From Candidatus Altiarchaeota archaeon (GTDB lineage Archaea > Altiarchaeota > Altiarchaeia > IMC4 > SCGC-AAA252-I15), in assembly GCA_041306075.1 (NCBI GenBank), contig JBFYKH010000007.1, positions 8,821-72,820 on the forward strand: a stretch of DNA of 64,000 nucleotides, given 5' to 3'. The stretch's first letter is position 1, and the number at the start of each line of letters is the position of its first letter. The notes under the pieces were generated by a model. The model had not been told where the DNA came from. It ran no database searches and was given only the letters and a program-made list of their open reading frames with translations. The position numbers and the translations under genes were made by a program. Positions 1-64,000 of this stretch are shown piece by piece.

Positions 1-403
1 GAAGCCGGTCAGGACGGTCTCCAGGCACAAGATTCCCACATGGGACCTGAAGAAGGGCGAGCCCATCGGATGCAAGGTCACACTCCGCGGGAAAGCGGCG
101 GAGGAGATAATCAAGCGGACGCTCTACGCCAAGAACAACGCGCTCAAGCCCGGGAACTTCGACAGGAACGGCAACGTCTCCTTCGGCATACCGGAGTACA
201 TCGACATACAGGGGCTGAAATACGACCCCGAGATAGGCGTCTTCGGAATGAACGTGAACATAAACCTGGGAAAGCCCGGATACAGCATCCAGCGCCGCGC
301 CCGGAAGCCGTCTAAGGTCCCCTCCTACGCGAGAGTGCAGAGGGAGGAGGCCGTAGAGTTCATGAAAACAAAGTTTGGTGTTAAAATTGAAGAAGAAGAC
401 TGA
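1..403 (+). CDS. rpl5: 50S ribosomal protein L5 (uL5), C-terminal part, 5' end cut by window edge
   Basis: Frame 2 translation ...[18 protein letters not shown]...[28 protein letters not shown]...; stop TGA at 401-403. Confidence 0.8.
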
Positions 404-554
404 ATCCGGCAAGAACAAGAAGGCCTGGGCGAAGAACATCAGCTGTAGCGTGTGCGGCACGAACAAGGGCATGATACACAAATACGGCCTTGAGATATGC
501 AGACGGTGCTTCAGGGAGGTCGCCCAGAGCATAGGATTCAAGAAACTGAGCTAA
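378..554 (+). CDS. rps14: 30S ribosomal protein S14 (uS14, zinc-binding type)
   Basis: Short ORF below the track cutoff: ...[47 protein letters not shown] with two CxxC pairs; start uncertain (GTG at 378 or TTG at 387); overlaps the L5 stop. Confidence 0.7.
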
Positions 555-555
555 A

Positions 556-1161
556 ATGGCAGAGATAAAGCTTTTCGGGAGATGGGACTATAACGTGACG
601 CTCAAAGACCAGGGGATGGCAAGGTACATCTGCCTGAACCCGGTGTACATGCCGCACACGTCCGGCAGGTACATAGGCAAACAGTTCTCGAAGAGCAAGA
701 TGAACGTCGTGGAGCGGCTAGTCAACAAGCTGATGCGCTCCGGCCAGGGCACGAGGAAGGTGGCCGGCCGTTACATCCGGGGCGGCGGCAACACCGGCAA
801 GAAGATGAACGCCCTCAAGATAGTCGAGAATGCGTTCGAGCTGGTGGAGGCGAGGACCAAGAAGAACCCCCTCCAGGTCTTCATAGACGCGATACAGAAC
901 GCGGGACCGCGCGAGGAGACGACCACGATCATATACGGCGGCATAAGGTACCACCAGTCCGTTGACGTTTCGACGCAGAGGCGGGTCGACTTCGCCCTGA
1001 AGTACCTGTCGCTCGGCGCTTTCGCGACGGCGTTCAACAAGAACAAGGCGATAGCGGAGTGCCTCGCCGACGAGATAGTGTGGGCGTCTAATTCTGAGAA
1101 CAAATCGTACGCGATCCAGAGGAAAGAGGAGACAGAGCGGATTGCGCAATCAGCCAGATGA
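556..1161 (+). CDS. rps7: 30S ribosomal protein S7 (uS7)
   Basis: 201 aa; ...NAGPREETTTIIYGGIRYHQSVDVSTQRRVDFALKYLSLGA... is an S7 signature; directly upstream of EF-2 as in the str operon. Confidence 0.9.
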   Translation: MAEIKLFGRWDYNVTLKDQGMARYICLNPVYMPHTSGRYIGKQFSKSKMNVVERLVNKLMRSGQGTRKVAGRYIRGGGNTGKKMNALKIVENAFELVEARTKKNPLQVFIDAIQNAGPREETTTIIYGGIRYHQSVDVSTQRRVDFALKYLSLGAFATAFNKNKAIAECLADEIVWASNSENKSYAIQRKEETERIAQSAR

Positions 1162-1169
1162 GGTAGAAA

Positions 1170-3359
1170 ATGGGCCGTCAAGAGCAGGTAGCGGAAAAGG
1201 TAATGCACGTCGTCAGCGACTTGGACAGGGTTAGGAACATGGGCATAGTCGCCCACATCGACCACGGGAAGACTACGCTCTCCGACAGCCTCCTCGCCAA
1301 CGCGGGGCTCATATCGATGGACAACGCCGGCAAGCAGCTGGCCATGGACTTCCACGAGGACGAGCAGCAGAGGGGAATCACCATCAACGCGGCGAACGTC
1401 TCGATGACCCACGAATACGACGGCAAACAGTTCCTCATCAACATGATAGACACCCCCGGGCACGTCGACTTCGGCGGGGACGTGACGCGAGCCATGCGGG
1501 CCGTCGACGGCGTCGTGGTCGTCGTGTGCGCGGTCGAAGGCGTCATGCCGCAGACCAAGACGGTCCTCAGCCAGGCCCTCAAGGAGCGGTGCAGGCCGGT
1601 CGTCCTCGTCAACAAGGTGGACCGCCTCATAAACGAGCTGAAACTCACACCCGAGGAGCTGCAGAAGAGGCTCCTGAAGATCATAGCGGAAATCAACAAG
1701 ATAGTGCAGATGAAGCAGCCTGAAGGCATAGACTGGCGCGTGGACGTCAACGGCGGCTCGGTCGCGTTCGGAAGCGGCTTCCACAAGTGGGCGATAAACG
1801 TCCCCTACATGAAGAAGACGGGGATAGGATTCGCCGACATCATAAAATACTGCAACGACGGCAACCAGAAGGAGCTCTCGAAGAGGGCGCCCGTCCACAC
1901 AATCATCCTGGACATGGCCGTACGGCATCTGCCGAGCCCCGTCCAGGCGCAGAAGATAAGGATACCGCAGATATGGAAGGGCGACCTCGAAAGCGAAATC
2001 GGAAAGAGCATGATGGCATGCGACTCCAAGGGGAAGGTCGCCATCATGATAACGAACATACAGACGTTCGACAAGCGGGAGGGCGAAGTCGCCACCGGCC
2101 GGATATTCTCCGGCACCGTCAGGGAAGGCCAGGACCTATACCTCGTCAACGGCAAGATGCGCGAGAGGGTCACCCACGTCGGCCTCTACATGGGCGCGTC
2201 AAGGCAGAACGTGGAGGCCATACCCGCAGGCAACATAGTCGCGCTCACCGGCCTCAAGCACGCGTACACCGGCGAGACAGTGTCCGAGGAGGACATAGCA
2301 CCCTTCGAGGCGATACAGCACCACAGCGAGCCGGTCGTCACAGTCGCGGTCGAGGCCAAGCACATGAAGGACCTCCCCCGTGTAATCGAAGTCCTCCGCC
2401 AGGCCGCGAAGGAGGACCCGACGCTGAGGGCAGCCCTCAACGAGGAGACCGGCGAACACCTCCTCTCCGGGATGGGCGAACTCCACCTCGAAGTCATAAC
2501 CAACAGGATAAAGGCGAGCGGCCTCGAGATGGTCGTCTCCCAGCCCATAGTCGTGTACCGGGAGACCATAGACGGGCAGTTCGGCCCGGTCGAAGGGAAA
2601 TCGCCGAACAAGCACAACAAGTTCCTCATGCGCGTCGAACCCCTCGAAGACGAGACGTTCGAGGCCATAAGGGCCGGCAACATCGAGGAGGGACGCCGCA
2701 AGGACCGGAGCAAGGACATATGGCAGACCCTCTACGGCTACGGCATGGAAAAGGAGGAGGCCAAGCGCGTCATAGACGTCTACCACGGCAACATGATGAT
2801 AGACATGACGAAGGGCGTCCAGCACCTCGACGAGGTCATGGAGCTCCTCCTAGACGGATTCGAGAACGTCATGGACAACGGCGCCCTCGCGAAGGAGCCG
2901 ATGACGAAAGTCAAGGTCCTCCTCGAGGACTTGTCGCTACACGAGGACGCCATACACAGGGGGCCCGCGCAGATACTGCCCGCAGTCAAAAACCCCATGT
3001 ACATATGCATACTAAGGAGCAGGCCCGGCCTCCTGGAGCCCATGCAGAACGTGTGGGTCGACGTCCCCCAGCAGTACATGGGCTCCGTCACCCGCGAGAT
3101 GCAGCGCAGGCGCGGCGTCGTGACCAACATGACAGCGAAGGACGAGCTCATGACAATCGAGGCGAAAGTCCCGGTCGGAGAGTCATTCGGCTTCGCAGGC
3201 GACATCAGAAGCGCCACGGAAGGCCACGCGCTCTGGAGCACAGAGAACGCCGGATACGCCAGGCTGCCGACCGAGCTGCAGACCAAGATAGTCTCACAGA
3301 TACGCGACCGCAAGGGCCTCAAGAAGGAGCTCCCGAAGGCGGAGGACTACGCCAACTGA
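1170..3359 (+). CDS. fusA: Elongation factor 2 (aEF-2)
   Basis: 729 aa; N-terminal G domain GIVAHIDHGKTTLSDSLL, DTPGHVDF, NKVDR; full-length archaeal EF-2 architecture. Confidence 0.95.
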   Translation: MGRQEQVAEKVMHVVSDLDRVRNMGIVAHIDHGKTTLSDSLLANAGLISMDNAGKQLAMDFHEDEQQRGITINAANVSMTHEYDGKQFLINMIDTPGHVDFGGDVTRAMRAVDGVVVVVCAVEGVMPQTKTVLSQALKERCRPVVLVNKVDRLINELKLTPEELQKRLLKIIAEINKIVQMKQPEGIDWRVDVNGGSVAFGSGFHKWAINVPYMKKTGIGFADIIKYCNDGNQKELSKRAPVHTIILDMAVRHLPSPVQAQKIRIPQIWKGDLESEIGKSMMACDSKGKVAIMITNIQTFDKREGEVATGRIFSGTVREGQDLYLVNGKMRERVTHVGLYMGASRQNVEAIPAGNIVALTGLKHAYTGETVSEEDIAPFEAIQHHSEPVVTVAVEAKHMKDLPRVIEVLRQAAKEDPTLRAALNEETGEHLLSGMGELHLEVITNRIKASGLEMVVSQPIVVYRETIDGQFGPVEGKSPNKHNKFLMRVEPLEDETFEAIRAGNIEEGRRKDRSKDIWQTLYGYGMEKEEAKRVIDVYHGNMMIDMTKGVQHLDEVMELLLDGFENVMDNGALAKEPMTKVKVLLEDLSLHEDAIHRGPAQILPAVKNPMYICILRSRPGLLEPMQNVWVDVPQQYMGSVTREMQRRRGVVTNMTAKDELMTIEAKVPVGESFGFAGDIRSATEGHALWSTENAGYARLPTELQTKIVSQIRDRKGLKKELPKAEDYAN

Positions 3360-3421
3360 CGTATATATAAGGAACACAACAATAAGTAAAGCTAAATTTA
3401 ACAAATGGAGGATAGGGAAAA

Positions 3422-4693
3422 ATGGCTGACAAACCGCACATGAACCTTGTGTTCATAGGGCACGTGGACCACGGGAAGTCGACGCTCGTCGGCAGGCTCA
3501 TGTACGAGCTCGGCGAGGTCACAGAGCAGCAGATGAAGAACCTCAAGGAAGAGGCTGCGAAGTCCGGCAAGGCGACGTTCGAGTACGCCTGGGTCATGGA
3601 CTCCTTGAAAGAGGAGCGCGAACGCGGAGTCACAATCGACATCGCGCACAAGAAATTCCAGACTCAGAAGAAGTACTTCACCATCATCGACGCCCCAGGC
3701 CACAGGGACTTCGTGAAGAACATGATAACCGGCGCCTCCCAGGCAGACGCGGCCGTCCTGGTCGTCGACGTGCAGAACGGCGTGCAGCCGCAGACGAAGG
3801 AGCACGCATTCCTGTCCAAGACCCTCGGCCTGAAGCAGATGATAATCGCCGTCAACAAGATGGACGCCGTCAAATACGAGGAGGCAAAATACAACAAATG
3901 CGTTGACGACGTCAAAAGCCTGCTGAAGAGCATCGGATACGACGTCAGCAAGATACCCTTCATACCGACCTCCGCATACCAGGGGGACAACCTGAAGACC
4001 AAGAGCGCGAACACCCCCTACTACAAGGGCAACCCGCTCCTGACGGAACTCGACAACCTAGAGGCCCCGGCCAAGCAGACCGACAAGCCCCTGAGGCTGC
4101 CGGTACAGGACGTCTACACCATCACCGGCGTCGGGACAGTCCCCGTAGGCCGCGTGGAGACGGGCGTCATGAAGCCGAACGACAAGATAATCTTCATGCC
4201 GGCGAACGTCACCGGCGAAGTGAAGACCGTCGAGATGCACCACGAGCAGCTGCCGAAGGCAGAGCCCGGAGACAACATCGGATTCAACGTCCGCGGAATA
4301 GGCAAGAACGACGTCAAACGCGGAGACGTGGTCGGACTAGTCTCGAACCCGCCGACGGTGGCGGAGGAGTTCACGGCGAACATCGTCGTCCTCCAGCACC
4401 CGAGCGCGATAACCGTGGGCTACACGCCGGTCTTCCACATACACACCGCCCAGGTCGCAATGGAGTTCATAGAACTCATTAAGACCCTGGACCCGAAGAC
4501 AGGCCAAGTCAAACAGGAGAAGCCCGAATTCCTGAAGGCAGGCGACGTCGCGGTCGTAAGAATCAGGCCCACAAGGCCGACCGTCGTCGAAGCAGCCAAG
4601 GAATTCCCGCCCCTGGGCCGATTCGCAATCCGCGACATGGGCCAGACAGTGGCTGCAGGAATGGTCATAGAGGTGAAGAAGAAGGCGATGTGA
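3422..4693 (+). CDS. tuf: Elongation factor 1-alpha (aEF-1A / EF-Tu)
   Basis: 423 aa; [21 protein letters not shown] motifs; GGAGG RBS upstream. Confidence 0.95.
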
Positions 4694-4733
4694 ACAACAT
4701 CCCTTCCAAACACCCTTTTTTGAAGGCTATAAG

Positions 4734-5042
4734 ATGGAGAAAGCACGAATCATCCTCATAGGAAAGGAAAACAGGATACTGGACGACGTATGCGGCCAGA
4801 TAGTCGAGGTCGCCCAGAAGACCGGGACCAAATTCAGCGGCCCCATACCGATGCCGACCAAGAAGATGAGGGTGACATGCCGTAAGGCCACAAGCGGCGA
4901 CGGCACGGAGACATGGGACCGGTGGGACATGCGCATACACAAGCGCATCATCGACCTCAACGCAAACGAAAGGAGCCTGAGGCAGATAATGCGCATACAG
5001 GTCCCCGACGGCGTGCACATCGAAATCGAGCTGACAAAATAA
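4734..5042 (+). CDS. rps10: 30S ribosomal protein S10 (uS10)
   Basis: 102 aa; MEKARIILIG...IRIHKRIIDL...; canonical position after tuf. Confidence 0.9.
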   Translation: MEKARIILIGKENRILDDVCGQIVEVAQKTGTKFSGPIPMPTKKMRVTCRKATSGDGTETWDRWDMRIHKRIIDLNANERSLRQIMRIQVPDGVHIEIELTK

Positions 5043-5161
5043 AGGATAAACGACGGGGTACGAGGAACCCTATCCTCCAATACCCCGCCGAACCATTCTT
5101 TTAATACAGTAACCCCTTATTATCAACCCTAGACGCCCAACAAACGCTCTAGGACATAAAA

Positions 5162-5220
5162 AGCTCCCCTGGCGTAGACGCCCCAGATGCTTATGCATCG
5201 GGCGCTCCAGCCGGGGAGCT
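5162..5220. other. Palindromic tRNA-like / cloverleaf-like structured element (not a canonical tRNA)
   Basis: AGCTCCCC...GGGGAGCT 8-bp outer stem enclosing two hairpins (GGCG-TAGA-CGCC and CCCAGATGC-TTAT-GCATCGGG); shares the GCTCCC 5' end with the adjacent tRNA-Glu; too short (59 nt) and no T-arm. Confidence 0.3.
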
Positions 5221-5235
5221 GGTAGCATATAATAC

Positions 5236-5310
5236 GCTCCCGTAGTGTAGACCGGCCTATCATTCCGGACTTTCGATCCGGTGACTCGGGTTCAAATCCC
5301 GACGGGAGCA
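5236..5310 (+). tRNA. tRNA-Glu (anticodon UUC)
   Basis: Acceptor GCTCCCG/CGGGAGC, anticodon arm CCGGA-CTTTCGA-TCCGG (UUC), T-arm TCGGG-TTCAAAT-CCCGA, discriminator A; 75 nt. Confidence 0.85.
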
Positions 5311-6028
5311 AGACCCATTAAGGTTAAGAAAAAGAGCAAAGATTATATAGAGGGTTGTCGCTCTACATACCCGATGGAGCAGGCGATATACCCGAACAAG
5401 ACAGGCTTCACAGACTTTAAGACTAGCTTCTTCCAGGACCCCGCGATAACACCAGGCAACCGCGACACCGTCAAACAATTCCTAAAGCTGCACAGTAGCC
5501 TGGGAGTCAAAGAACGCAGGCAGCGTAACCGACCCAGTAAACTAAAGACCATCCTCCAAGACAATGTATTCTCCGGACAAGAGACTCGCTGGAGGGCGTT
5601 CATCTCGTCCTTATCCCACACTGCAAAAATTATTCCTTTATCTCATCCAGTTCTTTCACGAGCATGTGGAACGAACTCTCATCGAACCATAATCTGATGG
5701 CATTTATGCGTGGGGGGGGGGTGTGTCCGTCCCCATCTCATCGCATGATTCCTCCTCGTCCTTGGTTACTACATGGAAGAAGTCAGTGATTAGCGTGTGG
5801 ACTTTACCTGTGAGGTCGTAAGTTTCAACCTCAACCTCTTCGCCGCTTTGTCGTAACTCTATGCCCCTAATGCTTTTCATCTCTCCCCCCAGCTAGGTAT
5901 GCCCTTGACAGCGTATAAACACATGGATTTTAGGACATGAAGACCAATGTTCAAAATCCTAGTCGACCTAGTCGTTGAATGTGCTCGTTGCGTCTAGGCT
6001 GGTGCGCACCTTTTGAACGCTGGGAGAT

Positions 6029-6355
6029 ATGCATAAGGGCTTATTTACCTTAACCCTAATGGATATTATGGCAAATGCGAGAATCAACTACCTTATAGAC
6101 GCCCTACTTGGGTTGAGTTTCTTCATTACTGCTGCGACAAGCGTAATCATATTCCTTTTCCTGCCTTCAGGGGTCCGCCAGGGAGGCTACCAGGAGTTTA
6201 TGGGCATAACCAAAAGCACATATGGCCTTGTGCACACATACGTCGGCCTATTGATGATAGGCCTCTCGCTCGTACATCTTGTGTTGCACTTTGATTGGAT
6301 AGTGTGCATGACTAAAAACCTTTTCAAGAAAACCGGCGAATGTGCTGTAGAGTAA
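6029..6355 (+). CDS. Small polytopic membrane protein (DUF4405-like?)
   Basis: 108 aa, 2-3 hydrophobic helices; lies in the low-GC patch downstream of tRNA-Glu. Confidence 0.45.
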   Translation: MHKGLFTLTLMDIMANARINYLIDALLGLSFFITAATSVIIFLFLPSGVRQGGYQEFMGITKSTYGLVHTYVGLLMIGLSLVHLVLHFDWIVCMTKNLFKKTGECAVE

Positions 6356-6433
6356 TTCCCTGTCGGATTACGTGTTCAAATGCGGGGTTTTTTTTTTAAG
6401 CATGTGGCCCCATACTATTAATGAGGTGTTTTT

Positions 6434-7360
6434 ATGAAACTTATTGCCACAGTTGCTCTGTTGTTTTGTCTTGCGTCCGTCGCATGTGCCATCGGCCCCA
6501 TTGAGGGTCAGGGAACAGGTCAAGGGATTTTGATTCAAGAGGAGACTCAGAACGAGGGCGAAAGCCAGAACCTGACAGTCCAGCAGCAGACTGCTGCCGG
6601 CGCTGGGCAGGGCTCAGGCCAGGGCAGCATGGTCCAGCAGGAGACTCAGAACGCCGGCGAAGGCCAGAATCTGGCCGCCCAGCAGCAGACTGGTGAAGGA
6701 AAAGGCCAGGGCGCAAGTCAAGGCTCCGGTCAAGGCAATGCTGGCGCGGGTCAGGGGGCAGGCCAGTCCAGCATGGTCCAGCAGGAGACTCAGAACGCCG
6801 GCGAAGGCCAGAATCTGGCCGTCAAGCAACAGAGTGGTCAGGGCCAATCCAAGTCTGAGCAGATGGCGCAGGTGAAGCAGACGGTACGGGAGAAGAAGCA
6901 ACAACTGGACCGGGAAGTAGCTGGGATGAACAACAACCGGGACAAGCAGAAGGTGTTCCAGAACCAGAATCAGGTCAGGCTAGCAGTTCATTCCTTATTG
7001 GCGCTAGAAAACTTGACCGGCGGCATAGGCAAGCAGGTTTCACAGATTGCCCGGGAATTCGACAACTCCATACAATCAACGCTCAGGTCCGAGGAGAAGG
7101 TGCAAACTCGCGCAGGCGTGTCCAGATTCTTCTTTGGAGGGGATGAAGAATCCGCAGACGAGATATTGGGTCAGGTTACCCGCAACCAGGCGAGGATACA
7201 GCAGTTGAACCAATTGATGCTGGAGGGCGGCTTAGACGAGGATGTGAAGGCCATGGTGCAGGAGCAGATACGGATAATGCAGCAGGAGCAAGAGCGCCTC
7301 CGGCTGATGGCCCAACAGGAAAAAAATAGCAAAGGCCTCTTTGGCTGGCTGTGGAAATAG
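6434..7360 (+). CDS. Secreted repeat protein (signal peptide, Q/G-rich tandem repeats, C-terminal coiled coil)
   Basis: 308 aa; N-terminal MKLIATVALLFCLASVACA; three copies of ...SMVQQETQNAGEGQNLAAQQQTG... (about 80-bp tandem DNA repeats at 6600-6860). Confidence 0.55.
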   Translation: MKLIATVALLFCLASVACAIGPIEGQGTGQGILIQEETQNEGESQNLTVQQQTAAGAGQGSGQGSMVQQETQNAGEGQNLAAQQQTGEGKGQGASQGSGQGNAGAGQGAGQSSMVQQETQNAGEGQNLAVKQQSGQGQSKSEQMAQVKQTVREKKQQLDREVAGMNNNRDKQKVFQNQNQVRLAVHSLLALENLTGGIGKQVSQIAREFDNSIQSTLRSEEKVQTRAGVSRFFFGGDEESADEILGQVTRNQARIQQLNQLMLEGGLDEDVKAMVQEQIRIMQQEQERLRLMAQQEKNSKGLFGWLWK

Positions 7361-7543
7361 GCCGGTAAACAAGGCCTTAATGTTGGGGCATTGGGGAAGA
7401 ACCTTGGGATTGGGGGTATCGGAAGGGTTATTCATCCGATGACTGTGGGGAAGTATGTGCTCTGAGGAACTGCACTCCGAAAGGTGTTCCCGAAGGGAGT
7501 TATTCCCCTAGTAGGAGTTGATACAAAATAAACCCGGCTGAAG

Positions 7544-8077
7544 CTAGGAGGATACACTTAAATACTGGTATTTGTCGTAGCCGTTTTTCTCCCCGGACGG
7601 CCTGCATGCGCCGTTAACGCACCCGTAGGGGCAGTTGACCATCGCGTATCTGGCTTGGTTGCGCCAGCAGTACCATTTTTTGAGCAAGGCGGAGTTTACG
7701 CACTTGTCCATGTTGCCGTCCACCGTCCCCCGTGTCTGGGTGTTCCTGTACTGGTCTGTGGCTGTGCATTCGTATCCGCGCGCCCAATTGTTAGCGGTCT
7801 CCAGCGTGCATTCGCCCGCCAGGCATCCAAGCGGGCACTTGCGGACTTTCGATGCGGCGAACCCGTTTTCGCAGGACCACTTCCTCACGTGCGTGGAGTT
7901 CACGCACGAGTCATAATGTCTTCCATACGCATCCGTGGCATAGCCCCAGACGCTGTACTCCAAGGCGCTGCCGGTCGAGCTGCACACCCGGGTAATAATC
8001 GACGTGGAGTAGGACATGGCGGTGCCCGACATCAAGGCAGCCATCAAAACAGCCGCACAGACGCTGAACCGCCCCAT
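7544..8077 (-). CDS. Secreted Cys-rich protein with two repeated Cys-rich modules
   Basis: 177 aa; signal peptide; two modules ending ...CP(L/Y)GC(L/V)(A/N)G(E/A)C; same motif as the C-terminus of the 11580..12635 protein. Confidence 0.55.
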   Translation of the reverse strand: MGRFSVCAAVLMAALMSGTAMSYSTSIITRVCSSTGSALEYSVWGYATDAYGRHYDSCVNSTHVRKWSCENGFAASKVRKCPLGCLAGECTLETANNWARGYECTATDQYRNTQTRGTVDGNMDKCVNSALLKKWYCWRNQARYAMVNCPYGCVNGACRPSGEKNGYDKYQYLSVSS

Positions 8078-8176
8078 CGTTTACTCTTGTACTACCGGGT
8101 TAATAAAAGCGGTAAACCATTGGAAACTCGATGCTGCCTGAGCGCCATTCTCTCTCGTGCTTTAACCGGATGCAGG

Positions 8177-8734
8177 TCACTCCGCTTGGCCTATCAGTTC
8201 CCGGGCTATTGTTTTCGCGGTGTATCTGTCGTGTTCCGCGGCGTATGTTACCAGGTCTTGCGCCCTCGCCTTAACACTCTTCGATTCGCCGCCGTCGCCT
8301 TCCCTTGGAATCTGCCCCCTCCCGATTTCCCAGGCGGCTTTGACCGCCTCCACTCTCACCGATGTCGGGTACTTGGAGGCCTTCTCCGCCTCCGAAGCCC
8401 TCAGCACAACCTCCAGGTGGGAGAGCGCCTCGGGTATCCTGGATACGCCCATCGCCCGCGCGGCCGCCTCCCTGACGGCGGTCGAGCCCTTTGCTCCCGT
8501 GAGCGCATCCCCCATCTCCCGGATGCTCTCGTCCCACAAAGGCCTGAAATACGTGTTTCTGGCGAGGTAGCCGAGCGCGGTCAAGGCCTTCACCTTAAGG
8601 ATGTCGTTATCCCCCCCTAGGGCCTCCTTCAACTGTCTGAACCTTTCCCTGGTCTCCTCCTCCAATGTCAGGATTCCCGGAGCCGCACCCAGGCCTGGCT
8701 GCGACTCCTTATTGGATTTGGTTGCGGTCGACAT
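8177..8734 (-). CDS. HEAT/PBS-lyase-like repeat protein
   Basis: 185 aa; repeated ...VR..A..ALG.i... helical repeat pattern. Confidence 0.5.
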   Translation of the reverse strand: MSTATKSNKESQPGLGAAPGILTLEEETRERFRQLKEALGGDNDILKVKALTALGYLARNTYFRPLWDESIREMGDALTGAKGSTAVREAAARAMGVSRIPEALSHLEVVLRASEAEKASKYPTSVRVEAVKAAWEIGRGQIPREGDGGESKSVKARAQDLVTYAAEHDRYTAKTIARELIGQAE

Positions 8735-8781
8735 AATACCTACCCAGTAGGCTGCGGATAAATACGGCCACCCTGGCCGGC

Positions 8782-9660
8782 TTACGTTCTCGCCAGCCTG
8801 TTCGCCGTGATTGACGTACAGATGATGGCGTAGGGCATCGCCAGGAGCCCGCCTATGTAGGGGATGAGCATGCCGGCGACCTCGACTATCAACACGACCA
8901 TGAAGAGCTTCGCAGTGAAGAGGAAGTTCCGTTTTCCGATGCCGACGCTCCTCTTGAGTGCGCTGATCCCGCCCTGGTTTTCGACCAATGCCAGGGGTAT
9001 GGCGTACTGGGTGACCACTATCAGCCAGAGTCCCGGGATAACCAGGAGGATGAAGCCCACAAACACTGCGGCTGCCTGCGCGAGCAACAGCACCCAGCTT
9101 GCGGCGAAGTAGTCGAAGCCCTTGAAGATGTCTTTCACCCCGACTTTCTCCCCCCGTCCCGCCTTCAAGCCCATGTAGTACAGGCCGAAGAGGAGGGGTG
9201 GCATGGTCACTACGAGTATGGAGCCGAAGCCGAAGACCAGTATGCCGAGGATGAATGCGACGATGTTCCGCTTGTACGCCTCGAACGCCTCGCTGAAGAC
9301 GCTGGCTTTGGATGCGGGCGTCCTAGCCGGGGCGCCTTGACAGTATTTCCTCGCCAAGAGGCCCCGGTAGTCATCGATGCTCATCGACTCCAGCCTCCGC
9401 ACCAATTCTTCCAGCTTTCGGCCGTCTGATCCGGCATCCATGGACGCCAAAGGGTCCTGTTCGGACAGCTTCTTTTTCAGGGGTGCAATGTTCTCCTCCC
9501 GTATCTTCGCAAGCATGCCGTCCAGCCTGCCCTTGAACGCGAGATAATTCTCCTCTGTGACCTCCCCGCTAGACCTGCTCTTCTCAAGGCTGTCCTCCAG
9601 CTTGAAGTACTTCAGGACCGTCGCTCCAAAGCCGGAGTCCGCCATCGGTAACCTATTCAC
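8782..9660 (-). CDS. Polytopic membrane protein (hypothetical)
   Basis: 292 aa; soluble N-terminal region then 4+ TM helices. Confidence 0.45.
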   Translation of the reverse strand: MNRLPMADSGFGATVLKYFKLEDSLEKSRSSGEVTEENYLAFKGRLDGMLAKIREENIAPLKKKLSEQDPLASMDAGSDGRKLEELVRRLESMSIDDYRGLLARKYCQGAPARTPASKASVFSEAFEAYKRNIVAFILGILVFGFGSILVVTMPPLLFGLYYMGLKAGRGEKVGVKDIFKGFDYFAASWVLLLAQAAAVFVGFILLVIPGLWLIVVTQYAIPLALVENQGGISALKRSVGIGKRNFLFTAKLFMVVLIVEVAGMLIPYIGGLLAMPYAIICTSITANRLART

Positions 9661-9885
9661 CCGCTACATTAAAACCCGCGGAAACGGGATGTCCAGCGGC
9701 TTACTGGGCTCTCGGCGTTGTCTCTGCCGGCGTTTTTATCATCTGGGAATAATCCGGCCCGGAGTAGTCCCGGCACGAGCCTATGGGATTTCCGTCCGTG
9801 TCGTAGAATTTCTCGTATTGGTTCCGCCTACTCCGTCGTTTGAGCGGACAAACTCCATTGTGCAGTTTCCGACGGTGATATGCGG

Positions 9886-10584
9886 TCAGCCGGATTTAGC
9901 CATGGCTATGTGGGTCTCTACGAGTCTGCGCAGGCCTTCGAGCCTCGCTGCGTCGTTGGCGGCCTGGTCGCCGTATCTCGCCGTGTCTTTGGCCTCTATG
10001 GCCTGTTTGAACCGGTCGTATGCTGGGCTTCCCTCGGCCAAGTCCATGGGCGCTATCCCTTGCCTTCTTAGGTGCGCGTTGGCTATGGAGGCGGCCGTCC
10101 TCTTGTTGCGGTCCTTGAAGGCGTGGCTTCCCAGTATCATGGAGTGCATGAACCGGGCCACGTCCTCTCCGACTCCCCCGGGGCCGGGGTAGTTGAGGAT
10201 GCCCAGGCTCTCCTCCAGGTGGGCCGCCGCCGCCTCCGGCGTTGTTGCCGGGAATTTCCGTATTATGTCGCCCATCATGTCGTCTGTGGGGTCAGCCCTC
10301 AGGTTTGCGGACTCGGTCCTGTACTGCCCCCAGTCTGTCCTGGGAGCAAATTGTGTGCCGCCGGACCTGTAGTGCAGGGCGTTGAGTATCCTGGCGTCGG
10401 CCTCCGTGAACGGCCTAGTCTCTCGGACGAGGTAGGCTTCGTATCCGGCGGGGGTCGTCTGAGATATCGCCTCCAGGTCCCGGCCGCCGCTCAGCCATTT
10501 CCGATGGGCGTCCTCGTTCACCTCCATGGGCCGCTCCAGCCTGTCAGCCGGCGCCTCGTCCGGGGCTCTGCGCTTCTGGGGCAT
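9886..10584 (-). CDS. Fic/Doc family protein with Doc-like motif
   Basis: 232 aa; HAFKDRNKRTAASIAN matches the Fic/Doc core HxFx(D)(G/A)N(G/K)R in its Doc-like NKR variant. Confidence 0.45.
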   Translation of the reverse strand: MPQKRRAPDEAPADRLERPMEVNEDAHRKWLSGGRDLEAISQTTPAGYEAYLVRETRPFTEADARILNALHYRSGGTQFAPRTDWGQYRTESANLRADPTDDMMGDIIRKFPATTPEAAAAHLEESLGILNYPGPGGVGEDVARFMHSMILGSHAFKDRNKRTAASIANAHLRRQGIAPMDLAEGSPAYDRFKQAIEAKDTARYGDQAANDAARLEGLRRLVETHIAMAKSG

Positions 10585-10704
10585 GGCAAGGTATACTGGA
10601 CCCTATTGGGTTAAAAACGGCCGACGGCCCGGGCATGGGATATTGCTCGACGGTTTAGCCGTATTTTTATCCGCAGCAACCAACAATCTTTAGCGGTCTT
10701 TTTT

Positions 10705-10905
10705 ATGAAGTGCCCCCATTGCGGTTCCGGATTCAGCGGGGAGGAGCTTTTAGCGAACAACGTCTTCCTGGCCGGGCGGAGCGCAAGTCCGGGCCTCCTC
10801 AGCAGTAAGGGGCTTGTGCTGCCACATTACGTATGGGTCTGCCCATCATGCGACAAGGTGCTGGCAATCACGGCCTGCGACATAGCAAATGAGCCTACGT
10901 TCTGA
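10705..10905 (+). CDS. Small zinc-ribbon protein
   Basis: 66 aa; CPHC...CPSC. Confidence 0.4.
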   Translation: MKCPHCGSGFSGEELLANNVFLAGRSASPGLLSSKGLVLPHYVWVCPSCDKVLAITACDIANEPTF

Positions 10906-10906
10906 G

Positions 10907-11470
10907 CTACGTGCCTCCTATACCCCCCACTTTGAAAGTGTCCTTCACCCCCCTCAGGTATTCTCCGACCGGCATGTCGTTCATCGGGACCCTCATGTCT
11001 GTTTGGCTGGTCTTCTCGGGCGACCAGAAGAATATGATCCTTTGCTGGCCGGTGGTCGTCACGTTGATGTCGTAGTGCGAGATTATCGAGTGGAACCTCG
11101 GCGGATTGTCCTTGAGGACGTACCTCACCGGGACGCCTTCGAAAGCCAGCTCCATGTCATACGTTCCGTCCGGGGGGACTGTGCCCCCGTCGCCTCTGCC
11201 CTCGACGACGACACTGGAGCCGTCCTCCAGAATCCCTGTCAAGACGGCCTTGTCGACCCTGAACCTGAGCTCTCCCGCCCCGCTGTTGTTTATCCGGACC
11301 ATGGCGGTGGCGTTCACCTTCATCTCGATGACGCCGGAGCTGATTTCATAGGGGTCTGACACCGAGTAGTCGACGCTGTATGACGGCCCCTTAACGCAGC
11401 CGCCCAGGAGTGCGATTGCCAGGAAGGCCAGTATGCACGCCGCCAGGGTGTAAGCCGGTTTAATCTTCAC
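10907..11470 (-). CDS. Putative lipoprotein (LEA14/NDR1-like beta-sandwich?)
   Basis: 187 aa; signal peptide with lipobox-like LLGGC. Confidence 0.45.
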   Translation of the reverse strand: MKIKPAYTLAACILAFLAIALLGGCVKGPSYSVDYSVSDPYEISSGVIEMKVNATAMVRINNSGAGELRFRVDKAVLTGILEDGSSVVVEGRGDGGTVPPDGTYDMELAFEGVPVRYVLKDNPPRFHSIISHYDINVTTTGQQRIIFFWSPEKTSQTDMRVPMNDMPVGEYLRGVKDTFKVGGIGGT

Positions 11471-11579
11471 GTCCTCCTATTCAGTGGATTGGGATATATA
11501 CGTTCAGCCGGATTCTACATGGCCCCCCTCATCCACAAGATTATAATGTGGCGTTAATCCCCTCAGACCAGCTAATTTC

Positions 11580-12635
11580 GTGGTTATACGATGGTTTTTA
11601 AGTATGGGTCCATATTGGTATGGGGAGATGGACTCTAGGGGCGTTTTCTCAAGGGGCACGGGGGGTTCGGGCGTCAGCCCCGGCTCCGGGGCGGACGGGC
11701 AGGAGCATGTATCGTTTGAGGCGTTCATCATATCCAACTGGCAGATTCTGACAATCCTCGGCGTTTTCGCGGGATTCACGAATTACCTCAACAACACGGA
11801 GAACTCGTGGCTGGTGGCGTTCGGATTCCTCCTGACTCTGATAGTGGTATTGGAGATACTGCAGCTTCTGTTGAAGACGAAGAACAAGAGCTTCCTGTTG
11901 AGCGCATTCACCCTCCTGATTGCCGCGTTCATCCTGATTTTCGCAGGATTCATCTACTCGAAGACCCTCGCAGACACGTCCTCCGGATTGTTCGGGGAAT
12001 TGTACGAGTTGGCTGCGCAGAACAGCGGTCTTCTGACCGGCGTGCTGTTCCTCCTCACGGCCGCGGTCGTCTTCCTCGGCGTCTACCGGCGCCTTCGTTC
12101 CTCGTTGGCTCGGGCGCCGCGGATGCGTCTTGGGGTGGACACCAAGGTACTTGCCGGAATCCTCATACTATCCCTGTTCCTGGCGGTGGCATTGGCCTAC
12201 GTCTGGTTCAATCACGTCCCGGCGGAGGCTCCGCCCCACATGACATTGGCCCCTATGACCTCGACGTCTGGGTGCCCGGAACATCTGGTCCGGGTGGGGT
12301 CCGTCTGCTGCCGGGATTCGGACGGGGACGGCTTATGCGACCCTGATGACACCGTAACCACGACGTCCGTCACTACTACGACCGCCACCACCCTGCCGGC
12401 CCCGGTTTGTTCGGCGAACAGCGACTGCGGGAATGAGACACAGAAGAGGATATGCCAGAACAAGGACGTTTACATCCAGCGCTCGATCCCCACCTGCGAT
12501 AAGTCCGGCACCAGCGAGGCAAGGTGCACTTATACGCTGAGGCCCCTCGGAGCTAATCCGCTGACGCAGGAGCCCGTTCCATACGAGAAGTGCCAGTTCG
12601 GCTGCGTCAACGGGACGTGCATCGAGCGCCCCTAG
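11580..12635 (+). CDS. Membrane-anchored secreted protein with CC-D-DG-CD module, Thr-rich linker and C-terminal Cys-rich domain
   Basis: 351 aa; several TM helices then ...VGSVCCRDSDGDGLCD..., TTTSVTTTTATT, ...CQFGCVNGTC; start codon uncertain. Confidence 0.5.
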   Translation: MVIRWFLSMGPYWYGEMDSRGVFSRGTGGSGVSPGSGADGQEHVSFEAFIISNWQILTILGVFAGFTNYLNNTENSWLVAFGFLLTLIVVLEILQLLLKTKNKSFLLSAFTLLIAAFILIFAGFIYSKTLADTSSGLFGELYELAAQNSGLLTGVLFLLTAAVVFLGVYRRLRSSLARAPRMRLGVDTKVLAGILILSLFLAVALAYVWFNHVPAEAPPHMTLAPMTSTSGCPEHLVRVGSVCCRDSDGDGLCDPDDTVTTTSVTTTTATTLPAPVCSANSDCGNETQKRICQNKDVYIQRSIPTCDKSGTSEARCTYTLRPLGANPLTQEPVPYEKCQFGCVNGTCIERP

Positions 12636-12647
12636 CTTCCGCCACAC

Positions 12648-14123
12648 TTATCTTGCTCGCATCCTCGCGGCGTAAGCCAGCTCCTCTACGTTGCTCCTGT
12701 CGTCCGTGAACACGGTCCCGCCGGAGGCCGTGTACTCCCTGAGCGTCGTCTCATACGCTAGCGTCACGTTCCCAAGGAGCGGGTTCCTGTTCGACCTTAT
12801 GCGCTCCAGTATCTCGGCCTCCGACGTCCTCCTCTTGAAGCCCAACACTATCATGTTCCCGCCGCTCATGACGGTGAACACCGACGGGTATGCGCCCTTG
12901 AGGGTGTTCGCCACGGCGTATCCGAGCCCTGTGTCGTCGCCGTACGTTACGACGTTGATCATGAATATGCCGTTTTCGCTGAGGTGCTCCCGGGCTTCGG
13001 CGAAGAACTCTAGCGACGACAGGTGAGCCGGCAGGTAGCCGCCGCCGGAGTACGTGTCCTGGCATATCAGGTCATACGTCCCCGCCCCCCTCAGGAACTG
13101 CCTCCCGTCGTCGACGAAGACGTTCAGGCCCGGGCGCTCCGCCAGGCCGAAGTAGTCCCCGGCGACCTCCACGACCTTCGGGTCTATCTCGACTGCGTCG
13201 ACTTCGACTTCGTGGAATTCGAGGAGCTGTTTGACTGCGGTGCCGCCGGCCAGGCCGATGAACAGGACCCTCCCGCCGCCGTTGATAAGGGGCCCCGCCG
13301 TGTACAGGTCGTAGTACCTGCCGGTGAGCGTCGAGCCCTTCAGCATCACCGTCTGCGTCAGTCCTTCGTCGTTGAGGACGAGCCTCCGCATGGTCGGTGT
13401 GTCATAGACCCTGATGATGTTGTACTCGGACTCGGATGCGTGGATGACGTTGCCGTATGCCCGGTCCAACTGCGCGTCGCCCGTGTAGGCGAGCACCACT
13501 CCCCCCGCAAGGAGTACCGCGAGCAGCGCGTTATCCCTGTCCGGGGAGTTCAGGTACCCGGTTAAGAAGAGCGCGACGGCGTTGCACAATACGGTGGCCT
13601 TCGTGCCTATCGCCGGCAGGAGGATGAACGCCGTCGCCAGGGTGCCGGCTATGCTGCCCACGGTTGATACGGCATATACCCTTCCGGATACGCTGCCGAC
13701 CTCGGGCGTTGACTTCACAATGAACCTTATGGCTGCCGGCGCGACCATCGACAAGGCCATGATGGGCGGGGCGAAGAGAACCAAGGACGCGAGTATCGGC
13801 CCCCAGAAGAAGCCTGCAAAGGTCATGGACATGATGGCGGGCCTGCCTATGCCCGCCAGGATAGCCGTCATGGCTCCCGCAACCGCCATCAGGCGGCATG
13901 CCGGCTTAGCGTCGCTGCTTTTGTCCGCAAGCCTCCCGCCGAGGTAGTAGCCCCCCGACAACGCCGCCATGACGACTCCGATGAGGGCGCCCCACACGTA
14001 CGTTCCCCCGCCGAAGCTCGGTGCGAGCATCCTCAGGGCGCAAAGCTCCAGACTCATCATCGAGGCGCCGGCGACGCATGCCATGGCGAGAAGCCTGGCG
14101 CCACATGGTTTATCCTCGGTCAT
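12648..14123 (-). CDS. Membrane-bound spermidine synthase-like aminopropyltransferase (fused TM domain + SpeE domain)
   Basis: 491 aa; N-terminal polytopic region; C-terminal VLFIGLAGGTAVKQLL...EIDPKVVEVAGDYFGL...DLICQDTYSGGGYLPAHL methyltransferase-fold/SpeE signature. Confidence 0.75.
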   Translation of the reverse strand: MTEDKPCGARLLAMACVAGASMMSLELCALRMLAPSFGGGTYVWGALIGVVMAALSGGYYLGGRLADKSSDAKPACRLMAVAGAMTAILAGIGRPAIMSMTFAGFFWGPILASLVLFAPPIMALSMVAPAAIRFIVKSTPEVGSVSGRVYAVSTVGSIAGTLATAFILLPAIGTKATVLCNAVALFLTGYLNSPDRDNALLAVLLAGGVVLAYTGDAQLDRAYGNVIHASESEYNIIRVYDTPTMRRLVLNDEGLTQTVMLKGSTLTGRYYDLYTAGPLINGGGRVLFIGLAGGTAVKQLLEFHEVEVDAVEIDPKVVEVAGDYFGLAERPGLNVFVDDGRQFLRGAGTYDLICQDTYSGGGYLPAHLSSLEFFAEAREHLSENGIFMINVVTYGDDTGLGYAVANTLKGAYPSVFTVMSGGNMIVLGFKRRTSEAEILERIRSNRNPLLGNVTLAYETTLREYTASGGTVFTDDRSNVEELAYAARMRAR

Positions 14124-14126
14124 AAT

Positions 14127-15995
14127 TTAACCTCCGGCCGGAGTGTCTATCACATGCACCCTCAAACGGCCGGCGTCCCTGACAGTCCCCGCGTATTCCG
14201 GGCGTGCGGTCTCGTTGAACCTCGCATAAGCCGTATTGTTGGCCTCGATAACGTACAGCTTCACCCCCCTCTCCCGGTAAGCGTCGAACAGCCGCAGAGC
14301 GTCGGCCTGTGCGTCCTTCGTCGTGTCGACCAGCCTCAGCGTCCTGGACGTCTTCAACGGCGCGACCAGCATGATATCCAGCCTTTTGAACGCCATGACT
14401 GCAGAATCGTCCTCCACGAAATCGAGCTCCCCTGTCAGGCCAGCGTTCATCTCGCGGAGGTTGTACGTCGACACGCAGTCGAAGACGTTCGCCGTGAAAC
14501 CGAACGCCAAGGCTGCCACTACCGCTATGAAGAGGGCGGGCGACGTCCCGCCGGTGCGCAGGCTAAAGGCGGCGCCGACCGCCAAGAGGCAGACTATGGC
14601 GGCCGGTACCAACCTGAGGTAAAACGCCGGGTAAGGCCCTTCCAAGGCCTGTACAGGACTCACTGCGAGGAATATCATGGAACACAGGAGGGCGTACGTG
14701 ACAAGCGAGAACATATCCTTAACAAGCCTGCGGACCGAGAGGGCGCAGAGCAACGCAAGAAACGGCATGGCCTCCAGGACATACCGCATAAACCACGTGT
14801 CTCCGCCGTGCATCCTCAAAAAAACGGTGTGGAAGACTATCAGGGCCGCTGCGGGGGCGCCAAGGAGGGCGAGCTCCCCCCCTCCCACGACCCCCCTCAA
14901 GAGGACCGGCGCAAAAAACGCGAGGGCAAGTATCGGGGAAGCCTGCAGGATGCCTTTCTTCATAGGCAGAATGTCCCCTGCAGGATGCGATTGCATGTCA
15001 AAAACCTCGGCGTACGCAATCCTTGCGGACTTCCACAGGCTGCCGGCGAAGGACCCGTCTCCAAGATAAGCCAAGAGCGAGACGGCAGCCACCGAAGCCA
15101 AAGCCAGTTTCACGGCTCTTCGGCCCCCGAATACCCCCTCGGCAGGCAGGTACGTTGCCGTCCCGGCCGCGAGGATAAGGAACAGGTACGGGGTCAGGTT
15201 AGATGGATCGAAGCCGGCCCCCACCGGCCCGGTGTTATAGCCCGTCTTGGCTATGCCGCCGTAGATGCCGGCGTTTATCACGAGCACGGCCAAGAGCGGC
15301 AAAATCCCGCCCCCCATGTACTGGCCTAGCTTCCGAAGGCCCAGCCTGCGCAGTATGTAGACTGCCAGTATGCCAAGTAGCAGGGCGTTAGAGTATCTGA
15401 TTCCGACCGAGGCGCCGGCAAGAAAACCGGCTAAAGGCATGGACCTGCCTGATAAACCCAGGTAATATGCAGCCAGTACTAGAAAGACGGAAAGCATGTG
15501 CGGCCACAGTTCCAACCCATAGACTGCCATATACGTGAAAGCTGAATAGAAAAAGGCGGCGTAAGCCGCCCCCAACGGGGTCGACTTCAGCTCACTCGCC
15601 GCCAGATACACGAGGACTATGCTCCCTCCGAAGCAAAGGGCATTCAAGTAGAACAGCCCCTTTATGCCGAATGCAAGATACCCCGGCAAGGTGAAGAACG
15701 GATACAGGGGGGCCGGCACGCCGTAAAGGCGGTCTCCGACGAGGACGGTGGCGTGCAATTCAAGTTCAGGCGAAAATCGCTCGTCGATGCCGTTCCAGAT
15801 GCTTAGTGAGCCTTTCGAGAGGCTGTCCGTCATCAGGAGATACCCTACCTCGTCGTTTATCGCCAGGCCCGGGTTCACGCTAAGGAGAAACAATGCGCTA
15901 ATCACTGCCGCGTATGCCAGTGTGAGGTAAAGCCACGCCTGAGAATCCTCGCTTATCCGGAGGTTAGACGCCATCTTGACAGAGGGACTATTCAA
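14127..15995 (-). CDS. GT-C family glycosyltransferase-like polytopic membrane protein (ArnT/PMT-like)
   Basis: 622 aa; more than 10 TM helices; N-terminal loop INDEVGY (DE motif); C-terminal soluble domain. Confidence 0.55.
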   Translation of the reverse strand: MNSPSVKMASNLRISEDSQAWLYLTLAYAAVISALFLLSVNPGLAINDEVGYLLMTDSLSKGSLSIWNGIDERFSPELELHATVLVGDRLYGVPAPLYPFFTLPGYLAFGIKGLFYLNALCFGGSIVLVYLAASELKSTPLGAAYAAFFYSAFTYMAVYGLELWPHMLSVFLVLAAYYLGLSGRSMPLAGFLAGASVGIRYSNALLLGILAVYILRRLGLRKLGQYMGGGILPLLAVLVINAGIYGGIAKTGYNTGPVGAGFDPSNLTPYLFLILAAGTATYLPAEGVFGGRRAVKLALASVAAVSLLAYLGDGSFAGSLWKSARIAYAEVFDMQSHPAGDILPMKKGILQASPILALAFFAPVLLRGVVGGGELALLGAPAAALIVFHTVFLRMHGGDTWFMRYVLEAMPFLALLCALSVRRLVKDMFSLVTYALLCSMIFLAVSPVQALEGPYPAFYLRLVPAAIVCLLAVGAAFSLRTGGTSPALFIAVVAALAFGFTANVFDCVSTYNLREMNAGLTGELDFVEDDSAVMAFKRLDIMLVAPLKTSRTLRLVDTTKDAQADALRLFDAYRERGVKLYVIEANNTAYARFNETARPEYAGTVRDAGRLRVHVIDTPAGG

Positions 15996-16164
15996 AGCGC
16001 GTGCTTATAACCGTTTGCAGGCGCTACTTCAGTATGAACCCGCTCCAGAAGATGAACCACGTCCAAACGGCAAGGAACAGCAATAACATGAAGAACGTAA
16101 GCAAGTCCTTGCGGCTTATGTCGTCGCGCAACTCCAGTTTCATGTTAAACTAAGTGTCCTAGCC

Positions 16165-16230
16165 GGTATTTAAATGCGCCCCCCATCCTGTTGGCTTATA
16201 AACCCATTTTTCCCAATATATTGGTGGGAT
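16165..16230 (+). promoter_or_regulatory. AT-rich putative promoter region (TATA-like boxes) upstream of the first pilin-like gene
   Basis: TTTAAAT (16169), TTATAAA (16196) and AATATATT (16218) in an otherwise GC-rich context; GGTGA RBS 8 nt before the ATG at 16266. Confidence 0.25.
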
Positions 16231-16265
16231 GGGGCTTTAGCCCTGTCTAATGAGGTGAGAATAAG

Positions 16266-16604
16266 ATGGAAAAGAAGTTGTTTTTTAGTGGATTTGTCCT
16301 GCTATTCTTGGCGGGACTGGTTGCAGCGCAGGCATCAGTTGCTCAGAGCGCTGTAGACGCGATTTGCGCGGTGCTGGAGAACATAACGTTTATGCTGTAT
16401 ATGATTACAGCAGCGGTCGGCATCGTGGTGATTGTGCTGCAGGGTATCAAGTGGGCTGGTTCAGCCGAGGACCCTGGAGCAAGGAAGTCTGCGAAGCAGG
16501 GCATCATCCATGCAGTCATTGGCATGATTATCGTGCTCTTGGCAGTATGGATTGTCGCGCTAGTATTCGGACAGGATGAGTGCGACGTCGCCGCCGTCCT
16601 ATAA
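16266..16604 (+). CDS. VirB2/TrbC-like pilin-sized membrane protein, paralogue 1
   Basis: 112 aa; signal peptide ending ...AAQASVA, then two hydrophobic helices separated by the short loop QGIKWAGSAEDPGARKSAKQGIIHAVIG; same architecture and motif as the 29011 and 29365 products. Confidence 0.6.
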   Translation: MEKKLFFSGFVLLFLAGLVAAQASVAQSAVDAICAVLENITFMLYMITAAVGIVVIVLQGIKWAGSAEDPGARKSAKQGIIHAVIGMIIVLLAVWIVALVFGQDECDVAAVL

Positions 16605-16610
16605 GCGGAT

Positions 16611-16666
16611 AATCTTTTTTGTGCCGGACCCGGTCCGGCACAACCTACTTTTTTCTTATTTTCTCA
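16611..16666 (+). terminator. Hairpin plus oligo-T terminator/attenuator after pilin-like gene 1
   Basis: T6, perfect hairpin GTGCCGGAC-CCG-GTCCGGCAC (16621-16641), then CTTTTTTCTTATTTTCTC. Confidence 0.5.
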
Positions 16667-16706
16667 ACAAAACGGCTTTTTTTCCTCATTTTACCATTAA
16701 CTTTTG

Positions 16707-19700
16707 ATGCTTGGGAGCCGTCTGTGCCATAGGCTGGCGACCGTCGTAGTAGTGTCCATACTACTCTCATACGCTGCCTCCTATGTTCTCGCAGGCAAGC
16801 CGGGGGAGCGCGGGCAGGAGGGCGCCGGCTGGTGGGACCAAGTCGGCTCCTGCGTCAAGCGCGAATCCACCTGGACGTATTTTATCCCCATTTACGGGCA
16901 GATTAAGGCATTTGGCACCCTGTTCTGTATCGGGAAGGTCACCGTAATATCGGTCGTCGTGAAGGGTTTATGGGCGATACTGAAGGACCTCATAATCGAA
17001 GGCTTCACCAAGCTATTGATACTGTTCCTGGGGTTCCTCGAGTCGGGGCTCACAGCGACCCCTGACTGGGACAGCGATGCCTACAACAATCTCTACGGCA
17101 TCGTGCTTACGATTATCACGCCGCTCCTCTTCGTGCAGATAATCGTTGTCGCAGGGTACCTGATGTTCTCGTCCATAGACCCCGGCCAGCGTTCCCGGGC
17201 GAAGACGATGCTCACCCGGCTCCTGATGTCGCTCGTCCTGGTCGGGATAGCCAAACCGGCCTACATACTGCTGTTTGACCTCATCAGCGGCCCAAACAGC
17301 ATAACCTCGGCAATATTCGACGCGACATATAACATAATCACGGGCGGGCCGCCCGGGGCTGGGGCGATAACCGCGATGGTCGCGATTTTCGCAGGCATAA
17401 TCGTGTTCGCCGTTTTCAGCGGCGTGGGCCTCACCCTCCTCGGGTGGGTGGTGGCGTATCTCCTCATAGTGGTGTTCATAGTGTACATCCGCTACTCCAT
17501 GATAGTCATGCTCTACATCATATTCCCCTTCACCATATTCCTCTACTACTTCGAGTACACCCGGAGCGTGGGCGGGGACTTCCTCATGAAGACGCTCATG
17601 TGGCTCATAATGGGCCCGGTGATGGCGCTTGTGGTCTCCGTGACTGTCATCTCGCTCGTCGTCTTCCTCGGGGGCGGCGACATGGGGGTGGCCCAAAACA
17701 TAGCGACGAGCCTCGAGGACGTGAAGGAAGACGGCGTGGTGGACGAGGGGGCGATAACCGCCATCGAAGGCCAGGTCAATCTCCCGGCCGGCAGTCTCCC
17801 TGCCGGCCAGGCCGAGCCGCCGTTCACCGAAGCCCTCCTGGCCAAGGTCATAGCATTGTTCATATTCCTCGGCGGCGTAGTGGCGTTGGTCGCCGTGCCG
17901 CTCGTCATGTCCTCGCTCATGCACTGGGTGGGCGGCGCAATGGCCGCGTCCGGGATGATGGGCATCTCGGCAGGCGGCCCCCTGGCGGAGCGTTGGAAGC
18001 AGCTCAGCCTCGTCACGGCCGGCGAGCTGATGATGGGGCGCGGGTCCCAGAGCCTCGTGTCCGCAGCCACGAACATATCCTACATGAACCGTGACGCGGT
18101 CATCGACGGGCAGGGGATGCTGCCCGGCCTCTTCGGCAGCGCGAAGACCGAGGCTTCCATGGCGTCGAAGGGTTCAGCCAGCAGGGGATTCATGGGCAAT
18201 CTTGCGGCCGCATTCAGCGACCACTCGTCGCCGGCCACTAAGGACTTCTATGACCGCTCAAGAGGCGCGGTTTACGGGACTCCCATGTCCGGCGGCCATC
18301 AGGGCGTGGAGTCCGGGATGTCGCAGCGGCCCCCCTTATCCGCCGGGAACAGGCCTCAGGACGGGTCATACGCCGCCGCAGGCGACGGCCGGGGTATGAG
18401 GGTGAATCCGGAGTACCTGAAGGACGACGGCCCCCCAGGTTCGCGTTCCCAGGGCGCTGGCATGCTGAATGCGCCGGCGTCTGAGCTGATTGGCGCGGAC
18501 GGGAAGCCGATGCCTACGTCGACCACCCATTACGACCAGCGTGCCGGGCAGGCCATGGTCACCTCAAGTGAGTCGCAATGGGGAGTGCTGCCGGCATTCA
18601 GGGTGATGGAGCGGATTGACAGCGTTTTCAAGGGCATGGGCGAGGTCAGGAAGGGCGTCTCCGCGGTGTTCAGGCAGAAGGGCAGGCGCCTTGAAGGCGT
18701 GAAGCTCGCCGGCCGCGGCGCCGGGAAGATTCTGGTTTCCGCCGTCCCCATCAGCCCGTTCATGCCTGTGAGGATGATGGGGCGGGTCATCTACACGCTC
18801 ACGCCCGTCCAGCTTCCTCCCGCATTGCAGCCCTACGGCTTCGCCATCGGCGGCGCGATGAAGGGCATCGGCTTAAGGCAGGTCTTCATGCGCACCAAGT
18901 GGGCTGAGCAGATGGGCGTCTACAGGAAAGCATACAAGAACCGGGTGGAGGACCTTGACAAGCTGGATGAAACCCATAAAACCGAGGTCGGGAAGCGGAA
19001 GGCGGGCGTAGACTACTCAAAGGAGGATGAGACGTACCGGCAGAAGCGCGGCAAGGTTCTCTCCGAGATGGGCCGGCTGGAGGACGGGGTGGTCAAGACC
19101 ATGGACCGGATGGGTTTCGGGAAGACTCCGTTCGCCGACGTGCTGCCCGAGAACCCCGACTACGTCTCCTACCTCAAGCATCTTGAGTTTCTGAAGAAGC
19201 AGCGCGACCAGACAGCGGAATCGAACCCGGCGGTTGCCGAACACAGCCTATACGACGCATACCTCCGGAAGTCCAGGGTCACCGAGAAGGACCACCTGAT
19301 GCAGCCGGCCTCGACGCTCTGGGAGAAGCACGAGAAGGGCGAGCTCAAGGGGAAGGATAAGGAGGAGTACGATAAGCTCGCGAAGTCTGCGCAGGCGTTA
19401 TCTGCGGTCCAGTTCGCCGACAACTCCAAGGACAAGTCGGGAGCGGCCGGAAGGCAGGAGAAGGCGCGTTTCATGGCCGCGGGCCTCATGAAGGCGATGG
19501 GCGTGGAGGATTCCATGGAGCAGCGGAGGTTCCTTGAAGCCCACACAGGCCTTCTGGAATTCGACAGGAATGGCGCGCTCACTAGGCAGAGGTATGTGCG
19601 CCTCGACGGCGCCATGGCGCAGGGCGCTCACAACAGGGAGTTCATATACCAGGAGACTTACGACAACAAGGGCGAGCCGCTCGTGAAGGCCGAGTCGGTG

Positions 19701-22019
19701 AACCTCCCCCTCCACAGGGACTCCGACGGCAACGTCTACGCGAGCCCGTATGACATGAAGTACCTGACCTCGTCGATGCGGCATGACGACTGGGCGAGGA
19801 ACAAGGCGCTGGCCAGCGGTTTTGCACTGAAGAACCCGATGCGGTTCACATTCAACTACTCCGACCAGACCGGCCGGTACGTCTCCGGCCAAGGCCAGGC
19901 GGATGCCGTGGCTGAGGTGGCATACGACCCGAAGGAGGGGGTTCTCCTCGGCCCTGACGGCGAACATGCCACCTTGGTCGGGCAGGGGGTGCAGACCCAC
20001 ATGGGCGACCGCGTACTCTTCGTCAGGACCAGCGAGTGGGCCGGGAAAATATATGCTCCCGAGGGGCGGGAGGCGACAGCCGAAGAGTCTAAGGCGGTGG
20101 CTGAAAAAATAAAGGCCGGGGAGAGAGTCGAAGGGTTCGTCGTCCAGGACTGGCTTGACAAGACGAAGTTCGTAGCCCCTACCGAGATGCGTCAGGGAGC
20201 TGACGGCGGAGTTCAATTCGGGTATAAGATATGGAGGCACTACGGCTACAACACCATCCCCACGGCCGACAAGAAGGGGCGCCCGGACATGTCGGCCCCG
20301 ACCCTCATAGGCCGCGACGGCATGGTGTCCGCCCTGAAGGGGATGCCGACCCACGAGGAGCTTAACGGGCCCATGACCCGGGAGATGAGGGGGAAGATGG
20401 AGGAAATCCTGCTCATCAACGGACGGAAACTGGACTACGGCACCCTCACCGACGATGCACTGCGGGAGGAGATGCGGAAGCTCAAGGACTCCAAGAACAA
20501 GGAGTTCGAGAAAGACTTAGACAAGGGGGCTGAGGGCCACAGGATGAAGGCCGGGGCTGAGGCGGCAAGTCGCCTCTCTGGCGCCGGCGTAGCCGGAATC
20601 AGCGCAGAGCAGGCGGCCGGCGTCGACGGCATGTTCGAAATTCACAAGGAGTACATAGCGGCTGCCAAGAACATAACCCTGGCTGGAACCAGATGGGGGT
20701 CATCGACGGGCCTGACCGATAGTGGGATACAGGCAATCAAGGCGTCAGTCCAGAAGACCGCGGCCGAGCACGGGGTCAGGGTTGCGAGCGTAAGCTTCTA
20801 CGACAGCGGCGACACGGCAAGCGACCCGAACCCTATGCTGGTCAGGTTCGAAGACGGGGCCCACCTTCAGGTGAATCTGGCATACATCGCGAATAAGGCC
20901 CGGGCGAGGATAGGCGTCCACGTCGCAGGGAGGGACAGGTCGATAGAGGCCATCAAAGCCGACAGGGCAAAGGCTATAGCGGCCATCGAAGGCGACAAAT
21001 CCAAGCCAAAAGCGGACCGGAAGAAAGCGATAGAGGCGGTTAACGACAAGAAAAAAGAGGAACTAGCGGCCGTAGATCGCGCATTCCACCAGGCAGTCTT
21101 CAAGGACATCGGCGACGGCCTTATACAAAAAGACCTGGATGAAGGGCTGGCTGATTTCCTGAAGCGGGCTGACGGCCACCTCAACCTCCACGAGCTGGCC
21201 GGCCACAACGCGGCGGAGAAGCATGTCGACGCGGTCATGAAGGCGACGAAGGAGAATTATGGCGCGGGGGGCAGGGGCTGGGCCCACAGATTGCTCATGT
21301 TCCGGATGACGAAGCGCAACATGACATTGGCCTCGAAGGAGGTCATAGCGGACGGCATAGTCCCCGACAAGATGACGATGCCGGACGGCACAGAAAAGGA
21401 TAATCCCTCGTTGATAAGGCTCTACGTCGGGGAAAAACAGGACGGCAGCGACGGCCTCATCGGCGAAATACGGAAGTACAAGCGCCTCGGCAGGCCGCAC
21501 CTGATAAACTTCGCGAGGGCTTCAGCCATCGCCAAATTCAGGGGCCTGAAGACGGATAATGGAGCCGATGTCTCCGCCATGTTCGACGAGGCATTGAAGG
21601 GGCAGAACTCGGAAGGAAAGGACCGGCTCACGAGCGGCCAGGCGAAAACATACGAGAAACTGAAGGCGTACTTCGCGGAGCAGGCCGGCCACGTTAAACG
21701 GGAACGCGACGCAATCTACAAAAAGACCGCCGAGGCGGGGAAGGCCAGGCAGGCGAAAATGAGCGGGGCCCAAAGCGGGCCGCAACAACAGAAGGCCCAG
21801 GACGGCCCGGTTGCGGGTGACCTCTCCCCGGAGAAGCGGCCTCAGGCGGAGGCGGGCAAGCGCGGCCAGATACCCCATCACGAGCCTCCTCACGACCACG
21901 ACGCCCCGGGAGCTGGCGGCGGGCACCATGGCGAGGGCCCTGCATCCGGCCCTGACGGGCAAGGGCCTGGAGACGGCGGAGACGGCGGCGGAGACGGCGG
22001 AGGAGACGGTGGAGACTGA
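16707..22019 (+). CDS. Giant membrane protein: N-terminal VirB6/TrbL-like polytopic domain (about 430 aa) plus about 1300-aa charged hydrophilic tail ending in a [DGG]n repeat
   Basis: 1771 aa (ATG at 16707; the track starts at TTG 16704); 8+ TM helices in the first 430 aa; long K/E/D/R-rich region; C-terminus ...HHEPPHDHDAPGAGGGHHGEGPASGPDGQGPGDGGDGGGDGGGDGGD. Confidence 0.55.
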   Translation: MLGSRLCHRLATVVVVSILLSYAASYVLAGKPGERGQEGAGWWDQVGSCVKRESTWTYFIPIYGQIKAFGTLFCIGKVTVISVVVKGLWAILKDLIIEGFTKLLILFLGFLESGLTATPDWDSDAYNNLYGIVLTIITPLLFVQIIVVAGYLMFSSIDPGQRSRAKTMLTRLLMSLVLVGIAKPAYILLFDLISGPNSITSAIFDATYNIITGGPPGAGAITAMVAIFAGIIVFAVFSGVGLTLLGWVVAYLLIVVFIVYIRYSMIVMLYIIFPFTIFLYYFEYTRSVGGDFLMKTLMWLIMGPVMALVVSVTVISLVVFLGGGDMGVAQNIATSLEDVKEDGVVDEGAITAIEGQVNLPAGSLPAGQAEPPFTEALLAKVIALFIFLGGVVALVAVPLVMSSLMHWVGGAMAASGMMGISAGGPLAERWKQLSLVTAGELMMGRGSQSLVSAATNISYMNRDAVIDGQGMLPGLFGSAKTEASMASKGSASRGFMGNLAAAFSDHSSPATKDFYDRSRGAVYGTPMSGGHQGVESGMSQRPPLSAGNRPQDGSYAAAGDGRGMRVNPEYLKDDGPPGSRSQGAGMLNAPASELIGADGKPMPTSTTHYDQRAGQAMVTSSESQWGVLPAFRVMERIDSVFKGMGEVRKGVSAVFRQKGRRLEGVKLAGRGAGKILVSAVPISPFMPVRMMGRVIYTLTPVQLPPALQPYGFAIGGAMKGIGLRQVFMRTKWAEQMGVYRKAYKNRVEDLDKLDETHKTEVGKRKAGVDYSKEDETYRQKRGKVLSEMGRLEDGVVKTMDRMGFGKTPFADVLPENPDYVSYLKHLEFLKKQRDQTAESNPAVAEHSLYDAYLRKSRVTEKDHLMQPASTLWEKHEKGELKGKDKEEYDKLAKSAQALSAVQFADNSKDKSGAAGRQEKARFMAAGLMKAMGVEDSMEQRRFLEAHTGLLEFDRNGALTRQRYVRLDGAMAQGAHNREFIYQETYDNKGEPLVKAESVNLPLHRDSDGNVYASPYDMKYLTSSMRHDDWARNKALASGFALKNPMRFTFNYSDQTGRYVSGQGQADAVAEVAYDPKEGVLLGPDGEHATLVGQGVQTHMGDRVLFVRTSEWAGKIYAPEGREATAEESKAVAEKIKAGERVEGFVVQDWLDKTKFVAPTEMRQGADGGVQFGYKIWRHYGYNTIPTADKKGRPDMSAPTLIGRDGMVSALKGMPTHEELNGPMTREMRGKMEEILLINGRKLDYGTLTDDALREEMRKLKDSKNKEFEKDLDKGAEGHRMKAGAEAASRLSGAGVAGISAEQAAGVDGMFEIHKEYIAAAKNITLAGTRWGSSTGLTDSGIQAIKASVQKTAAEHGVRVASVSFYDSGDTASDPNPMLVRFEDGAHLQVNLAYIANKARARIGVHVAGRDRSIEAIKADRAKAIAAIEGDKSKPKADRKKAIEAVNDKKKEELAAVDRAFHQAVFKDIGDGLIQKDLDEGLADFLKRADGHLNLHELAGHNAAEKHVDAVMKATKENYGAGGRGWAHRLLMFRMTKRNMTLASKEVIADGIVPDKMTMPDGTEKDNPSLIRLYVGEKQDGSDGLIGEIRKYKRLGRPHLINFARASAIAKFRGLKTDNGADVSAMFDEALKGQNSEGKDRLTSGQAKTYEKLKAYFAEQAGHVKRERDAIYKKTAEAGKARQAKMSGAQSGPQQQKAQDGPVAGDLSPEKRPQAEAGKRGQIPHHEPPHDHDAPGAGGGHHGEGPASGPDGQGPGDGGDGGGDGGGDGGD

Positions 22020-22058
22020 GATGAACTGCATGCATTCGGAATCGCGGAGGAAGCCCTG

Positions 22059-22562
22059 ATGGCTGAATACACCGACCTGGACCTGGAAGTGATAAAGAAC
22101 ATGAAGGAGGAGTGCATCCAAGAGGTGAAGGCAAACGCAGTGGACGACCTGTACTACTTCATCGTAGAACACAAGCACGGGAAGGGCGCGAGGGACCCGA
22201 TGATTCCGGTCGACTGGGACCTGGTGTTCAAGGAGAACCAGTGCCCCGAATGCAAGGATATAATCAGCCTCAGGGAGTTGACCTACGTCTGCGACAAGTG
22301 CGGCCTCAAGATACCCGTCAGGATGTACGATCTGGCATCGGAGGAATACTCCTCCTGGGTGAAGATACACGACGATGGCGTATCCCTGGCGGAGCGGATG
22401 CGGAAGGCCGGTTACTCCGATGAGCGCACGACCGCACTGTACGAGGATGCTGAGAGGCAGGCTTTCAGGGAGATAGAGTCCTTGAAAACGGAGGATGCGG
22501 GCAAATCCCGGAGGGGCGCCAGGATAGGGCCTTCATCCCGGGGGAGGGGCGGTGAAAGCTAA
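22059..22562 (+). CDS. Cytoplasmic zinc-ribbon protein (operon member)
   Basis: 167 aa; CPECK...CDKCG; GGAGGA RBS; overlaps the next gene by 11 nt. Confidence 0.5.
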   Translation: MAEYTDLDLEVIKNMKEECIQEVKANAVDDLYYFIVEHKHGKGARDPMIPVDWDLVFKENQCPECKDIISLRELTYVCDKCGLKIPVRMYDLASEEYSSWVKIHDDGVSLAERMRKAGYSDERTTALYEDAERQAFREIESLKTEDAGKSRRGARIGPSSRGRGGES

Positions 22563-24582
22563 GGCATTTGTCGCGCTCGTCCTGGTTTCGGCGCTAGCAT
22601 TCGCACTGGTCTCGGCGCAGAGCGACCGGGCAAGGCAGGGCACGTCCTGGATGAAAGAGCTCCTCCGCTCGCCCATGGAGATAATGGCGAAAACGTACAT
22701 CGAGCACACGCTGGGCTCCGTGGTCCAGGCATTGACCAACAACCCCACATTCTACTGCATTCCGGGGGACCCCACCTGCGCCGTCACCCCTGCGGGCATA
22801 GACCTGCTCATGAACAAGTGGATACACCTCCTCGTGCCTTTCTACATCGTCGCGATGCTGTTCACGGCCCTCTTCTTCCTCCTGAAGGCCGGCACGCCCC
22901 GCGGGCGGGCCAGGGCCAGGAGCATGGCGGTGAAACTCATATTCGGCATGGCCCTCGTCGCCCTCTCCCCCGTCATATACCAGACCCTCCTTGAGACCTC
23001 CGTGGTGCTGGTGAATTTCTTCCTCACGGGATACGCCACCGAACTGAACCTTGGGCTCATGACGGTACCCATCGACGCGCAGATATTCCCCCCGCTCGGG
23101 CAGGATGAGATAAACAACATGACGTGGGCGCTCGACAACACGGGCCTCACGATGTCGTGGATATTCATGTACGTCGCCTGCGGCACCCTCATACTCGGCA
23201 ACATCGTGCTCTGGTTCAGGAACATGATGGTCTATTTCTACGGCGTCTTCTTCCCGGTGATAATGTTCCTGTACACGTTCGAGGTGACCAAGCCCCAGGG
23301 CGAGAAATGGATAAACGGCTCCCTCAAGTGGATATTCGCCCCGGTTCTGCAGGCCATGCTCCTGGCGTTCACGGTGCAGGTAGCCAACAACATAAGCATG
23401 TGGAACTTCTCGGGGACTGTCGGCTCGATCGTGCTGACGTTCCTGAGCAACTCCCTGACCGGGATGATAATACTCGCAGGCATATCGGGGTTCATCATGG
23501 GGCCTATGATAGTCGGGCAGGCCATGAGCTGGTTCGGGGACGCAGTATCGTCCGTGGGCCTCGGCACAGGCAACCAGTGGATGGTGAGCATCGGCAACCT
23601 CCTTGCGGGCGGAGGCTCCGGATCGGTGCTCCAGGCCGAGGCGGAGTACGCCAGGGCGTCGTCTTACGAGCGCTACCGGACCATGATGACCGACCGCAGC
23701 ACGCCCGGGACCGCGACTCTCCGCCAGCCACAGGGCGCGTCGGGCCAGGCCCCGTCAATCGGCTCCCCGGGCCAACACTACGCCGCAAGCGGCGACAGCG
23801 CGCCGTCCGGCGGCCAATCCGCAGCCGGCCGCGGCGGCATGTTCGAGTCCTCAACACCTACGGCACAGCTCAGAAGCGCTTTGTCGTACGCCCCGGCCAG
23901 TGATGCTGGCGCCGGACAGTCGACGGGGGCGCCCGGCAACGAGTCTGCTGGCAGCCAACAGGACACATACTCCGGGACCCTGAGCGGCACCCAGACCGGC
24001 TCCCAGCCGCGCCAGCATCAGTCCTACTCGGGCAGCCCGTCCTCAGAGGATAGAGCAGCTAGTGGCTTCAGCCCGGAGGAGCTGAAGGGGGAGCTTGACC
24101 AGAGTTCAGCCAATGACGGCGGCACCCGCTCGGGAGCCGACGCAGCCGGGGATTCATATGCGGCATCCTCGTTCGGGGCGCTGATAAACGACGAGCTTAA
24201 GAAGGAAAAAACGTCCGAGACGATGAGGGCCCTGGCCACAGGAAAGCCCGGTATCAGCGTGCCCCGGGGGGAGGAAGTGGAGGTGCGCACGGGCTCGGCA
24301 GGGGGCATACCGTCAATCAGGACGCCGAGGACGCCGACAGCAGGCTCAAGGGGCATGGGCGCGCAGCCTACGGAGGATGAGGAGATGGCCAGGCTCGCAG
24401 GCATAGCGGCCGACAAGGAGCGGGAGCTGACCGGCCGGCAAATCGAACAGAAGCAGAAGATGGAGGGGATGCAGGCCGACCAGGTGCAGAGGGACGCCGG
24501 CAGAAGGCAGGCGGAAACGGACGGCAAAGCCGCTGAGAAGAAGGAGGCTGCGAAGCGCAGGAACGTGGACCGCGAGCGATGA
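22552..24582 (+). CDS. VirB6/TrbL-like polytopic membrane protein with long disordered S/G/T/Q-rich and K/E-rich C-terminal tail
   Basis: 676 aa; GTG start after GGAGG; signal peptide MKAKAFVALVLVSALAFALVSAQS, extracytoplasmic segment, 6-7 TM helices, low-complexity tail. Confidence 0.55.
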   Translation: MKAKAFVALVLVSALAFALVSAQSDRARQGTSWMKELLRSPMEIMAKTYIEHTLGSVVQALTNNPTFYCIPGDPTCAVTPAGIDLLMNKWIHLLVPFYIVAMLFTALFFLLKAGTPRGRARARSMAVKLIFGMALVALSPVIYQTLLETSVVLVNFFLTGYATELNLGLMTVPIDAQIFPPLGQDEINNMTWALDNTGLTMSWIFMYVACGTLILGNIVLWFRNMMVYFYGVFFPVIMFLYTFEVTKPQGEKWINGSLKWIFAPVLQAMLLAFTVQVANNISMWNFSGTVGSIVLTFLSNSLTGMIILAGISGFIMGPMIVGQAMSWFGDAVSSVGLGTGNQWMVSIGNLLAGGGSGSVLQAEAEYARASSYERYRTMMTDRSTPGTATLRQPQGASGQAPSIGSPGQHYAASGDSAPSGGQSAAGRGGMFESSTPTAQLRSALSYAPASDAGAGQSTGAPGNESAGSQQDTYSGTLSGTQTGSQPRQHQSYSGSPSSEDRAASGFSPEELKGELDQSSANDGGTRSGADAAGDSYAASSFGALINDELKKEKTSETMRALATGKPGISVPRGEEVEVRTGSAGGIPSIRTPRTPTAGSRGMGAQPTEDEEMARLAGIAADKERELTGRQIEQKQKMEGMQADQVQRDAGRRQAETDGKAAEKKEAAKRRNVDRER

Positions 24583-25583
24583 AAGACGACAAGGGCGGGC
24601 GCAGGCTCCAAGAGGAGATAGAGAAGACCGACCAGGAGCTGAGGAAGCTCGACGATAAGGCGGAGGAGCGGGAGGGGAGGAAGCTCGCCGTCGAGGAGGA
24701 CCTGCAGACCAAGTCCAGGATACTCAAGCGGAAGCTGATGGAACCCGCCCAGGCATCGGGCGCGGCTCCCGGGAAGAAGTCCGAGGAAAAGCCCCTCAGG
24801 GCCGAATCCCCGGAGACCCTGCTCAAGGAAGCCGTCCTGCGCCACCAGAACTCCCGGCTGGAAGAAAGGCGCGGAAGACGCGCCCAAATGACGACCGACG
24901 CCAGGGCTAGGATGCGCATAACGTTGGGGGTGGAGTCCGCCATCAACGAATCCATGGAACGCGACCTCCGCGGCCTGGAGGAAACGTCCGACGGCCGTCT
25001 GAAGCGTATACGGGAGCTGAGCGCCAGACGCGCGGGCGGTGGCGGTTCAGCCCAGGAATCGGCCGAGCTGAGGCGCCTGGAGGACAATGAGGCCGACAGA
25101 TACTACCTCAGGGAGCGTCTCCTCAGCCGCATCCGCCTAGAAGAGCTCGGGGAATACGGCTGGGTGAGGCCGATAGGGGACGGGATGCTCGGCATCAAGC
25201 CGTACACCGTCCTGACGCAGTACGACCGGCTGAGCCCGTCGAACAAGCGGGGCGTGAGGTGGCAGTCGGACTCCCTGATGATGCGATTCCAGAACGCAAT
25301 CGTCGGCCACTATGCGCCGAAGAAGGCTTCGTTCTCCTGGCTTCACGAGAAGACCCTCAAGGGCTTCGAGACCCAGTTCGACGACATAAACGAGGAGATA
25401 TACTCCGACAAGAAGTGGGCGGAGACGGTGCGCAAGGGACAGGCGCGGCTGGAGGACATGGAGGAGGAGCTTAGGGGATACGACAATTTCACCGTCGAGG
25501 AGGAGCGGAAGATAAAGAAGCTCTTCAGCGACTACATGAAGAAGCAGGTGGAATTGGGCAAGGAGATAGAATACAATCCCTGA
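24579..25583 (+). CDS. Charged coiled-coil protein (operon member; VirB8/VirB10-like role unknown)
   Basis: 334 aa; start overlaps the upstream stop (ATGA); highly charged E/R/K-rich helical sequence. Confidence 0.45.
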   Translation: MKDDKGGRRLQEEIEKTDQELRKLDDKAEEREGRKLAVEEDLQTKSRILKRKLMEPAQASGAAPGKKSEEKPLRAESPETLLKEAVLRHQNSRLEERRGRRAQMTTDARARMRITLGVESAINESMERDLRGLEETSDGRLKRIRELSARRAGGGGSAQESAELRRLEDNEADRYYLRERLLSRIRLEELGEYGWVRPIGDGMLGIKPYTVLTQYDRLSPSNKRGVRWQSDSLMMRFQNAIVGHYAPKKASFSWLHEKTLKGFETQFDDINEEIYSDKKWAETVRKGQARLEDMEEELRGYDNFTVEEERKIKKLFSDYMKKQVELGKEIEYNP

Positions 25584-25627
25584 GTTATATATTCACCCAA
25601 GACTAATTTATCCCATGAGGTCGACCG

Positions 25628-26536
25628 ATGCCATACGCCATACCCGCTAACATCAGGTACGAGGAGCGGCTCGTAGGCCCGCTGACTATAAAGCAGTCGC
25701 TCTACCTCGGCGCATGCCTTATGGTCGCATGGTTCATATACCAGTCGCCGGAGCTTCCGCCGCCAACCAACGTGGTGGTCGCGCTCCTAGTGGCGGTGAT
25801 AGGGATAGGTTTCGCATTCTTCAACCTGGACGTCTGGCTGACGAACTACATCACCTTCCTCGGACTCACGAAGAAGAGCTCCTGGATTTCGCCCGCGGCG
25901 AGGAAGCTGATGGGCATCAAGTCCATCCGCACGGCATCCATCTACTTCCAGGACAACAAGGTCGTGGGCGTCGTGAAGGTGAAGCCCATCAACTTCGGCG
26001 TCCTGGCGGAGCAGGACAAGGACACGGTCATCTACGGATTCCTGGAGTTCCTGAACTCCCTGAACTTCCCGGTGCAGATAGTCATGCGCAGCGTGAACCT
26101 GGACCTGGAGGACTATCTCCGCCACCTGAAACGGCGGATAGTGCAGCGCGACGACAAGGTGGCGCTCGCCTACTACGAGCACTTCTCGGAGTACATGAGG
26201 AGCTACATAAAGGTGAACAAGATAAACGACAGGCACTTCTACGTCGTCGTCCCCGGCCAGAAGAAGAGGTCGGAGAAGGAGACGATAGACTACCTCGACA
26301 CCCAGTGCAACGAGATAATGGGCCGGCTGTCGCTGTCCGGGATAGTCTCGGAGCGGATGAACGACCGGCAGCTCCTGAACCTGTACAAGTCATATTTCAC
26401 GGACAGCTTCGAGCTCTACGACAGCTACATAAGCCCCATAACCATGTACCGGAAGATGTGGAAGGAGGCGCCGAAGCCTGTCAAGGAGATGAGGGGGGGC
26501 CGGGGGGATGAGCCCCAGGGGGCGGGTGAAGTCTAA
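25628..26536 (+). CDS. Membrane-anchored protein: VirB3-like 2-TM N-terminus plus a domain resembling the N-terminal domain of VirB4/TrbE ATPases
   Basis: 302 aa; two TM helices at residues about 25-75; ...SIYFQDNKVVGVVKVKPINFGVLAEQDKDTVIYGFLEFLNSLNFPVQIVMRS... as in the VirB4 N-domain; 3' end overlaps the next ORF in a G7 tract. Confidence 0.5.
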   Translation: MPYAIPANIRYEERLVGPLTIKQSLYLGACLMVAWFIYQSPELPPPTNVVVALLVAVIGIGFAFFNLDVWLTNYITFLGLTKKSSWISPAARKLMGIKSIRTASIYFQDNKVVGVVKVKPINFGVLAEQDKDTVIYGFLEFLNSLNFPVQIVMRSVNLDLEDYLRHLKRRIVQRDDKVALAYYEHFSEYMRSYIKVNKINDRHFYVVVPGQKKRSEKETIDYLDTQCNEIMGRLSLSGIVSERMNDRQLLNLYKSYFTDSFELYDSYISPITMYRKMWKEAPKPVKEMRGGRGDEPQGAGEV

Positions 26537-28811
26537 GATGGCATTCGGGTTCGGAGGGTCGAAGGCGAAGGAGAAGACCGAGGCAGAGTCGTATACGGAG
26601 TATGAGGACCGTCTCATAGAATACCTGACCTCGCCGTCCACCATCAACATCAAGCCGTCGGTGATAGAGATAAACAAGCTCCATCAGGTGATATGCGCCA
26701 TCAACTATCCGCGTCTCGTGGACCCGGGCTGGCTGACCCGGCTCATAGAGATGAACCTGGACTTCGACCTTGCCATACACATCAGCCCCTACAAGATAGA
26801 CACCACCATCAAGCTCCTCGAGGCGGAGATAAAAAAGCAGAAGACGGACCTGTATGCCCTCGAGACGGAGGGCAAGATAGTCCCGCAGGCCCTGATACAG
26901 CAGCACCAGGACACGATGGCGCTCCTGCAGCTCGTCCAGGAAGGCACGGAGAAGATGTTCGACATGTCGCTCTACCTAGATGCCAAGGCATTCAACAAGG
27001 AGGACATGGAGCGGATAAGCAAGCAGATAAGGGACACCATGAACAGCATCATGATAATCCCGAAGATACCCTCGTACCAGATGTACAAGGCCCTTCGGAG
27101 CGTCCTGCCGCTCGGCGTCGACGAGCTGCAGGTGACGAGGAACATCACAAGCTCAGCCGCGGCCGCCTGCTTCCCGTTCGCCATCACTTCGCTTGAGCAG
27201 CACGCGACCGGCATCCTAATAGGGTTCAACGAATACAACAGCATCCCCATCATAATCGACCCGTTCCAGCTGTCCAACCCCAACATACTGGTGCTCGGCA
27301 CCTCGGGCGGCGGGAAGAGCTACTCGATAAAGCTGATACTCATGAGGGAGTTCATGGAGGGCGTCTCCATCAACATCATCGACCCGCAGGCGGAGTACAC
27401 GGACCTTGTGAGGACCTTCAACGGCGAGATAATCAGGATAGCCCCGGACTCGGACAGCGTCATCAACCCGTTCGACCTGATGGACCAGACGTTCGACGAG
27501 AAGAAGCTATCCCTCCTCGCATTCTTCAGGTGCCTCCTCGGGGAGCTCACGGAGCCGCAGAGGGCGATACTAGACGAGACCATAGACCGCACATACGAGG
27601 AGAAGGGCATAAACAAGGACTCCAAGACCTGGAGCCGCCAGCCGCCCCTCCTCGAGGACCTGTACAACGAGGTGCTCCCGCTCACGAAGTCCCAGAAGGA
27701 GATAATCTACGGCCCCGCGATGGCCATCGTGAACCGCCTCAAGAGCTACGTCTTCGGGCCGATGAGGTTCCTGAACCAGCACACGAGGATAAACATCTCC
27801 AACCGGATGATAAGCTTCGACATCAAGGACTCGCCCGACATCGGCAAGGGCACCATCATGTTCCTGCTCCTCGAGTACGTGTACACCCAGATGAAGAAGT
27901 CGAAGACCAGGAAGATACTCGTCATCGACGAGGCCTGGACGGTCCTTTCGGCAGGCGAGCAGGCCGAGTACGTGCTCCGTCTCGTCAAGACGTGCAGGAA
28001 GTTCAACCTGGCGCTCATCATGATAACCCAGGACGTGGAGGACGTCCTCGTCTCCCGGGCCGGCAGGGCGGTTCTGACGAACACGGCCACGAAGATACTC
28101 CTCAAGCAGGACACCTCCATACTTGACCAGATAGTAGAGCGCTTCAACCTCAACCAGGCGGAGCGGCGATTCCTCCAGATTTCCACGATGGGCCGCGCCC
28201 TCCTGATAGCCGAGACCACGAGAGTCCCCATATACGTGCAGGCGTCCCCGGAGGAGCATAGGATAATAACGACCCGTCCCGACGAGCTCATAAACCGCCG
28301 GGAGGTGAAGCGTCCGGAGGGGGAGGACCTGGTTAAGGAGTTCGACATAAACAAGGTCGTCCAGCGGAAGGAGGACCTGGACGACGACCAGATACAGGCG
28401 CTCGGGCAGAGGGACTTCGGAGAGGTGCGCGTCAAGAACCTGAGCGGCGAGTCGGAGCTGTACCTGATAAAGAACGAGACCGAGGACACGGACGAGCACT
28501 TCGTCATGCAGCAGCTGATATTCAACGAGGTCAGGAGGTACACAGACAAGGTCCTGATACACCACACCCGGCTGCCCGACATCACGTTCGAGACCCGCAC
28601 CGGCAAGATGGTCGCAATCGAGATCGAGGCGGACGTGGGCCTCAAGAAGGGCATAGACAACATGCAGGACAAGCTCCCGCTGATGCAGAAGTACGACGAC
28701 TACTTCTACGTGGTCTCCAACCCGGCGCTTAAGAGGGACTACGGCAGCAAGTTCGGGGACATGCTGGCGCGGGAGGAGGTCCAGCAGAGGATTGCGACCT
28801 ATTTCGTGTGA
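26508..28811 (+). CDS. VirB4/TrbE/TraC-family (CedB-like) secretion ATPase with extra C-terminal domain of about 190 aa
   Basis: 767 aa; Walker A ILVLGTSGGGKSYSI, Walker B KILVIDEAWTV, ...LALIMITQ...; C-terminal extension ...PDITFETRTGKMVAIEIEADVGLKKG... Confidence 0.8.
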   Translation: MSPRGRVKSKMAFGFGGSKAKEKTEAESYTEYEDRLIEYLTSPSTINIKPSVIEINKLHQVICAINYPRLVDPGWLTRLIEMNLDFDLAIHISPYKIDTTIKLLEAEIKKQKTDLYALETEGKIVPQALIQQHQDTMALLQLVQEGTEKMFDMSLYLDAKAFNKEDMERISKQIRDTMNSIMIIPKIPSYQMYKALRSVLPLGVDELQVTRNITSSAAAACFPFAITSLEQHATGILIGFNEYNSIPIIIDPFQLSNPNILVLGTSGGGKSYSIKLILMREFMEGVSINIIDPQAEYTDLVRTFNGEIIRIAPDSDSVINPFDLMDQTFDEKKLSLLAFFRCLLGELTEPQRAILDETIDRTYEEKGINKDSKTWSRQPPLLEDLYNEVLPLTKSQKEIIYGPAMAIVNRLKSYVFGPMRFLNQHTRINISNRMISFDIKDSPDIGKGTIMFLLLEYVYTQMKKSKTRKILVIDEAWTVLSAGEQAEYVLRLVKTCRKFNLALIMITQDVEDVLVSRAGRAVLTNTATKILLKQDTSILDQIVERFNLNQAERRFLQISTMGRALLIAETTRVPIYVQASPEEHRIITTRPDELINRREVKRPEGEDLVKEFDINKVVQRKEDLDDDQIQALGQRDFGEVRVKNLSGESELYLIKNETEDTDEHFVMQQLIFNEVRRYTDKVLIHHTRLPDITFETRTGKMVAIEIEADVGLKKGIDNMQDKLPLMQKYDDYFYVVSNPALKRDYGSKFGDMLAREEVQQRIATYFV

Positions 28812-28851
28812 TGACCGTAGGCTTTTTAACGCCTGCTGCAATAACTAACTG

Positions 28852-29007
28852 ATGGTGCCAATCACCAGGGACAACCGCTTGTGCACGCACCGTGTCGGCA
28901 ACAAATGCGGAAACCAGAAGGTCGGAAACGCCCCTGTCGTGAACGACAGCCTCCAGTCCAGGTGGTACTGCAGCAACTGTCCCTACTACTTCAAGGCGTC
29001 AGGCTGA
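28852..29007 (+). CDS. Small Cys-rich (zinc-finger-like) protein, 51 aa
   Basis: Below the track cutoff: MVPITRDNRLCTHRVGNKCGNQKVGNAPVVNDSLQSRWYCSNCPYYFKASG*; fills the gap between the ATPase and the pilin genes. Confidence 0.35.
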   Translation: MVPITRDNRLCTHRVGNKCGNQKVGNAPVVNDSLQSRWYCSNCPYYFKASG

Positions 29008-29010
29008 AAC

Positions 29011-29328
29011 ATGGCCCCCATAAGCGTCATGCTTGCGCGCCATGCAGCAGCCTTCATGCTGGCGTTCGCCCTGGCGGGGTTCGCCCAGGCCCAGTGCTAC
29101 GAGCCCTTGGGCTCCGACCTGATGAAACCCGTAAAGAATATCATAGACTTCCTGGTGGTGATAGCCTACCCCATCGGATTCTTCATGATAGTCTACATGG
29201 GGGTAAAATGGATAATCTCCGAGGGCCCCGAAGACCGGGAGAACGCCAGGCGCGGGGTCATCTACGTGATAATAGGCCTGATACTCCTCAGGTCCGCGTT
29301 CTATCTGGTCACATACCTCCTGTGCTAG
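29011..29328 (+). CDS. VirB2/TrbC-like pilin-sized membrane protein, paralogue 2
   Basis: 105 aa; signal peptide ...AGFAQAQ; motif MGVKWIISEGPEDRENARRGVIYVIIGLILL between two hydrophobic helices. Confidence 0.6.
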   Translation: MAPISVMLARHAAAFMLAFALAGFAQAQCYEPLGSDLMKPVKNIIDFLVVIAYPIGFFMIVYMGVKWIISEGPEDRENARRGVIYVIIGLILLRSAFYLVTYLLC

Positions 29329-29364
29329 GCTCGGATTAATAAGCATAAAGGCGTATTTGCTACC

Positions 29365-29688
29365 ATGGCATCGCCAAGGTTAATCCTAGCGGCCGTCCTG
29401 ATAGTCTCTCTCCTGTCGATGGCGGCTTCCGCTCAGACCCCTCTCAGCTGGGTCGTCGGCCTGAAGAGGGTGGCGTTCGCGCTCGGGTGGATAATGATGG
29501 TCTTCATGGGCGTTAAATGGATTGTCGCGGACAGCGCCAATGAGAGGGCGGAGGCGAAGAAGGGGATGATATACATCGTCATCGGCCTCCTGATCGTGGC
29601 GAGCGTTTCAAGCCTGCTCCAGATGTACTGCGACGTGGTCGCCTCGTCCGGGGTGGCGGGCTTCACCTGCACGGCGGGGTCCTACTAG
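29365..29688 (+). CDS. VirB2/TrbC-like pilin-sized membrane protein, paralogue 3
   Basis: 107 aa; signal peptide ...SMAASAQT; motif MGVKWIVADSANERAEAKKGMIYIVIGLLIV; C-terminal Cys pair. Confidence 0.6.
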   Translation: MASPRLILAAVLIVSLLSMAASAQTPLSWVVGLKRVAFALGWIMMVFMGVKWIVADSANERAEAKKGMIYIVIGLLIVASVSSLLQMYCDVVASSGVAGFTCTAGSY

Positions 29689-29730
29689 GGGCTCGTGCGG
29701 CCCAAGCCGCAGTCAGCCTTCTTTCTCCCA
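29689..29730. terminator. Putative bidirectional hairpin terminator between convergent genes
   Basis: TGCGGC-CCAA-GCCGCA hairpin (29696-29711) followed by a T-rich run, exactly between the stops of the pilin-3 and PLD genes. Confidence 0.3.
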
Positions 29731-30285
29731 CAGGTTCCTGAAATATGCCTCAAAGTACCTGGCAGTCTCCTCATCGCTTATGAGCACGTCGACTTCATTG
29801 TTCCTCTCGAGGCCGAAGTAGCTGAAGTTGGTGCTTCCTAGGAGGACCTTTTTGCCGTCGACTATGATTAGCTTCGCGTGCGTCGTCGTCTCGTTGGAGT
29901 CCATCCTGACTTCTACGCCCCCCGCCCTCAGGACCTCGAAGGCGTTGTTCTCCTTAGAGTACTCGTCAGCCACCACCCTCACGTCCACGCCCCTCTCCTT
30001 GGCGTACACGAGATCCCTCACGAGCCTGTTCTGGCGGCTCCCGGGATTCGTCTCGTAGTACTTCATCTCGAATGCCACGATGTGCACGCTCTTCTTAGCC
30101 TCCGTTATCGCCTTATGCGCCTCCTCATAGTATCCGCGGTCGGATATGGGCACCACGACCGGCTCGCCTTCCCGTGAAGGGGAGCCGCAGGCGTAGCCTA
30201 TGCCGGCGTCGCGGACCAGGGCCCCCAGGACGACTCCGACGAAGACCCCCGCCAACAAGCCCCACAGTAACGGCCGCCCCATCAC
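29713..30285 (-). CDS. Phospholipase D-family (HKD) endonuclease, Nuc-like, membrane-anchored
   Basis: 190 aa; N-terminal TM; HKD motif THAKLIIVDGKKVLLGSTNFS. Confidence 0.7.
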   Translation of the reverse strand: MMGRPLLWGLLAGVFVGVVLGALVRDAGIGYACGSPSREGEPVVVPISDRGYYEEAHKAITEAKKSVHIVAFEMKYYETNPGSRQNRLVRDLVYAKERGVDVRVVADEYSKENNAFEVLRAGGVEVRMDSNETTTHAKLIIVDGKKVLLGSTNFSYFGLERNNEVDVLISDEETARYFEAYFRNLWEKEG

Positions 30286-31091
30286 CTCATCTCACCCGTC
30301 TTCACCCAGTTCACTCCGAGTTCGTTCAATATCCCCCTCAAGACCTCTCTGTCAGCCCCCCTGAGGCCCTTCCAGTCGATGGCAGCGACGTCCGGCCGCG
30401 GGTACGTCTTGAGTATCATCTCCTGGACCATGGTCTTCGTGAGGTTCTCGACCGCCTGCTTGGGCATGATATGCCCTATGGCATAGTGTTCTGCGGCCTG
30501 GTTGAAGTTGGGTGCGTAGTGGGGGCCGCCGAAGCCTATCGCAGGCGGCTTCCTCTCCACCCCCTGGCTGGCCAGGGTGTAGACGACCTCAGCCACTGCG
30601 TTGCACGCGTTCTCATCGCTCCACTCCTGCCTCGTGCCGCCGACCTCCACGTAGAGGAGCGGGAACGGCAGTTCGGTGGGGCCGTGGTGCGTCACCTCCA
30701 TGCTGACGTCGTAGGCGAGGCAGTACTTCTCCTTCGCCTGCCGCAGGTACATGAGCGCCTGCCGCAGGTGGAGCGCGTCCGTGAGCTGCAGCCTCCCGTC
30801 GCGGCCGCCGAGTTCGGCCAGGCCGAAGTTGCCAGTGGGGTGGCATGTGAGCGTCGGCCTCCCGGATTCGGACTTGTGCCTTGAGGCGACGATGCACGCC
30901 TCAGGGACGTAGGGTATGCTCTCGAGGTCCCTCACGGAGCTGTGGGTGCCGAAGAGCATGACGTTCTCCTTCTTGTATATCGGCGACCCGTAGTAGTAGT
31001 CTCCGGTGGACGCGAAATTGTACCTATTGACCAGGATTCTGGCGATGTTCGACCCAGCCAGGTCGTCCAGGGAATACAAGACTAGTTTCAT
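30282..31091 (-). CDS. dtdA: D-aminoacyl-tRNA deacylase, archaeal type (DtdA)
   Basis: 269 aa; MKLVLYSLDDLAGSNIA... and overall similarity to the archaeal DTD2 family. Confidence 0.7.
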   Translation of the reverse strand: MKLVLYSLDDLAGSNIARILVNRYNFASTGDYYYGSPIYKKENVMLFGTHSSVRDLESIPYVPEACIVASRHKSESGRPTLTCHPTGNFGLAELGGRDGRLQLTDALHLRQALMYLRQAKEKYCLAYDVSMEVTHHGPTELPFPLLYVEVGGTRQEWSDENACNAVAEVVYTLASQGVERKPPAIGFGGPHYAPNFNQAAEHYAIGHIMPKQAVENLTKTMVQEMILKTYPRPDVAAIDWKGLRGADREVLRGILNELGVNWVKTGEMR

Positions 31092-31318
31092 GGCCTTATA
31101 GATACGCCGCCAGCTAAAAAATGCTCATAACACCTCGCGAATCACGTAGCCCGCCTCTGAACTGACGTTTAGCCGGGGTCTTCGGCCGGCCGGATTGTCG
31201 CGCAGTGTCAGGCCCATAAAATCTATTAGCGCCCTCGGTATCCTCAGACGACAACCGCCCGCACTAGCGGTTTTTTGTCGTGGCATCCTTTTTATTCGGC
31301 TTTTTCCTCTGTTATACC

Positions 31319-33190
31319 ATGCGCGTTTTGTTGCTCCACAGCGACTTCCTGGAGTACGAGACCAGGCAGAAGGCGTTGAAGACTGCCAAGGACGCCACTG
31401 AGAAGGCGGGCCGCGCGGAGAACGCGCTGGTCGTGTTCATGGCCGGGGAGAAGGCTGACGAGGCAGACCCGGCCTCGGTGGTCGAGCAGCTAGTCCGTGA
31501 TGTCGTGGACATGTACTCCAAGGTCAAGGCGGAGTCCATAGTCCTGTACCCCTACGCCCACCTCTCGAGCGACCTTTCCCGCCCCCAGGTGGCCGAAGAC
31601 ATGTTGGAGCGGGCGTATGAGGCCCTCCGCGGCGACTACAAGGTCGTCAAGGCGCCTTTCGGATGGTATAAGGCGTTCACCGTGAAGTGCAAGGGGCATC
31701 CGCTGTCCGAGCTCTCAAGGACCATATTGCCTGCTGGGGGCCAGGAGAAGAAGCTGCAGGAGTCCGAGGCCATAAAGAAGGAGGAGAAGATACGGAGCGT
31801 CTGGTACATCATGACTCCGGACGGCGCGCTCCAGGACGTCGGCGCATTCGACTACTCGGGGCACGAGAAGCTCAGGAAGTTCGCATACTACGAGCGCGCG
31901 AAGTCCAGGGTCGTTGACCGGCCGCCGCCGCACATCGAGCTCATGCGGCAGCTTGAGCTCGTGGACTACGAGCCGGCGAGCGACCCCGGGAACCTCAGGT
32001 ACTACCCGAAGGGGAGGATGATAAAGGCGCTCCTTGAAGAGTACGTCACGGATAACATACTCAACTACGGCGGCGTCGAGGTGGAGACGCCCATAATGTA
32101 CGATTTCGAGCACCCCACGCTAGCGAAATACATGGCCCGCTTCCCCGCCCGCCAGTACACGATAGAGTCCGACGACAAGAAGTACTTCCTCCGGTTCGCG
32201 GCCTGCTTCGGCCAGTTCCTGATTGCCCACGACGCCACGCTCAGCTACAGGAGCCTGCCGCTCAGGCTCTACGAGATGACGCGGTACAGCTTCAGGCGGG
32301 AGAAGAGCGGCGAACTCACCGGCCTCAGGCGCCTGCGCGCCTTCACGATGCCGGACGTGCACGCCCTGTGCGCGGGCATGGAGCAGGCGGTGAAGGAGTA
32401 CCGCCGCCGCTTCCAGCTGTGCCGTTCCACGATAGAGGGCGTCGGCCTGTCCATGGACGACGTCGAGGTCGCGGTGAGGGTCACGAGGGACTTCTACAAC
32501 GAGAACGAGGACTTCATAAAATACCTCGTCAAGGAGGCCGGCAAGCCGGTGCTCGTCGAGATGTGGGACGAGCGGATATTCTACTTCGTCCTGAAGTACG
32601 AGTTCAACTTCGTCGACGCCCTTGACAAGGCATCATGCCTTTCGACCGACCAGATAGACGTCGAGAACGGGGAACGCTACGGCATAAACTACACGGACTC
32701 GGACGGCGTGAAGAAGCACCCCGTCATACTCCACTGCTCCCCGTCGGGGGCGATAGAGCGGATAATATACGCCCTCCTGGAGAAGGCCCACATGGCGAAG
32801 GAGGCGGGGGTGGCCCCGTCCCTGCCAATGTGGCTTTCGCCCACCCAAATCAGGGTCATACCGATATCCGAGAAGCACCTGGACTACTCGTCGAAGCTCG
32901 CCGACCGCCTCGAGGAGAAGCGGATACGCGTCGACGTCGACGACAGGAACGAGAGCATGGGCAAGAAGATACGCGACGCGGAGCGCGAATGGGTGCCTTA
33001 CATCCTGGTGGTCGGAGACAAGGAGATAGAGTCCGGGATGGTGCAGGTCCGGGTTCGCGGCCAGAAGGACCAGAAGACGCTCGTCCCGGAGGCCGTCGGC
33101 GTGGAAGTCAAGGAGAAGTCTAAGGGCATGCCCTACAGGAAGCTGCCCCTGCCCCGTCTGCTTTCGCAGAGGCCGACGTTCGTCGGCTGA
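31319..33190 (+). CDS. thrS: Threonyl-tRNA synthetase (archaeal type with N-terminal editing domain)
   Basis: About 623 aa from the ATG at 31319 (the track ORF starts at 31280); class II core ...FRREKSGELTGLRRLRAFTMPDVH...; C-terminal anticodon-binding domain. Confidence 0.9.
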   Translation: MRVLLLHSDFLEYETRQKALKTAKDATEKAGRAENALVVFMAGEKADEADPASVVEQLVRDVVDMYSKVKAESIVLYPYAHLSSDLSRPQVAEDMLERAYEALRGDYKVVKAPFGWYKAFTVKCKGHPLSELSRTILPAGGQEKKLQESEAIKKEEKIRSVWYIMTPDGALQDVGAFDYSGHEKLRKFAYYERAKSRVVDRPPPHIELMRQLELVDYEPASDPGNLRYYPKGRMIKALLEEYVTDNILNYGGVEVETPIMYDFEHPTLAKYMARFPARQYTIESDDKKYFLRFAACFGQFLIAHDATLSYRSLPLRLYEMTRYSFRREKSGELTGLRRLRAFTMPDVHALCAGMEQAVKEYRRRFQLCRSTIEGVGLSMDDVEVAVRVTRDFYNENEDFIKYLVKEAGKPVLVEMWDERIFYFVLKYEFNFVDALDKASCLSTDQIDVENGERYGINYTDSDGVKKHPVILHCSPSGAIERIIYALLEKAHMAKEAGVAPSLPMWLSPTQIRVIPISEKHLDYSSKLADRLEEKRIRVDVDDRNESMGKKIRDAEREWVPYILVVGDKEIESGMVQVRVRGQKDQKTLVPEAVGVEVKEKSKGMPYRKLPLPRLLSQRPTFVG

Positions 33191-33264
33191 ACCTGGGCCG
33201 TTCCGTCCGCCAACCCAAGGATACTGCGCCAGCCTTATATACCCGTATCCTTTATTCATAACCT

Positions 33265-33957
33265 ATGGCCCAGTCTAGGCAGCAGGACGACGACAAGCGG
33301 GCTGCGGCGTACGCGGCCCTGCGCGAGGTCAAGGGCGGCATGAAGGTGGGTTTGGGCAGCGGCAGCACCGCGAACATGTTCATAGAGGAGCTCGGGAAGA
33401 GGAAGTTCCCGGGGCTCTGCGTGGCCTCCTCGAAGGCGAGCGAGGAGATAGCGAGGAAGGCGGGGCTGAAGCTCACGACCCTGGACAGCCTCATAGCATC
33501 CCTGAAGGGCGAGGAAGAGGAGACCATCCTCGACCTGTACGTGGACGGCGCCGACGAGGTGGACAAGTCCATGAACCTCATCAAGGGCGGGGGCGGCGCG
33601 CACACCAGGGAGAAGGTCGTGGCCTCGGCCGCCGCGGAGTTCATATGCATAGTCGACGAGTCCAAGCTAGTCAGCCGGCTCGGGACGTTCCCCCTGCCGG
33701 TGGAGGTCGTCCCCTACGCCCGTTCGTACGTGTCCTGGGAGCTCGGAGAGCTCGGGGCGAAGGCCGCCGAGAGGCCGAAGTTCGTCACGGACAACGGCAA
33801 CGTCATACTGGACGCGGAGGGGCTGGATTTCAAGGACCCCCTCCAGCTCGAGACCGAGCTCAACAACATACCCGGGGTCGTGGAGAACGGGATATTCGCG
33901 GTCAGGCAGCCCGAGCGCGTCATAGTCGGCCGCAAGGGCAAGGCCGAGTACCTTTAA
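33265..33957 (+). CDS. rpiA: Ribose-5-phosphate isomerase A
   Basis: 230 aa; GLGSGSTA, ...DGADEVD..., KGGGGAHTREK motifs. Confidence 0.85.
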   Translation: MAQSRQQDDDKRAAAYAALREVKGGMKVGLGSGSTANMFIEELGKRKFPGLCVASSKASEEIARKAGLKLTTLDSLIASLKGEEEETILDLYVDGADEVDKSMNLIKGGGGAHTREKVVASAAAEFICIVDESKLVSRLGTFPLPVEVVPYARSYVSWELGELGAKAAERPKFVTDNGNVILDAEGLDFKDPLQLETELNNIPGVVENGIFAVRQPERVIVGRKGKAEYL

Positions 33958-33961
33958 GCTC

Positions 33962-34378
33962 ATGGACGAGTCACAGATGCAGCGGCTGCTGATGCAGCTT
34001 GAGATGGGGAAGCGCCAGATGAACGAGCTTAACCGGCAGGCTCAGCTTGCGGAGTCCGCGGTGGCGGAAACCAACTCCGCAATCGAGGCATTGGACGGCC
34101 TGAAGGGAGAGAAGCCGGGCGCGGAAGTCCTCGTTCCCATAGGTGGGGGCGCGTTCGTGCGGGCGTCCCTGAAGGGGGTGGACAGCGTGATCGTCGGTGC
34201 CGGCGCCGAGATGTACGTCGAGAAGGGCGTCGCCGACGCCGTGAAGACGTTCGAGGAAAGGAAGGCCAGGCTCCTGGAGTCCCTCTCCGCGATGCAGAAG
34301 ACGATGGGGGAGCTCGGCATGAAGGTGGCGGAACTCGACGCCCAGGCGCAGAGGCTCATGTCCCAGGCGAAAGAGTAA
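33962..34378 (+). CDS. pfdA: Prefoldin alpha subunit
   Basis: 138 aa; coiled coils flanking two beta hairpins (...VLVPIGGGAFVRA...VIVGAGAEMYVEK...); conserved position upstream of ftsY. Confidence 0.75.
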   Translation: MDESQMQRLLMQLEMGKRQMNELNRQAQLAESAVAETNSAIEALDGLKGEKPGAEVLVPIGGGAFVRASLKGVDSVIVGAGAEMYVEKGVADAVKTFEERKARLLESLSAMQKTMGELGMKVAELDAQAQRLMSQAKE

Positions 34379-34379
34379 A

Positions 34380-35330
34380 ATGTTCGAGGCACTGAGGGAG
34401 AGGCTCGGCTCTTTCATAGGCTCCGTCAAGGACAAGGCCGAGCCCAGGCTGTCAGCCGTGACCCAGGTCAAGGCGGCAGTCACCGGCCGCGCGACGCTGA
34501 CGGAGGCCGACGTCTCAGACACTCTGTGGCAGCTTGAGACAGGCCTTCTAGAGAGTGACGTCTCGATGGAGACCGCGGAACATATAGTCGGCGCCCTCAG
34601 GGAGCGGCTGGTGGGCCTCCAGGTCTCCTCAGGCTCGGCCGGGGAGGCCGTGCGGGCCGCGCTCAGGGCTGGGTTGCTTGAGGCCCTGAAGCCTGTTAAG
34701 GAAGTCGACCTGGTCGCGTCCGCAAAGGCGGGGGGGAAGCCGTTCAAGGTGCTTGTGCTCGGCGTCAACGGCACAGGCAAGACCACGTCCATGGCGAAGC
34801 TGGCGAGGCTCCTCATGGACAACGGCTTGTCTGTCGTGTTCGCCGCCGGCGACACGTTCAGGGCGGGGGCTATAGAGCAGCTTGAGGAGCATGCCCGCCG
34901 GCTCGGCGTCAGGGTCGTGTCCCACCAGAGGGGCGGCGACTCGGCGGCCGTCCTCTACGACTCGGTGGAGCATGCCGCCGCCCGTGGGGTGGACGTGGTG
35001 CTCGCGGACACGGCGGGGAGGATGCAGTCCAAGGCCAATCTCATGGAGGAATTGAAGAAGGTTGTCCGCGTGTATAAGCCCGACATGACGCTATTCGTGG
35101 CGGACGCTCTCGCCGGCAACGACGCCGTAGAGCAGGCGAGGACATTCAACGAGGCCGTGGGCTTCGATGCTGCGGTGCTCTCCAAGATGGACGCGGACGC
35201 GAAGGGGGGGAGCGCCCTCTCGATAGTCCATGCGACAGGGAAGCCTGTCATCTACGTGGGCTTGGGCCAGGGCTACGGAGACCTGAAAAAGTTCGACGGG
35301 AACTGGTTCGTCGACAAGATACTGTCCTAG
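34380..35330 (+). CDS. ftsY: Signal recognition particle receptor FtsY
   Basis: 316 aa; GVNGTGKTTS, ...AAGDTFRAGAIEQL..., DTAGR motifs. Confidence 0.9.
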   Translation: MFEALRERLGSFIGSVKDKAEPRLSAVTQVKAAVTGRATLTEADVSDTLWQLETGLLESDVSMETAEHIVGALRERLVGLQVSSGSAGEAVRAALRAGLLEALKPVKEVDLVASAKAGGKPFKVLVLGVNGTGKTTSMAKLARLLMDNGLSVVFAAGDTFRAGAIEQLEEHARRLGVRVVSHQRGGDSAAVLYDSVEHAAARGVDVVLADTAGRMQSKANLMEELKKVVRVYKPDMTLFVADALAGNDAVEQARTFNEAVGFDAAVLSKMDADAKGGSALSIVHATGKPVIYVGLGQGYGDLKKFDGNWFVDKILS

Positions 35331-35339
35331 AATCGCCCC

Positions 35340-35616
35340 GATCCACCCCCGGCTTTTGGCCGGGGGTGGGGGGTGGTTGGCTGAATTACCACATCCTTGT
35401 GGATGTGATTGTAACCTCCGCAGCCCCATATTGCGGAGGTGATGGCGTTCGTCCCATCATGGAGTGATGCGATTTTTTTTGGCGAGCCTGATCCACCCCC
35501 GGCTTTTGGCCGGGGGTGGGGGGTGGTTGGCTGAATTACCACATCCTTGTGGATGTGATTGTGAGCCAGATCCACCCCCGGCTTTTGGCCGGGGGTGGGG
35601 GGTGGTTGGGGTGATG
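35340..35616. repeat. Tandem G-rich double-hairpin repeat (2 full copies of about 73 bp plus 1 partial)
   Basis: GATCCACCCCCGGCTTTTGGCCGGGGGTGGGGGGTGGTTGGCTGAATTACCACATCCTTGTGGATGTGATTGT at 35340 and 35490 (150-bp period); partial copy at 35569; each unit has hairpins CACCCCCGGC/GCCGGGGGTG and CACATCC/GGATGTG. Confidence 0.7.
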
Positions 35617-35625
35617 TAATAAGCG

Positions 35626-36054
35626 TTACCTTATCCTGTAGTACACTCTCCGGCCGGCGTATTCCTTTTCAAGCCTGCCTTCGTGGAATAACTTCGATAG
35701 TCTGGCGCTTGCCGCGTTCTTTCCCTTGTAGCCGAGCTTTTTCTGTAGTTCGTCGGCGCATATCCTCCCCTTCTCCCTGACATGTTCGAGGACTTCGATG
35801 TCCCGGTCGGTGAGGTCGGCCGTCTCCTGGTTTTTGCGGCCTTGTTGTTGGGCCATGCCCTCTATCTTTGCGCCGAGCGCCTCTATCTGGGAGTTGAGGT
35901 TCTTGATTATGAGGTTCGTGCTTTTGCGCTCTTCGGCGAGCTGGTATAGCATGAGTCCGATGGCGACGGGGTCTTGTATCTGGTTCGTGGCCTGGGCTAC
36001 TTCGCCGAGGAGTTCCTTGTATTCTTTCTCGTATTCAGCCCCGCTACCTTTCAT
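35626..36054 (-). CDS. Winged-helix DNA-binding protein with N-terminal coiled coil
   Basis: 142 aa; C-terminal wHTH ...LEHVREKGRICADELQKKLGYKGKNAASARLSKLFHEGRL... Confidence 0.5.
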   Translation of the reverse strand: MKGSGAEYEKEYKELLGEVAQATNQIQDPVAIGLMLYQLAEERKSTNLIIKNLNSQIEALGAKIEGMAQQQGRKNQETADLTDRDIEVLEHVREKGRICADELQKKLGYKGKNAASARLSKLFHEGRLEKEYAGRRVYYRIR

Positions 36055-36293
36055 GACAGATATGATATTATCATGACTCTTTAAATACTTATCGATTGAC
36101 GCATGATACTATCGAAGATACACCAATGACTGCTATATAGCCAAAAAAGCCACTAATAAGCGTTTATCCCTACCAATGGCTCATAATCACCGCTTGACAG
36201 TCAGGCGGCCCCCAACAGTATGACTGCAAAGTGTCATGACTTCAACCTTATGCGGCAAGACGGCATCGCAACACAACCCCGACAGAATCACAT

Positions 36294-36992
36294 TTACCCG
36301 GACGCCCTGGCTATCCGCAGAAGCTCCTCCCTGTTGGCCGGCATCAACGCCTCCCTCATGAACCCTACGCCGTTCAGCGAGCCCCGGACCATCGCGTCGG
36401 CGGCCATGAATATGCGCTCGTCGCCGAGTCCAGCCGCCTTGTTCTCGTCCGAGACCGAAATCACCAGGGCTATCACATCCGACTCGGTCCTCAACACAGA
36501 CTCCGCATCCCGCTTCTCCACAGCAGCCAAGAGTTCCGCTATGGCGAGCCTCCGCGACTCCTCAGGGCTCAACGGCGGCTTCTGTACTGGCGGCGCAACC
36601 GCGGCTTCGGTCGCCGGCTTGGGCGCCTTCGCCGGCTCCGCTGCCGGCTTAGCGGGCTCCAAGACGGCGTTCAGTCCGCCGCCGTATTTTATCTTGTGGT
36701 AGTCCCCGATTGTCGTCTTCACGTCGGCCTCGACGTACTCCCTCAGTATCGCCCTGACGTTCTCCTCGAACTCCGGCCTCTTGCCCTCCAGTATTTCGCC
36801 CACATACGCGCGGCCATCCTCCCCGGACTCCGCTATCTGGTTGAGGAGGTCGGCTGCCAGCCTCACGTTCGCAAGCTCGATGAGCCTGCCGCTCCTTGCG
36901 TCTATCACGTCCTTTCCGTCGCGGCTCATCAGGTCGTATTCCCCGCGCTTGAGGCCCTGTATACTGAGCGCTCTGTCCGTAGGGTCCATCAT
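36294..36992 (-). CDS. Hypothetical protein (possible tandem Roadblock/LC7-like domains with A/P-rich linker)
   Basis: 232 aa; central AKPAAEPAKAPKPATEAAVAPP linker; fold assignment is tentative. Confidence 0.35.
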   Translation of the reverse strand: MMDPTDRALSIQGLKRGEYDLMSRDGKDVIDARSGRLIELANVRLAADLLNQIAESGEDGRAYVGEILEGKRPEFEENVRAILREYVEADVKTTIGDYHKIKYGGGLNAVLEPAKPAAEPAKAPKPATEAAVAPPVQKPPLSPEESRRLAIAELLAAVEKRDAESVLRTESDVIALVISVSDENKAAGLGDERIFMAADAMVRGSLNGVGFMREALMPANREELLRIARASG

Positions 36993-37264
36993 ACCCCCCC
37001 GGCTATCCTCTTCAGGGCCGCGAACGTGCTGAACAGCCTGCCCACGCTTCCGAAGACGGTCTTCGAGAGCTTGAGGGACGCCTTGAGGGACTCCTGCAGC
37101 TCCGCTCCCACGGCGGCATTGGACTTGAGTATGACGGCCTTGGATACGCTGTCCCTGACGTATTTTATGCCCCGGGCGGTCTCGACAGCGAGGGAAGCCT
37201 CGATGGGCGGCGCCTCGCCGAGGTCCTTCCTCCTTAGCCTCTCAGGCTCGACTGTCTGCGGCAT
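36989..37264 (-). CDS. Hypothetical small protein
   Basis: 91 aa ORF overlapping the upstream gene by 4 nt (coupled). Confidence 0.3.
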   Translation of the reverse strand: MPQTVEPERLRRKDLGEAPPIEASLAVETARGIKYVRDSVSKAVILKSNAAVGAELQESLKASLKLSKTVFGSVGRLFSTFAALKRIAGGV

Positions 37265-37291
37265 CGTATTACCCTTTCGAATCCATCGTAT

Positions 37292-37858
37292 TTAATCGAG
37301 TGTCCCGGTCACCGTGACCCTTTCCCCGACGTCTATCTTCGCGAGCGTCTTGACCTTGAATCCGGTCGCCTTGCGGACCGCCTCGACCCCGCCGCCGCGC
37401 TCTATGACGCACACGGCGTCCTTGATTACGGCGCCCCCCGCCCGCAGGGCCTCGATGGTCGCGATGAGCGTCCCCCCCGTGCTCACCACCGCATCCACTA
37501 TGGCGACCACGTCCCCCCTCCTGACGGAGTTCAGGTACATCTTCGACCCGCCGTATCCGGTGCGCTGGTTGAGCTCTATTTCGCCCGGGAGCCCGTACTG
37601 TCTCTTCCTGATTATGTTGAACGGCAGGCCTGTAATCTGCGACAGGACTGCGGACACGTGTATGCCCATCGCCTCCATGGTCACTATGTAGTCGACGTCG
37701 AGGTCCGCGCGCTCCTTGATGGCCTCGCAGACTTCGGCGAGCAGCCGGGGTTCGATGGGCGGTATGCTGTCCGTGAGCTGGTGGATGAAATACGCATACT
37801 CCCCGCGCCTCATCAGAGGCGCAGCCTCTAGCGAGGCCTTCAAAAGGTCAAGTTTCAT
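37292..37858 (-). CDS. Purine phosphoribosyltransferase (archaeal Hpt/Apt-like type I PRTase)
   Basis: 188 aa; PRPP-binding motif VVAIVDAVVSTGGTL. Confidence 0.7.
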   Translation of the reverse strand: MKLDLLKASLEAAPLMRRGEYAYFIHQLTDSIPPIEPRLLAEVCEAIKERADLDVDYIVTMEAMGIHVSAVLSQITGLPFNIIRKRQYGLPGEIELNQRTGYGGSKMYLNSVRRGDVVAIVDAVVSTGGTLIATIEALRAGGAVIKDAVCVIERGGGVEAVRKATGFKVKTLAKIDVGERVTVTGTLD

Positions 37859-39104
37859 TCTTGTCTGCGAGCCTCATCGCCGCCTTCCCCGCCTTCTTGA
37901 GGACCTCCTCCTCCCCCTCTACGATGCCGGACTCCATGATCACCCTGCCGTCGCATATCACCGTGTCGACGCAGCCTCCGGCTGCGCTGTACACGAGGTT
38001 GGATTCGAGGCTGTGGAGCGGGGTCATATCCGGCCTTTTGAGGTTGACGAGCACGATGTCGGCCAGCGCCCCAGGCCGTATCGCGCCGGCCTCAATTCCG
38101 AGGGCGGCAGCCCCATCCGAGGTTGCCATCCGGAGCGCTTCGGCCGCGGGCAGCGCTGTCGGGTCTGAGGTCGCCATCTTCTGCAAGAGGGCCGCGGACT
38201 TCATGGCGCCGAACATGTCCAGGCTGTTGTTGGAGGATGCGCCGTCAGTTCCAAGGGACACCGTGACTCCGGACTTCCTCATCCGGGCGTAATCCATCGT
38301 CCCGCCGACCGAGAGCTTCATGTTCGATGTGGGGCAGTGGGCGACCTTCACGCCGTGCTCCGCCAGCAGCCTTATCTCCCTCCTTGCGAGCCAGACCGCG
38401 TGCGCGCACAGGAGCCTCGGCCCCAGGAACCCTATGTCGGCGAGGTACTCCACCGGCGCCTTCCCGTGCGCCCTCAGGCAGTCGTCCACCTCCTTCCTCG
38501 TCTCGCCGAGGTGGAAGTGGACGTTCAGGCCGCGTCTGTCCGACAGCTCCTTGACCCACCTGAGCCCCTCCTCCGTCACGGTGTATATCGCATGGGGGCC
38601 GAGGGACAAGGAGACCCTGGAGCCCGCCTTCCACCGTTTCGCCTGCCGTTCCGCCTCAGCCCTCTGGGCGGCGGCCTTTCCCCGGCTGAACATGTCGATG
38701 AAGACGCTCGCCAGATGCGCCCTTAAGCCCGAGTCCTCGACCGCCTTCACGGCGCCCTTGACATGCCAGTACATGTCGTTGAAACAGGTCGTCCCTGACT
38801 TGGCCATCTCCAGGCAGGCGAGCCTCGTGCCCCAATAGACGTCCTTCTCGGTCATCTTCGCCTCCACCGGCCAGATGTGGCCCTGCAGCCACTCCGCAAG
38901 CGCCATGTCGTCGGCGTACCCGCGAAGGAGCGTCATCGCAGCGTGCGTGTGCGTGTTCACGAACCCAGGCAGGGCCGCCTTGCCCCTGCCGTCTATGACA
39001 TGCTCGGCCCTCGGCCTCCCCTCGAGCCTCGCAATCCTGTTGCCCTCCACCAGGATGTTCGCCCTCCGGCCGGCGAGGAGGACGTCCTTGACGAGTATGC
39101 TCAT
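37848..39104 (-). CDS. mtaD: 5'-methylthioadenosine/S-adenosylhomocysteine deaminase-like amidohydrolase (MtaD family)
   Basis: About 418 aa from MSILVKD (internal Met of the 461-aa track ORF); ...PGFVNTHTHAAMTLLRG... metal-binding HxH. Confidence 0.8.
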   Translation of the reverse strand: MSILVKDVLLAGRRANILVEGNRIARLEGRPRAEHVIDGRGKAALPGFVNTHTHAAMTLLRGYADDMALAEWLQGHIWPVEAKMTEKDVYWGTRLACLEMAKSGTTCFNDMYWHVKGAVKAVEDSGLRAHLASVFIDMFSRGKAAAQRAEAERQAKRWKAGSRVSLSLGPHAIYTVTEEGLRWVKELSDRRGLNVHFHLGETRKEVDDCLRAHGKAPVEYLADIGFLGPRLLCAHAVWLARREIRLLAEHGVKVAHCPTSNMKLSVGGTMDYARMRKSGVTVSLGTDGASSNNSLDMFGAMKSAALLQKMATSDPTALPAAEALRMATSDGAAALGIEAGAIRPGALADIVLVNLKRPDMTPLHSLESNLVYSAAGGCVDTVICDGRVIMESGIVEGEEEVLKKAGKAAMRLADKNET

Positions 39105-39793
39105 AAACCCTCCCCCGCGAGCGCCTCCAGAACGGCTTCCACCCGCCTCCTGTTCAGTGCGGCATTGGCCTTGATATCCTCCGCATCGAACCGGCCGCCC
39201 GACAGGCCATGGGCCATGTTGTCGACGGAGCATATGGCCGCGTAACCGAGGCCGAGTTCCTGGGCGAGCGTGGCCTCGGAGGCGACCGTCATGCCGACCA
39301 CGTCCGCATAGTCGGAAAGGAGCCTCACCTCCGCCCTCGTCTCCAGCCTCGGCCCCCTGGTCTGGGCGTAAACGCCCGAGTCCACGACCCTGACTTTGGC
39401 CTTCCTGGCGGCCTCTAGTATCCTTGCCCTCAAGCCCGGGTCGAAGGACGGCACGATGTGCTTTACCCTCCTGTCGTGGTACGTCGGCGGCGCGAAATCC
39501 AGGTAGTCGTCTGGCACGACCAGCGTCCCGGGCCTAATCCCCCTCCTGAGGCTGCCGACCGAGCCTACGCCGACCACTTCCACTGCGTACCTCGACAGCG
39601 CCAGCATGTTCGCCCTGTGGTTGATTCTGTGCGGAGGCGCTCCTCCATGGTGCCTAAAGAGGAGCGCGTACCCTCCCCCCACCGTGAGGGGGGCCCCGCC
39701 GTACCGGGTCCGGGCCCGGACGCTCCTGCCGCCCGAAGCCAGGGCGGTGCCTTCGAGCACGCCGCCCCCCGAGACCCCGAGCAGATTCCGCAT
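39101..39793 (-). CDS. mtnP: S-methyl-5'-thioadenosine phosphorylase (MTAP / PNP family)
   Basis: About 230 aa from MRNLLGVSGGG (P-loop-like GxxGGxG); ...INHRANMLAL... motif; the track ORF extends upstream to 39835. Confidence 0.8.
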   Translation of the reverse strand: MRNLLGVSGGGVLEGTALASGGRSVRARTRYGGAPLTVGGGYALLFRHHGGAPPHRINHRANMLALSRYAVEVVGVGSVGSLRRGIRPGTLVVPDDYLDFAPPTYHDRRVKHIVPSFDPGLRARILEAARKAKVRVVDSGVYAQTRGPRLETRAEVRLLSDYADVVGMTVASEATLAQELGLGYAAICSVDNMAHGLSGGRFDAEDIKANAALNRRRVEAVLEALAGEGL

Positions 39794-39828
39794 CCCTTTA
39801 TTTATCCCAGCGCAGATAATTAAAGGAA

Positions 39829-40299
39829 ATGTCATTCCTGGAGCGGCTCAAATCGGTTGTTTCGCGGATAAGGTGGAAGTCGGTCTTCGCCCTCCTGCTC
39901 CTTGCCGCTACTGCCTACGTCGTCGTAGAGGCCCTTCCCGGGGGCTACGCGGTCGGCGGCGACGTCGGAATCAGGGTGTCGGCCGACCCCCCTGAAGTCT
40001 CCCCGGGCGGGTCCGCCATGCTGGACGTGGAGCTCAAGAACCTGAGGGAGAGCCGCGACATGGCGATTATAGTCTCCGGCCAGACGTACGACCCGAACGT
40101 GTACTTCGACGACACCTACGCCCAGACGTACGGGAGCCGCTCGATAAACATCGGCCCGCAGGAGACAAGGAAGCTGACACTCAAGGTCCGGGTGAAGCCC
40201 GAGGCATTGCAGGGCAGCTACGTGATAGACTTCAAGGCGACGCCGCAGGACTCCGGCGGCGCAGAGACACGGCTGGCCATTGACGTCGAGCGGTCCTGA
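39829..40299 (+). CDS. Secreted/membrane-anchored protein with Ig-like (CARDB/DUF11-like) domain
   Basis: 156 aa; N-terminal hydrophobic anchor. Confidence 0.4.
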   Translation: MSFLERLKSVVSRIRWKSVFALLLLAATAYVVVEALPGGYAVGGDVGIRVSADPPEVSPGGSAMLDVELKNLRESRDMAIIVSGQTYDPNVYFDDTYAQTYGSRSINIGPQETRKLTLKVRVKPEALQGSYVIDFKATPQDSGGAETRLAIDVERS

Positions 40300-40302
40300 A
40301 CG

Positions 40303-43300
40303 TCACATGAAGTCGGCGAGGCTGACCTGCTTCTTGAGGTCGTTGGTCGTCAGCGACGCCACGTCCCTCTCCAGGAGCCTGAGCCTGGACTTGAGGTAGT
40401 CCGAGAGGTTGTACTTCTCAGCGAGCTCCATGGACATCTTCAGGTACTTGGTGATGTTGCCCTGGCTGACTGTCAAGAGCAGCCGTCCCCCGCAGACGCT
40501 GCACTTGCCAGCGAGCGGCGCCCTCCGGTAGTTGGCGTTGCACTTCACGCACCTGAAGTGCTGCCTGCTGAACGCCCTCAGGTTCCCGTACGTGTCCCTT
40601 AGGAAGTGGGAGTTGATGACTATCTCGGCGACGTCGCGCTCGTCGATTGCCCTTATCTTCTCGGCCACGGCGAGCTGGGCCTTTATCTTGTCCGGCATGC
40701 TGTTCAGGGTCACGTACCTGCTCCGGGTGACGGGGCCGGTTATGTCCCCGGTGTCGTGCGTGAAGGGTATGCCGGAGTACGGGTTCGTGTCGAGTATCTT
40801 CGCGACCGTCCTCACGCCCGCATCGGACGGGTTGGCGCCCTCGAGCGTCTTCTCGTAGAACGCGCAGCCGTACGACTCGACTATCTCCATCTTATGGGCC
40901 TCGTCGTCTATCTCCCGGGGGTTCATGACGCTCGTCACGACGAGCGGCGCGTCCATCTTCCCGCCCCTCTTCTCCGGCAGGTAGCTCCGGGAGAAGTTCA
41001 GGAGCATGTCCATCACGAGCATTATGCTGTCCTCGTCGCCGTCCGCGTTCCTGCGCTTCGCCGCATGCCAGAACGGGTGCGCGTATATGACGTTCGCCTT
41101 CGTGTAGCCGATTACCCTGCCTATTATCGCCGCCGAGGTGTGGGGCGCGAGGCCTGCGACCAGGTGGCCCACCATCTGCCTCCTGTCCTCAAGCCTGTAG
41201 TAAGGGTCGAGCCTGTAGAACTTCCTCAACAGGTCGTCGACGAACCGCGTGACCTTGACCATGTAGTCGCCGCAGTACTCGGAGACGACTATGTCCTGCG
41301 TCTTCAGCTCCAGCACCTGCTCGTCGCTCACGAGCGGCTCCCCCCGCCAGTCCCTCTCGTACCCTAATTTGACGAGCTCCGCCGCCGCGACCCCCACCTC
41401 CCTCGGCCTGAAGTGCGTGAGCGGCGCGTCGGTGGCGTCGAAGCGTATCGTCCCGTCCTTGAAGACGTAGACTTCGTTCAACGCCCTCAGGAGGCCCTTC
41501 TCGAGCGGCTCCGGGACCTTGCTGGCCGATATCATGCCGACGACGCCCTTGACGGCGGTGCTCTTGCCCACCGTCTTCACCGCCCTGTCCCAGTGCTCCT
41601 TCACGTCGATGCCGGTCCTGGCGTACTTCTTCGTCGAGGCATTGCACTTCGGGCACGACTCGAGGTTGCCGGTGTAGCCGCACTGGCTGCAGACCCTGAG
41701 ACCGAGCGTCGGCTGGCCGCAGTCAGTGCAGAACGGCGTCACGGCCCTCATCTTGCAGTTGGGGCAGACGTACTGGGAGACCTCGACCTCCACCTTCCGC
41801 ACCTCGGCGGCGGCGTTCACGCTCCTCTCCCTCCCCCCGGCCTCGCCTATCGGGAACAGGGCGTGCACCGCCGGTTGCATCCTCCTCTCCTTCGCCTTCT
41901 CGGGCCTGCCCATCCTGCAGCCTATGTAGACTCCGCACTTGTCCCTCAGCCTAACCCGGCTCGCCGCCGTGGCGAGCTCGAGGCCCGTGGCCTCCGGCTT
42001 AAGCTTCGCGTATTCCTCCTTCAGCCTGGCGAAGCCAAGCCCCTCTGCTCCGAGCTGGGCGAGGAGGGGCGCGGCCTCGTCAATGACTACCCTGCCGTCC
42101 GAGACCCTGTGGGGGACGCCCGTCACCTCGAGCGTCCTCTTGGCGTCCTTGTCGTCGTTTGGCACCTCGAGCGCGCCGGCGAGCCTGCCTTTGGCCAGCC
42201 AGGAGGCGAGGGCCGTCACCTCGGCCGCCGTGACGTCCCTCCACCTGTAGGTGTACCTCGGATGCAGGGGCTTGCCGTCCTTCAGGGCGGCTTCGACGGC
42301 GTCCTCCGGGCCGGCCACGCCCTTGAGCCCGGTCTCGTCGGCCCACCATTCCTCCACGTACCCGGACTGGAGGAGCTTAGTGTTGGTCTGGAGGAAGTCG
42401 CCGTAGGAGACGAGTATGTCGCCGAGGAAGAGTATCTCCTCGACATTCTCGTAGACCTCGTGGGCCTTCTCCCTCGAGTCGACGATGACGACGTCGCCCC
42501 CCTTCAGCCTGACGATGGGGCCCTCGACGGTGTCGCATTCGGTGACCACGCAGCCTTTGCCGGGCTTCTCCACCTTAACCTGGGTCCCCGTGGCTATGAA
42601 GTCGTCGAGCAGTATCATCGTCGCCGGGTGGATGGACTTCGCGGCTATGCCGTTGCTCCTCGAATGGCCGTACCTCAGCCTGAAGCCGCCCTTCGCGGAC
42701 GGCGCGGAGAATATCGGCCTGCCGCCGACGACCTCGTCCATGAAGCGGGCTGTCGGCTTCTCGGAATCCTTCCTCTCAGGCCCCTTCTTGATGGCGCCGA
42801 GCCAGCCCCAGTTGAGGCCAAGCCTCTCCGCGTGCTTGATTATCTTCCTGCTCTTCTGCGCGATGCCCTCGGCTATGACGAGGCACATGCCGCCGCGTAT
42901 CCTGTTGGAGCCTATCCTCTCAAGGTCCCTGTGCACCTGCACCTCCAGGTCCTCCGTCGGGTCGCCGTCGACGCAGACCGCGAGGCTCGCCAGTATCCCC
43001 CTCACCTCGTCCTCGGACGGCGTGTACTGCAGCCTCGCCACCCTCTCGTCGTAGAGCTTGATCTCCTCCACGTACCTCTCGACCTCGTCGCCGGTGGGCC
43101 TGTACTCCGCCAACCCGACCTTTGTCCGTATGTAGTCGCCAACCAGGACCGCGAGCCCCTGCGCCGTCCCCCCGGCGCTCCGTATCGGCCCCGCGAAGTA
43201 CACGCTCAGGTACTCGCTCTCGTCCGGGTTCTTCTTCACCTTCACCCCGGATATCCCCTCTATCGGCGCGGCCACCACGCCCTCTGTGATGACGGCCAAG

Positions 43301-43599
43301 AGCGTCCTCAAGACCTGCTCGATATGCGCCTCCCGCCTCTCCTTAGAAGCGTACTCCCCCGGCTTCAGCATCGCGTCGATAATCTCCGCGGTGTTGTCCC
43401 TCCCTATCTCCCGGATGAGCCTGGCAATCCCCGGCGGCCCCACAAGCCCCTCGACCCGGTCCGCCAGGTCGCCGGCCTCCAGGGCCTCCACCGTCGTCTC
43501 CGGGTCGTATCCCCTCGTCCTGGCCCTCCCCGAGAGGTCGTACATCCGGCTTATGTCCTCGCGCAGCCGCCCGTGGTACTTTTCAGTCTCCGCGTCCAT
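40303..43599 (-). CDS. polC: DNA polymerase II (PolD) large subunit DP2
   Basis: 1098 aa; ...YFAGPIRSAGGTAQG...; Cys clusters CPNCKMRAVTPFCTDCGQPT, CSQCGY, CPKC; no intein. Confidence 0.9.
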   Translation of the reverse strand: MDAETEKYHGRLREDISRMYDLSGRARTRGYDPETTVEALEAGDLADRVEGLVGPPGIARLIREIGRDNTAEIIDAMLKPGEYASKERREAHIEQVLRTLLAVITEGVVAAPIEGISGVKVKKNPDESEYLSVYFAGPIRSAGGTAQGLAVLVGDYIRTKVGLAEYRPTGDEVERYVEEIKLYDERVARLQYTPSEDEVRGILASLAVCVDGDPTEDLEVQVHRDLERIGSNRIRGGMCLVIAEGIAQKSRKIIKHAERLGLNWGWLGAIKKGPERKDSEKPTARFMDEVVGGRPIFSAPSAKGGFRLRYGHSRSNGIAAKSIHPATMILLDDFIATGTQVKVEKPGKGCVVTECDTVEGPIVRLKGGDVVIVDSREKAHEVYENVEEILFLGDILVSYGDFLQTNTKLLQSGYVEEWWADETGLKGVAGPEDAVEAALKDGKPLHPRYTYRWRDVTAAEVTALASWLAKGRLAGALEVPNDDKDAKRTLEVTGVPHRVSDGRVVIDEAAPLLAQLGAEGLGFARLKEEYAKLKPEATGLELATAASRVRLRDKCGVYIGCRMGRPEKAKERRMQPAVHALFPIGEAGGRERSVNAAAEVRKVEVEVSQYVCPNCKMRAVTPFCTDCGQPTLGLRVCSQCGYTGNLESCPKCNASTKKYARTGIDVKEHWDRAVKTVGKSTAVKGVVGMISASKVPEPLEKGLLRALNEVYVFKDGTIRFDATDAPLTHFRPREVGVAAAELVKLGYERDWRGEPLVSDEQVLELKTQDIVVSEYCGDYMVKVTRFVDDLLRKFYRLDPYYRLEDRRQMVGHLVAGLAPHTSAAIIGRVIGYTKANVIYAHPFWHAAKRRNADGDEDSIMLVMDMLLNFSRSYLPEKRGGKMDAPLVVTSVMNPREIDDEAHKMEIVESYGCAFYEKTLEGANPSDAGVRTVAKILDTNPYSGIPFTHDTGDITGPVTRSRYVTLNSMPDKIKAQLAVAEKIRAIDERDVAEIVINSHFLRDTYGNLRAFSRQHFRCVKCNANYRRAPLAGKCSVCGGRLLLTVSQGNITKYLKMSMELAEKYNLSDYLKSRLRLLERDVASLTTNDLKKQVSLADFM

Positions 43600-45073
43600 C
43601 CCCGTTGAAATCCAGCATCGTGACCTCGTGGTTCTGCAGGTTCATCACCGGGACCAAGGCAGGCGTCGGCTGGTGGCCGAGCCTCTCCTGGAACGCAGTC
43701 TTCGCCTGCCACGTCCCAGAGTTTATGACGTTGACTCCCCTGTACTGCGTGTAGCCGTTGGTGTGGACGTGCCCGCAGTGGAAGACGTCGGGCACGTCCC
43801 CTATGAACATGTAGTCCTTGTTCTCCGGCGAGAGGTTGTCGGAGCCGTACGTCGGGGCCAGATGCCTTCTCCTCAGGAGCTCTATCATCGCGGTCTCCGG
43901 CCTCGCGTAGCTGCAGCCGGATATGCCCCCTATTATCGTGTCGAGCGATGTCCCGTGGTACATCAGGAACTCGACCCCGTGGGCGGAGAGCCTCACCGGG
44001 TTCCCCACGACGTGGACGTTGGGCATCTGGTACAGCCTCGGCGCCAGGTCCATGGCGACCTTAGGCTGGGGCTCAGCGTTCCTCGCGGCGTCGTGGTTGC
44101 CCATCGACAGGACCACCTCTATGTGCTGGGGAATCTCAGAAAGCAGCATGCCGAGGAACTCGTACTGCTTCACGATGTCCGGCATGGTGAGCTCCTTCTC
44201 CTGGTCCGGGTATATGCCTATGCCGTCCACGAGGTCGCCGGCCACGAAGACGTACTTCACCCTCCAGGCTATGTCCTGCCTGCCGCCCCTGCCGTTAAGC
44301 CACTCTATGAAGCTCTGAAATTCCCTCTCCAGGAACAGGTAGCTGCCCACATGGACGTCCGAGAGGAAGACCGCGTACACGTCCTCGTCCGCGTACTTCC
44401 TGGCGTGGTTCAGGGGGACATCTGGCTGGTTTATCTCAGAGGCTATGAACAGGTCCCCCCTCAGGATGCCCTCGAAGCCCAAGACCTCGTCGGGCAGAAT
44501 CCTCTCCCAGACGCCGCCCAGGTTCTCGCTCTTGTCCGACAGAAGGACCGTCAGTTCGCCGGTCTGGTCCTCCACCTCGAGGAAGCGGTTGCCCTTGTTC
44601 TTGCCCTCCCTCTTCTCACGCACCATGGCTATCATCCTGGCCTTCTCCTTGGGGGCCGACTTCCGGAGGGCGTCGATGTTCATCGCGCTCCTGTACTCCA
44701 TCCGCTCCAGGAGGACCCTCCTGAGGTTCTCGTAGCGGGCGTTGAAGTACCCTATGAAATCCTCCATCGTGCCGGAGCACGTGCTCTTGCCGCTGACGTC
44801 GCTGTCCTCGTAGATGACGAGCCTCGAGGGCATGTCGCAAGCCGGAGGCCTGCCAGGGATGCCACCGGACTCCCCGGCCCCATCGCACACCGGCGCCTTA
44901 GCCCTAGCCTCAAGGTCGACGAGCTCTGGCTTCACGAACCATTCGCCCGACTCCTTCGCCCTCCTGAATACGGCTTCGCAGTCCAGCCCCTCGTCGGCCA
45001 TCCTCTCCAGCGCTGCCGACGACAGTATGAGGCCCTTCTCTGAGGCCCTGCGGCTAATCTCCCTTCTATCCAC
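43583..45073 (-). CDS. polB: DNA polymerase II (PolD) small subunit DP1
   Basis: 496 aa; calcineurin-like phosphoesterase motifs VFVAGDLVDG, LSMGNHD, HCGHVH; 17-nt overlap with the DP2 start. Confidence 0.85.
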   Translation of the reverse strand: MDRREISRRASEKGLILSSAALERMADEGLDCEAVFRRAKESGEWFVKPELVDLEARAKAPVCDGAGESGGIPGRPPACDMPSRLVIYEDSDVSGKSTCSGTMEDFIGYFNARYENLRRVLLERMEYRSAMNIDALRKSAPKEKARMIAMVREKREGKNKGNRFLEVEDQTGELTVLLSDKSENLGGVWERILPDEVLGFEGILRGDLFIASEINQPDVPLNHARKYADEDVYAVFLSDVHVGSYLFLEREFQSFIEWLNGRGGRQDIAWRVKYVFVAGDLVDGIGIYPDQEKELTMPDIVKQYEFLGMLLSEIPQHIEVVLSMGNHDAARNAEPQPKVAMDLAPRLYQMPNVHVVGNPVRLSAHGVEFLMYHGTSLDTIIGGISGCSYARPETAMIELLRRRHLAPTYGSDNLSPENKDYMFIGDVPDVFHCGHVHTNGYTQYRGVNVINSGTWQAKTAFQERLGHQPTPALVPVMNLQNHEVTMLDFNGDGRGD

Positions 45074-45084
45074 CCTTCTATCTC

Positions 45085-46011
45085 CTATTTCACCAGGATA
45101 TGCTTGACCTTTTCCACTACGACGAGGCCCGCGTTCACCTGGCCCTCGTTCGTGTTCGCCCCCAGGTGCGGGACGACGACTATGTTGTCGAGCGAGAGGA
45201 GCGGGCTGCCCGTAGGCGGCTCGTTCTTGTACACGTCGAGCGCGGCGCCCGCAATCCTCCTCTCCTTCAGCGCCCTGTGCAGCGCGTCCTCGTCGACCGC
45301 GTGCCCCCGGGACGTGTTTATCAGCACCGCCGTAGGCTTCATCAGCGAGAGCGTCCTCTCGTTGATGAGGTCCCGCGTCGCCGGCAGCGCGGGAACGTGC
45401 ACGCTCACCACGTCCGCCCCCCTCAGGAGGTCGTCCAACTCCATCAGCTTCGCGTTGAACTCCCTCGCGTCCTCGCTCGTCAGCATGGGGTCGTAGGCGA
45501 CCACCTTCATGCCGAAGGCCCTCGCCCTCAAAGCCACCTCCCGACCTATCCTCCCGAACCCTATGAGGCCGAGCGTCTTCCCGTACAATTCGCTGCCCAT
45601 AATCTTCCTGTCCCAGAGCCCCTGCCTGAGCCCCCTCTCCGCCTTAGGTATGTGCCGAAGGAGGCAGAGCATGAGGGCGAAGGCATGCTCTGCGACGCTG
45701 ATGGTCGAAGCCTCCGGGGAGTTCACGACCTCCACGCCCCTCTCCTTGGCGGCGTCCCGGTCGACGTTGTCCAGGCCCACGCCTGCCCTTCCTATGACCC
45801 TAAGCCTCCCCGCGGCCTCTATGACTCGCCTTGTGACCTTGGGCTTGCTGCGCACCAGTATCGCGTCGTAGCCGCCTATGACGCCCACCAGCTCGTCCTC
45901 GGTAAGTTCAGGCTTAACGTCCACATCCGCGAATTCCCTGGCCTTGGCAAGCGCCGAATCGTGTATCCTGCTTGCCGAAAGTATCCTCGGCTTCATGGGT
46001 GAATATATCAC
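45085..46011 (-). CDS. serA: D-isomer-specific 2-hydroxyacid dehydrogenase (SerA-like D-3-phosphoglycerate dehydrogenase)
   Basis: 308 aa; NAD-binding GLIGFGRIGREVA, catalytic R/E/H pattern. Confidence 0.8.
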   Translation of the reverse strand: MIYSPMKPRILSASRIHDSALAKAREFADVDVKPELTEDELVGVIGGYDAILVRSKPKVTRRVIEAAGRLRVIGRAGVGLDNVDRDAAKERGVEVVNSPEASTISVAEHAFALMLCLLRHIPKAERGLRQGLWDRKIMGSELYGKTLGLIGFGRIGREVALRARAFGMKVVAYDPMLTSEDAREFNAKLMELDDLLRGADVVSVHVPALPATRDLINERTLSLMKPTAVLINTSRGHAVDEDALHRALKERRIAGAALDVYKNEPPTGSPLLSLDNIVVVPHLGANTNEGQVNAGLVVVEKVKHILVK

Positions 46012-46047
46012 AAGACATTAATATTAACCCTAGGACAATATGTTACA

Positions 46048-46968
46048 ATGCCCGATTATAGCGTCAATCTGGCCGGTTTAAGGCTCAGGAATCCTGTCAT
46101 ACTGGCGTCCGGGATAATGGGCTCGGACCTGGCGTCGCTTCGGAAGGTGGCGTCGGCGGGCGCCGGCGCGGTCACGACCAAGTCCATAACCCTGATGCCC
46201 AGGAAAGGCCACGACAACCCGACGCTCGTCGAGGTGGAGGGCGGCTTCCTCAACTGCATAGGCTACAGCAACATGGGCCTGGAAAACGCCAAATCCGAGT
46301 ACCTCAAGGTGCCGGACCTCCCGGTCCCGGCAATACTGAGCGTGGTCGCCGAGGACTCGGCTGGATTCGCGAAAATGGCAGGGGAGCTGGCGCCCCTCGG
46401 ATTCTCCGCGGTCGAGGCGGTGCTCTCATGTCCCCACACCCCCGGATACGGTCTCCTGGCGGGGCACGGCACCCCAGAGGCTACATACGATATTACTCGG
46501 GCGGTGAAGGAGGCGGTCAAGGTGCCGGTCTTCGTGAAGCTCTCCCCCAACACCCCCTGCCTCGGCGAAATCTCCAAGGCGGCGGCGTCCGCAGGCGCCG
46601 ACGCCATCAACATGGGCAACAGCCTCGGCCCAGGCATGGTCATAGACACAGGCTTCGCGAAACCAGTCCTCTCCTACAGCGTGGGCGGCATGAGCGGGAA
46701 AGCCATCAAGCCCATCGCAGTCAGATGCGTGTGGGACGTGTGGGAGGCGACGGGGGGGAAGACTCCCATAATCGGGACGGGCGGAGTCACGACCGGCCTG
46801 GACGCGGTCGAGATGATGCTAGCCGGAGCGTCGGCTGTGGGCGTCGGGACGGCGGTCCACTACCGGGGCCTCGGAGTGTTCAGGGACATACCCTCTGAAA
46901 TCAAGTCTTACATGGGCGAACGAGGCATAGGCTCGTTAAAGGAGCTCGTGGGGGCGGCGCATGGATAA
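46048..46968 (+). CDS. pyrD: Dihydroorotate dehydrogenase, catalytic subunit (class 1B)
   Basis: 306 aa; ...NPVILASG...GAVTTKSIT... and ...GTGGV..G.DA.E motifs. Confidence 0.85.
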   Translation: MPDYSVNLAGLRLRNPVILASGIMGSDLASLRKVASAGAGAVTTKSITLMPRKGHDNPTLVEVEGGFLNCIGYSNMGLENAKSEYLKVPDLPVPAILSVVAEDSAGFAKMAGELAPLGFSAVEAVLSCPHTPGYGLLAGHGTPEATYDITRAVKEAVKVPVFVKLSPNTPCLGEISKAAASAGADAINMGNSLGPGMVIDTGFAKPVLSYSVGGMSGKAIKPIAVRCVWDVWEATGGKTPIIGTGGVTTGLDAVEMMLAGASAVGVGTAVHYRGLGVFRDIPSEIKSYMGERGIGSLKELVGAAHG

Positions 46969-47722
46969 GCCGGCGATGGTGAAGGTCACGGACGCGAAAA
47001 AGCTGACGCCGTTGCACACGCAGCTCACGCTCAACGTCGCCGCCCTGGCGGAGCCGGGCCAGTTCTGCATGGTATGGCTGCCGGGCGTGAACGAGAAGCC
47101 CATGAGCTACAGCAACACCGACGGCAAGGCCCAGATAACAGTGAAACGGCTCGGCGACTTCACAAGGAAACTGTGCGAGCTGAAGAAAGGCTCGGAGCTC
47201 GGATACCGCGGCCCATACGGCCGCGGCTTCGAGCCGGTGAAAGGCAGGGTGTGCATCGTCGGAGGCGGCTGCGGCATAGCCCCCCTCAGGCCCCTCAAGG
47301 ACGTCCTGAAAGGCGACGTCGTCATATCCGCGAAGACGGCGTCGGAACTCCTCTTCGACAACGAGTTCCGGAAGGCGGGCTGGCGGGTCCACATCGCCAC
47401 CGACGACGGAAGCCGCGGCGACAAGGCGTACGCAACCCAGGTCCTGGAGAAGCTCCTCGCCAAGAACCGGTACAAGTGCGTGTACGTCTGCGGCCCCGAG
47501 GTCATGCTAAGGAAGGCCCAGGAGGCGTGCATCCGGAGCAAGACACCCTGCCAGCTGTCCCTTGAGCGCCACATGAAATGCGGCGTCGGGATATGCGGCT
47601 CCTGCACGGTGGGCGGCATGAGGGTGTGCAAGGAGGGCCCGGTGTTCTGGGCCGGGCAGCTGAGGGGGACCGAGTTCGGCTCGTACACGCGGGATGCATC
47701 AGGCTCAAGGAGGGATTTTTGA
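46961..47722 (+). CDS. pyrK: Dihydroorotate dehydrogenase electron-transfer subunit
   Basis: 253 aa; FAD/NAD-binding fold plus C-terminal [2Fe-2S] CGVGICGSC. Confidence 0.8.
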   Translation: MDKPAMVKVTDAKKLTPLHTQLTLNVAALAEPGQFCMVWLPGVNEKPMSYSNTDGKAQITVKRLGDFTRKLCELKKGSELGYRGPYGRGFEPVKGRVCIVGGGCGIAPLRPLKDVLKGDVVISAKTASELLFDNEFRKAGWRVHIATDDGSRGDKAYATQVLEKLLAKNRYKCVYVCGPEVMLRKAQEACIRSKTPCQLSLERHMKCGVGICGSCTVGGMRVCKEGPVFWAGQLRGTEFGSYTRDASGSRRDF

Positions 47723-48342
47723 TGGACGCTAAGGCTGTGGCGGAGCTTCTCCTCGATGCGAAGGTACTGACGTTCAACGTCAAGGAACCGTACACATTCG
47801 CGTCGGGGATAAAGAGCCCCGTCTACATGGACTGCAGACTCTTGATATCGGACGTGAAACGGCGGGGCCAGATAGTAGACGCGCTGGTCAGGAAGTTCGA
47901 CGGGCTCGAATGCGACATAGTCGCCGCGACCGCGTCGGCCGGGATACCCTGGGGCGCATGGGTCGCCGACCGGCTGGAGAAGCCGCTGGTCTACGTCCGG
48001 AAGGAGGCCAAGGCCCACGGCAAGGGGAAGAAGGTCGAGGGCGCGTTCATAAAGGGCCTGAACGCGGTGGTCGTCGAAGACCTCGTCAGCACCGGCGGCA
48101 GCTCAATCTCTACGGTGGAGTCTCTGCGGGAGGAGGACTCGGTGGTCGAATACTGCGTCTCCATATTCACATACGGCATGCAGAAGGCCGCGGAATCCTT
48201 CGACAAGGCAAACGTCGAACTGCACCCGCTGTCGAACTTCAACACGGCCGTCGAGGCGGCGATAGAGAAAAAGTACCTTACCCCGGCTGAGGCGGCCGAG
48301 GCGAGGAAATGGGCCAAGGACCCCCAGAGGTGGCGCAAATGA
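47722..48342 (+). CDS. pyrE: Orotate phosphoribosyltransferase
   Basis: About 206 aa from the ATG overlapping the pyrK stop (ATGA); PRPP motif VVVEDLVSTGGS. Confidence 0.85.
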   Translation: MDAKAVAELLLDAKVLTFNVKEPYTFASGIKSPVYMDCRLLISDVKRRGQIVDALVRKFDGLECDIVAATASAGIPWGAWVADRLEKPLVYVRKEAKAHGKGKKVEGAFIKGLNAVVVEDLVSTGGSSISTVESLREEDSVVEYCVSIFTYGMQKAAESFDKANVELHPLSNFNTAVEAAIEKKYLTPAEAAEARKWAKDPQRWRK

Positions 48343-49139
48343 CGTTCCTGCAGGATTACCTGGACGCCCGGAAGGAGAAGCAGAGCATACTGTGCGTCGG
48401 CCTGGACCCGGCGCTGCCTGAGCAGAGGCGCTCGGACACGATACCCGGGAAGTACCCCGGCGACGAGTCGGACGTGATACTCCAGTACTCGATGGACGTC
48501 GTCGAAGCCGTCGCGGACCACTGCATGGCTGTGAAGTGCAACAGCCAGTATATCATGTTCGCCCTCAACTGGGGGCGGCTGTCGACCCTCAACCAGCTGA
48601 TACACAGCCACGGGCTCCTGTCCATACTCGACCACAAGCTCGGGGACATAGGCTCCACCAACGACAGCGCGTTCTACTGGGCTCAGAAGTCCGGCTTCGA
48701 CGCCATAACGTTCAGCCCCTACGCCGGCAACATACGGGAGGCCACGGAGTCCGCCCACCAGCGCGAGCTCGGCATATTCGTCCTGGACCTCATGAGCAAT
48801 CCGGAGGCGGAGGGCTTCCAGAAGAAGACGCGCTTCAACGAGACGCCCCTCTTCGTCCGCGTCGCCGACGACAGCCGCCACGCCGGCTCCGACGGCCTCG
48901 TCGTCGGAGCCACGGACCACGTCCGCGAAGTCGACATCATGAAGATACGCAAGACCGCGGGCGAGAACTCCATCATACTGTTCCCCGGCATCGGAAGCCA
49001 GGGCGGAGACGCCAAGAAGGTCATGTCGAACGGCGGCAAGAACATACTCATCAACGTCGGCCGCCACATAATATACTCCGGCGACCCGGGGAGGTCCGCG
49101 GAGGAATACAACAAGCGGCTTAAGCCCAAGACCCTTTAG
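48339..49139 (+). CDS. pyrF: Orotidine 5'-phosphate decarboxylase (type 2)
   Basis: About 266 aa from MTFLQDYLD (the ATG overlaps the pyrE stop); ...ILCVGLDP..., DHKLGDIG.T. Confidence 0.8.
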   Translation: MTFLQDYLDARKEKQSILCVGLDPALPEQRRSDTIPGKYPGDESDVILQYSMDVVEAVADHCMAVKCNSQYIMFALNWGRLSTLNQLIHSHGLLSILDHKLGDIGSTNDSAFYWAQKSGFDAITFSPYAGNIREATESAHQRELGIFVLDLMSNPEAEGFQKKTRFNETPLFVRVADDSRHAGSDGLVVGATDHVREVDIMKIRKTAGENSIILFPGIGSQGGDAKKVMSNGGKNILINVGRHIIYSGDPGRSAEEYNKRLKPKTL

Positions 49140-49140
49140 G

Positions 49141-50055
49141 ATGACCGCAGTCAGCTCCGTCACCGGCGCGTTCAGGTTCTACCTGGCGCACCCGCAGATA
49201 GCGGTGTACGGCGTCTCAAGGTGGGCCGCAGCCACGCTGTTCGCGGCTGCAGTCTCCACATTCCTCCTCCCCCCGGGCATCATGGAGGAGGTTCTGGAGG
49301 CCGGCCCTGGCCCGCTCGTCCGCAACCTCCCGTCCGTGCTCGCCGCCGCGGCGCTCCTTCTCTCGTCGGCCCTCCTCACGGAAGCGTATTTCGCGGCGGC
49401 GACCTACCGCTTCATAAAGACGCGGAGCGTCGCCGGAGCATACGTCGAAGCCTTCTCGTTCGCGCCGAAGATGCTCGGCGCCACTGTGTTGAAGGCGCTC
49501 ATCATAGCCCTCCTGGCGGCCTTGGCCGCCGGCCTGGCGTACGCCGCACTGACGGCCTATGTCGTCGCCTTCAACACGCCCCTCGGGCAGGAGTCCTTCG
49601 GGGAGGATATGGCGAGGCGGGCGATGTACGGCGTGACCGGGGGCTATGTGACCTTGATAGTGATAGCCGCAGCCGCTCTGGCGTTCACACTGGCGGCAGT
49701 GTGGGTCCTGGTGAAGCTCATTTTCATGGGATACCTCGTCTCATCGGGCGGCATGGGCGTCATGGAGTCGTTCCGGGCGAGCAGGCTGCACCTTGACGGC
49801 TACTTCCGGAAGGCGCTTTTGAGCGTCATCCTCTTCGGCCTCGCAGTCTCCCTGGTAGTCCTGCCGACGTACCTGTTCACCCTCACCCTCGGGGGGCCAG
49901 GAAGCTACGTACAAGGCTTCCTGGCAAGCATGTTCTCGCCCCTGAGCGAGATATTCGCGGTGTCGCTGTACCTCGACATAAAGAAGCGCAGGGAAGCCGA
50001 CGACTCGAAGTTCACGGTCGCCTACAAGAGCAGCATCCCGGTCAGCAAGCTCTGA
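49141..50055 (+). CDS. Polytopic membrane protein (hypothetical)
   Basis: 304 aa; 6+ TM helices. Confidence 0.4.
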   Translation: MTAVSSVTGAFRFYLAHPQIAVYGVSRWAAATLFAAAVSTFLLPPGIMEEVLEAGPGPLVRNLPSVLAAAALLLSSALLTEAYFAAATYRFIKTRSVAGAYVEAFSFAPKMLGATVLKALIIALLAALAAGLAYAALTAYVVAFNTPLGQESFGEDMARRAMYGVTGGYVTLIVIAAAALAFTLAAVWVLVKLIFMGYLVSSGGMGVMESFRASRLHLDGYFRKALLSVILFGLAVSLVVLPTYLFTLTLGGPGSYVQGFLASMFSPLSEIFAVSLYLDIKKRREADDSKFTVAYKSSIPVSKL

Positions 50056-50964
50056 CTATATCCCGAGTATCTTCCGGGGGTTGTCGACGAGCATCCTCCT
50101 GAACTCGCCCTCGCCTATCCCCTCGCCCGAGAGGAGCCTCACATACTCGGCGAGGGACTCCGAGGAGCCGGGGTTGTGCCGCTGCCCGGCGTCGCTCGTC
50201 AGCACCACCCGGTCCGCCCCAATCTCCCTTATGCATCCGGCCTGCTCGGAGAGCGGATAGTCCCCGGGGCTGTCGCGGTCCAAGTACATGACGTAGCAGT
50301 ACTCGACGTACGCCCCCCTGTCCGCCAGCCTCCTCTGCACGTCAAGGGGCATGGCGATGTCCCTCTGCATCGGATGCGTGAGTATGACCTTTATCCCACG
50401 GTCCAGACACTCCTCGGCCAGCTTCTCCGCCTCCTGCCAGGAGACATGGCCCGTCGCCACGATGCACCCGTTCTCCTCTATGACCCTCATGCAGGAGCCC
50501 ATCTTCCTGATCAACTTCCCGGTCCAGTCCGTCACCCTGATGGCCTTCAGGTCGTGCTTCTGCCTCGGCTTGAAGCCGGTGTCCTTCACCCACTCCGGCG
50601 GAATCTCGTACTGGCTCCTGTTCTTGAGGAGGTGGTTCTCGGCGTGCACGGTCGGCAGCCACACTATGATGGGGCGGTCGTGGCTCATCATCGAGCTCGC
50701 GTAAATCGCGCTCTCGTTGAAGCCCCCCATGAAGTAGTTGAGGGTCACCGACCCTATCAGCGTCAGGCGGTCCTGCCTCCCGGCGGCCTCTATGAGCGCT
50801 ATCGTCGGGAAGCTGTGGCTCTTCAAGGCGACGCCGCTGATATTCCCCGACTCCGCTGCCACGAGCTCGTCGACCGTGTACCTCCTCGGCAGTATGTCCG
50901 GGCCGATGTGGAAGTGGAGGTCGTACGACTCCCTGACCAGCGCCTTAATCCCGCCGCCGTCCAT
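50056..50964 (-). CDS. TIM-barrel metal-dependent hydrolase (amidohydrolase superfamily)
   Basis: 302 aa; N-terminal DLHFHIGPD metal-binding HxH. Confidence 0.5.
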   Translation of the reverse strand: MDGGGIKALVRESYDLHFHIGPDILPRRYTVDELVAAESGNISGVALKSHSFPTIALIEAAGRQDRLTLIGSVTLNYFMGGFNESAIYASSMMSHDRPIIVWLPTVHAENHLLKNRSQYEIPPEWVKDTGFKPRQKHDLKAIRVTDWTGKLIRKMGSCMRVIEENGCIVATGHVSWQEAEKLAEECLDRGIKVILTHPMQRDIAMPLDVQRRLADRGAYVEYCYVMYLDRDSPGDYPLSEQAGCIREIGADRVVLTSDAGQRHNPGSSESLAEYVRLLSGEGIGEGEFRRMLVDNPRKILGI

Positions 50965-52201
50965 GCTTCACCTCCACCCTGGATTCGCACAATATCCTGC
51001 CGCCGCCTATCACGTACGGGATGCGGTCGGCGCCGTTCAGGGCGTCCCCGGGGCTTCCCGCGTTCAACACCACTAGGTCGGCGAGCGCGCCCTCCCTGAC
51101 GCCGTAGTCCAGTCCCATCACCCTGGCCCCGTTGGCGGAGGCCATGTTGAACAGTCTGGCCGGGTCCTCCGCCCCCGTCATCCTCGCCGCGGCGGCGAGG
51201 ACGTGCATCTCCCTGAGCATGCTGCAGTTGCCGAGGGGATAGAACACGTCCCTCACGTTGTCGGTTCCGAGCGCGACGTTGACCTGCGCCTCCAAAAGCT
51301 CCTTCACCCGGGTTATGCTGTTGCTCGGCCTTGAGTGCACCCCGTCCGGCACCCTGAACTGCGTTATCAGGTTCGCGCTCGGCGTGACTATCACGTTCAA
51401 GCCGGCCTCGACGACGAGCCTGATGGTCTCCCTCGCCACCAGGTCGTCCTGCGCCGACAGGGAGATGCAGTGGGTCGCGCTGACGCGCCCGCACCACCCG
51501 TACTCTATGGTCTTCTCCGCCAGAAGCGGCAGCATGAAGTCCTGCGGGTTGTTGCTCTCGTCCACCTGGACCTCAAGGTCCACGTCGTATTTTCGCGCGA
51601 GCTCGAACAGGATTTCTATGTGCTGGGCCTGCTTCTCCCTCGTCTTCTCCACCAGGGGGAGGCCCCCGAGGAGGTCGGCGCCGGACTCCAAGGCCGCCTC
51701 CACAATCCGCCTCTTCGCCTCGTCGACGACGCCCTCCTGCGGGAAGGCGCACACCTGCAGCCTCGCCCGCCCCTCGTCCCTGAGCCCCAAGAGGGCCTCC
51801 AGCGGCTTCAATCCGCAGGTGGGGTCGACGTCCACCTGCGTCCTCACTGCGGTGACGCCGTTCTCGACGAACCCGTCGATGACGCGCCCCGCCCGCTCCC
51901 GGATTTCCCGGACGGTGTAGCCGCGCTTGAAGGACTTTAGGAGCTCCCTGTTCCCCTCAAGGCTCCTCCCGAAGTCTTCGGGCTTCATCCTCGACAGGAG
52001 GTCCGCCTTGTCCAGGTGGGTGTGCGCGTTCACGAAGCCGGGGGACACGAGGCGTCCGCCGACGTCGAGGCCTCGGCCCTTCAAGTCCCCGACCTCGGCC
52101 ACCACCCCCTCCTCCAACAGTATGTCCGTCGGCTTGGAATGGCCGACGATGAGCGCGTTCTTCAGAAGCAGCGTCTCCCCCAATGCGGCCTTCCCCATCA
52201 A
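50945..52201 (-). CDS. Cytosine deaminase-like amidohydrolase
   Basis: 418 aa; ...SPGFVNAHTHLDKA... and overall similarity to CodA/AtzC-like enzymes. Confidence 0.6.
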   Translation of the reverse strand: MMGKAALGETLLLKNALIVGHSKPTDILLEEGVVAEVGDLKGRGLDVGGRLVSPGFVNAHTHLDKADLLSRMKPEDFGRSLEGNRELLKSFKRGYTVREIRERAGRVIDGFVENGVTAVRTQVDVDPTCGLKPLEALLGLRDEGRARLQVCAFPQEGVVDEAKRRIVEAALESGADLLGGLPLVEKTREKQAQHIEILFELARKYDVDLEVQVDESNNPQDFMLPLLAEKTIEYGWCGRVSATHCISLSAQDDLVARETIRLVVEAGLNVIVTPSANLITQFRVPDGVHSRPSNSITRVKELLEAQVNVALGTDNVRDVFYPLGNCSMLREMHVLAAAARMTGAEDPARLFNMASANGARVMGLDYGVREGALADLVVLNAGSPGDALNGADRIPYVIGGGRILCESRVEVKHGRRRD

Positions 52202-52284
52202 AGACCAATATTTGCGGGCCGTAAATATAAATCAGCCTGGCAGGGTGCCGTTATAACCTCCATCTGCAATAAATAAACGGTCCC

Positions 52285-53253
52285 ATGAAAACGCCGCTCA
52301 CCCTCATACTCGCCTGCCTCTTCTCGGGCTGCCTATGCTGCGGGACCGGCCTGGACGGGGTAGTCTCCCCAGAAACCACGGAATCCGAGGCCTGCGAGGC
52401 CCCCTACATCCAGGTAGGCTCGGAATGCTGCCTCGACGCCGACGGAAACAACATATGCGACGGCGACGAAGCGACTGATGAGACCCAACCGCCGGAAGAG
52501 ACGACCTCGCCCCAGGAGACGCCACAGCCGGAGGAGACGGCCTTAACCGGGGTGGAGGCGACCGTCACCACCCTCGAGCCTGTGCAGACGACAATGGCCC
52601 CCGCCGCGACAGCGACCATAGCCCCGGCCGCGGCCCCCTCATGCTCGGACGGAATCCAAAACCAGGGCGAGGAATACCCGGACTGCGGCGGCCCATGCGC
52701 CCTCTGCCAGATGCTCGCCCTCAACTCCGGATGGAAGAAATACGGGGCGACCGGATACCAGTTCCGCTTCGACGGCAGGGAAGGCGCGGACGCCGCCCTC
52801 AAATACAACATAGAGATAAAGACGCCAGACGGCCTCCTCGACCGGCGGCCGATATCCACGGGCGAGAGCTTCGTCGACTACCTGCGCTTCAAGGCCGTGA
52901 ACTACGGGGAGGATGAGCCGAGGATATATGTCCGGGTGAACACCGAGGACCTGGCCAGGATACCCGCCAACGCAAGCCTCATCACCATCGGCGGGCAGTC
53001 GTGCGCGCAGTCGACCGACGGACTGTGCGAGCGGCGAATCGGCCAGTACAAGCTGCACCTGATAAGCCGCGGCGGCTCGGGCGAGCCTGCGAGGCTCTGG
53101 CTGACCGGCCCCGACGGCGTCCCGGTGAAGATAGATGTCGACGAATCCAAGTACACGTACTCCGGGGACACCCTCCTCGTGATAGGCGGATTCTTCGACA
53201 AAAACCATTTCATACAGGGCGGGTACAACCTGTTCTACGCCTACCTGAGGTAA
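52285..53253 (+). CDS. Secreted lipoprotein with CC-D-DG-CD module and T/P/E-rich linker
   Basis: 322 aa; lipobox-like LFSGCLCCG; ...VGSECCLDADGNNICDGDEATDETQPPEETTSPQETPQPEE... Confidence 0.5.
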   Translation: MKTPLTLILACLFSGCLCCGTGLDGVVSPETTESEACEAPYIQVGSECCLDADGNNICDGDEATDETQPPEETTSPQETPQPEETALTGVEATVTTLEPVQTTMAPAATATIAPAAAPSCSDGIQNQGEEYPDCGGPCALCQMLALNSGWKKYGATGYQFRFDGREGADAALKYNIEIKTPDGLLDRRPISTGESFVDYLRFKAVNYGEDEPRIYVRVNTEDLARIPANASLITIGGQSCAQSTDGLCERRIGQYKLHLISRGGSGEPARLWLTGPDGVPVKIDVDESKYTYSGDTLLVIGGFFDKNHFIQGGYNLFYAYLR

Positions 53254-53254
53254 A

Positions 53255-53587
53255 ATGCCGAAGACTCTCAAGCCGACTCTAAGGGAAAGGAATCGCTACC
53301 TCGTGCTCGAAGCCGTATCCGACAAGGCCCCGGACAGGAAACAGGTCTCGGACGCGGTATGGGGCTCGCTACTGAGGCTCTACGGTGAAGTCGGCGCCGC
53401 CAAGGCGTCCATATGGATGATGGACTGGAGCGACGGCTCACTCCGGGGCATCCTTAAATGCACCCACAAATCGGTCGAACAGATAAGGGCCGCGGTGGCG
53501 GCAGTGAAGGAGATAGCCGGCCGCAAGGCCATAGTGTCCGTGAAGTACGTCTCGGGGACGCTGAAGGGCGCAAGGGAACGCCTATGA
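53255..53587 (+). CDS. rnp2: RNase P protein component 2 (Pop5/Rpp14)
   Basis: 110 aa; ...LRERNRYLVLEA... is the conserved Pop5 start. Confidence 0.7.
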   Translation: MPKTLKPTLRERNRYLVLEAVSDKAPDRKQVSDAVWGSLLRLYGEVGAAKASIWMMDWSDGSLRGILKCTHKSVEQIRAAVAAVKEIAGRKAIVSVKYVSGTLKGARERL

Positions 53588-54070
53588 GGCGTTCCTGAGG
53601 GCCGACAGCTTCTTCATCTCCTGCCTGAGCTTCCTCGAACCCTTCGGCGACTGAGCCTCGGTCATCGTCTTCCCGCAGCCCGTGCAGGTGAAGCTCCGCT
53701 CTATCGCGGTCCCGTAGTCGAACCTGCCGCAGTCGCACTCGAACATTATGTCCTCGTCTTCGGCGAGCATGCCGTCGAGCTCGTCCATCCTGCTGGCGAC
53801 GTACTTGTTGACGAACTCCTTTATCTTGTCGTCCCTCCTCACCCACCTGTAGTAGCAGTATCCGGTGTCCTGCCTGTCCCTGTCCAGGTGCACGAGGTTC
53901 TTTGCCAACAGCTCGTTCAGTATCACCCGCACCCTCGACGTCTCGCACTTCAGCTCCTTGGATATCTCCTTGTCTTCCATCGGAGTGGTGATAATCTTTA
54001 TTACGTCGAGCGTGTCGCTCCCGAGCGTCTCGCTCAAAACATCCCCCACTTCTCCCTTAAGATAAGCCAT
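53582..54070 (-). CDS. tfe: Transcription factor E (TFE alpha, TFIIE-alpha homologue)
   Basis: 162 aa; N-terminal winged helix plus zinc ribbon FECDCG...CTGCG. Confidence 0.8.
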   Translation of the reverse strand: MAYLKGEVGDVLSETLGSDTLDVIKIITTPMEDKEISKELKCETSRVRVILNELLAKNLVHLDRDRQDTGYCYYRWVRRDDKIKEFVNKYVASRMDELDGMLAEDEDIMFECDCGRFDYGTAIERSFTCTGCGKTMTEAQSPKGSRKLRQEMKKLSALRNAS

Positions 54071-54207
54071 GCCCTAATATAAAGCAATACAGGTATAAAT
54101 ACCCACCGTTTACCATCCGCCGGCCCCCCGGCCCTAAAAACGCACTCGAACGCCTGAAACCGCCCTCGCATATATAAAAACCCAAAACAAATTCATGTCA
54201 CCATAAA

Positions 54208-55227
54208 ATGGCACAAAGGACAGTCACCCGCGAGTCGGTGATAATCTACGCGGGAGGAAAGCGCAAGGAGACACGAGCCGCCGAAGCCGAGAGCCCGGAG
54301 ATAGGCTCGGACGACCTGCCGGCATGCTGCCACATCCTCGACTCGGAGGGCAGGATAATCAACGTCAATGCCGCATGGCGGAACGTGTTCGGGTTCGCAC
54401 AGGAGGAAGTCGAAGGTAAACCATTCGCCGACCTCCTCTCGCCGGAGTACACGGACTGCAGCCGCGAGAACATTGACCGCCTGAAGGCGGAAGGCGAAAC
54501 CCACGGCGTCGAATACGAGATGGCCAAGAAGGACGGCTCCCTCGCATCCGTAGTCTGCGACTGCAAGGCGAAGACCGGCGGCGACGGCAGCTTCAAGGGC
54601 GCAATATGCATACTCTACGACGTCACCCTCCACAAGCAGATTGAGTCCGGCCTCAGAGACCGGGCCTGCGAGCTGGAGAAGGCAGCGGCCTCCATAGGCG
54701 ACGAACTTGCGGTGGAGAAGTCCCTGGCCGCCGAGCTGAGGAGGACGGCCGAGGAATCAGCCCGGAAACTGGCATCCGAGGAGGCGAGGGCCGGGAAATA
54801 CCACCAGGAGGCGGCCCACCTGGCGAACGAGCTTGCGAGCGAGCGCGCCAGGGCAACGCAGCTTGCGACGGAAGCCGGGGAGCTGAAATCGCAGGTGGAG
54901 GGCCTCAGGCAGGCCGCAGGCAGCCCCAGCCAGGAACTGGACTCGGAGCGCAAACGGGCGGCTCAGCTTGAGGAGGCGCTAGCATCAGAGCGCGCCCGGA
55001 CCCAGAAGCTCGACCACGCCATCGGGGAACGCAATCGCGAACTCGAATCCGAGCGCGGCCGCGCCCGGCAGCTGGACGAGGCTTTGAAGGCGGAGGCGGC
55101 GAAGGCGCTGAAGCTTGAGGAGACGCTGGCGCAGAGGGCGGCGGAGCTCGAGTCCGAGCGACAGAAGCCACGCCGCGACGCGGGAGAGGAAGCGAACGGG
55201 GCGCAGACGCACCTGCAGGCGCCGTGA
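54208..55227 (+). CDS. PAS-domain sensor with long coiled coil built from degenerate SER(A/K/G)RAxQL repeats
   Basis: 339 aa; PAS ...CCHILDSEGRIINVNAAWRNVFGF...; then repeats LASERARATQL / LDSERKRAAQL / LASERARTQKL / LESERGRARQL / LESERQKP. Confidence 0.6.
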   Translation: MAQRTVTRESVIIYAGGKRKETRAAEAESPEIGSDDLPACCHILDSEGRIINVNAAWRNVFGFAQEEVEGKPFADLLSPEYTDCSRENIDRLKAEGETHGVEYEMAKKDGSLASVVCDCKAKTGGDGSFKGAICILYDVTLHKQIESGLRDRACELEKAAASIGDELAVEKSLAAELRRTAEESARKLASEEARAGKYHQEAAHLANELASERARATQLATEAGELKSQVEGLRQAAGSPSQELDSERKRAAQLEEALASERARTQKLDHAIGERNRELESERGRARQLDEALKAEAAKALKLEETLAQRAAELESERQKPRRDAGEEANGAQTHLQAP

Positions 55228-55234
55228 CTGGAAG

Positions 55235-55414
55235 ATGATAAGCAAGCTCGTCACCGTAGCGGCCGGGGCGGCGCTCATATACCACCTCATCACCGAATAC
55301 CTGATACCGGAATTCTACGAATACCGCGAAATCATGTGGGCGGCCTTCGCCGGATACCTCCTCATGGGCGCATACTACCTTACCCGCCCCGAAAGGAAAT
55401 CCACGTTCTGGTAG
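55235..55414 (+). CDS. Small two-helix membrane protein
   Basis: 59 aa from the ATG at 55235: MISKLVTVAAGAALIYHLITEYLIPEFYEYREIMWAAFAGYLLMGAYYLTRP... Confidence 0.35.
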   Translation: MISKLVTVAAGAALIYHLITEYLIPEFYEYREIMWAAFAGYLLMGAYYLTRPERKSTFW

Positions 55415-55438
55415 GGCAGTCCTCTACCTATCGCCGAT

Positions 55439-56530
55439 TCACCCGCCCAACACCTCCCTCTGTAGGGGCTTCCGTATCCGGTCCGCCAGGGTCCCGAGGA
55501 ATCTCCGCACCCTCTCCGCCTTCGGGACGTACTCATAGTCCCCGTCAACGAAGTCGCCGGCTGCGGCCGACCTGACCAACGCATCCTTCGCCTGCCCCGA
55601 TGGGGTCTTGGCCTGGACCAGCTCATCGCTCACCGCAGCCTCCCTGAGCCCGTCGATGAGATGATACCTCCTCAAATCGGAGATGTACCTGACCGTGTCC
55701 GGCGCCCAGAGGCTCAGCCTCTTCAGCATCTCGAACTCGTAGTCCGAACCGTAGAAATGAGGCACGTGGCCGCTCAACTCCCGCTCCGTGTCCGGGTGAA
55801 ACCTATGCCCCCACTTGTACTGGGGGAACAGCCCCCTTATGACCGTGTTGTACGTCAGCATGCTCCCCTTGAAGAGCGACCTGTTCTCGGGGCCGACCGA
55901 GGGATTGTCCTCGACGAACCTGCCGTCCGTGTAATCCAGCCTTATGACCCCCCTGAGCATGTCCCCGGCGCCTCCGTAGGGGTCTATAACCTCCCCGGTG
56001 TTGAGGAGCCCGAAGTAGTCCTGCGTGTACTGGGACGCGTTAGACTCCTTGCGGAAGACCCATCTGCCGTCACCCATCCTACACAGCCAGTGGGGGGAGC
56101 TGAAATGTATCATGTCCGCGAAAGGCCGCCCATTGTAGGCTCCGTCAAAGTGCCTGCGCATGTCCCTGACGCTCCCCTTGTAGACGTCAATGTGCATCCC
56201 GCCCCGGGGCTCGCCGGTGGAGTTCCCGACCGCGATGTCGATGTCCCCCAACAGGTCCTCCCTGCCGAGCAAAAGGTCCCTCACGCTGCTGCCGGCGACC
56301 GCGACGGACCAGCCCTTAATCCTCCTGGACTGGAGCAGGAAATCCCGCACAAGCGACTTAGGCAGCTCCCCCTCGACGTCGACCCTCAGGTCGCACGGCC
56401 TCGCACCCCCGTTCAAGGCCGCCACGACCCTGTCAGCGAAGGGATTCACGGGGAAGGACTTCACCTCGAACCTGGCGTTCCCATCCTCCAAGGTCAGGCC
56501 CTGCGGGGCGTGATACGCAAGCTTCGCCAT
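55439..56530 (-). CDS. Class-II-like nucleotidyltransferase (poly(A) polymerase/CCA-enzyme head domain) protein
   Basis: 363 aa; AGSSVRDLLLGREDLLGDIDIAVGNS matches the GGxVRDxLLGx(n)DxDI polA_pol_head motif. Confidence 0.5.
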   Translation of the reverse strand: MAKLAYHAPQGLTLEDGNARFEVKSFPVNPFADRVVAALNGGARPCDLRVDVEGELPKSLVRDFLLQSRRIKGWSVAVAGSSVRDLLLGREDLLGDIDIAVGNSTGEPRGGMHIDVYKGSVRDMRRHFDGAYNGRPFADMIHFSSPHWLCRMGDGRWVFRKESNASQYTQDYFGLLNTGEVIDPYGGAGDMLRGVIRLDYTDGRFVEDNPSVGPENRSLFKGSMLTYNTVIRGLFPQYKWGHRFHPDTERELSGHVPHFYGSDYEFEMLKRLSLWAPDTVRYISDLRRYHLIDGLREAAVSDELVQAKTPSGQAKDALVRSAAAGDFVDGDYEYVPKAERVRRFLGTLADRIRKPLQREVLGG

Positions 56531-56669
56531 TCAAACGCCCCCCGAAACTGCGCATGAGAAAACAGGACGGCGCCGGAGGCAGAATGCCATAATCATCTTT
56601 ATCCGCAAGGATAAAAGAACAAAGCCTCACGGAAAAGCACAACCCCCTCCAACCCCAACGGATTATCGT

Positions 56670-57032
56670 CTAACCCGCCACGTACCTGTACGTGAAATCC
56701 GCCGGGAAACCGTACGCGGCCTCGAAGCTGCCGTGCGTCTGGCTGAAATACACCGCGAACAGCAAGAGGGCCACGAGGAGGGCGAAAGCCACAATCATCG
56801 CAGCCTTAAGCATCGGGCTCGTCAGCTTCACCAGCTTGTCCTTCAGGAACCGGTGCCAGGCAAGGTAGGCGAACAGGCTGAGGAAAACCCAATTCACTGC
56901 CAACAAAGCGACCGCCACGCCCAACTCCACTCCGTCAACCCTGAGCTCCAACATAAAAAACCAGACCCCGTCAACATATGCGCAACACCAAATATAAACC
57001 GAGCGGTTACGAAACCGTTTCCCGCAGGTCAA
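56670..57032 (-). CDS. Small membrane protein (hypothetical)
   Basis: 120 aa; 3 TM helices. Confidence 0.35.
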   Translation of the reverse strand: MTCGKRFRNRSVYIWCCAYVDGVWFFMLELRVDGVELGVAVALLAVNWVFLSLFAYLAWHRFLKDKLVKLTSPMLKAAMIVAFALLVALLLFAVYFSQTHGSFEAAYGFPADFTYRYVAG

Positions 57033-57068
57033 CGGCGGCCGCCTGGCAGGCCCCCGTAAATTATAATA

Positions 57069-57365
57069 ATGCTTACGCCTATTGGGTTACGTCTTATGGC
57101 GGGCTTGGAGGACCTTGAGCGGCGCGTCGGACTCATCGAGGACAGGAACAGGCGGGTCGAGCTCGACAAGGCATGGGAGACCAGCCTCTCGCGCAAAGTC
57201 ATCGTCGCGGCATTGACTTACGCCTGCATCGTCCTGTTCTTTGTCTTCGCCGGCCTGCCGAACCCCCTTTACAACTCGATCGTGCCGACCGCGGCATTCC
57301 TCCTGTCGACGCTGACCCTCCCCCACCTCAAATCCGCCTGGATAAAAAACCAAAAATACAGTTGA
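57069..57365 (+). CDS. Small membrane protein (hypothetical)
   Basis: 98 aa; coiled N-terminus plus 2 TM helices. Confidence 0.35.
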   Translation: MLTPIGLRLMAGLEDLERRVGLIEDRNRRVELDKAWETSLSRKVIVAALTYACIVLFFVFAGLPNPLYNSIVPTAAFLLSTLTLPHLKSAWIKNQKYS

Positions 57366-57394
57366 CCCCCCTACGGGGGCCTCGGCACTATGGC

Positions 57395-57934
57395 TCAGCG
57401 CATCTTCGCATCCAGCTCGTCGTCGCGCTTCTCGGCCAACGCGAGCGCATCCCTCAACAGAGCCTCCTTCGAGTAGGCGCCGCTCTTCTTCAGCGACTCG
57501 GCGATGCCGGAAATATCCGCGGCCTCGAGTATGACGCTGTCGTAGTCCTGGTTGCGCGCCCAAGCCTCCACCTGCAATCTCACGACGTCGGCCTCGAGGG
57601 CGCTCAGCCCCGGCTGGACGTCCTCAAGGAATGGCTCGAACGCTATCCTCCCGTGTGCAATACCCGGCGTCCAGAATACCCCGGACTTCAGGAGCTTCCC
57701 TACGCCAGCCTCGACCTTGGCCTCCTCCCCCAGCCCCGCAGCCTCAGACGGCAAGAGGACGCCGTGCCCCAGCCTCTCCCGACCACGCGGCGCAGATAAG
57801 CCTACGTGCCCGGCCTCCAAAGCCTCCAAAGCCGAAACCAACGACGGCCCACCGCCACCGCTAACCACTTCAACCGACATGATTAACAATCGACGTCCGA
57901 ATATTAATGGCCAACAAAACACATAGAAACACAC
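57395..57934 (-). CDS. Hypothetical protein
   Basis: 179-aa ORF; the start may be the internal MSVEVVSGGG. Confidence 0.35.
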   Translation of the reverse strand: MCFYVFCWPLIFGRRLLIMSVEVVSGGGGPSLVSALEALEAGHVGLSAPRGRERLGHGVLLPSEAAGLGEEAKVEAGVGKLLKSGVFWTPGIAHGRIAFEPFLEDVQPGLSALEADVVRLQVEAWARNQDYDSVILEAADISGIAESLKKSGAYSKEALLRDALALAEKRDDELDAKMR

Positions 57935-57968
57935 GCGGGTTTATTTTTCCCTAATCTAATAGACGACT

Positions 57969-58319
57969 GTGGCTTTGTGGGATTGGTTCTTTTCTGATGA
58001 GGCTGGTGGCCGGGAGGTCTGGGTGAAGGTATGCCCTGAATGCCACAGCACGGACGTGACCAGCCGGGGGGGAATATCCAGGACTGCGCTCAGCCCCAAC
58101 TGGATATGCCTAAACTGCGGCTTCCAGAGCGGCTCATTCCCAGAGTTCCTATCAGAAGACGTGAAAAAAGTCGCCCTGCCGGAAAGCGAATCACGGCGGC
58201 GATTCATACCATCAAGAATGCCGTTGACTGCCGACGGCCCTAAGAAGACAACTGTGGCAAAACGCCCTCTACTGTTCATAATCCTCCTAATCATCCTACT
58301 ATCGCTGCTTCTACGATAA
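57969..58319 (+). CDS. Zinc-ribbon protein with C-terminal TM anchor
   Basis: 116 aa; CPECHS...CLNCG; C-terminal LLFIILLIILLSLLL. Confidence 0.45.
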   Translation: MALWDWFFSDEAGGREVWVKVCPECHSTDVTSRGGISRTALSPNWICLNCGFQSGSFPEFLSEDVKKVALPESESRRRFIPSRMPLTADGPKKTTVAKRPLLFIILLIILLSLLLR

Positions 58320-58371
58320 GACGAGATTCTCCATCTCCCAAAAGCCCTGCTTCAAGAAGATAGGATGCGGC

Positions 58372-58520
58372 GGCCCCATCGAGATTTTTCAAAAAAGCGC
58401 TTCGCGCTTTTTACATCTCGAGGGATTATCCAGACGACTTTGCTTCGGATAGATACGTTATGGTTCCATCGAGATTTTTCAAAAAAGTCCCGCGGGACTT
58501 TTTACACCTCGATGGGTTCG
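58372..58520. repeat. Two tandem nested-hairpin units carrying copies of the tRNA-Ile 3' end (att-scar-like)
   Basis: GGCCCCATCGAGATTTTTCAAAAAAGCGCTTCGCGCTTTTTACATCTCGAGGG (58372) and GGTTCCATCGAGATTTTTCAAAAAAGTCCCGCGGGACTTTTTACACCTCGATGGG (58462); both share CCATCGAGATTT with the tRNA-Ile 3' end (58553); inner stems differ but stay paired. Confidence 0.6.
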
Positions 58521-58552
58521 TGATACTCCCTCTCTGTCGGATTCAGACGATA

Positions 58553-58627
58553 TGGTCCCATCGAGATTTGAACTCGAGACCTTCCGATTATCAGTCGGAC
58601 GCTCTAACCAGTCTGAGCCATGGGACC
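58553..58627 (-). tRNA. tRNA-Ile (anticodon GAU)
   Basis: Minus strand: GGTCCCA-TG-GCTC-AGACTGGTTA-GAGC-G-TCCGA-CTGATAA-TCGGA-AGGTC-TCGAG-TTCAAAT-CTCGA-TGGGACC-A; perfect cloverleaf. Confidence 0.85.
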
Positions 58628-58832
58628 GTATGTTGTTTCCCTTCTTTACTCTTCCCACCATTTGGGTGGTGCATCATTCCCCTGGTCTTTCTTTTTCGCC
58701 AGCGCTTCACAGCCGAGCCTTTGAGGCTCGGGTGTGTGGCTGAAACCCAGGTTTCAGCCCCATTCTTTCGCAAAGAAAAGGGCTGCGGCCCAACCAATCT
58801 AAGCAAAGGGACCGTTAAAACGCTTTTTTAGG

Positions 58833-60473
58833 GTGGACTATATTAGGGTTTTGTTTGAATATAAGTGTGGTTTCCAGGGGCTCTTATTCTCGTCGTTCCC
58901 TTACCTTATTATGGAGCGGAGTAGGCGGCGGCAGGACGGAGGCGGGGAGTTGCCCGCGCCCATAGGCGCCGAATGCCTCGTCAATGGCGGCCACCTGCGG
59001 TCTGTGTTCAGGGATGATGAGCGCAGCCGGCTCTTGTCTGTGGCGGTGTTCTCCCCCGGCGTGGAGGTGGCGTTGGCGACGACGGACCTTGCGACGCAGA
59101 AGGCTAATCTCCTCTCAAGCGTGGAGCCTATCGACGCCGGGAAGGTGGTGGAGCAGCACGGGAACGTGGTCGGATTCTACCGGGGCCGCGGCGTTTCCGT
59201 CGTGGACATGCGGGATGAATTGGCTGCGGCTTTGTCCCCGGGCAGGGTGGAGGACGGGCTCCTCGGCGGCCGGGTGCGGGAGACTTTGAGGAGCCGGGCT
59301 CATGGTGTGCGGGATGTATTCGAGTCCGCGGGCAGGCGGGGTGCGGTCGATGCGTTGGGCGGCTACCTAAGGGGTGCGGGATTGGCCGATACGGAGGCAA
59401 GGTCTGTTGCCGAGGCATTCTCTGGCATGGTCTACAGGAAGGTTGACGGCCTCGTTGACGCTTACCCTAACGTCGGAGGAGACGATTCGAGGATGCGTTT
59501 GATAGCGGGCCTCGTGGCGTTGGATTATGCCCGGTATGGGCGGAAGGCGGACGCCTTGATTGATTCATTGTGCCTTAACCGGCGGGGCGGCCGGTATTAC
59601 GCGGCTGCGAACCAGGTTTTCATGCGCGACAGCCAGGTGGTGATGGCCGGCCGGGACGGGGGGGATGGCGTGATAATCATCGGGAAGCCGAAGTCGGAGG
59701 CGAGGGCGATGGAGTCCAGGCACCTCATCCACATACTCAACCACCACGGCATCGGCATCGGCCTCCGCGGGAGGCGCGTGGGAGGCGCCGGCTTGAGCGT
59801 CGCCGGCTCCGATGAAATGGTGCTCGCATCGCAGGCGGAGGCCGGCGCGGGCAGGCCGCACGTCATAGACCTTGCCAGGCGTTTGAGGCGGAAGTTCGTC
59901 ATGGAGATGGGCGACTTCTATCCGCTCGGGAAGAGGCTTCTGATAGGCGGCGGCGCGCGCACGACGGTGGACGGGGTTAAGCCGCTATTCGACGAGGGCC
60001 TTTTGGACGGCAAGGAGGTGTATTTCGTGGAGTCCCCGGCCGCGGGGATGGGTTACGAGACCCAGCAGCTTTGGATGCACCTGGACATGTATTTCATGGC
60101 GTTACCCCTAAAGGATGCGGGGAAGACTCATGTGGCTGTGTGCGAGGACATAGCTAGGCTCAGCAGGATATCCCGGCTCCGGCACGTTAAGGGGGCTGCC
60201 AGGGCCGAGGAGCTGGGGTCGTTCTGGGATTTCCTGTCTGACGGGAGGCAGGGTTTTGAGGTCGAGCCTTTCACCCTGTCGGAGCAGGCGGAGATGGTGG
60301 GGAACTCGGAGATACTCGGGCCTGGGGAGCTTCTGTCGTCGGCTCCCTCGGAGCATCCGTTCAACAGGAGGCTGTCCTCCCGGGGGGTGAGGGTGCATCA
60401 CGTCGACATAAGCGAGATAAGGAAGATGCACGGCGGCCAGCACTGCATAACGTTCGACCTCATACGGCGGTAG
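58833..60473 (+). CDS. Amidinotransferase/guanidino-group-modifying-enzyme superfamily protein (arginine deiminase-like fold)
   Basis: 546-aa ORF; C-terminal ...HGGQHCITFDLIR matches the GGxHCxT catalytic-Cys signature of the superfamily; N-terminal start uncertain. Confidence 0.45.
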   Translation: MDYIRVLFEYKCGFQGLLFSSFPYLIMERSRRRQDGGGELPAPIGAECLVNGGHLRSVFRDDERSRLLSVAVFSPGVEVALATTDLATQKANLLSSVEPIDAGKVVEQHGNVVGFYRGRGVSVVDMRDELAAALSPGRVEDGLLGGRVRETLRSRAHGVRDVFESAGRRGAVDALGGYLRGAGLADTEARSVAEAFSGMVYRKVDGLVDAYPNVGGDDSRMRLIAGLVALDYARYGRKADALIDSLCLNRRGGRYYAAANQVFMRDSQVVMAGRDGGDGVIIIGKPKSEARAMESRHLIHILNHHGIGIGLRGRRVGGAGLSVAGSDEMVLASQAEAGAGRPHVIDLARRLRRKFVMEMGDFYPLGKRLLIGGGARTTVDGVKPLFDEGLLDGKEVYFVESPAAGMGYETQQLWMHLDMYFMALPLKDAGKTHVAVCEDIARLSRISRLRHVKGAARAEELGSFWDFLSDGRQGFEVEPFTLSEQAEMVGNSEILGPGELLSSAPSEHPFNRRLSSRGVRVHHVDISEIRKMHGGQHCITFDLIRR

Positions 60474-60508
60474 GCGGTTTTTTATCTGCCTCTGCCTTAG
60501 TCTATTCA

Positions 60509-61444
60509 ATGTCGTTTCGCGGCAACGTGTCCGCCGTCTTCGGCGGACTGGGGTCGGAGCTCGGGAAGAAGGGGACCGTGAGCGACGTCACCATATACAA
60601 CTCGAAGGCGGGTGAGGCGGTGCTTTCCTTCGTTGAGGCCACCGGGTATCCGGACAAGGTGCAGTCCCTCGTGTCGGCGGTCAACATGTCCGACCAGGCG
60701 GTAGTCCGCGTGGAGTCCTTGAACGCGTCGTTGGCCGAGACGGTGGTCGCCTTGGATGCGATGGGAATGGGGCGGGGATATATCGTCTTCGCAGGGGACG
60801 TTTCCCCTGAGTCTCTGAAGCCGCTCCTCGCCGGCACCGTCGTCGACTCTTATGCGCCCATCGAGAACCAGCCGATGGCCATCAAGGAGAAGCTTGCCGA
60901 GCTGAATCCTCCGTCGGAGGGGGCGGCGATAGTCCAGGTCGACCACTCCTTCCAGGTGAAGGGCGTCGGCACAGTCGCCCTCGGGGTCGTGAAGGCGGGC
61001 GCGGTGAGGCGGCATGACCAGATGGCTGCGGAGCCGGTCGGCGGCAAGGTCCTCGTCAAGTCCATACAGGTCCACGACACCGACGTCGAGGAGGCCTGCT
61101 GCGGCGTGAGGGTGGGGCTCGCCCTGAAGGACGTCTCCCCGGAGGACGTCCCCCGCGGAACTGTCCTGTCAACGGCCGGGAACGTCAGGTCCGTGGCGGC
61201 CTTGGAGGCCGAGGCCGTGCTGTCCAAATACTCGCCTAAGGGGTTGTATCCTGGCGACCAGATTCTCGTCAACTCCTGCCTGAACTACTCGCCGGCCAGG
61301 GTGGAGGAGGGTTCCGTGCGACAGGGCGCCTCAGGCAGGGTCAAACTGGCGTTTGAGCGGCCGCTGCCGGCCCTCGGCGGCAGGATGCATCTCATGGACC
61401 CAGGCCTCAAGATGCCGAGGGTGTTCGGGCACGTCAAGGTGTGA
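60509..61444 (+). CDS. EF-Tu/EF-1A-like paralogue with degenerate G domain (pseudo-GTPase) and intact domain II beta-barrel
   Basis: 311 aa; N-terminus GNVSAVFGGLGSELGKKGTVSDV replaces GHVDHGKST; no DxxG; domain II ...VDHSFQVKGVGTVALGVVKAGAVRRHDQM...VKSIQVHDTDVEEACCGVRVGLALKDVSPEDVPRGTVL. Confidence 0.55.
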   Translation: MSFRGNVSAVFGGLGSELGKKGTVSDVTIYNSKAGEAVLSFVEATGYPDKVQSLVSAVNMSDQAVVRVESLNASLAETVVALDAMGMGRGYIVFAGDVSPESLKPLLAGTVVDSYAPIENQPMAIKEKLAELNPPSEGAAIVQVDHSFQVKGVGTVALGVVKAGAVRRHDQMAAEPVGGKVLVKSIQVHDTDVEEACCGVRVGLALKDVSPEDVPRGTVLSTAGNVRSVAALEAEAVLSKYSPKGLYPGDQILVNSCLNYSPARVEEGSVRQGASGRVKLAFERPLPALGGRMHLMDPGLKMPRVFGHVKV

Positions 61445-61476
61445 CGTTTTTATACGGGTTTGGGTAATCTGTACCC

Positions 61477-61980
61477 ATGGACTGGCGGATTGTCCTTGCA
61501 TTGTTCCTGGTCGCGGCGCTGTCTACGGCCGCTTCGGCTGCGCCGTTCACTGTGGCGGCTTCCGTCAACGGGGCGGACCCGGCGTCCACCACCGCCGTCG
61601 TCGAGGCGGGGGAGGCGGCGGACGTGCAGCTGACGGTGACGGTGTCGCCTGGCAGCTACGAGGTGACGGGCGTGGAGGTCGACTCCGAGCCGGCGGCCTT
61701 CGGGGCGATAGTCGAGGCTTACATAGAGAGCCGCTCATCGTTCCCGTCGAAGATCAAGCCGATGAACGATAGGGCAAGCTACGACCTGCCGGGCTTCATG
61801 CCGGCGGGCGTCTACACGATAACGGCGAAGATACACTACGGGGGCGACAAGGCCGGGACTAGCGAGTACGATGCGCGGGTGCGGGTGGAGAACGAAGGCA
61901 TCCTGTCCATGATACTCGGCCTGGTGATGAAGTTCATGCCCAAGTTCATCGTGAAGCCGATAGCAGGGGCCATACTATAG
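61477..61980 (+). CDS. Secreted protein (hypothetical)
   Basis: 167 aa; signal peptide MDWRIVLALFLVAALSTAASA. Confidence 0.4.
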   Translation: MDWRIVLALFLVAALSTAASAAPFTVAASVNGADPASTTAVVEAGEAADVQLTVTVSPGSYEVTGVEVDSEPAAFGAIVEAYIESRSSFPSKIKPMNDRASYDLPGFMPAGVYTITAKIHYGGDKAGTSEYDARVRVENEGILSMILGLVMKFMPKFIVKPIAGAIL

Positions 61981-62568
61981 CCAGTCGCTGATGCGCCCGG
62001 AGCCGGAGGCTTTGCGGGACTCGTAGGCGTCCGGGTCCATGTGCCTGGCGGGCATCATCCTCCTCATCAGGGCGTGGTTCACGCGGCTTTTGATTTCCTG
62101 GCTGTCGTAGTACTCCTCCCACAGGCGCCGCACGCCCGCAGAATCCTCGGCGCCAGGCTGCGCTGAGCCGTCGAGGAGTCTTACCGCGTCCATCACGCCC
62201 AGACGGTGCTCCCTAAACCCTCCCCCCGGGCTTGCGGTCAGCGTCCGCCCCCCGGACTCTATCGCTATATGGCGTCCCGGGAATCTCCGGTGGAAGTGGT
62301 CGACCAGGAGGTCGAGGACATCGTGTTCGAGCCTGGTCTTCGCCCAGAGCACGCCCCCTGGGGATACGTTCAGCCTGAGGAAGCCCTTCTTCGCGTGCAG
62401 GCTGCGCGAAACCTCGCCTCCCATCTCGTACAGCCTCCGTGCCTCGGGGGTCGCCAGGTTCCTGGCGAGCGCCTGGTCCTGGCGCGACACGGCGTTCCGG
62501 AGCCTCCCGTCGTAGCGCCGGTGCCTCGACGCCATATCCCCCTCGAATCCGGCCATTTCATCCCCCAT
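61975..62568 (-). CDS. Putative DNA-metabolism protein partner of the radical SAM enzyme (TIGR03915/DUF4130-like)
   Basis: 197 aa; translationally coupled (11-nt overlap) to the upstream radical SAM gene, as in the conserved two-gene cassette. Confidence 0.4.
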   Translation of the reverse strand: MGDEMAGFEGDMASRHRRYDGRLRNAVSRQDQALARNLATPEARRLYEMGGEVSRSLHAKKGFLRLNVSPGGVLWAKTRLEHDVLDLLVDHFHRRFPGRHIAIESGGRTLTASPGGGFREHRLGVMDAVRLLDGSAQPGAEDSAGVRRLWEEYYDSQEIKSRVNHALMRRMMPARHMDPDAYESRKASGSGRISDWL

Positions 62569-63685
62569 AGGCGGCGAGCGACGCCTGCGAGTGGCCGTCG
62601 ACTTTGATGAACGGGTCCGCCCTCATCACCGCGACACCAATGCTCGCCAACTGGCTGCGGCTTCTGACAGATTGGCCCCGAGCCCTCAAATCCATTATCC
62701 TCCTAGCGCTCAAGGGCCCGACGCCCGGGACCCGGATGAGCTCCTCGTAGGATGCGCAGTTAACGTCCGTCGGCCGCCGCCCACTCGCCCTTGCCAGGTT
62801 GACTTTCGGGTCGCCTGCGGGGAGGTTCCCCCCCTCCATGACTGGTTTGAACTCATCGAGGCCTATGCCGTACTTCCTCATCATGAAGTCGACGCAGTAT
62901 AGCCTGTGTTCCCGCTCCAAGGGCACCCTCCTCCTTCCTGCGAGGGGTGTGTCGTCGATGGGAGTGAAGACGCTGTAGTACACCCTCCTCAGGCCCATGG
63001 AGCCGTACTCCCATTCGGCGGCGTCCAGGACCTCCTCGTCAGATTCTCCGGCGGCCCCGACGACCATCTGCGTCGTCTGCCCCGCGGGCAGGGGCAGCCG
63101 CCTTATCCACTCCTGCCGTCTGAGTATGTCGGAGCCGTAGTCCTTGGTGGATGTCAGCTCGTCGAGGCGGCCCTTGCTCGGGGCCTCTATGTTTATGGAC
63201 AGCCGGTCGGCGTACGTCCCCGCCTCCTTGACGAGGCTCCTGTCCGCTCCCGGGAGGACTTTCAGGTGGACGTATCCTTGGAAGCGCATCTCCTGCCTGA
63301 GTATCCTCACTGCCTCGAGCATCCGCTCCGTGGACGAGTCCGCGTCGCCGGCCACCGCGGAGGAGAGGAAGAGGCCTTCCACGTAGTTGCCGAGGTAAAG
63401 GTGCATGAAGACGTCCGCCAGCTCCCGGGGCTCGTAGGCCGCGGTCTTCCTGCGGCAGTGGACCGAGTTCTGGCAGTACGCGCAGTCCAGGCTGCACGCG
63501 TTCGCCATGAGCGTCTTGAAGAGGCTGACGCATCTGCCGCCTTCGGTGAAAGAGTGGCATATGCCTCCCCGGGCGGCGTCGCCTATCCTGTCGGCTCCGT
63601 AGGCCCTGCGCGGGGATGCGGAGCTTGCGCACACGTCCCATCTGCCGGCTCCGCCGAGGAGTCTCACCTTCTCCAGGAGGCTCAT
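62558..63685 (-). CDS. Radical SAM protein, putative DNA modification/repair family, with C-terminal helix-hairpin-helix
   Basis: 375 aa; CSLDCAYCQN radical SAM cluster motif; C-terminal ...YEELIRVPGVGPLSARRIMDLRARGQ HhH. Confidence 0.75.
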   Translation of the reverse strand: MSLLEKVRLLGGAGRWDVCASSASPRRAYGADRIGDAARGGICHSFTEGGRCVSLFKTLMANACSLDCAYCQNSVHCRRKTAAYEPRELADVFMHLYLGNYVEGLFLSSAVAGDADSSTERMLEAVRILRQEMRFQGYVHLKVLPGADRSLVKEAGTYADRLSINIEAPSKGRLDELTSTKDYGSDILRRQEWIRRLPLPAGQTTQMVVGAAGESDEEVLDAAEWEYGSMGLRRVYYSVFTPIDDTPLAGRRRVPLEREHRLYCVDFMMRKYGIGLDEFKPVMEGGNLPAGDPKVNLARASGRRPTDVNCASYEELIRVPGVGPLSARRIMDLRARGQSVRSRSQLASIGVAVMRADPFIKVDGHSQASLAAYGG

Positions 63686-63784
63686 CAGTTGATTGTGGTA
63701 CTGCGTCGACTTAAAGGATGGCTGAGAGCGCGGGAAAAATACGGGGCCGCTATTAACCGCCCGCTCCCATCATATCACTGCAAC

Positions 63785-64000
63785 ATGCCTGGTGGGAGGA
63801 TAACCGTACTGGACGCGTTGAGGGGCGCGGCGATAACGCTCATGCTCCTCCAACACTCGATGTACTACCTGTACTACGACCTCGACGGCATGGTCTACGG
63901 GGGAGTATACCTCATAAGCCGGCTGTCCGCCCCCCTGTTCCTGACGATACTCGGCTACTGCATTGCATTGTCGGCGGAGCGCAGGATGCCCTCGGCCGGC
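63785..64000 (+). CDS. Polytopic membrane protein, acyltransferase-3/DUF1624-like (3' end beyond the window)
   Basis: Partial ORF MPGGRITVLDALRGAAITLMLLQHSMYY...; hydrophobic helices. Confidence 0.35.
   Translation, partial: MPGGRITVLDALRGAAITLMLLQHSMYYLYYDLDGMVYGGVYLISRLSAPLFLTILGYCIALSAERRMPSAG

Follow-up and report, generated by a model that had tools for sequence, protein, structure and literature searches.

Degenerate tandem copies of the tRNA-Ile 3′ end, and candidate two-way terminators, behind an archaeal tRNA-Ile gene

Archaeal RNA polymerase recognizes oligo-T termination signals, and bacterial-type two-way terminators consist of an A-tract, a hairpin and a T-tract. Gene-less, att-flanked derivatives of integrative elements (CIMEs), which become tandem by accretion, are known from Streptococcus. 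In archaea, partial tRNA copies left by integrating elements are well documented (PMC9897764), and att cores may be as short as 14 bp, as in SNJ2 (PMC5861418). The att repeats of the Pyrococcus yayanosii element PYG1 are 44 bp long.

The tRNA-Ile(GAU) locus of a Candidatus Altiarchaeota archaeon resembles these systems in that near-identical repeats of the tRNA 3′ end lie past an intact gene and the locus borders variable genes; as in CIME-like remnants, short segments separated by att-like core copies stand in tandem beside a tRNA gene. However, the segments are only about 75 nt long, whereas att repeats of the integrative elements lie 9–23 kb apart, and no cognate element, integrase or mobility has been observed. 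The copies are also inherited and conserved, with the T-loop apparently replaced by an A/T-flanked hairpin. With moderate confidence, we interpret the units as tandem degenerate partial 3′ copies of tRNA-Ile, arranged head-to-tail behind the functional gene, vertically inherited and kept as two-way terminators. The array is thus a relic that, though unusual, can be explained, and it does not represent a new type of element. Its features within the window (the whole 64-kb stretch of DNA analyzed) are listed below in the direction of the tRNA.

58553..58627, minus strand: functional tRNA-Ile(GAU) gene (ARAGORN; Rfam RF00005, 71.9 bits), CCA not encoded
58553-58569, minus strand: reference repeat copy AAATCTCGATGGGACCA, the last 17 nt of tRNA-Ile, 0 mismatches
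58517..58552, minus strand: spacer Y0 between tRNA and proximal unit, 36 nt, length fixed at 35-36 nt in four lineages
58461..58516, minus strand: proximal unit (palindromes I4 and I12), with orthologous units in L031, L033 and, truncated, L030/L034
58506-58516, minus strand: 5′ arm of the proximal unit, CCCATCGAGGT
58482-58503, minus strand: inner hairpin of the proximal unit, AAAAAGTCCCG/CGGGACTTTTT (I4, 58482-58492/58493-58503)
58481-58486, minus strand: T6 of the proximal unit (A6 on the plus strand)
58461-58477, minus strand: 3′ arm of the proximal unit and near-copy of the tRNA 3′ end, AAATCTCGATGGAACCA
58426..58460, minus strand: spacer Y1, starting with TAACGTATCTATCCGA (tRNA trailer copy, diverged); homologous to L039
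58424-58436, minus strand: decayed anticodon-arm remnant CGTCTGGATAATC, reaching 2 nt into the 5′ arm of the distal unit
58371..58425, minus strand: distal unit, of an older type (I8 and I10; L039 alignment)
58415-58425, minus strand: 5′ arm of the distal unit, TCCCTCGAGAT
58392-58412, minus strand: inner hairpin of the distal unit, AAAAAGCGC-GAA-GCGCTTTTT (I10, 58392-58400/58404-58412)
58391-58396, minus strand: T6 of the distal unit (A6 on the plus strand)
58371-58387, minus strand: 3′ arm of the distal unit and near-copy of the tRNA 3′ end, AAATCTCGATGGGGCCG
58320..58370, minus strand: weak candidate for another decayed repeat, in the interval from the distal unit to the convergent ORF's stop codon (D4, 73% over 15 nt, alone not significant)

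Near-copies of the 17-mer AAATCTCGATGGGACCA lie on the minus strand at 58461-58477 (1 mismatch) and 58371-58387 (2 mismatches), and the core CCATCGAGATTT is present at exactly three sites of the window (58376, 58466 and 58558) against 0.27 expected, a count reached by none of 100 shuffles. The two units of about 90 bp described in the original prediction are therefore borne out, with three copies of the tRNA 3′ end spaced 90 and 92 nt apart (D1, D2). Apart from these, the 17-mer matches only one place in the window when up to 3 mismatches are allowed, the 3′ end of tRNA-Glu (5236-5310), which has neither a comparable trailer nor an adjoining integrase. Since the likeness extends 16 nt past the tRNA itself and takes in part of the trailer (D2: 58445-58477 versus 58537-58569, 85% over 33 nt), what is repeated is tRNA tail plus trailer and not a bare core. 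Tandem Repeats Finder did not detect the array, presumably since the 90-nt period has diverged too far over most of its length. The 64-kb window holds no other copy of the unit.

Two nested palindromes lie between successive copies of the tRNA 3′ end, and the 73–75 nt between copies contain no foreign DNA. The inverse copies (I12, 58466-58473/58508-58515; I8, 58376-58385/58415-58424) and the A6-stem-T5 inner hairpins had been correctly recognized, and I4 is a perfect 22-bp palindrome. Both arms of each unit are real; read in the sense of the tRNA, however, the near-copy ends its unit and does not start it, as had been thought. The two units have predicted folding energies of −25.7 and −24.3 kcal/mol (z = −5.7 and −5.0), matched by none of 200 shuffles. 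Perfect stems between at least four A and at least four T were found in the 64 kb in these two units only (0 in 50 shuffles).

The same elements stand at the same place 3′ of tRNA-Ile in an Altiarchaeota-like clade. L031 (contig Ga0315294_10022392) and L033 each carry a single complete unit, in which the copy of the tRNA 3′ end is exact or matches at 16/17 positions; in L030/L034 the unit is truncated to the 5′ arm and hairpin, the 3′ copy being absent; and L039 has O2, spacer Y1 and the distal palindrome but lacks the inner hairpin, the loss being an exact deletion between the two A5 runs. The alignment of the distal unit with L039 scores 77, which none of 300 shuffles reached. A trailer conserved across the clade, which the original prediction had raised as the opposing outcome, is thus what the relatives show. 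Homology across these lineages suggests that the array is old and vertically inherited in the clade.

Compared with L033, the unit is 89% identical, the spacer 58% and the adjacent coding DNA 65%; compared with L031, the unit is 82% and the coding DNA 68% identical, the whole comparison comprising five or six lineages that are not independent. Spacer Y0 diverges among four lineages (58–81% identity) despite its fixed length. When the units were aligned with MAFFT, their inner stems fell out of register, and we therefore counted stem pairs from the individual folds. As had been predicted from the two window copies, changes in the inner stem are paired: all five stems pair, with the first variable pair U-A in three units and C-G in two and the next C-G or G-C, although two pairs among five sequences are too small a sample for statistics. 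Because the units are conserved above coding DNA and the inner stems carry compensatory changes, we interpret them as inherited and maintained and not as recent scars.

Maintenance of the outer stem is inconsistent, which counts against our interpretation. The L031 outer stem has two unpaired changes, and this unit folds no better than its shuffles (z = −1.1); the distal unit of the window has a bulge. There is one compensatory indel, an A of the 5′ arm being lost in the distal unit and in L039 and its partner T being lost in L039 also. The 10 nt of the 3′ arm that form the stem (ATCTCGATGG) are invariant in all four full units. The ACC(A) beyond them is unpaired; it is identical to the tRNA in L031 (ACCA) and L033 (ACC), and both window units differ from the tRNA here by one or two changes. 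This combination hints at a constraint on tRNA identity, as at a site of gene conversion or recombination, and not on pairing.

Where did the palindromes come from? The consensus of Y1 from three lineages is collinear with tRNA nucleotides 26–42 (CGTCCGA[CTG]ATAATC) and then with the T-stem strand CCTCGAG (p about 0.005). The individual Y1 sequences align to the same tRNA region, and tRNA-Glu and the reversed tRNA score lower. Since the spacer before it is collinear with the anticodon arm, this alignment shows the distal unit to be a degenerate partial copy of tRNA-Ile, in which the outer stem is a lengthened T-stem and the inner hairpin takes the place of the former T-loop. The proximal spacer is suggestive by eye, although its similarity to the tRNA body is not significant (p 0.01–0.28); we infer a tRNA ancestry for the proximal unit, and for its outer stem descent from a T-stem, from its likeness to the distal unit. 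As the T-arm of a tRNA is already an inverted repeat, it offers a simple source for a palindromic organization that had appeared unusual.

In retaining, in collinear order, what is left of an anticodon arm, a T-stem, an acceptor 3′ strand and a discriminator of tRNA-Ile, the distal unit resembles tRNA pseudogenes and fragments. It differs from them in being too decayed for the tRNA covariance model, in having a T-stem that is lengthened and not eroded, and in being conserved and not drifting. The Rfam tRNA model RF00005 recovers only the real tRNA, with no sub-threshold match on either unit at E ≤ 10. Against Rfam 15 as a whole, at the gathering threshold and at E ≤ 10, the tRNA is again the only hit, other matches to the units scoring 13–23 bits against thresholds of 55–70.

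Two further features bear on transcription of the array from its other side.

57969..58319, plus strand: convergent zinc-ribbon/transmembrane ORF, 116 aa
58385-58389, 58408-58412, 58475-58479 and 58499-58503, plus strand: four T5 runs (T-run scan), candidate stops for the convergent ORF

The units lie where two transcription units end, with the tRNA 3′ end on one side and this ORF's stop codon on the other, and the first T5 past that stop codon falls within the distal unit. Of the runs of at least five T in the window, they account for 4 of 33 on the plus strand and 2 of 34 on the minus strand, and in both units a stable GC hairpin is followed by T5–T6 on both strands (fold z about −5 to −7). 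On these grounds the present role of the units is likely to be two-way transcription termination, and they have most likely been kept intact because the module of A-run, hairpin and T-run gives oligo-T stops on both strands. Of the two functions that the original prediction had offered, a bidirectional terminator or a small RNA, the T-runs and paired stem changes would fit the former. As in known bidirectional terminators, A-run, GC stem and T-run would yield a U-run after a hairpin on either strand, the units sit between convergent or tandem transcription units, and the stem covaries between fixed A/T tracts. In contrast to these, the hairpin is nested in a longer inverted repeat that appears to derive from a tRNA T-arm. 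Elsewhere in the window plain T5–6 runs without hairpins follow stop codons (60478, 61447). As genes otherwise end in such bare T-runs, the hairpin is not obviously needed for termination; the array is nevertheless a candidate for hairpin-type termination in this archaeon.

How might such units arise? The T-arm of a partial copy would survive as the outer stem, its 5-bp T-stem (TCGAG/CTCGA) having been lengthened to 10–11 bp, and would be followed by the acceptor 3′ strand, the two together making the 17-nt near-copy. A GC hairpin flanked by A5–6 and T5–6 would now replace the T-loop, and recombination, slippage and deletion between the repeats would alter the number and completeness of copies. 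The resulting terminator would keep transcription of the tRNA gene, which is strong, apart from that of its neighbor. For the first partial copy we lean slightly toward a tRNA-targeting integrative element, with later unequal crossing-over; a local tandem duplication is almost as likely. Either way, a leftover tRNA fragment would have been reshaped instead of eroded, its T-arm becoming a long palindrome with a candidate two-way stop signal, and then retained long in evolution in a poorly known archaeal lineage.

An alternative is that the units are neutral serial scars, a form of the scar reading that was one of two offered in the original prediction, with each 17-mer the att core of a separate, since deleted, tRNA-targeting element and the palindromes and hairpins functionless leftovers of att arms. 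Integration classically produces direct repeats of the 3′ end of a tRNA (PMC9897764), and SNJ2 provides an example of a 14-bp core (PMC5861418). What separates the tRNA from the next copy is unrelated DNA in L039 (146 nt) and in the window (75 nt), gene content past the array varies, and there is a 5′ partial copy upstream of the tRNA. In L031, moreover, a perfect copy of tRNA nucleotides 38–76 is joined to unrelated DNA, and this junction inside tRNA-Ile looks att-like; the contig ends 50 nt further on, and no relative showed a complete element. An intron or split tRNA is also conceivable in L031, the 5′ exon region lying outside the contig: the identity begins at the canonical 37/38 position, but, by hand, the 50 nt upstream give no bulge-helix-bulge with the anticodon loop.

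What speaks against serial scars is, in part, the absence of any element. Among the flanking genes in the window, L030 and L031, Pfam and PHROGs searches found neither an integrase nor any other mobile-element gene. IMG/VR, phage records and plasmid records yielded no matching attP, a weak negative as these collections hold few elements of the clade. In viral contigs the terminal 20-mer of the tRNA had no match, the 16-mer had three, none beside a tRNA or a unit (that in L037 lies in a structural gene), and a 20-mer of the unit had one, in a coding region. Phage and plasmid blastn returned matches to the tRNA body only, and a search with the zinc-ribbon protein, as a route to an attP, found no relatives. 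The copies lie only 75 nt apart, and conservation above coding DNA together with compensatory changes is unlike neutral scars. The expectation that copies bound an island failed: the variable genes lie beyond the last copy and not between copies, with no detectable copies bracketing them. What stands of the scar proposal is that the units copy the 3′ part of tRNA-Ile and that L031 has its junction; as an account of the whole array, with no fresh scar, island or integrase, we consider it unlikely. Repeats of a tRNA end, then, do not always signal a current island boundary, which calls for caution in annotation.

It is also conceivable, if rather unlikely in our view, that the array arose without any mobile element, slippage or unequal crossing-over having duplicated tRNA nucleotides from about 20 to 76 plus about 15 nt of trailer, with everything but the terminators then decaying. 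The copies abut head-to-tail with the trailer co-duplicated; their number (half a copy in L030, a single one in each of L031 and L033, two in the window) varies as direct-repeat recombination would have it; and the L039 hairpin was lost by a deletion between A5 runs. The upstream 5′ copies, which follow lineage-specific D-loop variants, would fit as well. However, there are few reports of partial tRNA duplication in which no mobile element took part, and a simple tandem duplication explains neither the L031 junction nor the unrelated 146-nt filler of L039.

Could the pseudo-T-arm palindromes instead be conserved mimics of tRNA-Ile with a job of their own? They might be a decoy or secondary att site, a site recombining as a folded strand, or a minihelix for tRNA-processing enzymes, and the 3′ arm would then be expected to stay near the tRNA sequence even at bases that pair with nothing. 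We regard this as a long shot, although its interest would be considerable if the identity of the 3′ arm reflected recognition by a recombinase or a tRNA enzyme: a decoy would divert recombinases that target tRNA-Ile from an essential gene, and a minihelix would process or mark read-through transcripts. In the narrower form of an active signal, read as RNA by RNase P, tRNase Z or the CCA-adding enzyme or acting as a DNA decoy or folded-strand recombination site, the idea is very improbable. The outer stem amounts by construction to the acceptor and T-stem of tRNA-Ile stacked coaxially as one duplex, the invariant 10-mer and the ACC(A) matches described above point the same way, as does conservation above coding DNA, and a predicted fold of the terminated window precursor pairs the trailer arm with the 3′ strand of the tRNA. 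Yet the first three acceptor pairs are unformed in every unit (GAA opposite ACC), T6 in the loop should end most transcripts ahead of the 3′ arm, L030/L034 have lost that arm entirely and L039 the inner hairpin, and there is no R′/R′′ consensus of the integron type, no recombinase nearby and no Rfam family.

An assembly artifact or chance similarity is scarcely credible: although the window is part of a MAG contig and a number of related assemblies are broken close to the locus, independent JGI, ENA and NCBI assemblies carry homologous units at the same position, and the shuffle controls exclude chance.

Several known element types were considered and rejected. A dispersed palindromic repeat of the MITE or REP kind was set aside for lack of copies elsewhere in the 64 kb or in representative genomes of 185,579 species, the source genome not among them; there, TCGAGATTTTTCAAAAAAG gave 27 single chance matches in unrelated bacteria and archaea, none with the flanking arm or hairpin. 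An integron attC is ruled out since the unit ends lack GTTRRRY (R′′/R′ being RYYYAAC ... GTTRRRY) and the flanks lack an integrase. The defining motifs, spacing or copy number of ORB/origin and dif/Xer sites are missing, as is the TGG that a primer-binding site would need as complement of CCA.

Gene content beyond the array differs among the relatives. The zinc-ribbon ORF lies in DNA that is missing at this position from L030/L034 and L033, and its L031 homolog is about 2.7 kb from the tRNA fragment. The neighbor past the array is convergent in the window and in L031 (a 647-aa ORF) and co-directional in L030 and L033, where the units separate the tRNA from the next gene's promoter. L001, the closest contig, breaks off about 700 bp before reaching the tRNA, the end of L035 falls within the zinc-ribbon gene, and L040-L042 carry no tRNA. 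Flanked by partial copies at either end and by variable neighbors, and with frequent contig breaks, tRNA-Ile appears to be a recombination-prone locus in the clade. Two features lie on the upstream side.

58792..58816, minus strand: decayed partial copy of the tRNA 5′ end (AAC + GGTCCCtTtGCTtAGAtTGGTT), 186 nt upstream of the tRNA, beside promoter-like TATA elements
58699..58782, minus strand: T/A-rich palindrome CCCTTTTCTTT-GCG-AAAGAA|AAG after the 5′ pseudo-copy (I3)

The 5′-end copy is perfect over 22–24 nt in L033 and L034 and nearly so in L039 (1 mismatch in the first 22 nt). These copies match the D-loop variant of their own lineage (ACA in L033, ATT in L034), which indicates ongoing conversion or duplication within the locus. 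The T/A-rich palindrome that follows is split in the window by a 55-nt insertion of two hairpins (58708-58762).

Downstream of the tRNA-Ile(GAU) gene lie two palindromic units, each with a 5′ arm, an A/T-flanked inner hairpin and a 3′ arm that is a near-copy of the tRNA-Ile 3′ end, so that the two arms form an outer stem. We read them as degraded partial copies of tRNA-Ile that form a short, inherited array and whose T-arms appear to have been turned into long palindromes with two-way stop signals. In tRNA sense, the locus comprises:

58553–58627, minus strand: tRNA-Ile(GAU), found by ARAGORN and Rfam
36 nt, minus strand: spacer from tRNA-Ile to the first unit
58516–58461, minus strand: first (proximal) unit, CCCATCGAGGT-GT-AAAAAGTCCCG/CGGGACTTTTT-TGAAAA-ATCTCGATGGAACCA
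35 nt, minus strand: spacer from the first to the second unit
58425–58371, minus strand: second (distal) unit, TCCCTCGAGAT-GT-AAAAAGCGC-GAA-GCGCTTTTT-TGAAAA-ATCTCGATGGGGCCG
57969–58319, plus strand: convergent zinc-ribbon ORF (116 aa), its stop codon about 50 nt past the second unit

The tRNA gene ends in ...GTTCAAATCTCGATGGGACCA and does not encode CCA. Its 17-nt tail is repeated downstream with one and two mismatches, the 12-mer CCATCGAGATTT occurs three times in the window (0.27 expected), the likeness to tRNA-Ile extends 16 nt into the trailer (58445–58477 versus 58537–58569, 85% over 33 nt), and both units fold with z-scores of about −5 or better against shuffles. The repeat array seen in the original prediction is thus real and non-random, and what recurs is the tRNA tail together with its trailer. 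Within the 64 kb, only the two units are hairpins with an A-run, a perfect stem and a T-run (0 in 50 shuffles); no further copies of either unit arm were found elsewhere in the window, and tRNA-Glu (5236–5310) has nothing comparable to the array. The proximal inner stem (58482–58503), GUCCC/GGGAC, corresponds to acceptor-stem pairs 2–6 of tRNA-Ile, and this hairpin is a perfect 22-bp palindrome without a loop.

Scanning metagenomes for the 3′-terminal 25 nt of tRNA-Ile recovered four related JGI contigs, and protein look-ups added L034, from the same species as contig L030, and L039, from a more distant NCBI MAG. The locus is arranged in these contigs as follows:

L033: tRNA, 35-nt spacer, one full unit CCCATCGAGAT-GT-AAAAAGTC-CGCA-GACTTTTT-TGATAAA-ATCTCGATGGGACC, then about 95 nt
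L031: from the contig start, 50 nt unrelated, perfect copy of tRNA nt 38–76, 36-nt spacer, one full unit, convergent 647-aa ORF
L030 and L034: tRNA, 36-nt spacer, 5′ arm, A5/GCC-CACA-GGC/T4 hairpin, then the promoter region of the downstream gene
L039: tRNA, 146 nt unrelated to the first unit of the window, tRNA-tail copy GTTCAACTTGATGGGACCA, spacer, palindrome CCCTCGAGAT-GTAAAA-ATCTCGAGGG
L032: promoter abutting the tRNA; 73 nt downstream, a faint CCCTCGAGAT...AAATCTC remnant alone

A proximal-type unit is common to the window, L030/L034, L031 and L033, and in L031 its 3′ arm equals the tRNA tail at 17 of 17 positions. The gene past the 95 nt in L033, a homologue of window 57395–57880, is also the downstream gene in L030/L034, where the hairpin runs straight into the promoter region and the 3′ arm is therefore missing, a loss best read as a deletion beginning in the T-run. 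From the second 17-mer through the second 5′ arm, the window aligns to L039 with a score of 77 (reached by 0 of 300 shuffles); the L039 palindrome lacks the inner hairpin, in a pattern that exactly fits a deletion between two A5 runs. Since the distal unit aligns there and the hairpin loss fits such a deletion, the distal unit is the ancient one. Homologous units in independent JGI, ENA and NCBI assemblies exclude an assembly artefact. In the predicted fold of a T6-ended precursor, the trailer arm pairs with the tRNA-Ile 3′ strand in the window, not in L030 or L033.

Identity between the window and L033 is 89% in the unit, 58% in the spacer and 65% in adjacent coding DNA; between the window and L031 it is 82%, 75% and (in zinc-ribbon coding DNA) 68%, and between L031 and L033 85.5% in the unit and 64% in the spacer, the length of which is constant at 35–36 nt. 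The inner stems are paired in five of five units: after an invariant G-C, three units have U-A at the next pair and two have C-G, and at the pair after that four have C-G and one has G-C. Evidence that pairing of the outer stem is maintained is mixed, as one A-to-G change retains a G-U pair and one indel is compensated in L039, not in the window, while the L031 unit carries two changes that do not pair, and its fold is no more stable than those of shuffled sequences. In the 3′ arm, the 10 stem-forming nt are invariant in all four full units although the adjoining ACC(A), identical to the tRNA, has no pairing partner, so hairpin pairing may not be all that acts on this arm; conversion from the intact gene or recognition of the sequence itself could also contribute. 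This sequence-level conservation is the residual upside of the case.

What did the units derive from? Remnants of the tRNA body in the spacer before the distal unit differ between lineages (window, CGTCTG-GATAATC; L039, CGTCCGA-ATAGTC; L033, CGTCCGA-G-TAATC), and the majority consensus of this spacer is collinear with tRNA-Ile nt 26–42 (CGTCCGA[CTG]ATAATC) and then with a T-stem strand (p ~0.005, an estimate), scoring lower against tRNA-Glu and reversed tRNA as controls. Because of this collinearity, the distal unit is a degenerate copy of roughly nt 20–76 of tRNA-Ile. Its 5′ arm descends from the variable loop and one T-stem strand (AGGTC-TCGAG to TCCC-TCGAG) and its 3′ arm from the other T-stem strand and the acceptor 3′ strand, with the A/T-flanked hairpin occupying the former T-loop and the T-arm stem lengthened from 5 to 10–11 bp. 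The palindromic organisation follows since the T-arm is already an inverted repeat. Selection could have lengthened the stem, as could templated correction of quasi-palindromes, which is known from mutational studies. As the arm-proximal sequence of the two units is nearly identical (GAGRTGTAAAAAG ... CTTTTTTGAAAAATCTCGATGG), the proximal unit is probably a paralogue of the distal one. The likeness of the proximal spacer to the tRNA body is not significant (p 0.01–0.28), and the Rfam tRNA model matches neither unit.

Archaeal RNA polymerase terminates at oligo-T, and the plain T5–6 runs that end other genes in the window (e.g., 60478 and 61447, directly after stop codons) fit this behavior. 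Each unit has a T6 run on the strand of the tRNA and two T5 runs on the other; past the zinc-ribbon stop codon, T5 first occurs inside the distal unit. The module separates the tRNA from the transcription unit that follows in every lineage, whether that unit is convergent (window and L031) or co-directional (L030, L033 and L039). Because of the T-runs on both strands and this position, we assign the units a present role, predicted from sequence, in two-way termination and insulation. The original prediction, which set att-type tRNA copies against a structured RNA or terminator, had named both ingredients of this reading. The units do not represent a new class of RNA.

The copies are explained equally well by local tandem duplication with subsequent unequal crossing-over, which accounts for the head-to-tail layout and the copy-number differences, and by an integrative element. 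Integrative elements in archaea typically leave partial tRNA copies behind (PMC9897764), and att cores can be only 14 bp (PMC5861418). In favour of integration, the junction in L031 falls at the anticodon loop, L039 has unrelated filler separating its copies, variable genes occupy the stretch from the array to the conserved TFE/Rpp14 block, and the window, L033, L034 and L039 each have a partial tRNA 5′-end copy upstream of the gene; however, the copies are a mere 75 nt apart, the trailer was duplicated along with the tRNA tail, the variable genes lie outside and not between detectable copies, and we found no integrase or viral hallmark among flanking genes or on the tRNA-Glu side and no attP in the viral contigs, phages and plasmids searched. 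The serial integration scars first proposed are not fresh scars bounding an island; the array is inherited and did not arise recently in the lineage of the window. That the units are a tRNA-minihelix mimic or recombination site is improbable, since no unit forms the last three acceptor pairs, the loop contains a T6 run and half of the structure is lost in two lineages. A dispersed repeat (within the 64 kb), an integron attC, a primer-binding site and an Rfam family each fail their own defining tests.

Several assemblies break at the tRNA-Ile locus. In L031, positions 1–87 hold the perfect copy of nt 38–76, preceded by 50 nt unlike any related locus; ARAGORN finds no tRNA, and two readings fit a contig that ends this early, the distal junction of an integrated element and the 3′ exon of a gene with an intron. 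Gene content from the array to the conserved PAS/TFE/Rpp14 block differs in every lineage and mostly lacks family assignment. The regions compared were:

55230–58320: window
3060–6270: L030
220–4240: L031
8230–8740: L039

The zinc-ribbon gene adjoins the array in the window and is 2.7 kb off in L031, and a 120-aa membrane protein of the window (56670–57032) is the immediate array neighbour in L039. A 363-aa protein near the tRNA (55439–56530, minus strand) has a weak, sub-threshold match to a poly(A) polymerase/tRNA nucleotidyltransferase head domain (Pfam E 5e-4; PHROG E 3e-3).

On the upstream side, the tRNA-Ile 5′ end is partly duplicated (nt 1–22/28 plus 3 leader nt) beside promoter-like TATA elements, 130–186 nt upstream of the real gene:

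58792–58816, minus strand: copy in the window, four mismatches
About 9694–9718: copy in L034, identical to the tRNA
152 nt upstream of the tRNA: copy in L033, identical to the tRNA
About 130 nt upstream of the tRNA: copy in L039, a single D-loop mismatch within its first 22 nt

L032, where the promoter abuts the tRNA, is without the copy. Because the upstream copies mirror lineage D-loop variants (ACA versus ATT, each of the identical copies matching its own), gene conversion or repeated duplication is suggested on the 5′ side as well. After the 5′ copy, all lineages have a T/A-rich palindrome, CCCTTTTCTTT-GCG-AAAGAAAAG (window 58763–58782 and 58699–58707); in L039 a similar one, preceded by the D-arm fragment TTAGAGC, also directly follows the real tRNA 3′ end. 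The palindrome appears to be another kind of two-way stop signal or a module repeated within the locus. A 55-nt insertion (58708–58762), possibly a miniature insertion, splits the window palindrome with adjacent perfect hairpins GGCTGAAACC/GGTTTCAGCC and CACAGCCGAGCCT/AGGCTCGGGTGTG; it has no second copy in the window, direct alignment shows that L034 lacks it, and L033 and L039 seem by eye to lack it too.

The best named relatives of the EF-Tu-domain neighbour protein are in 'Candidatus Altiarchaeota' MAGs, at no more than 62% identity. The window is about 60% G+C; at 4000–8000, downstream of tRNA-Glu, G+C is 0.54 versus ~0.60, no integrase was found, and the small ORFs, mostly without a family match, include a DUF4405 membrane protein and a Q/G-rich repeat protein. 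Tandem Repeats Finder reported three short GGGGGTG doublets within 250 nt (35362–35376, 35512–35526 and 35591–35605).
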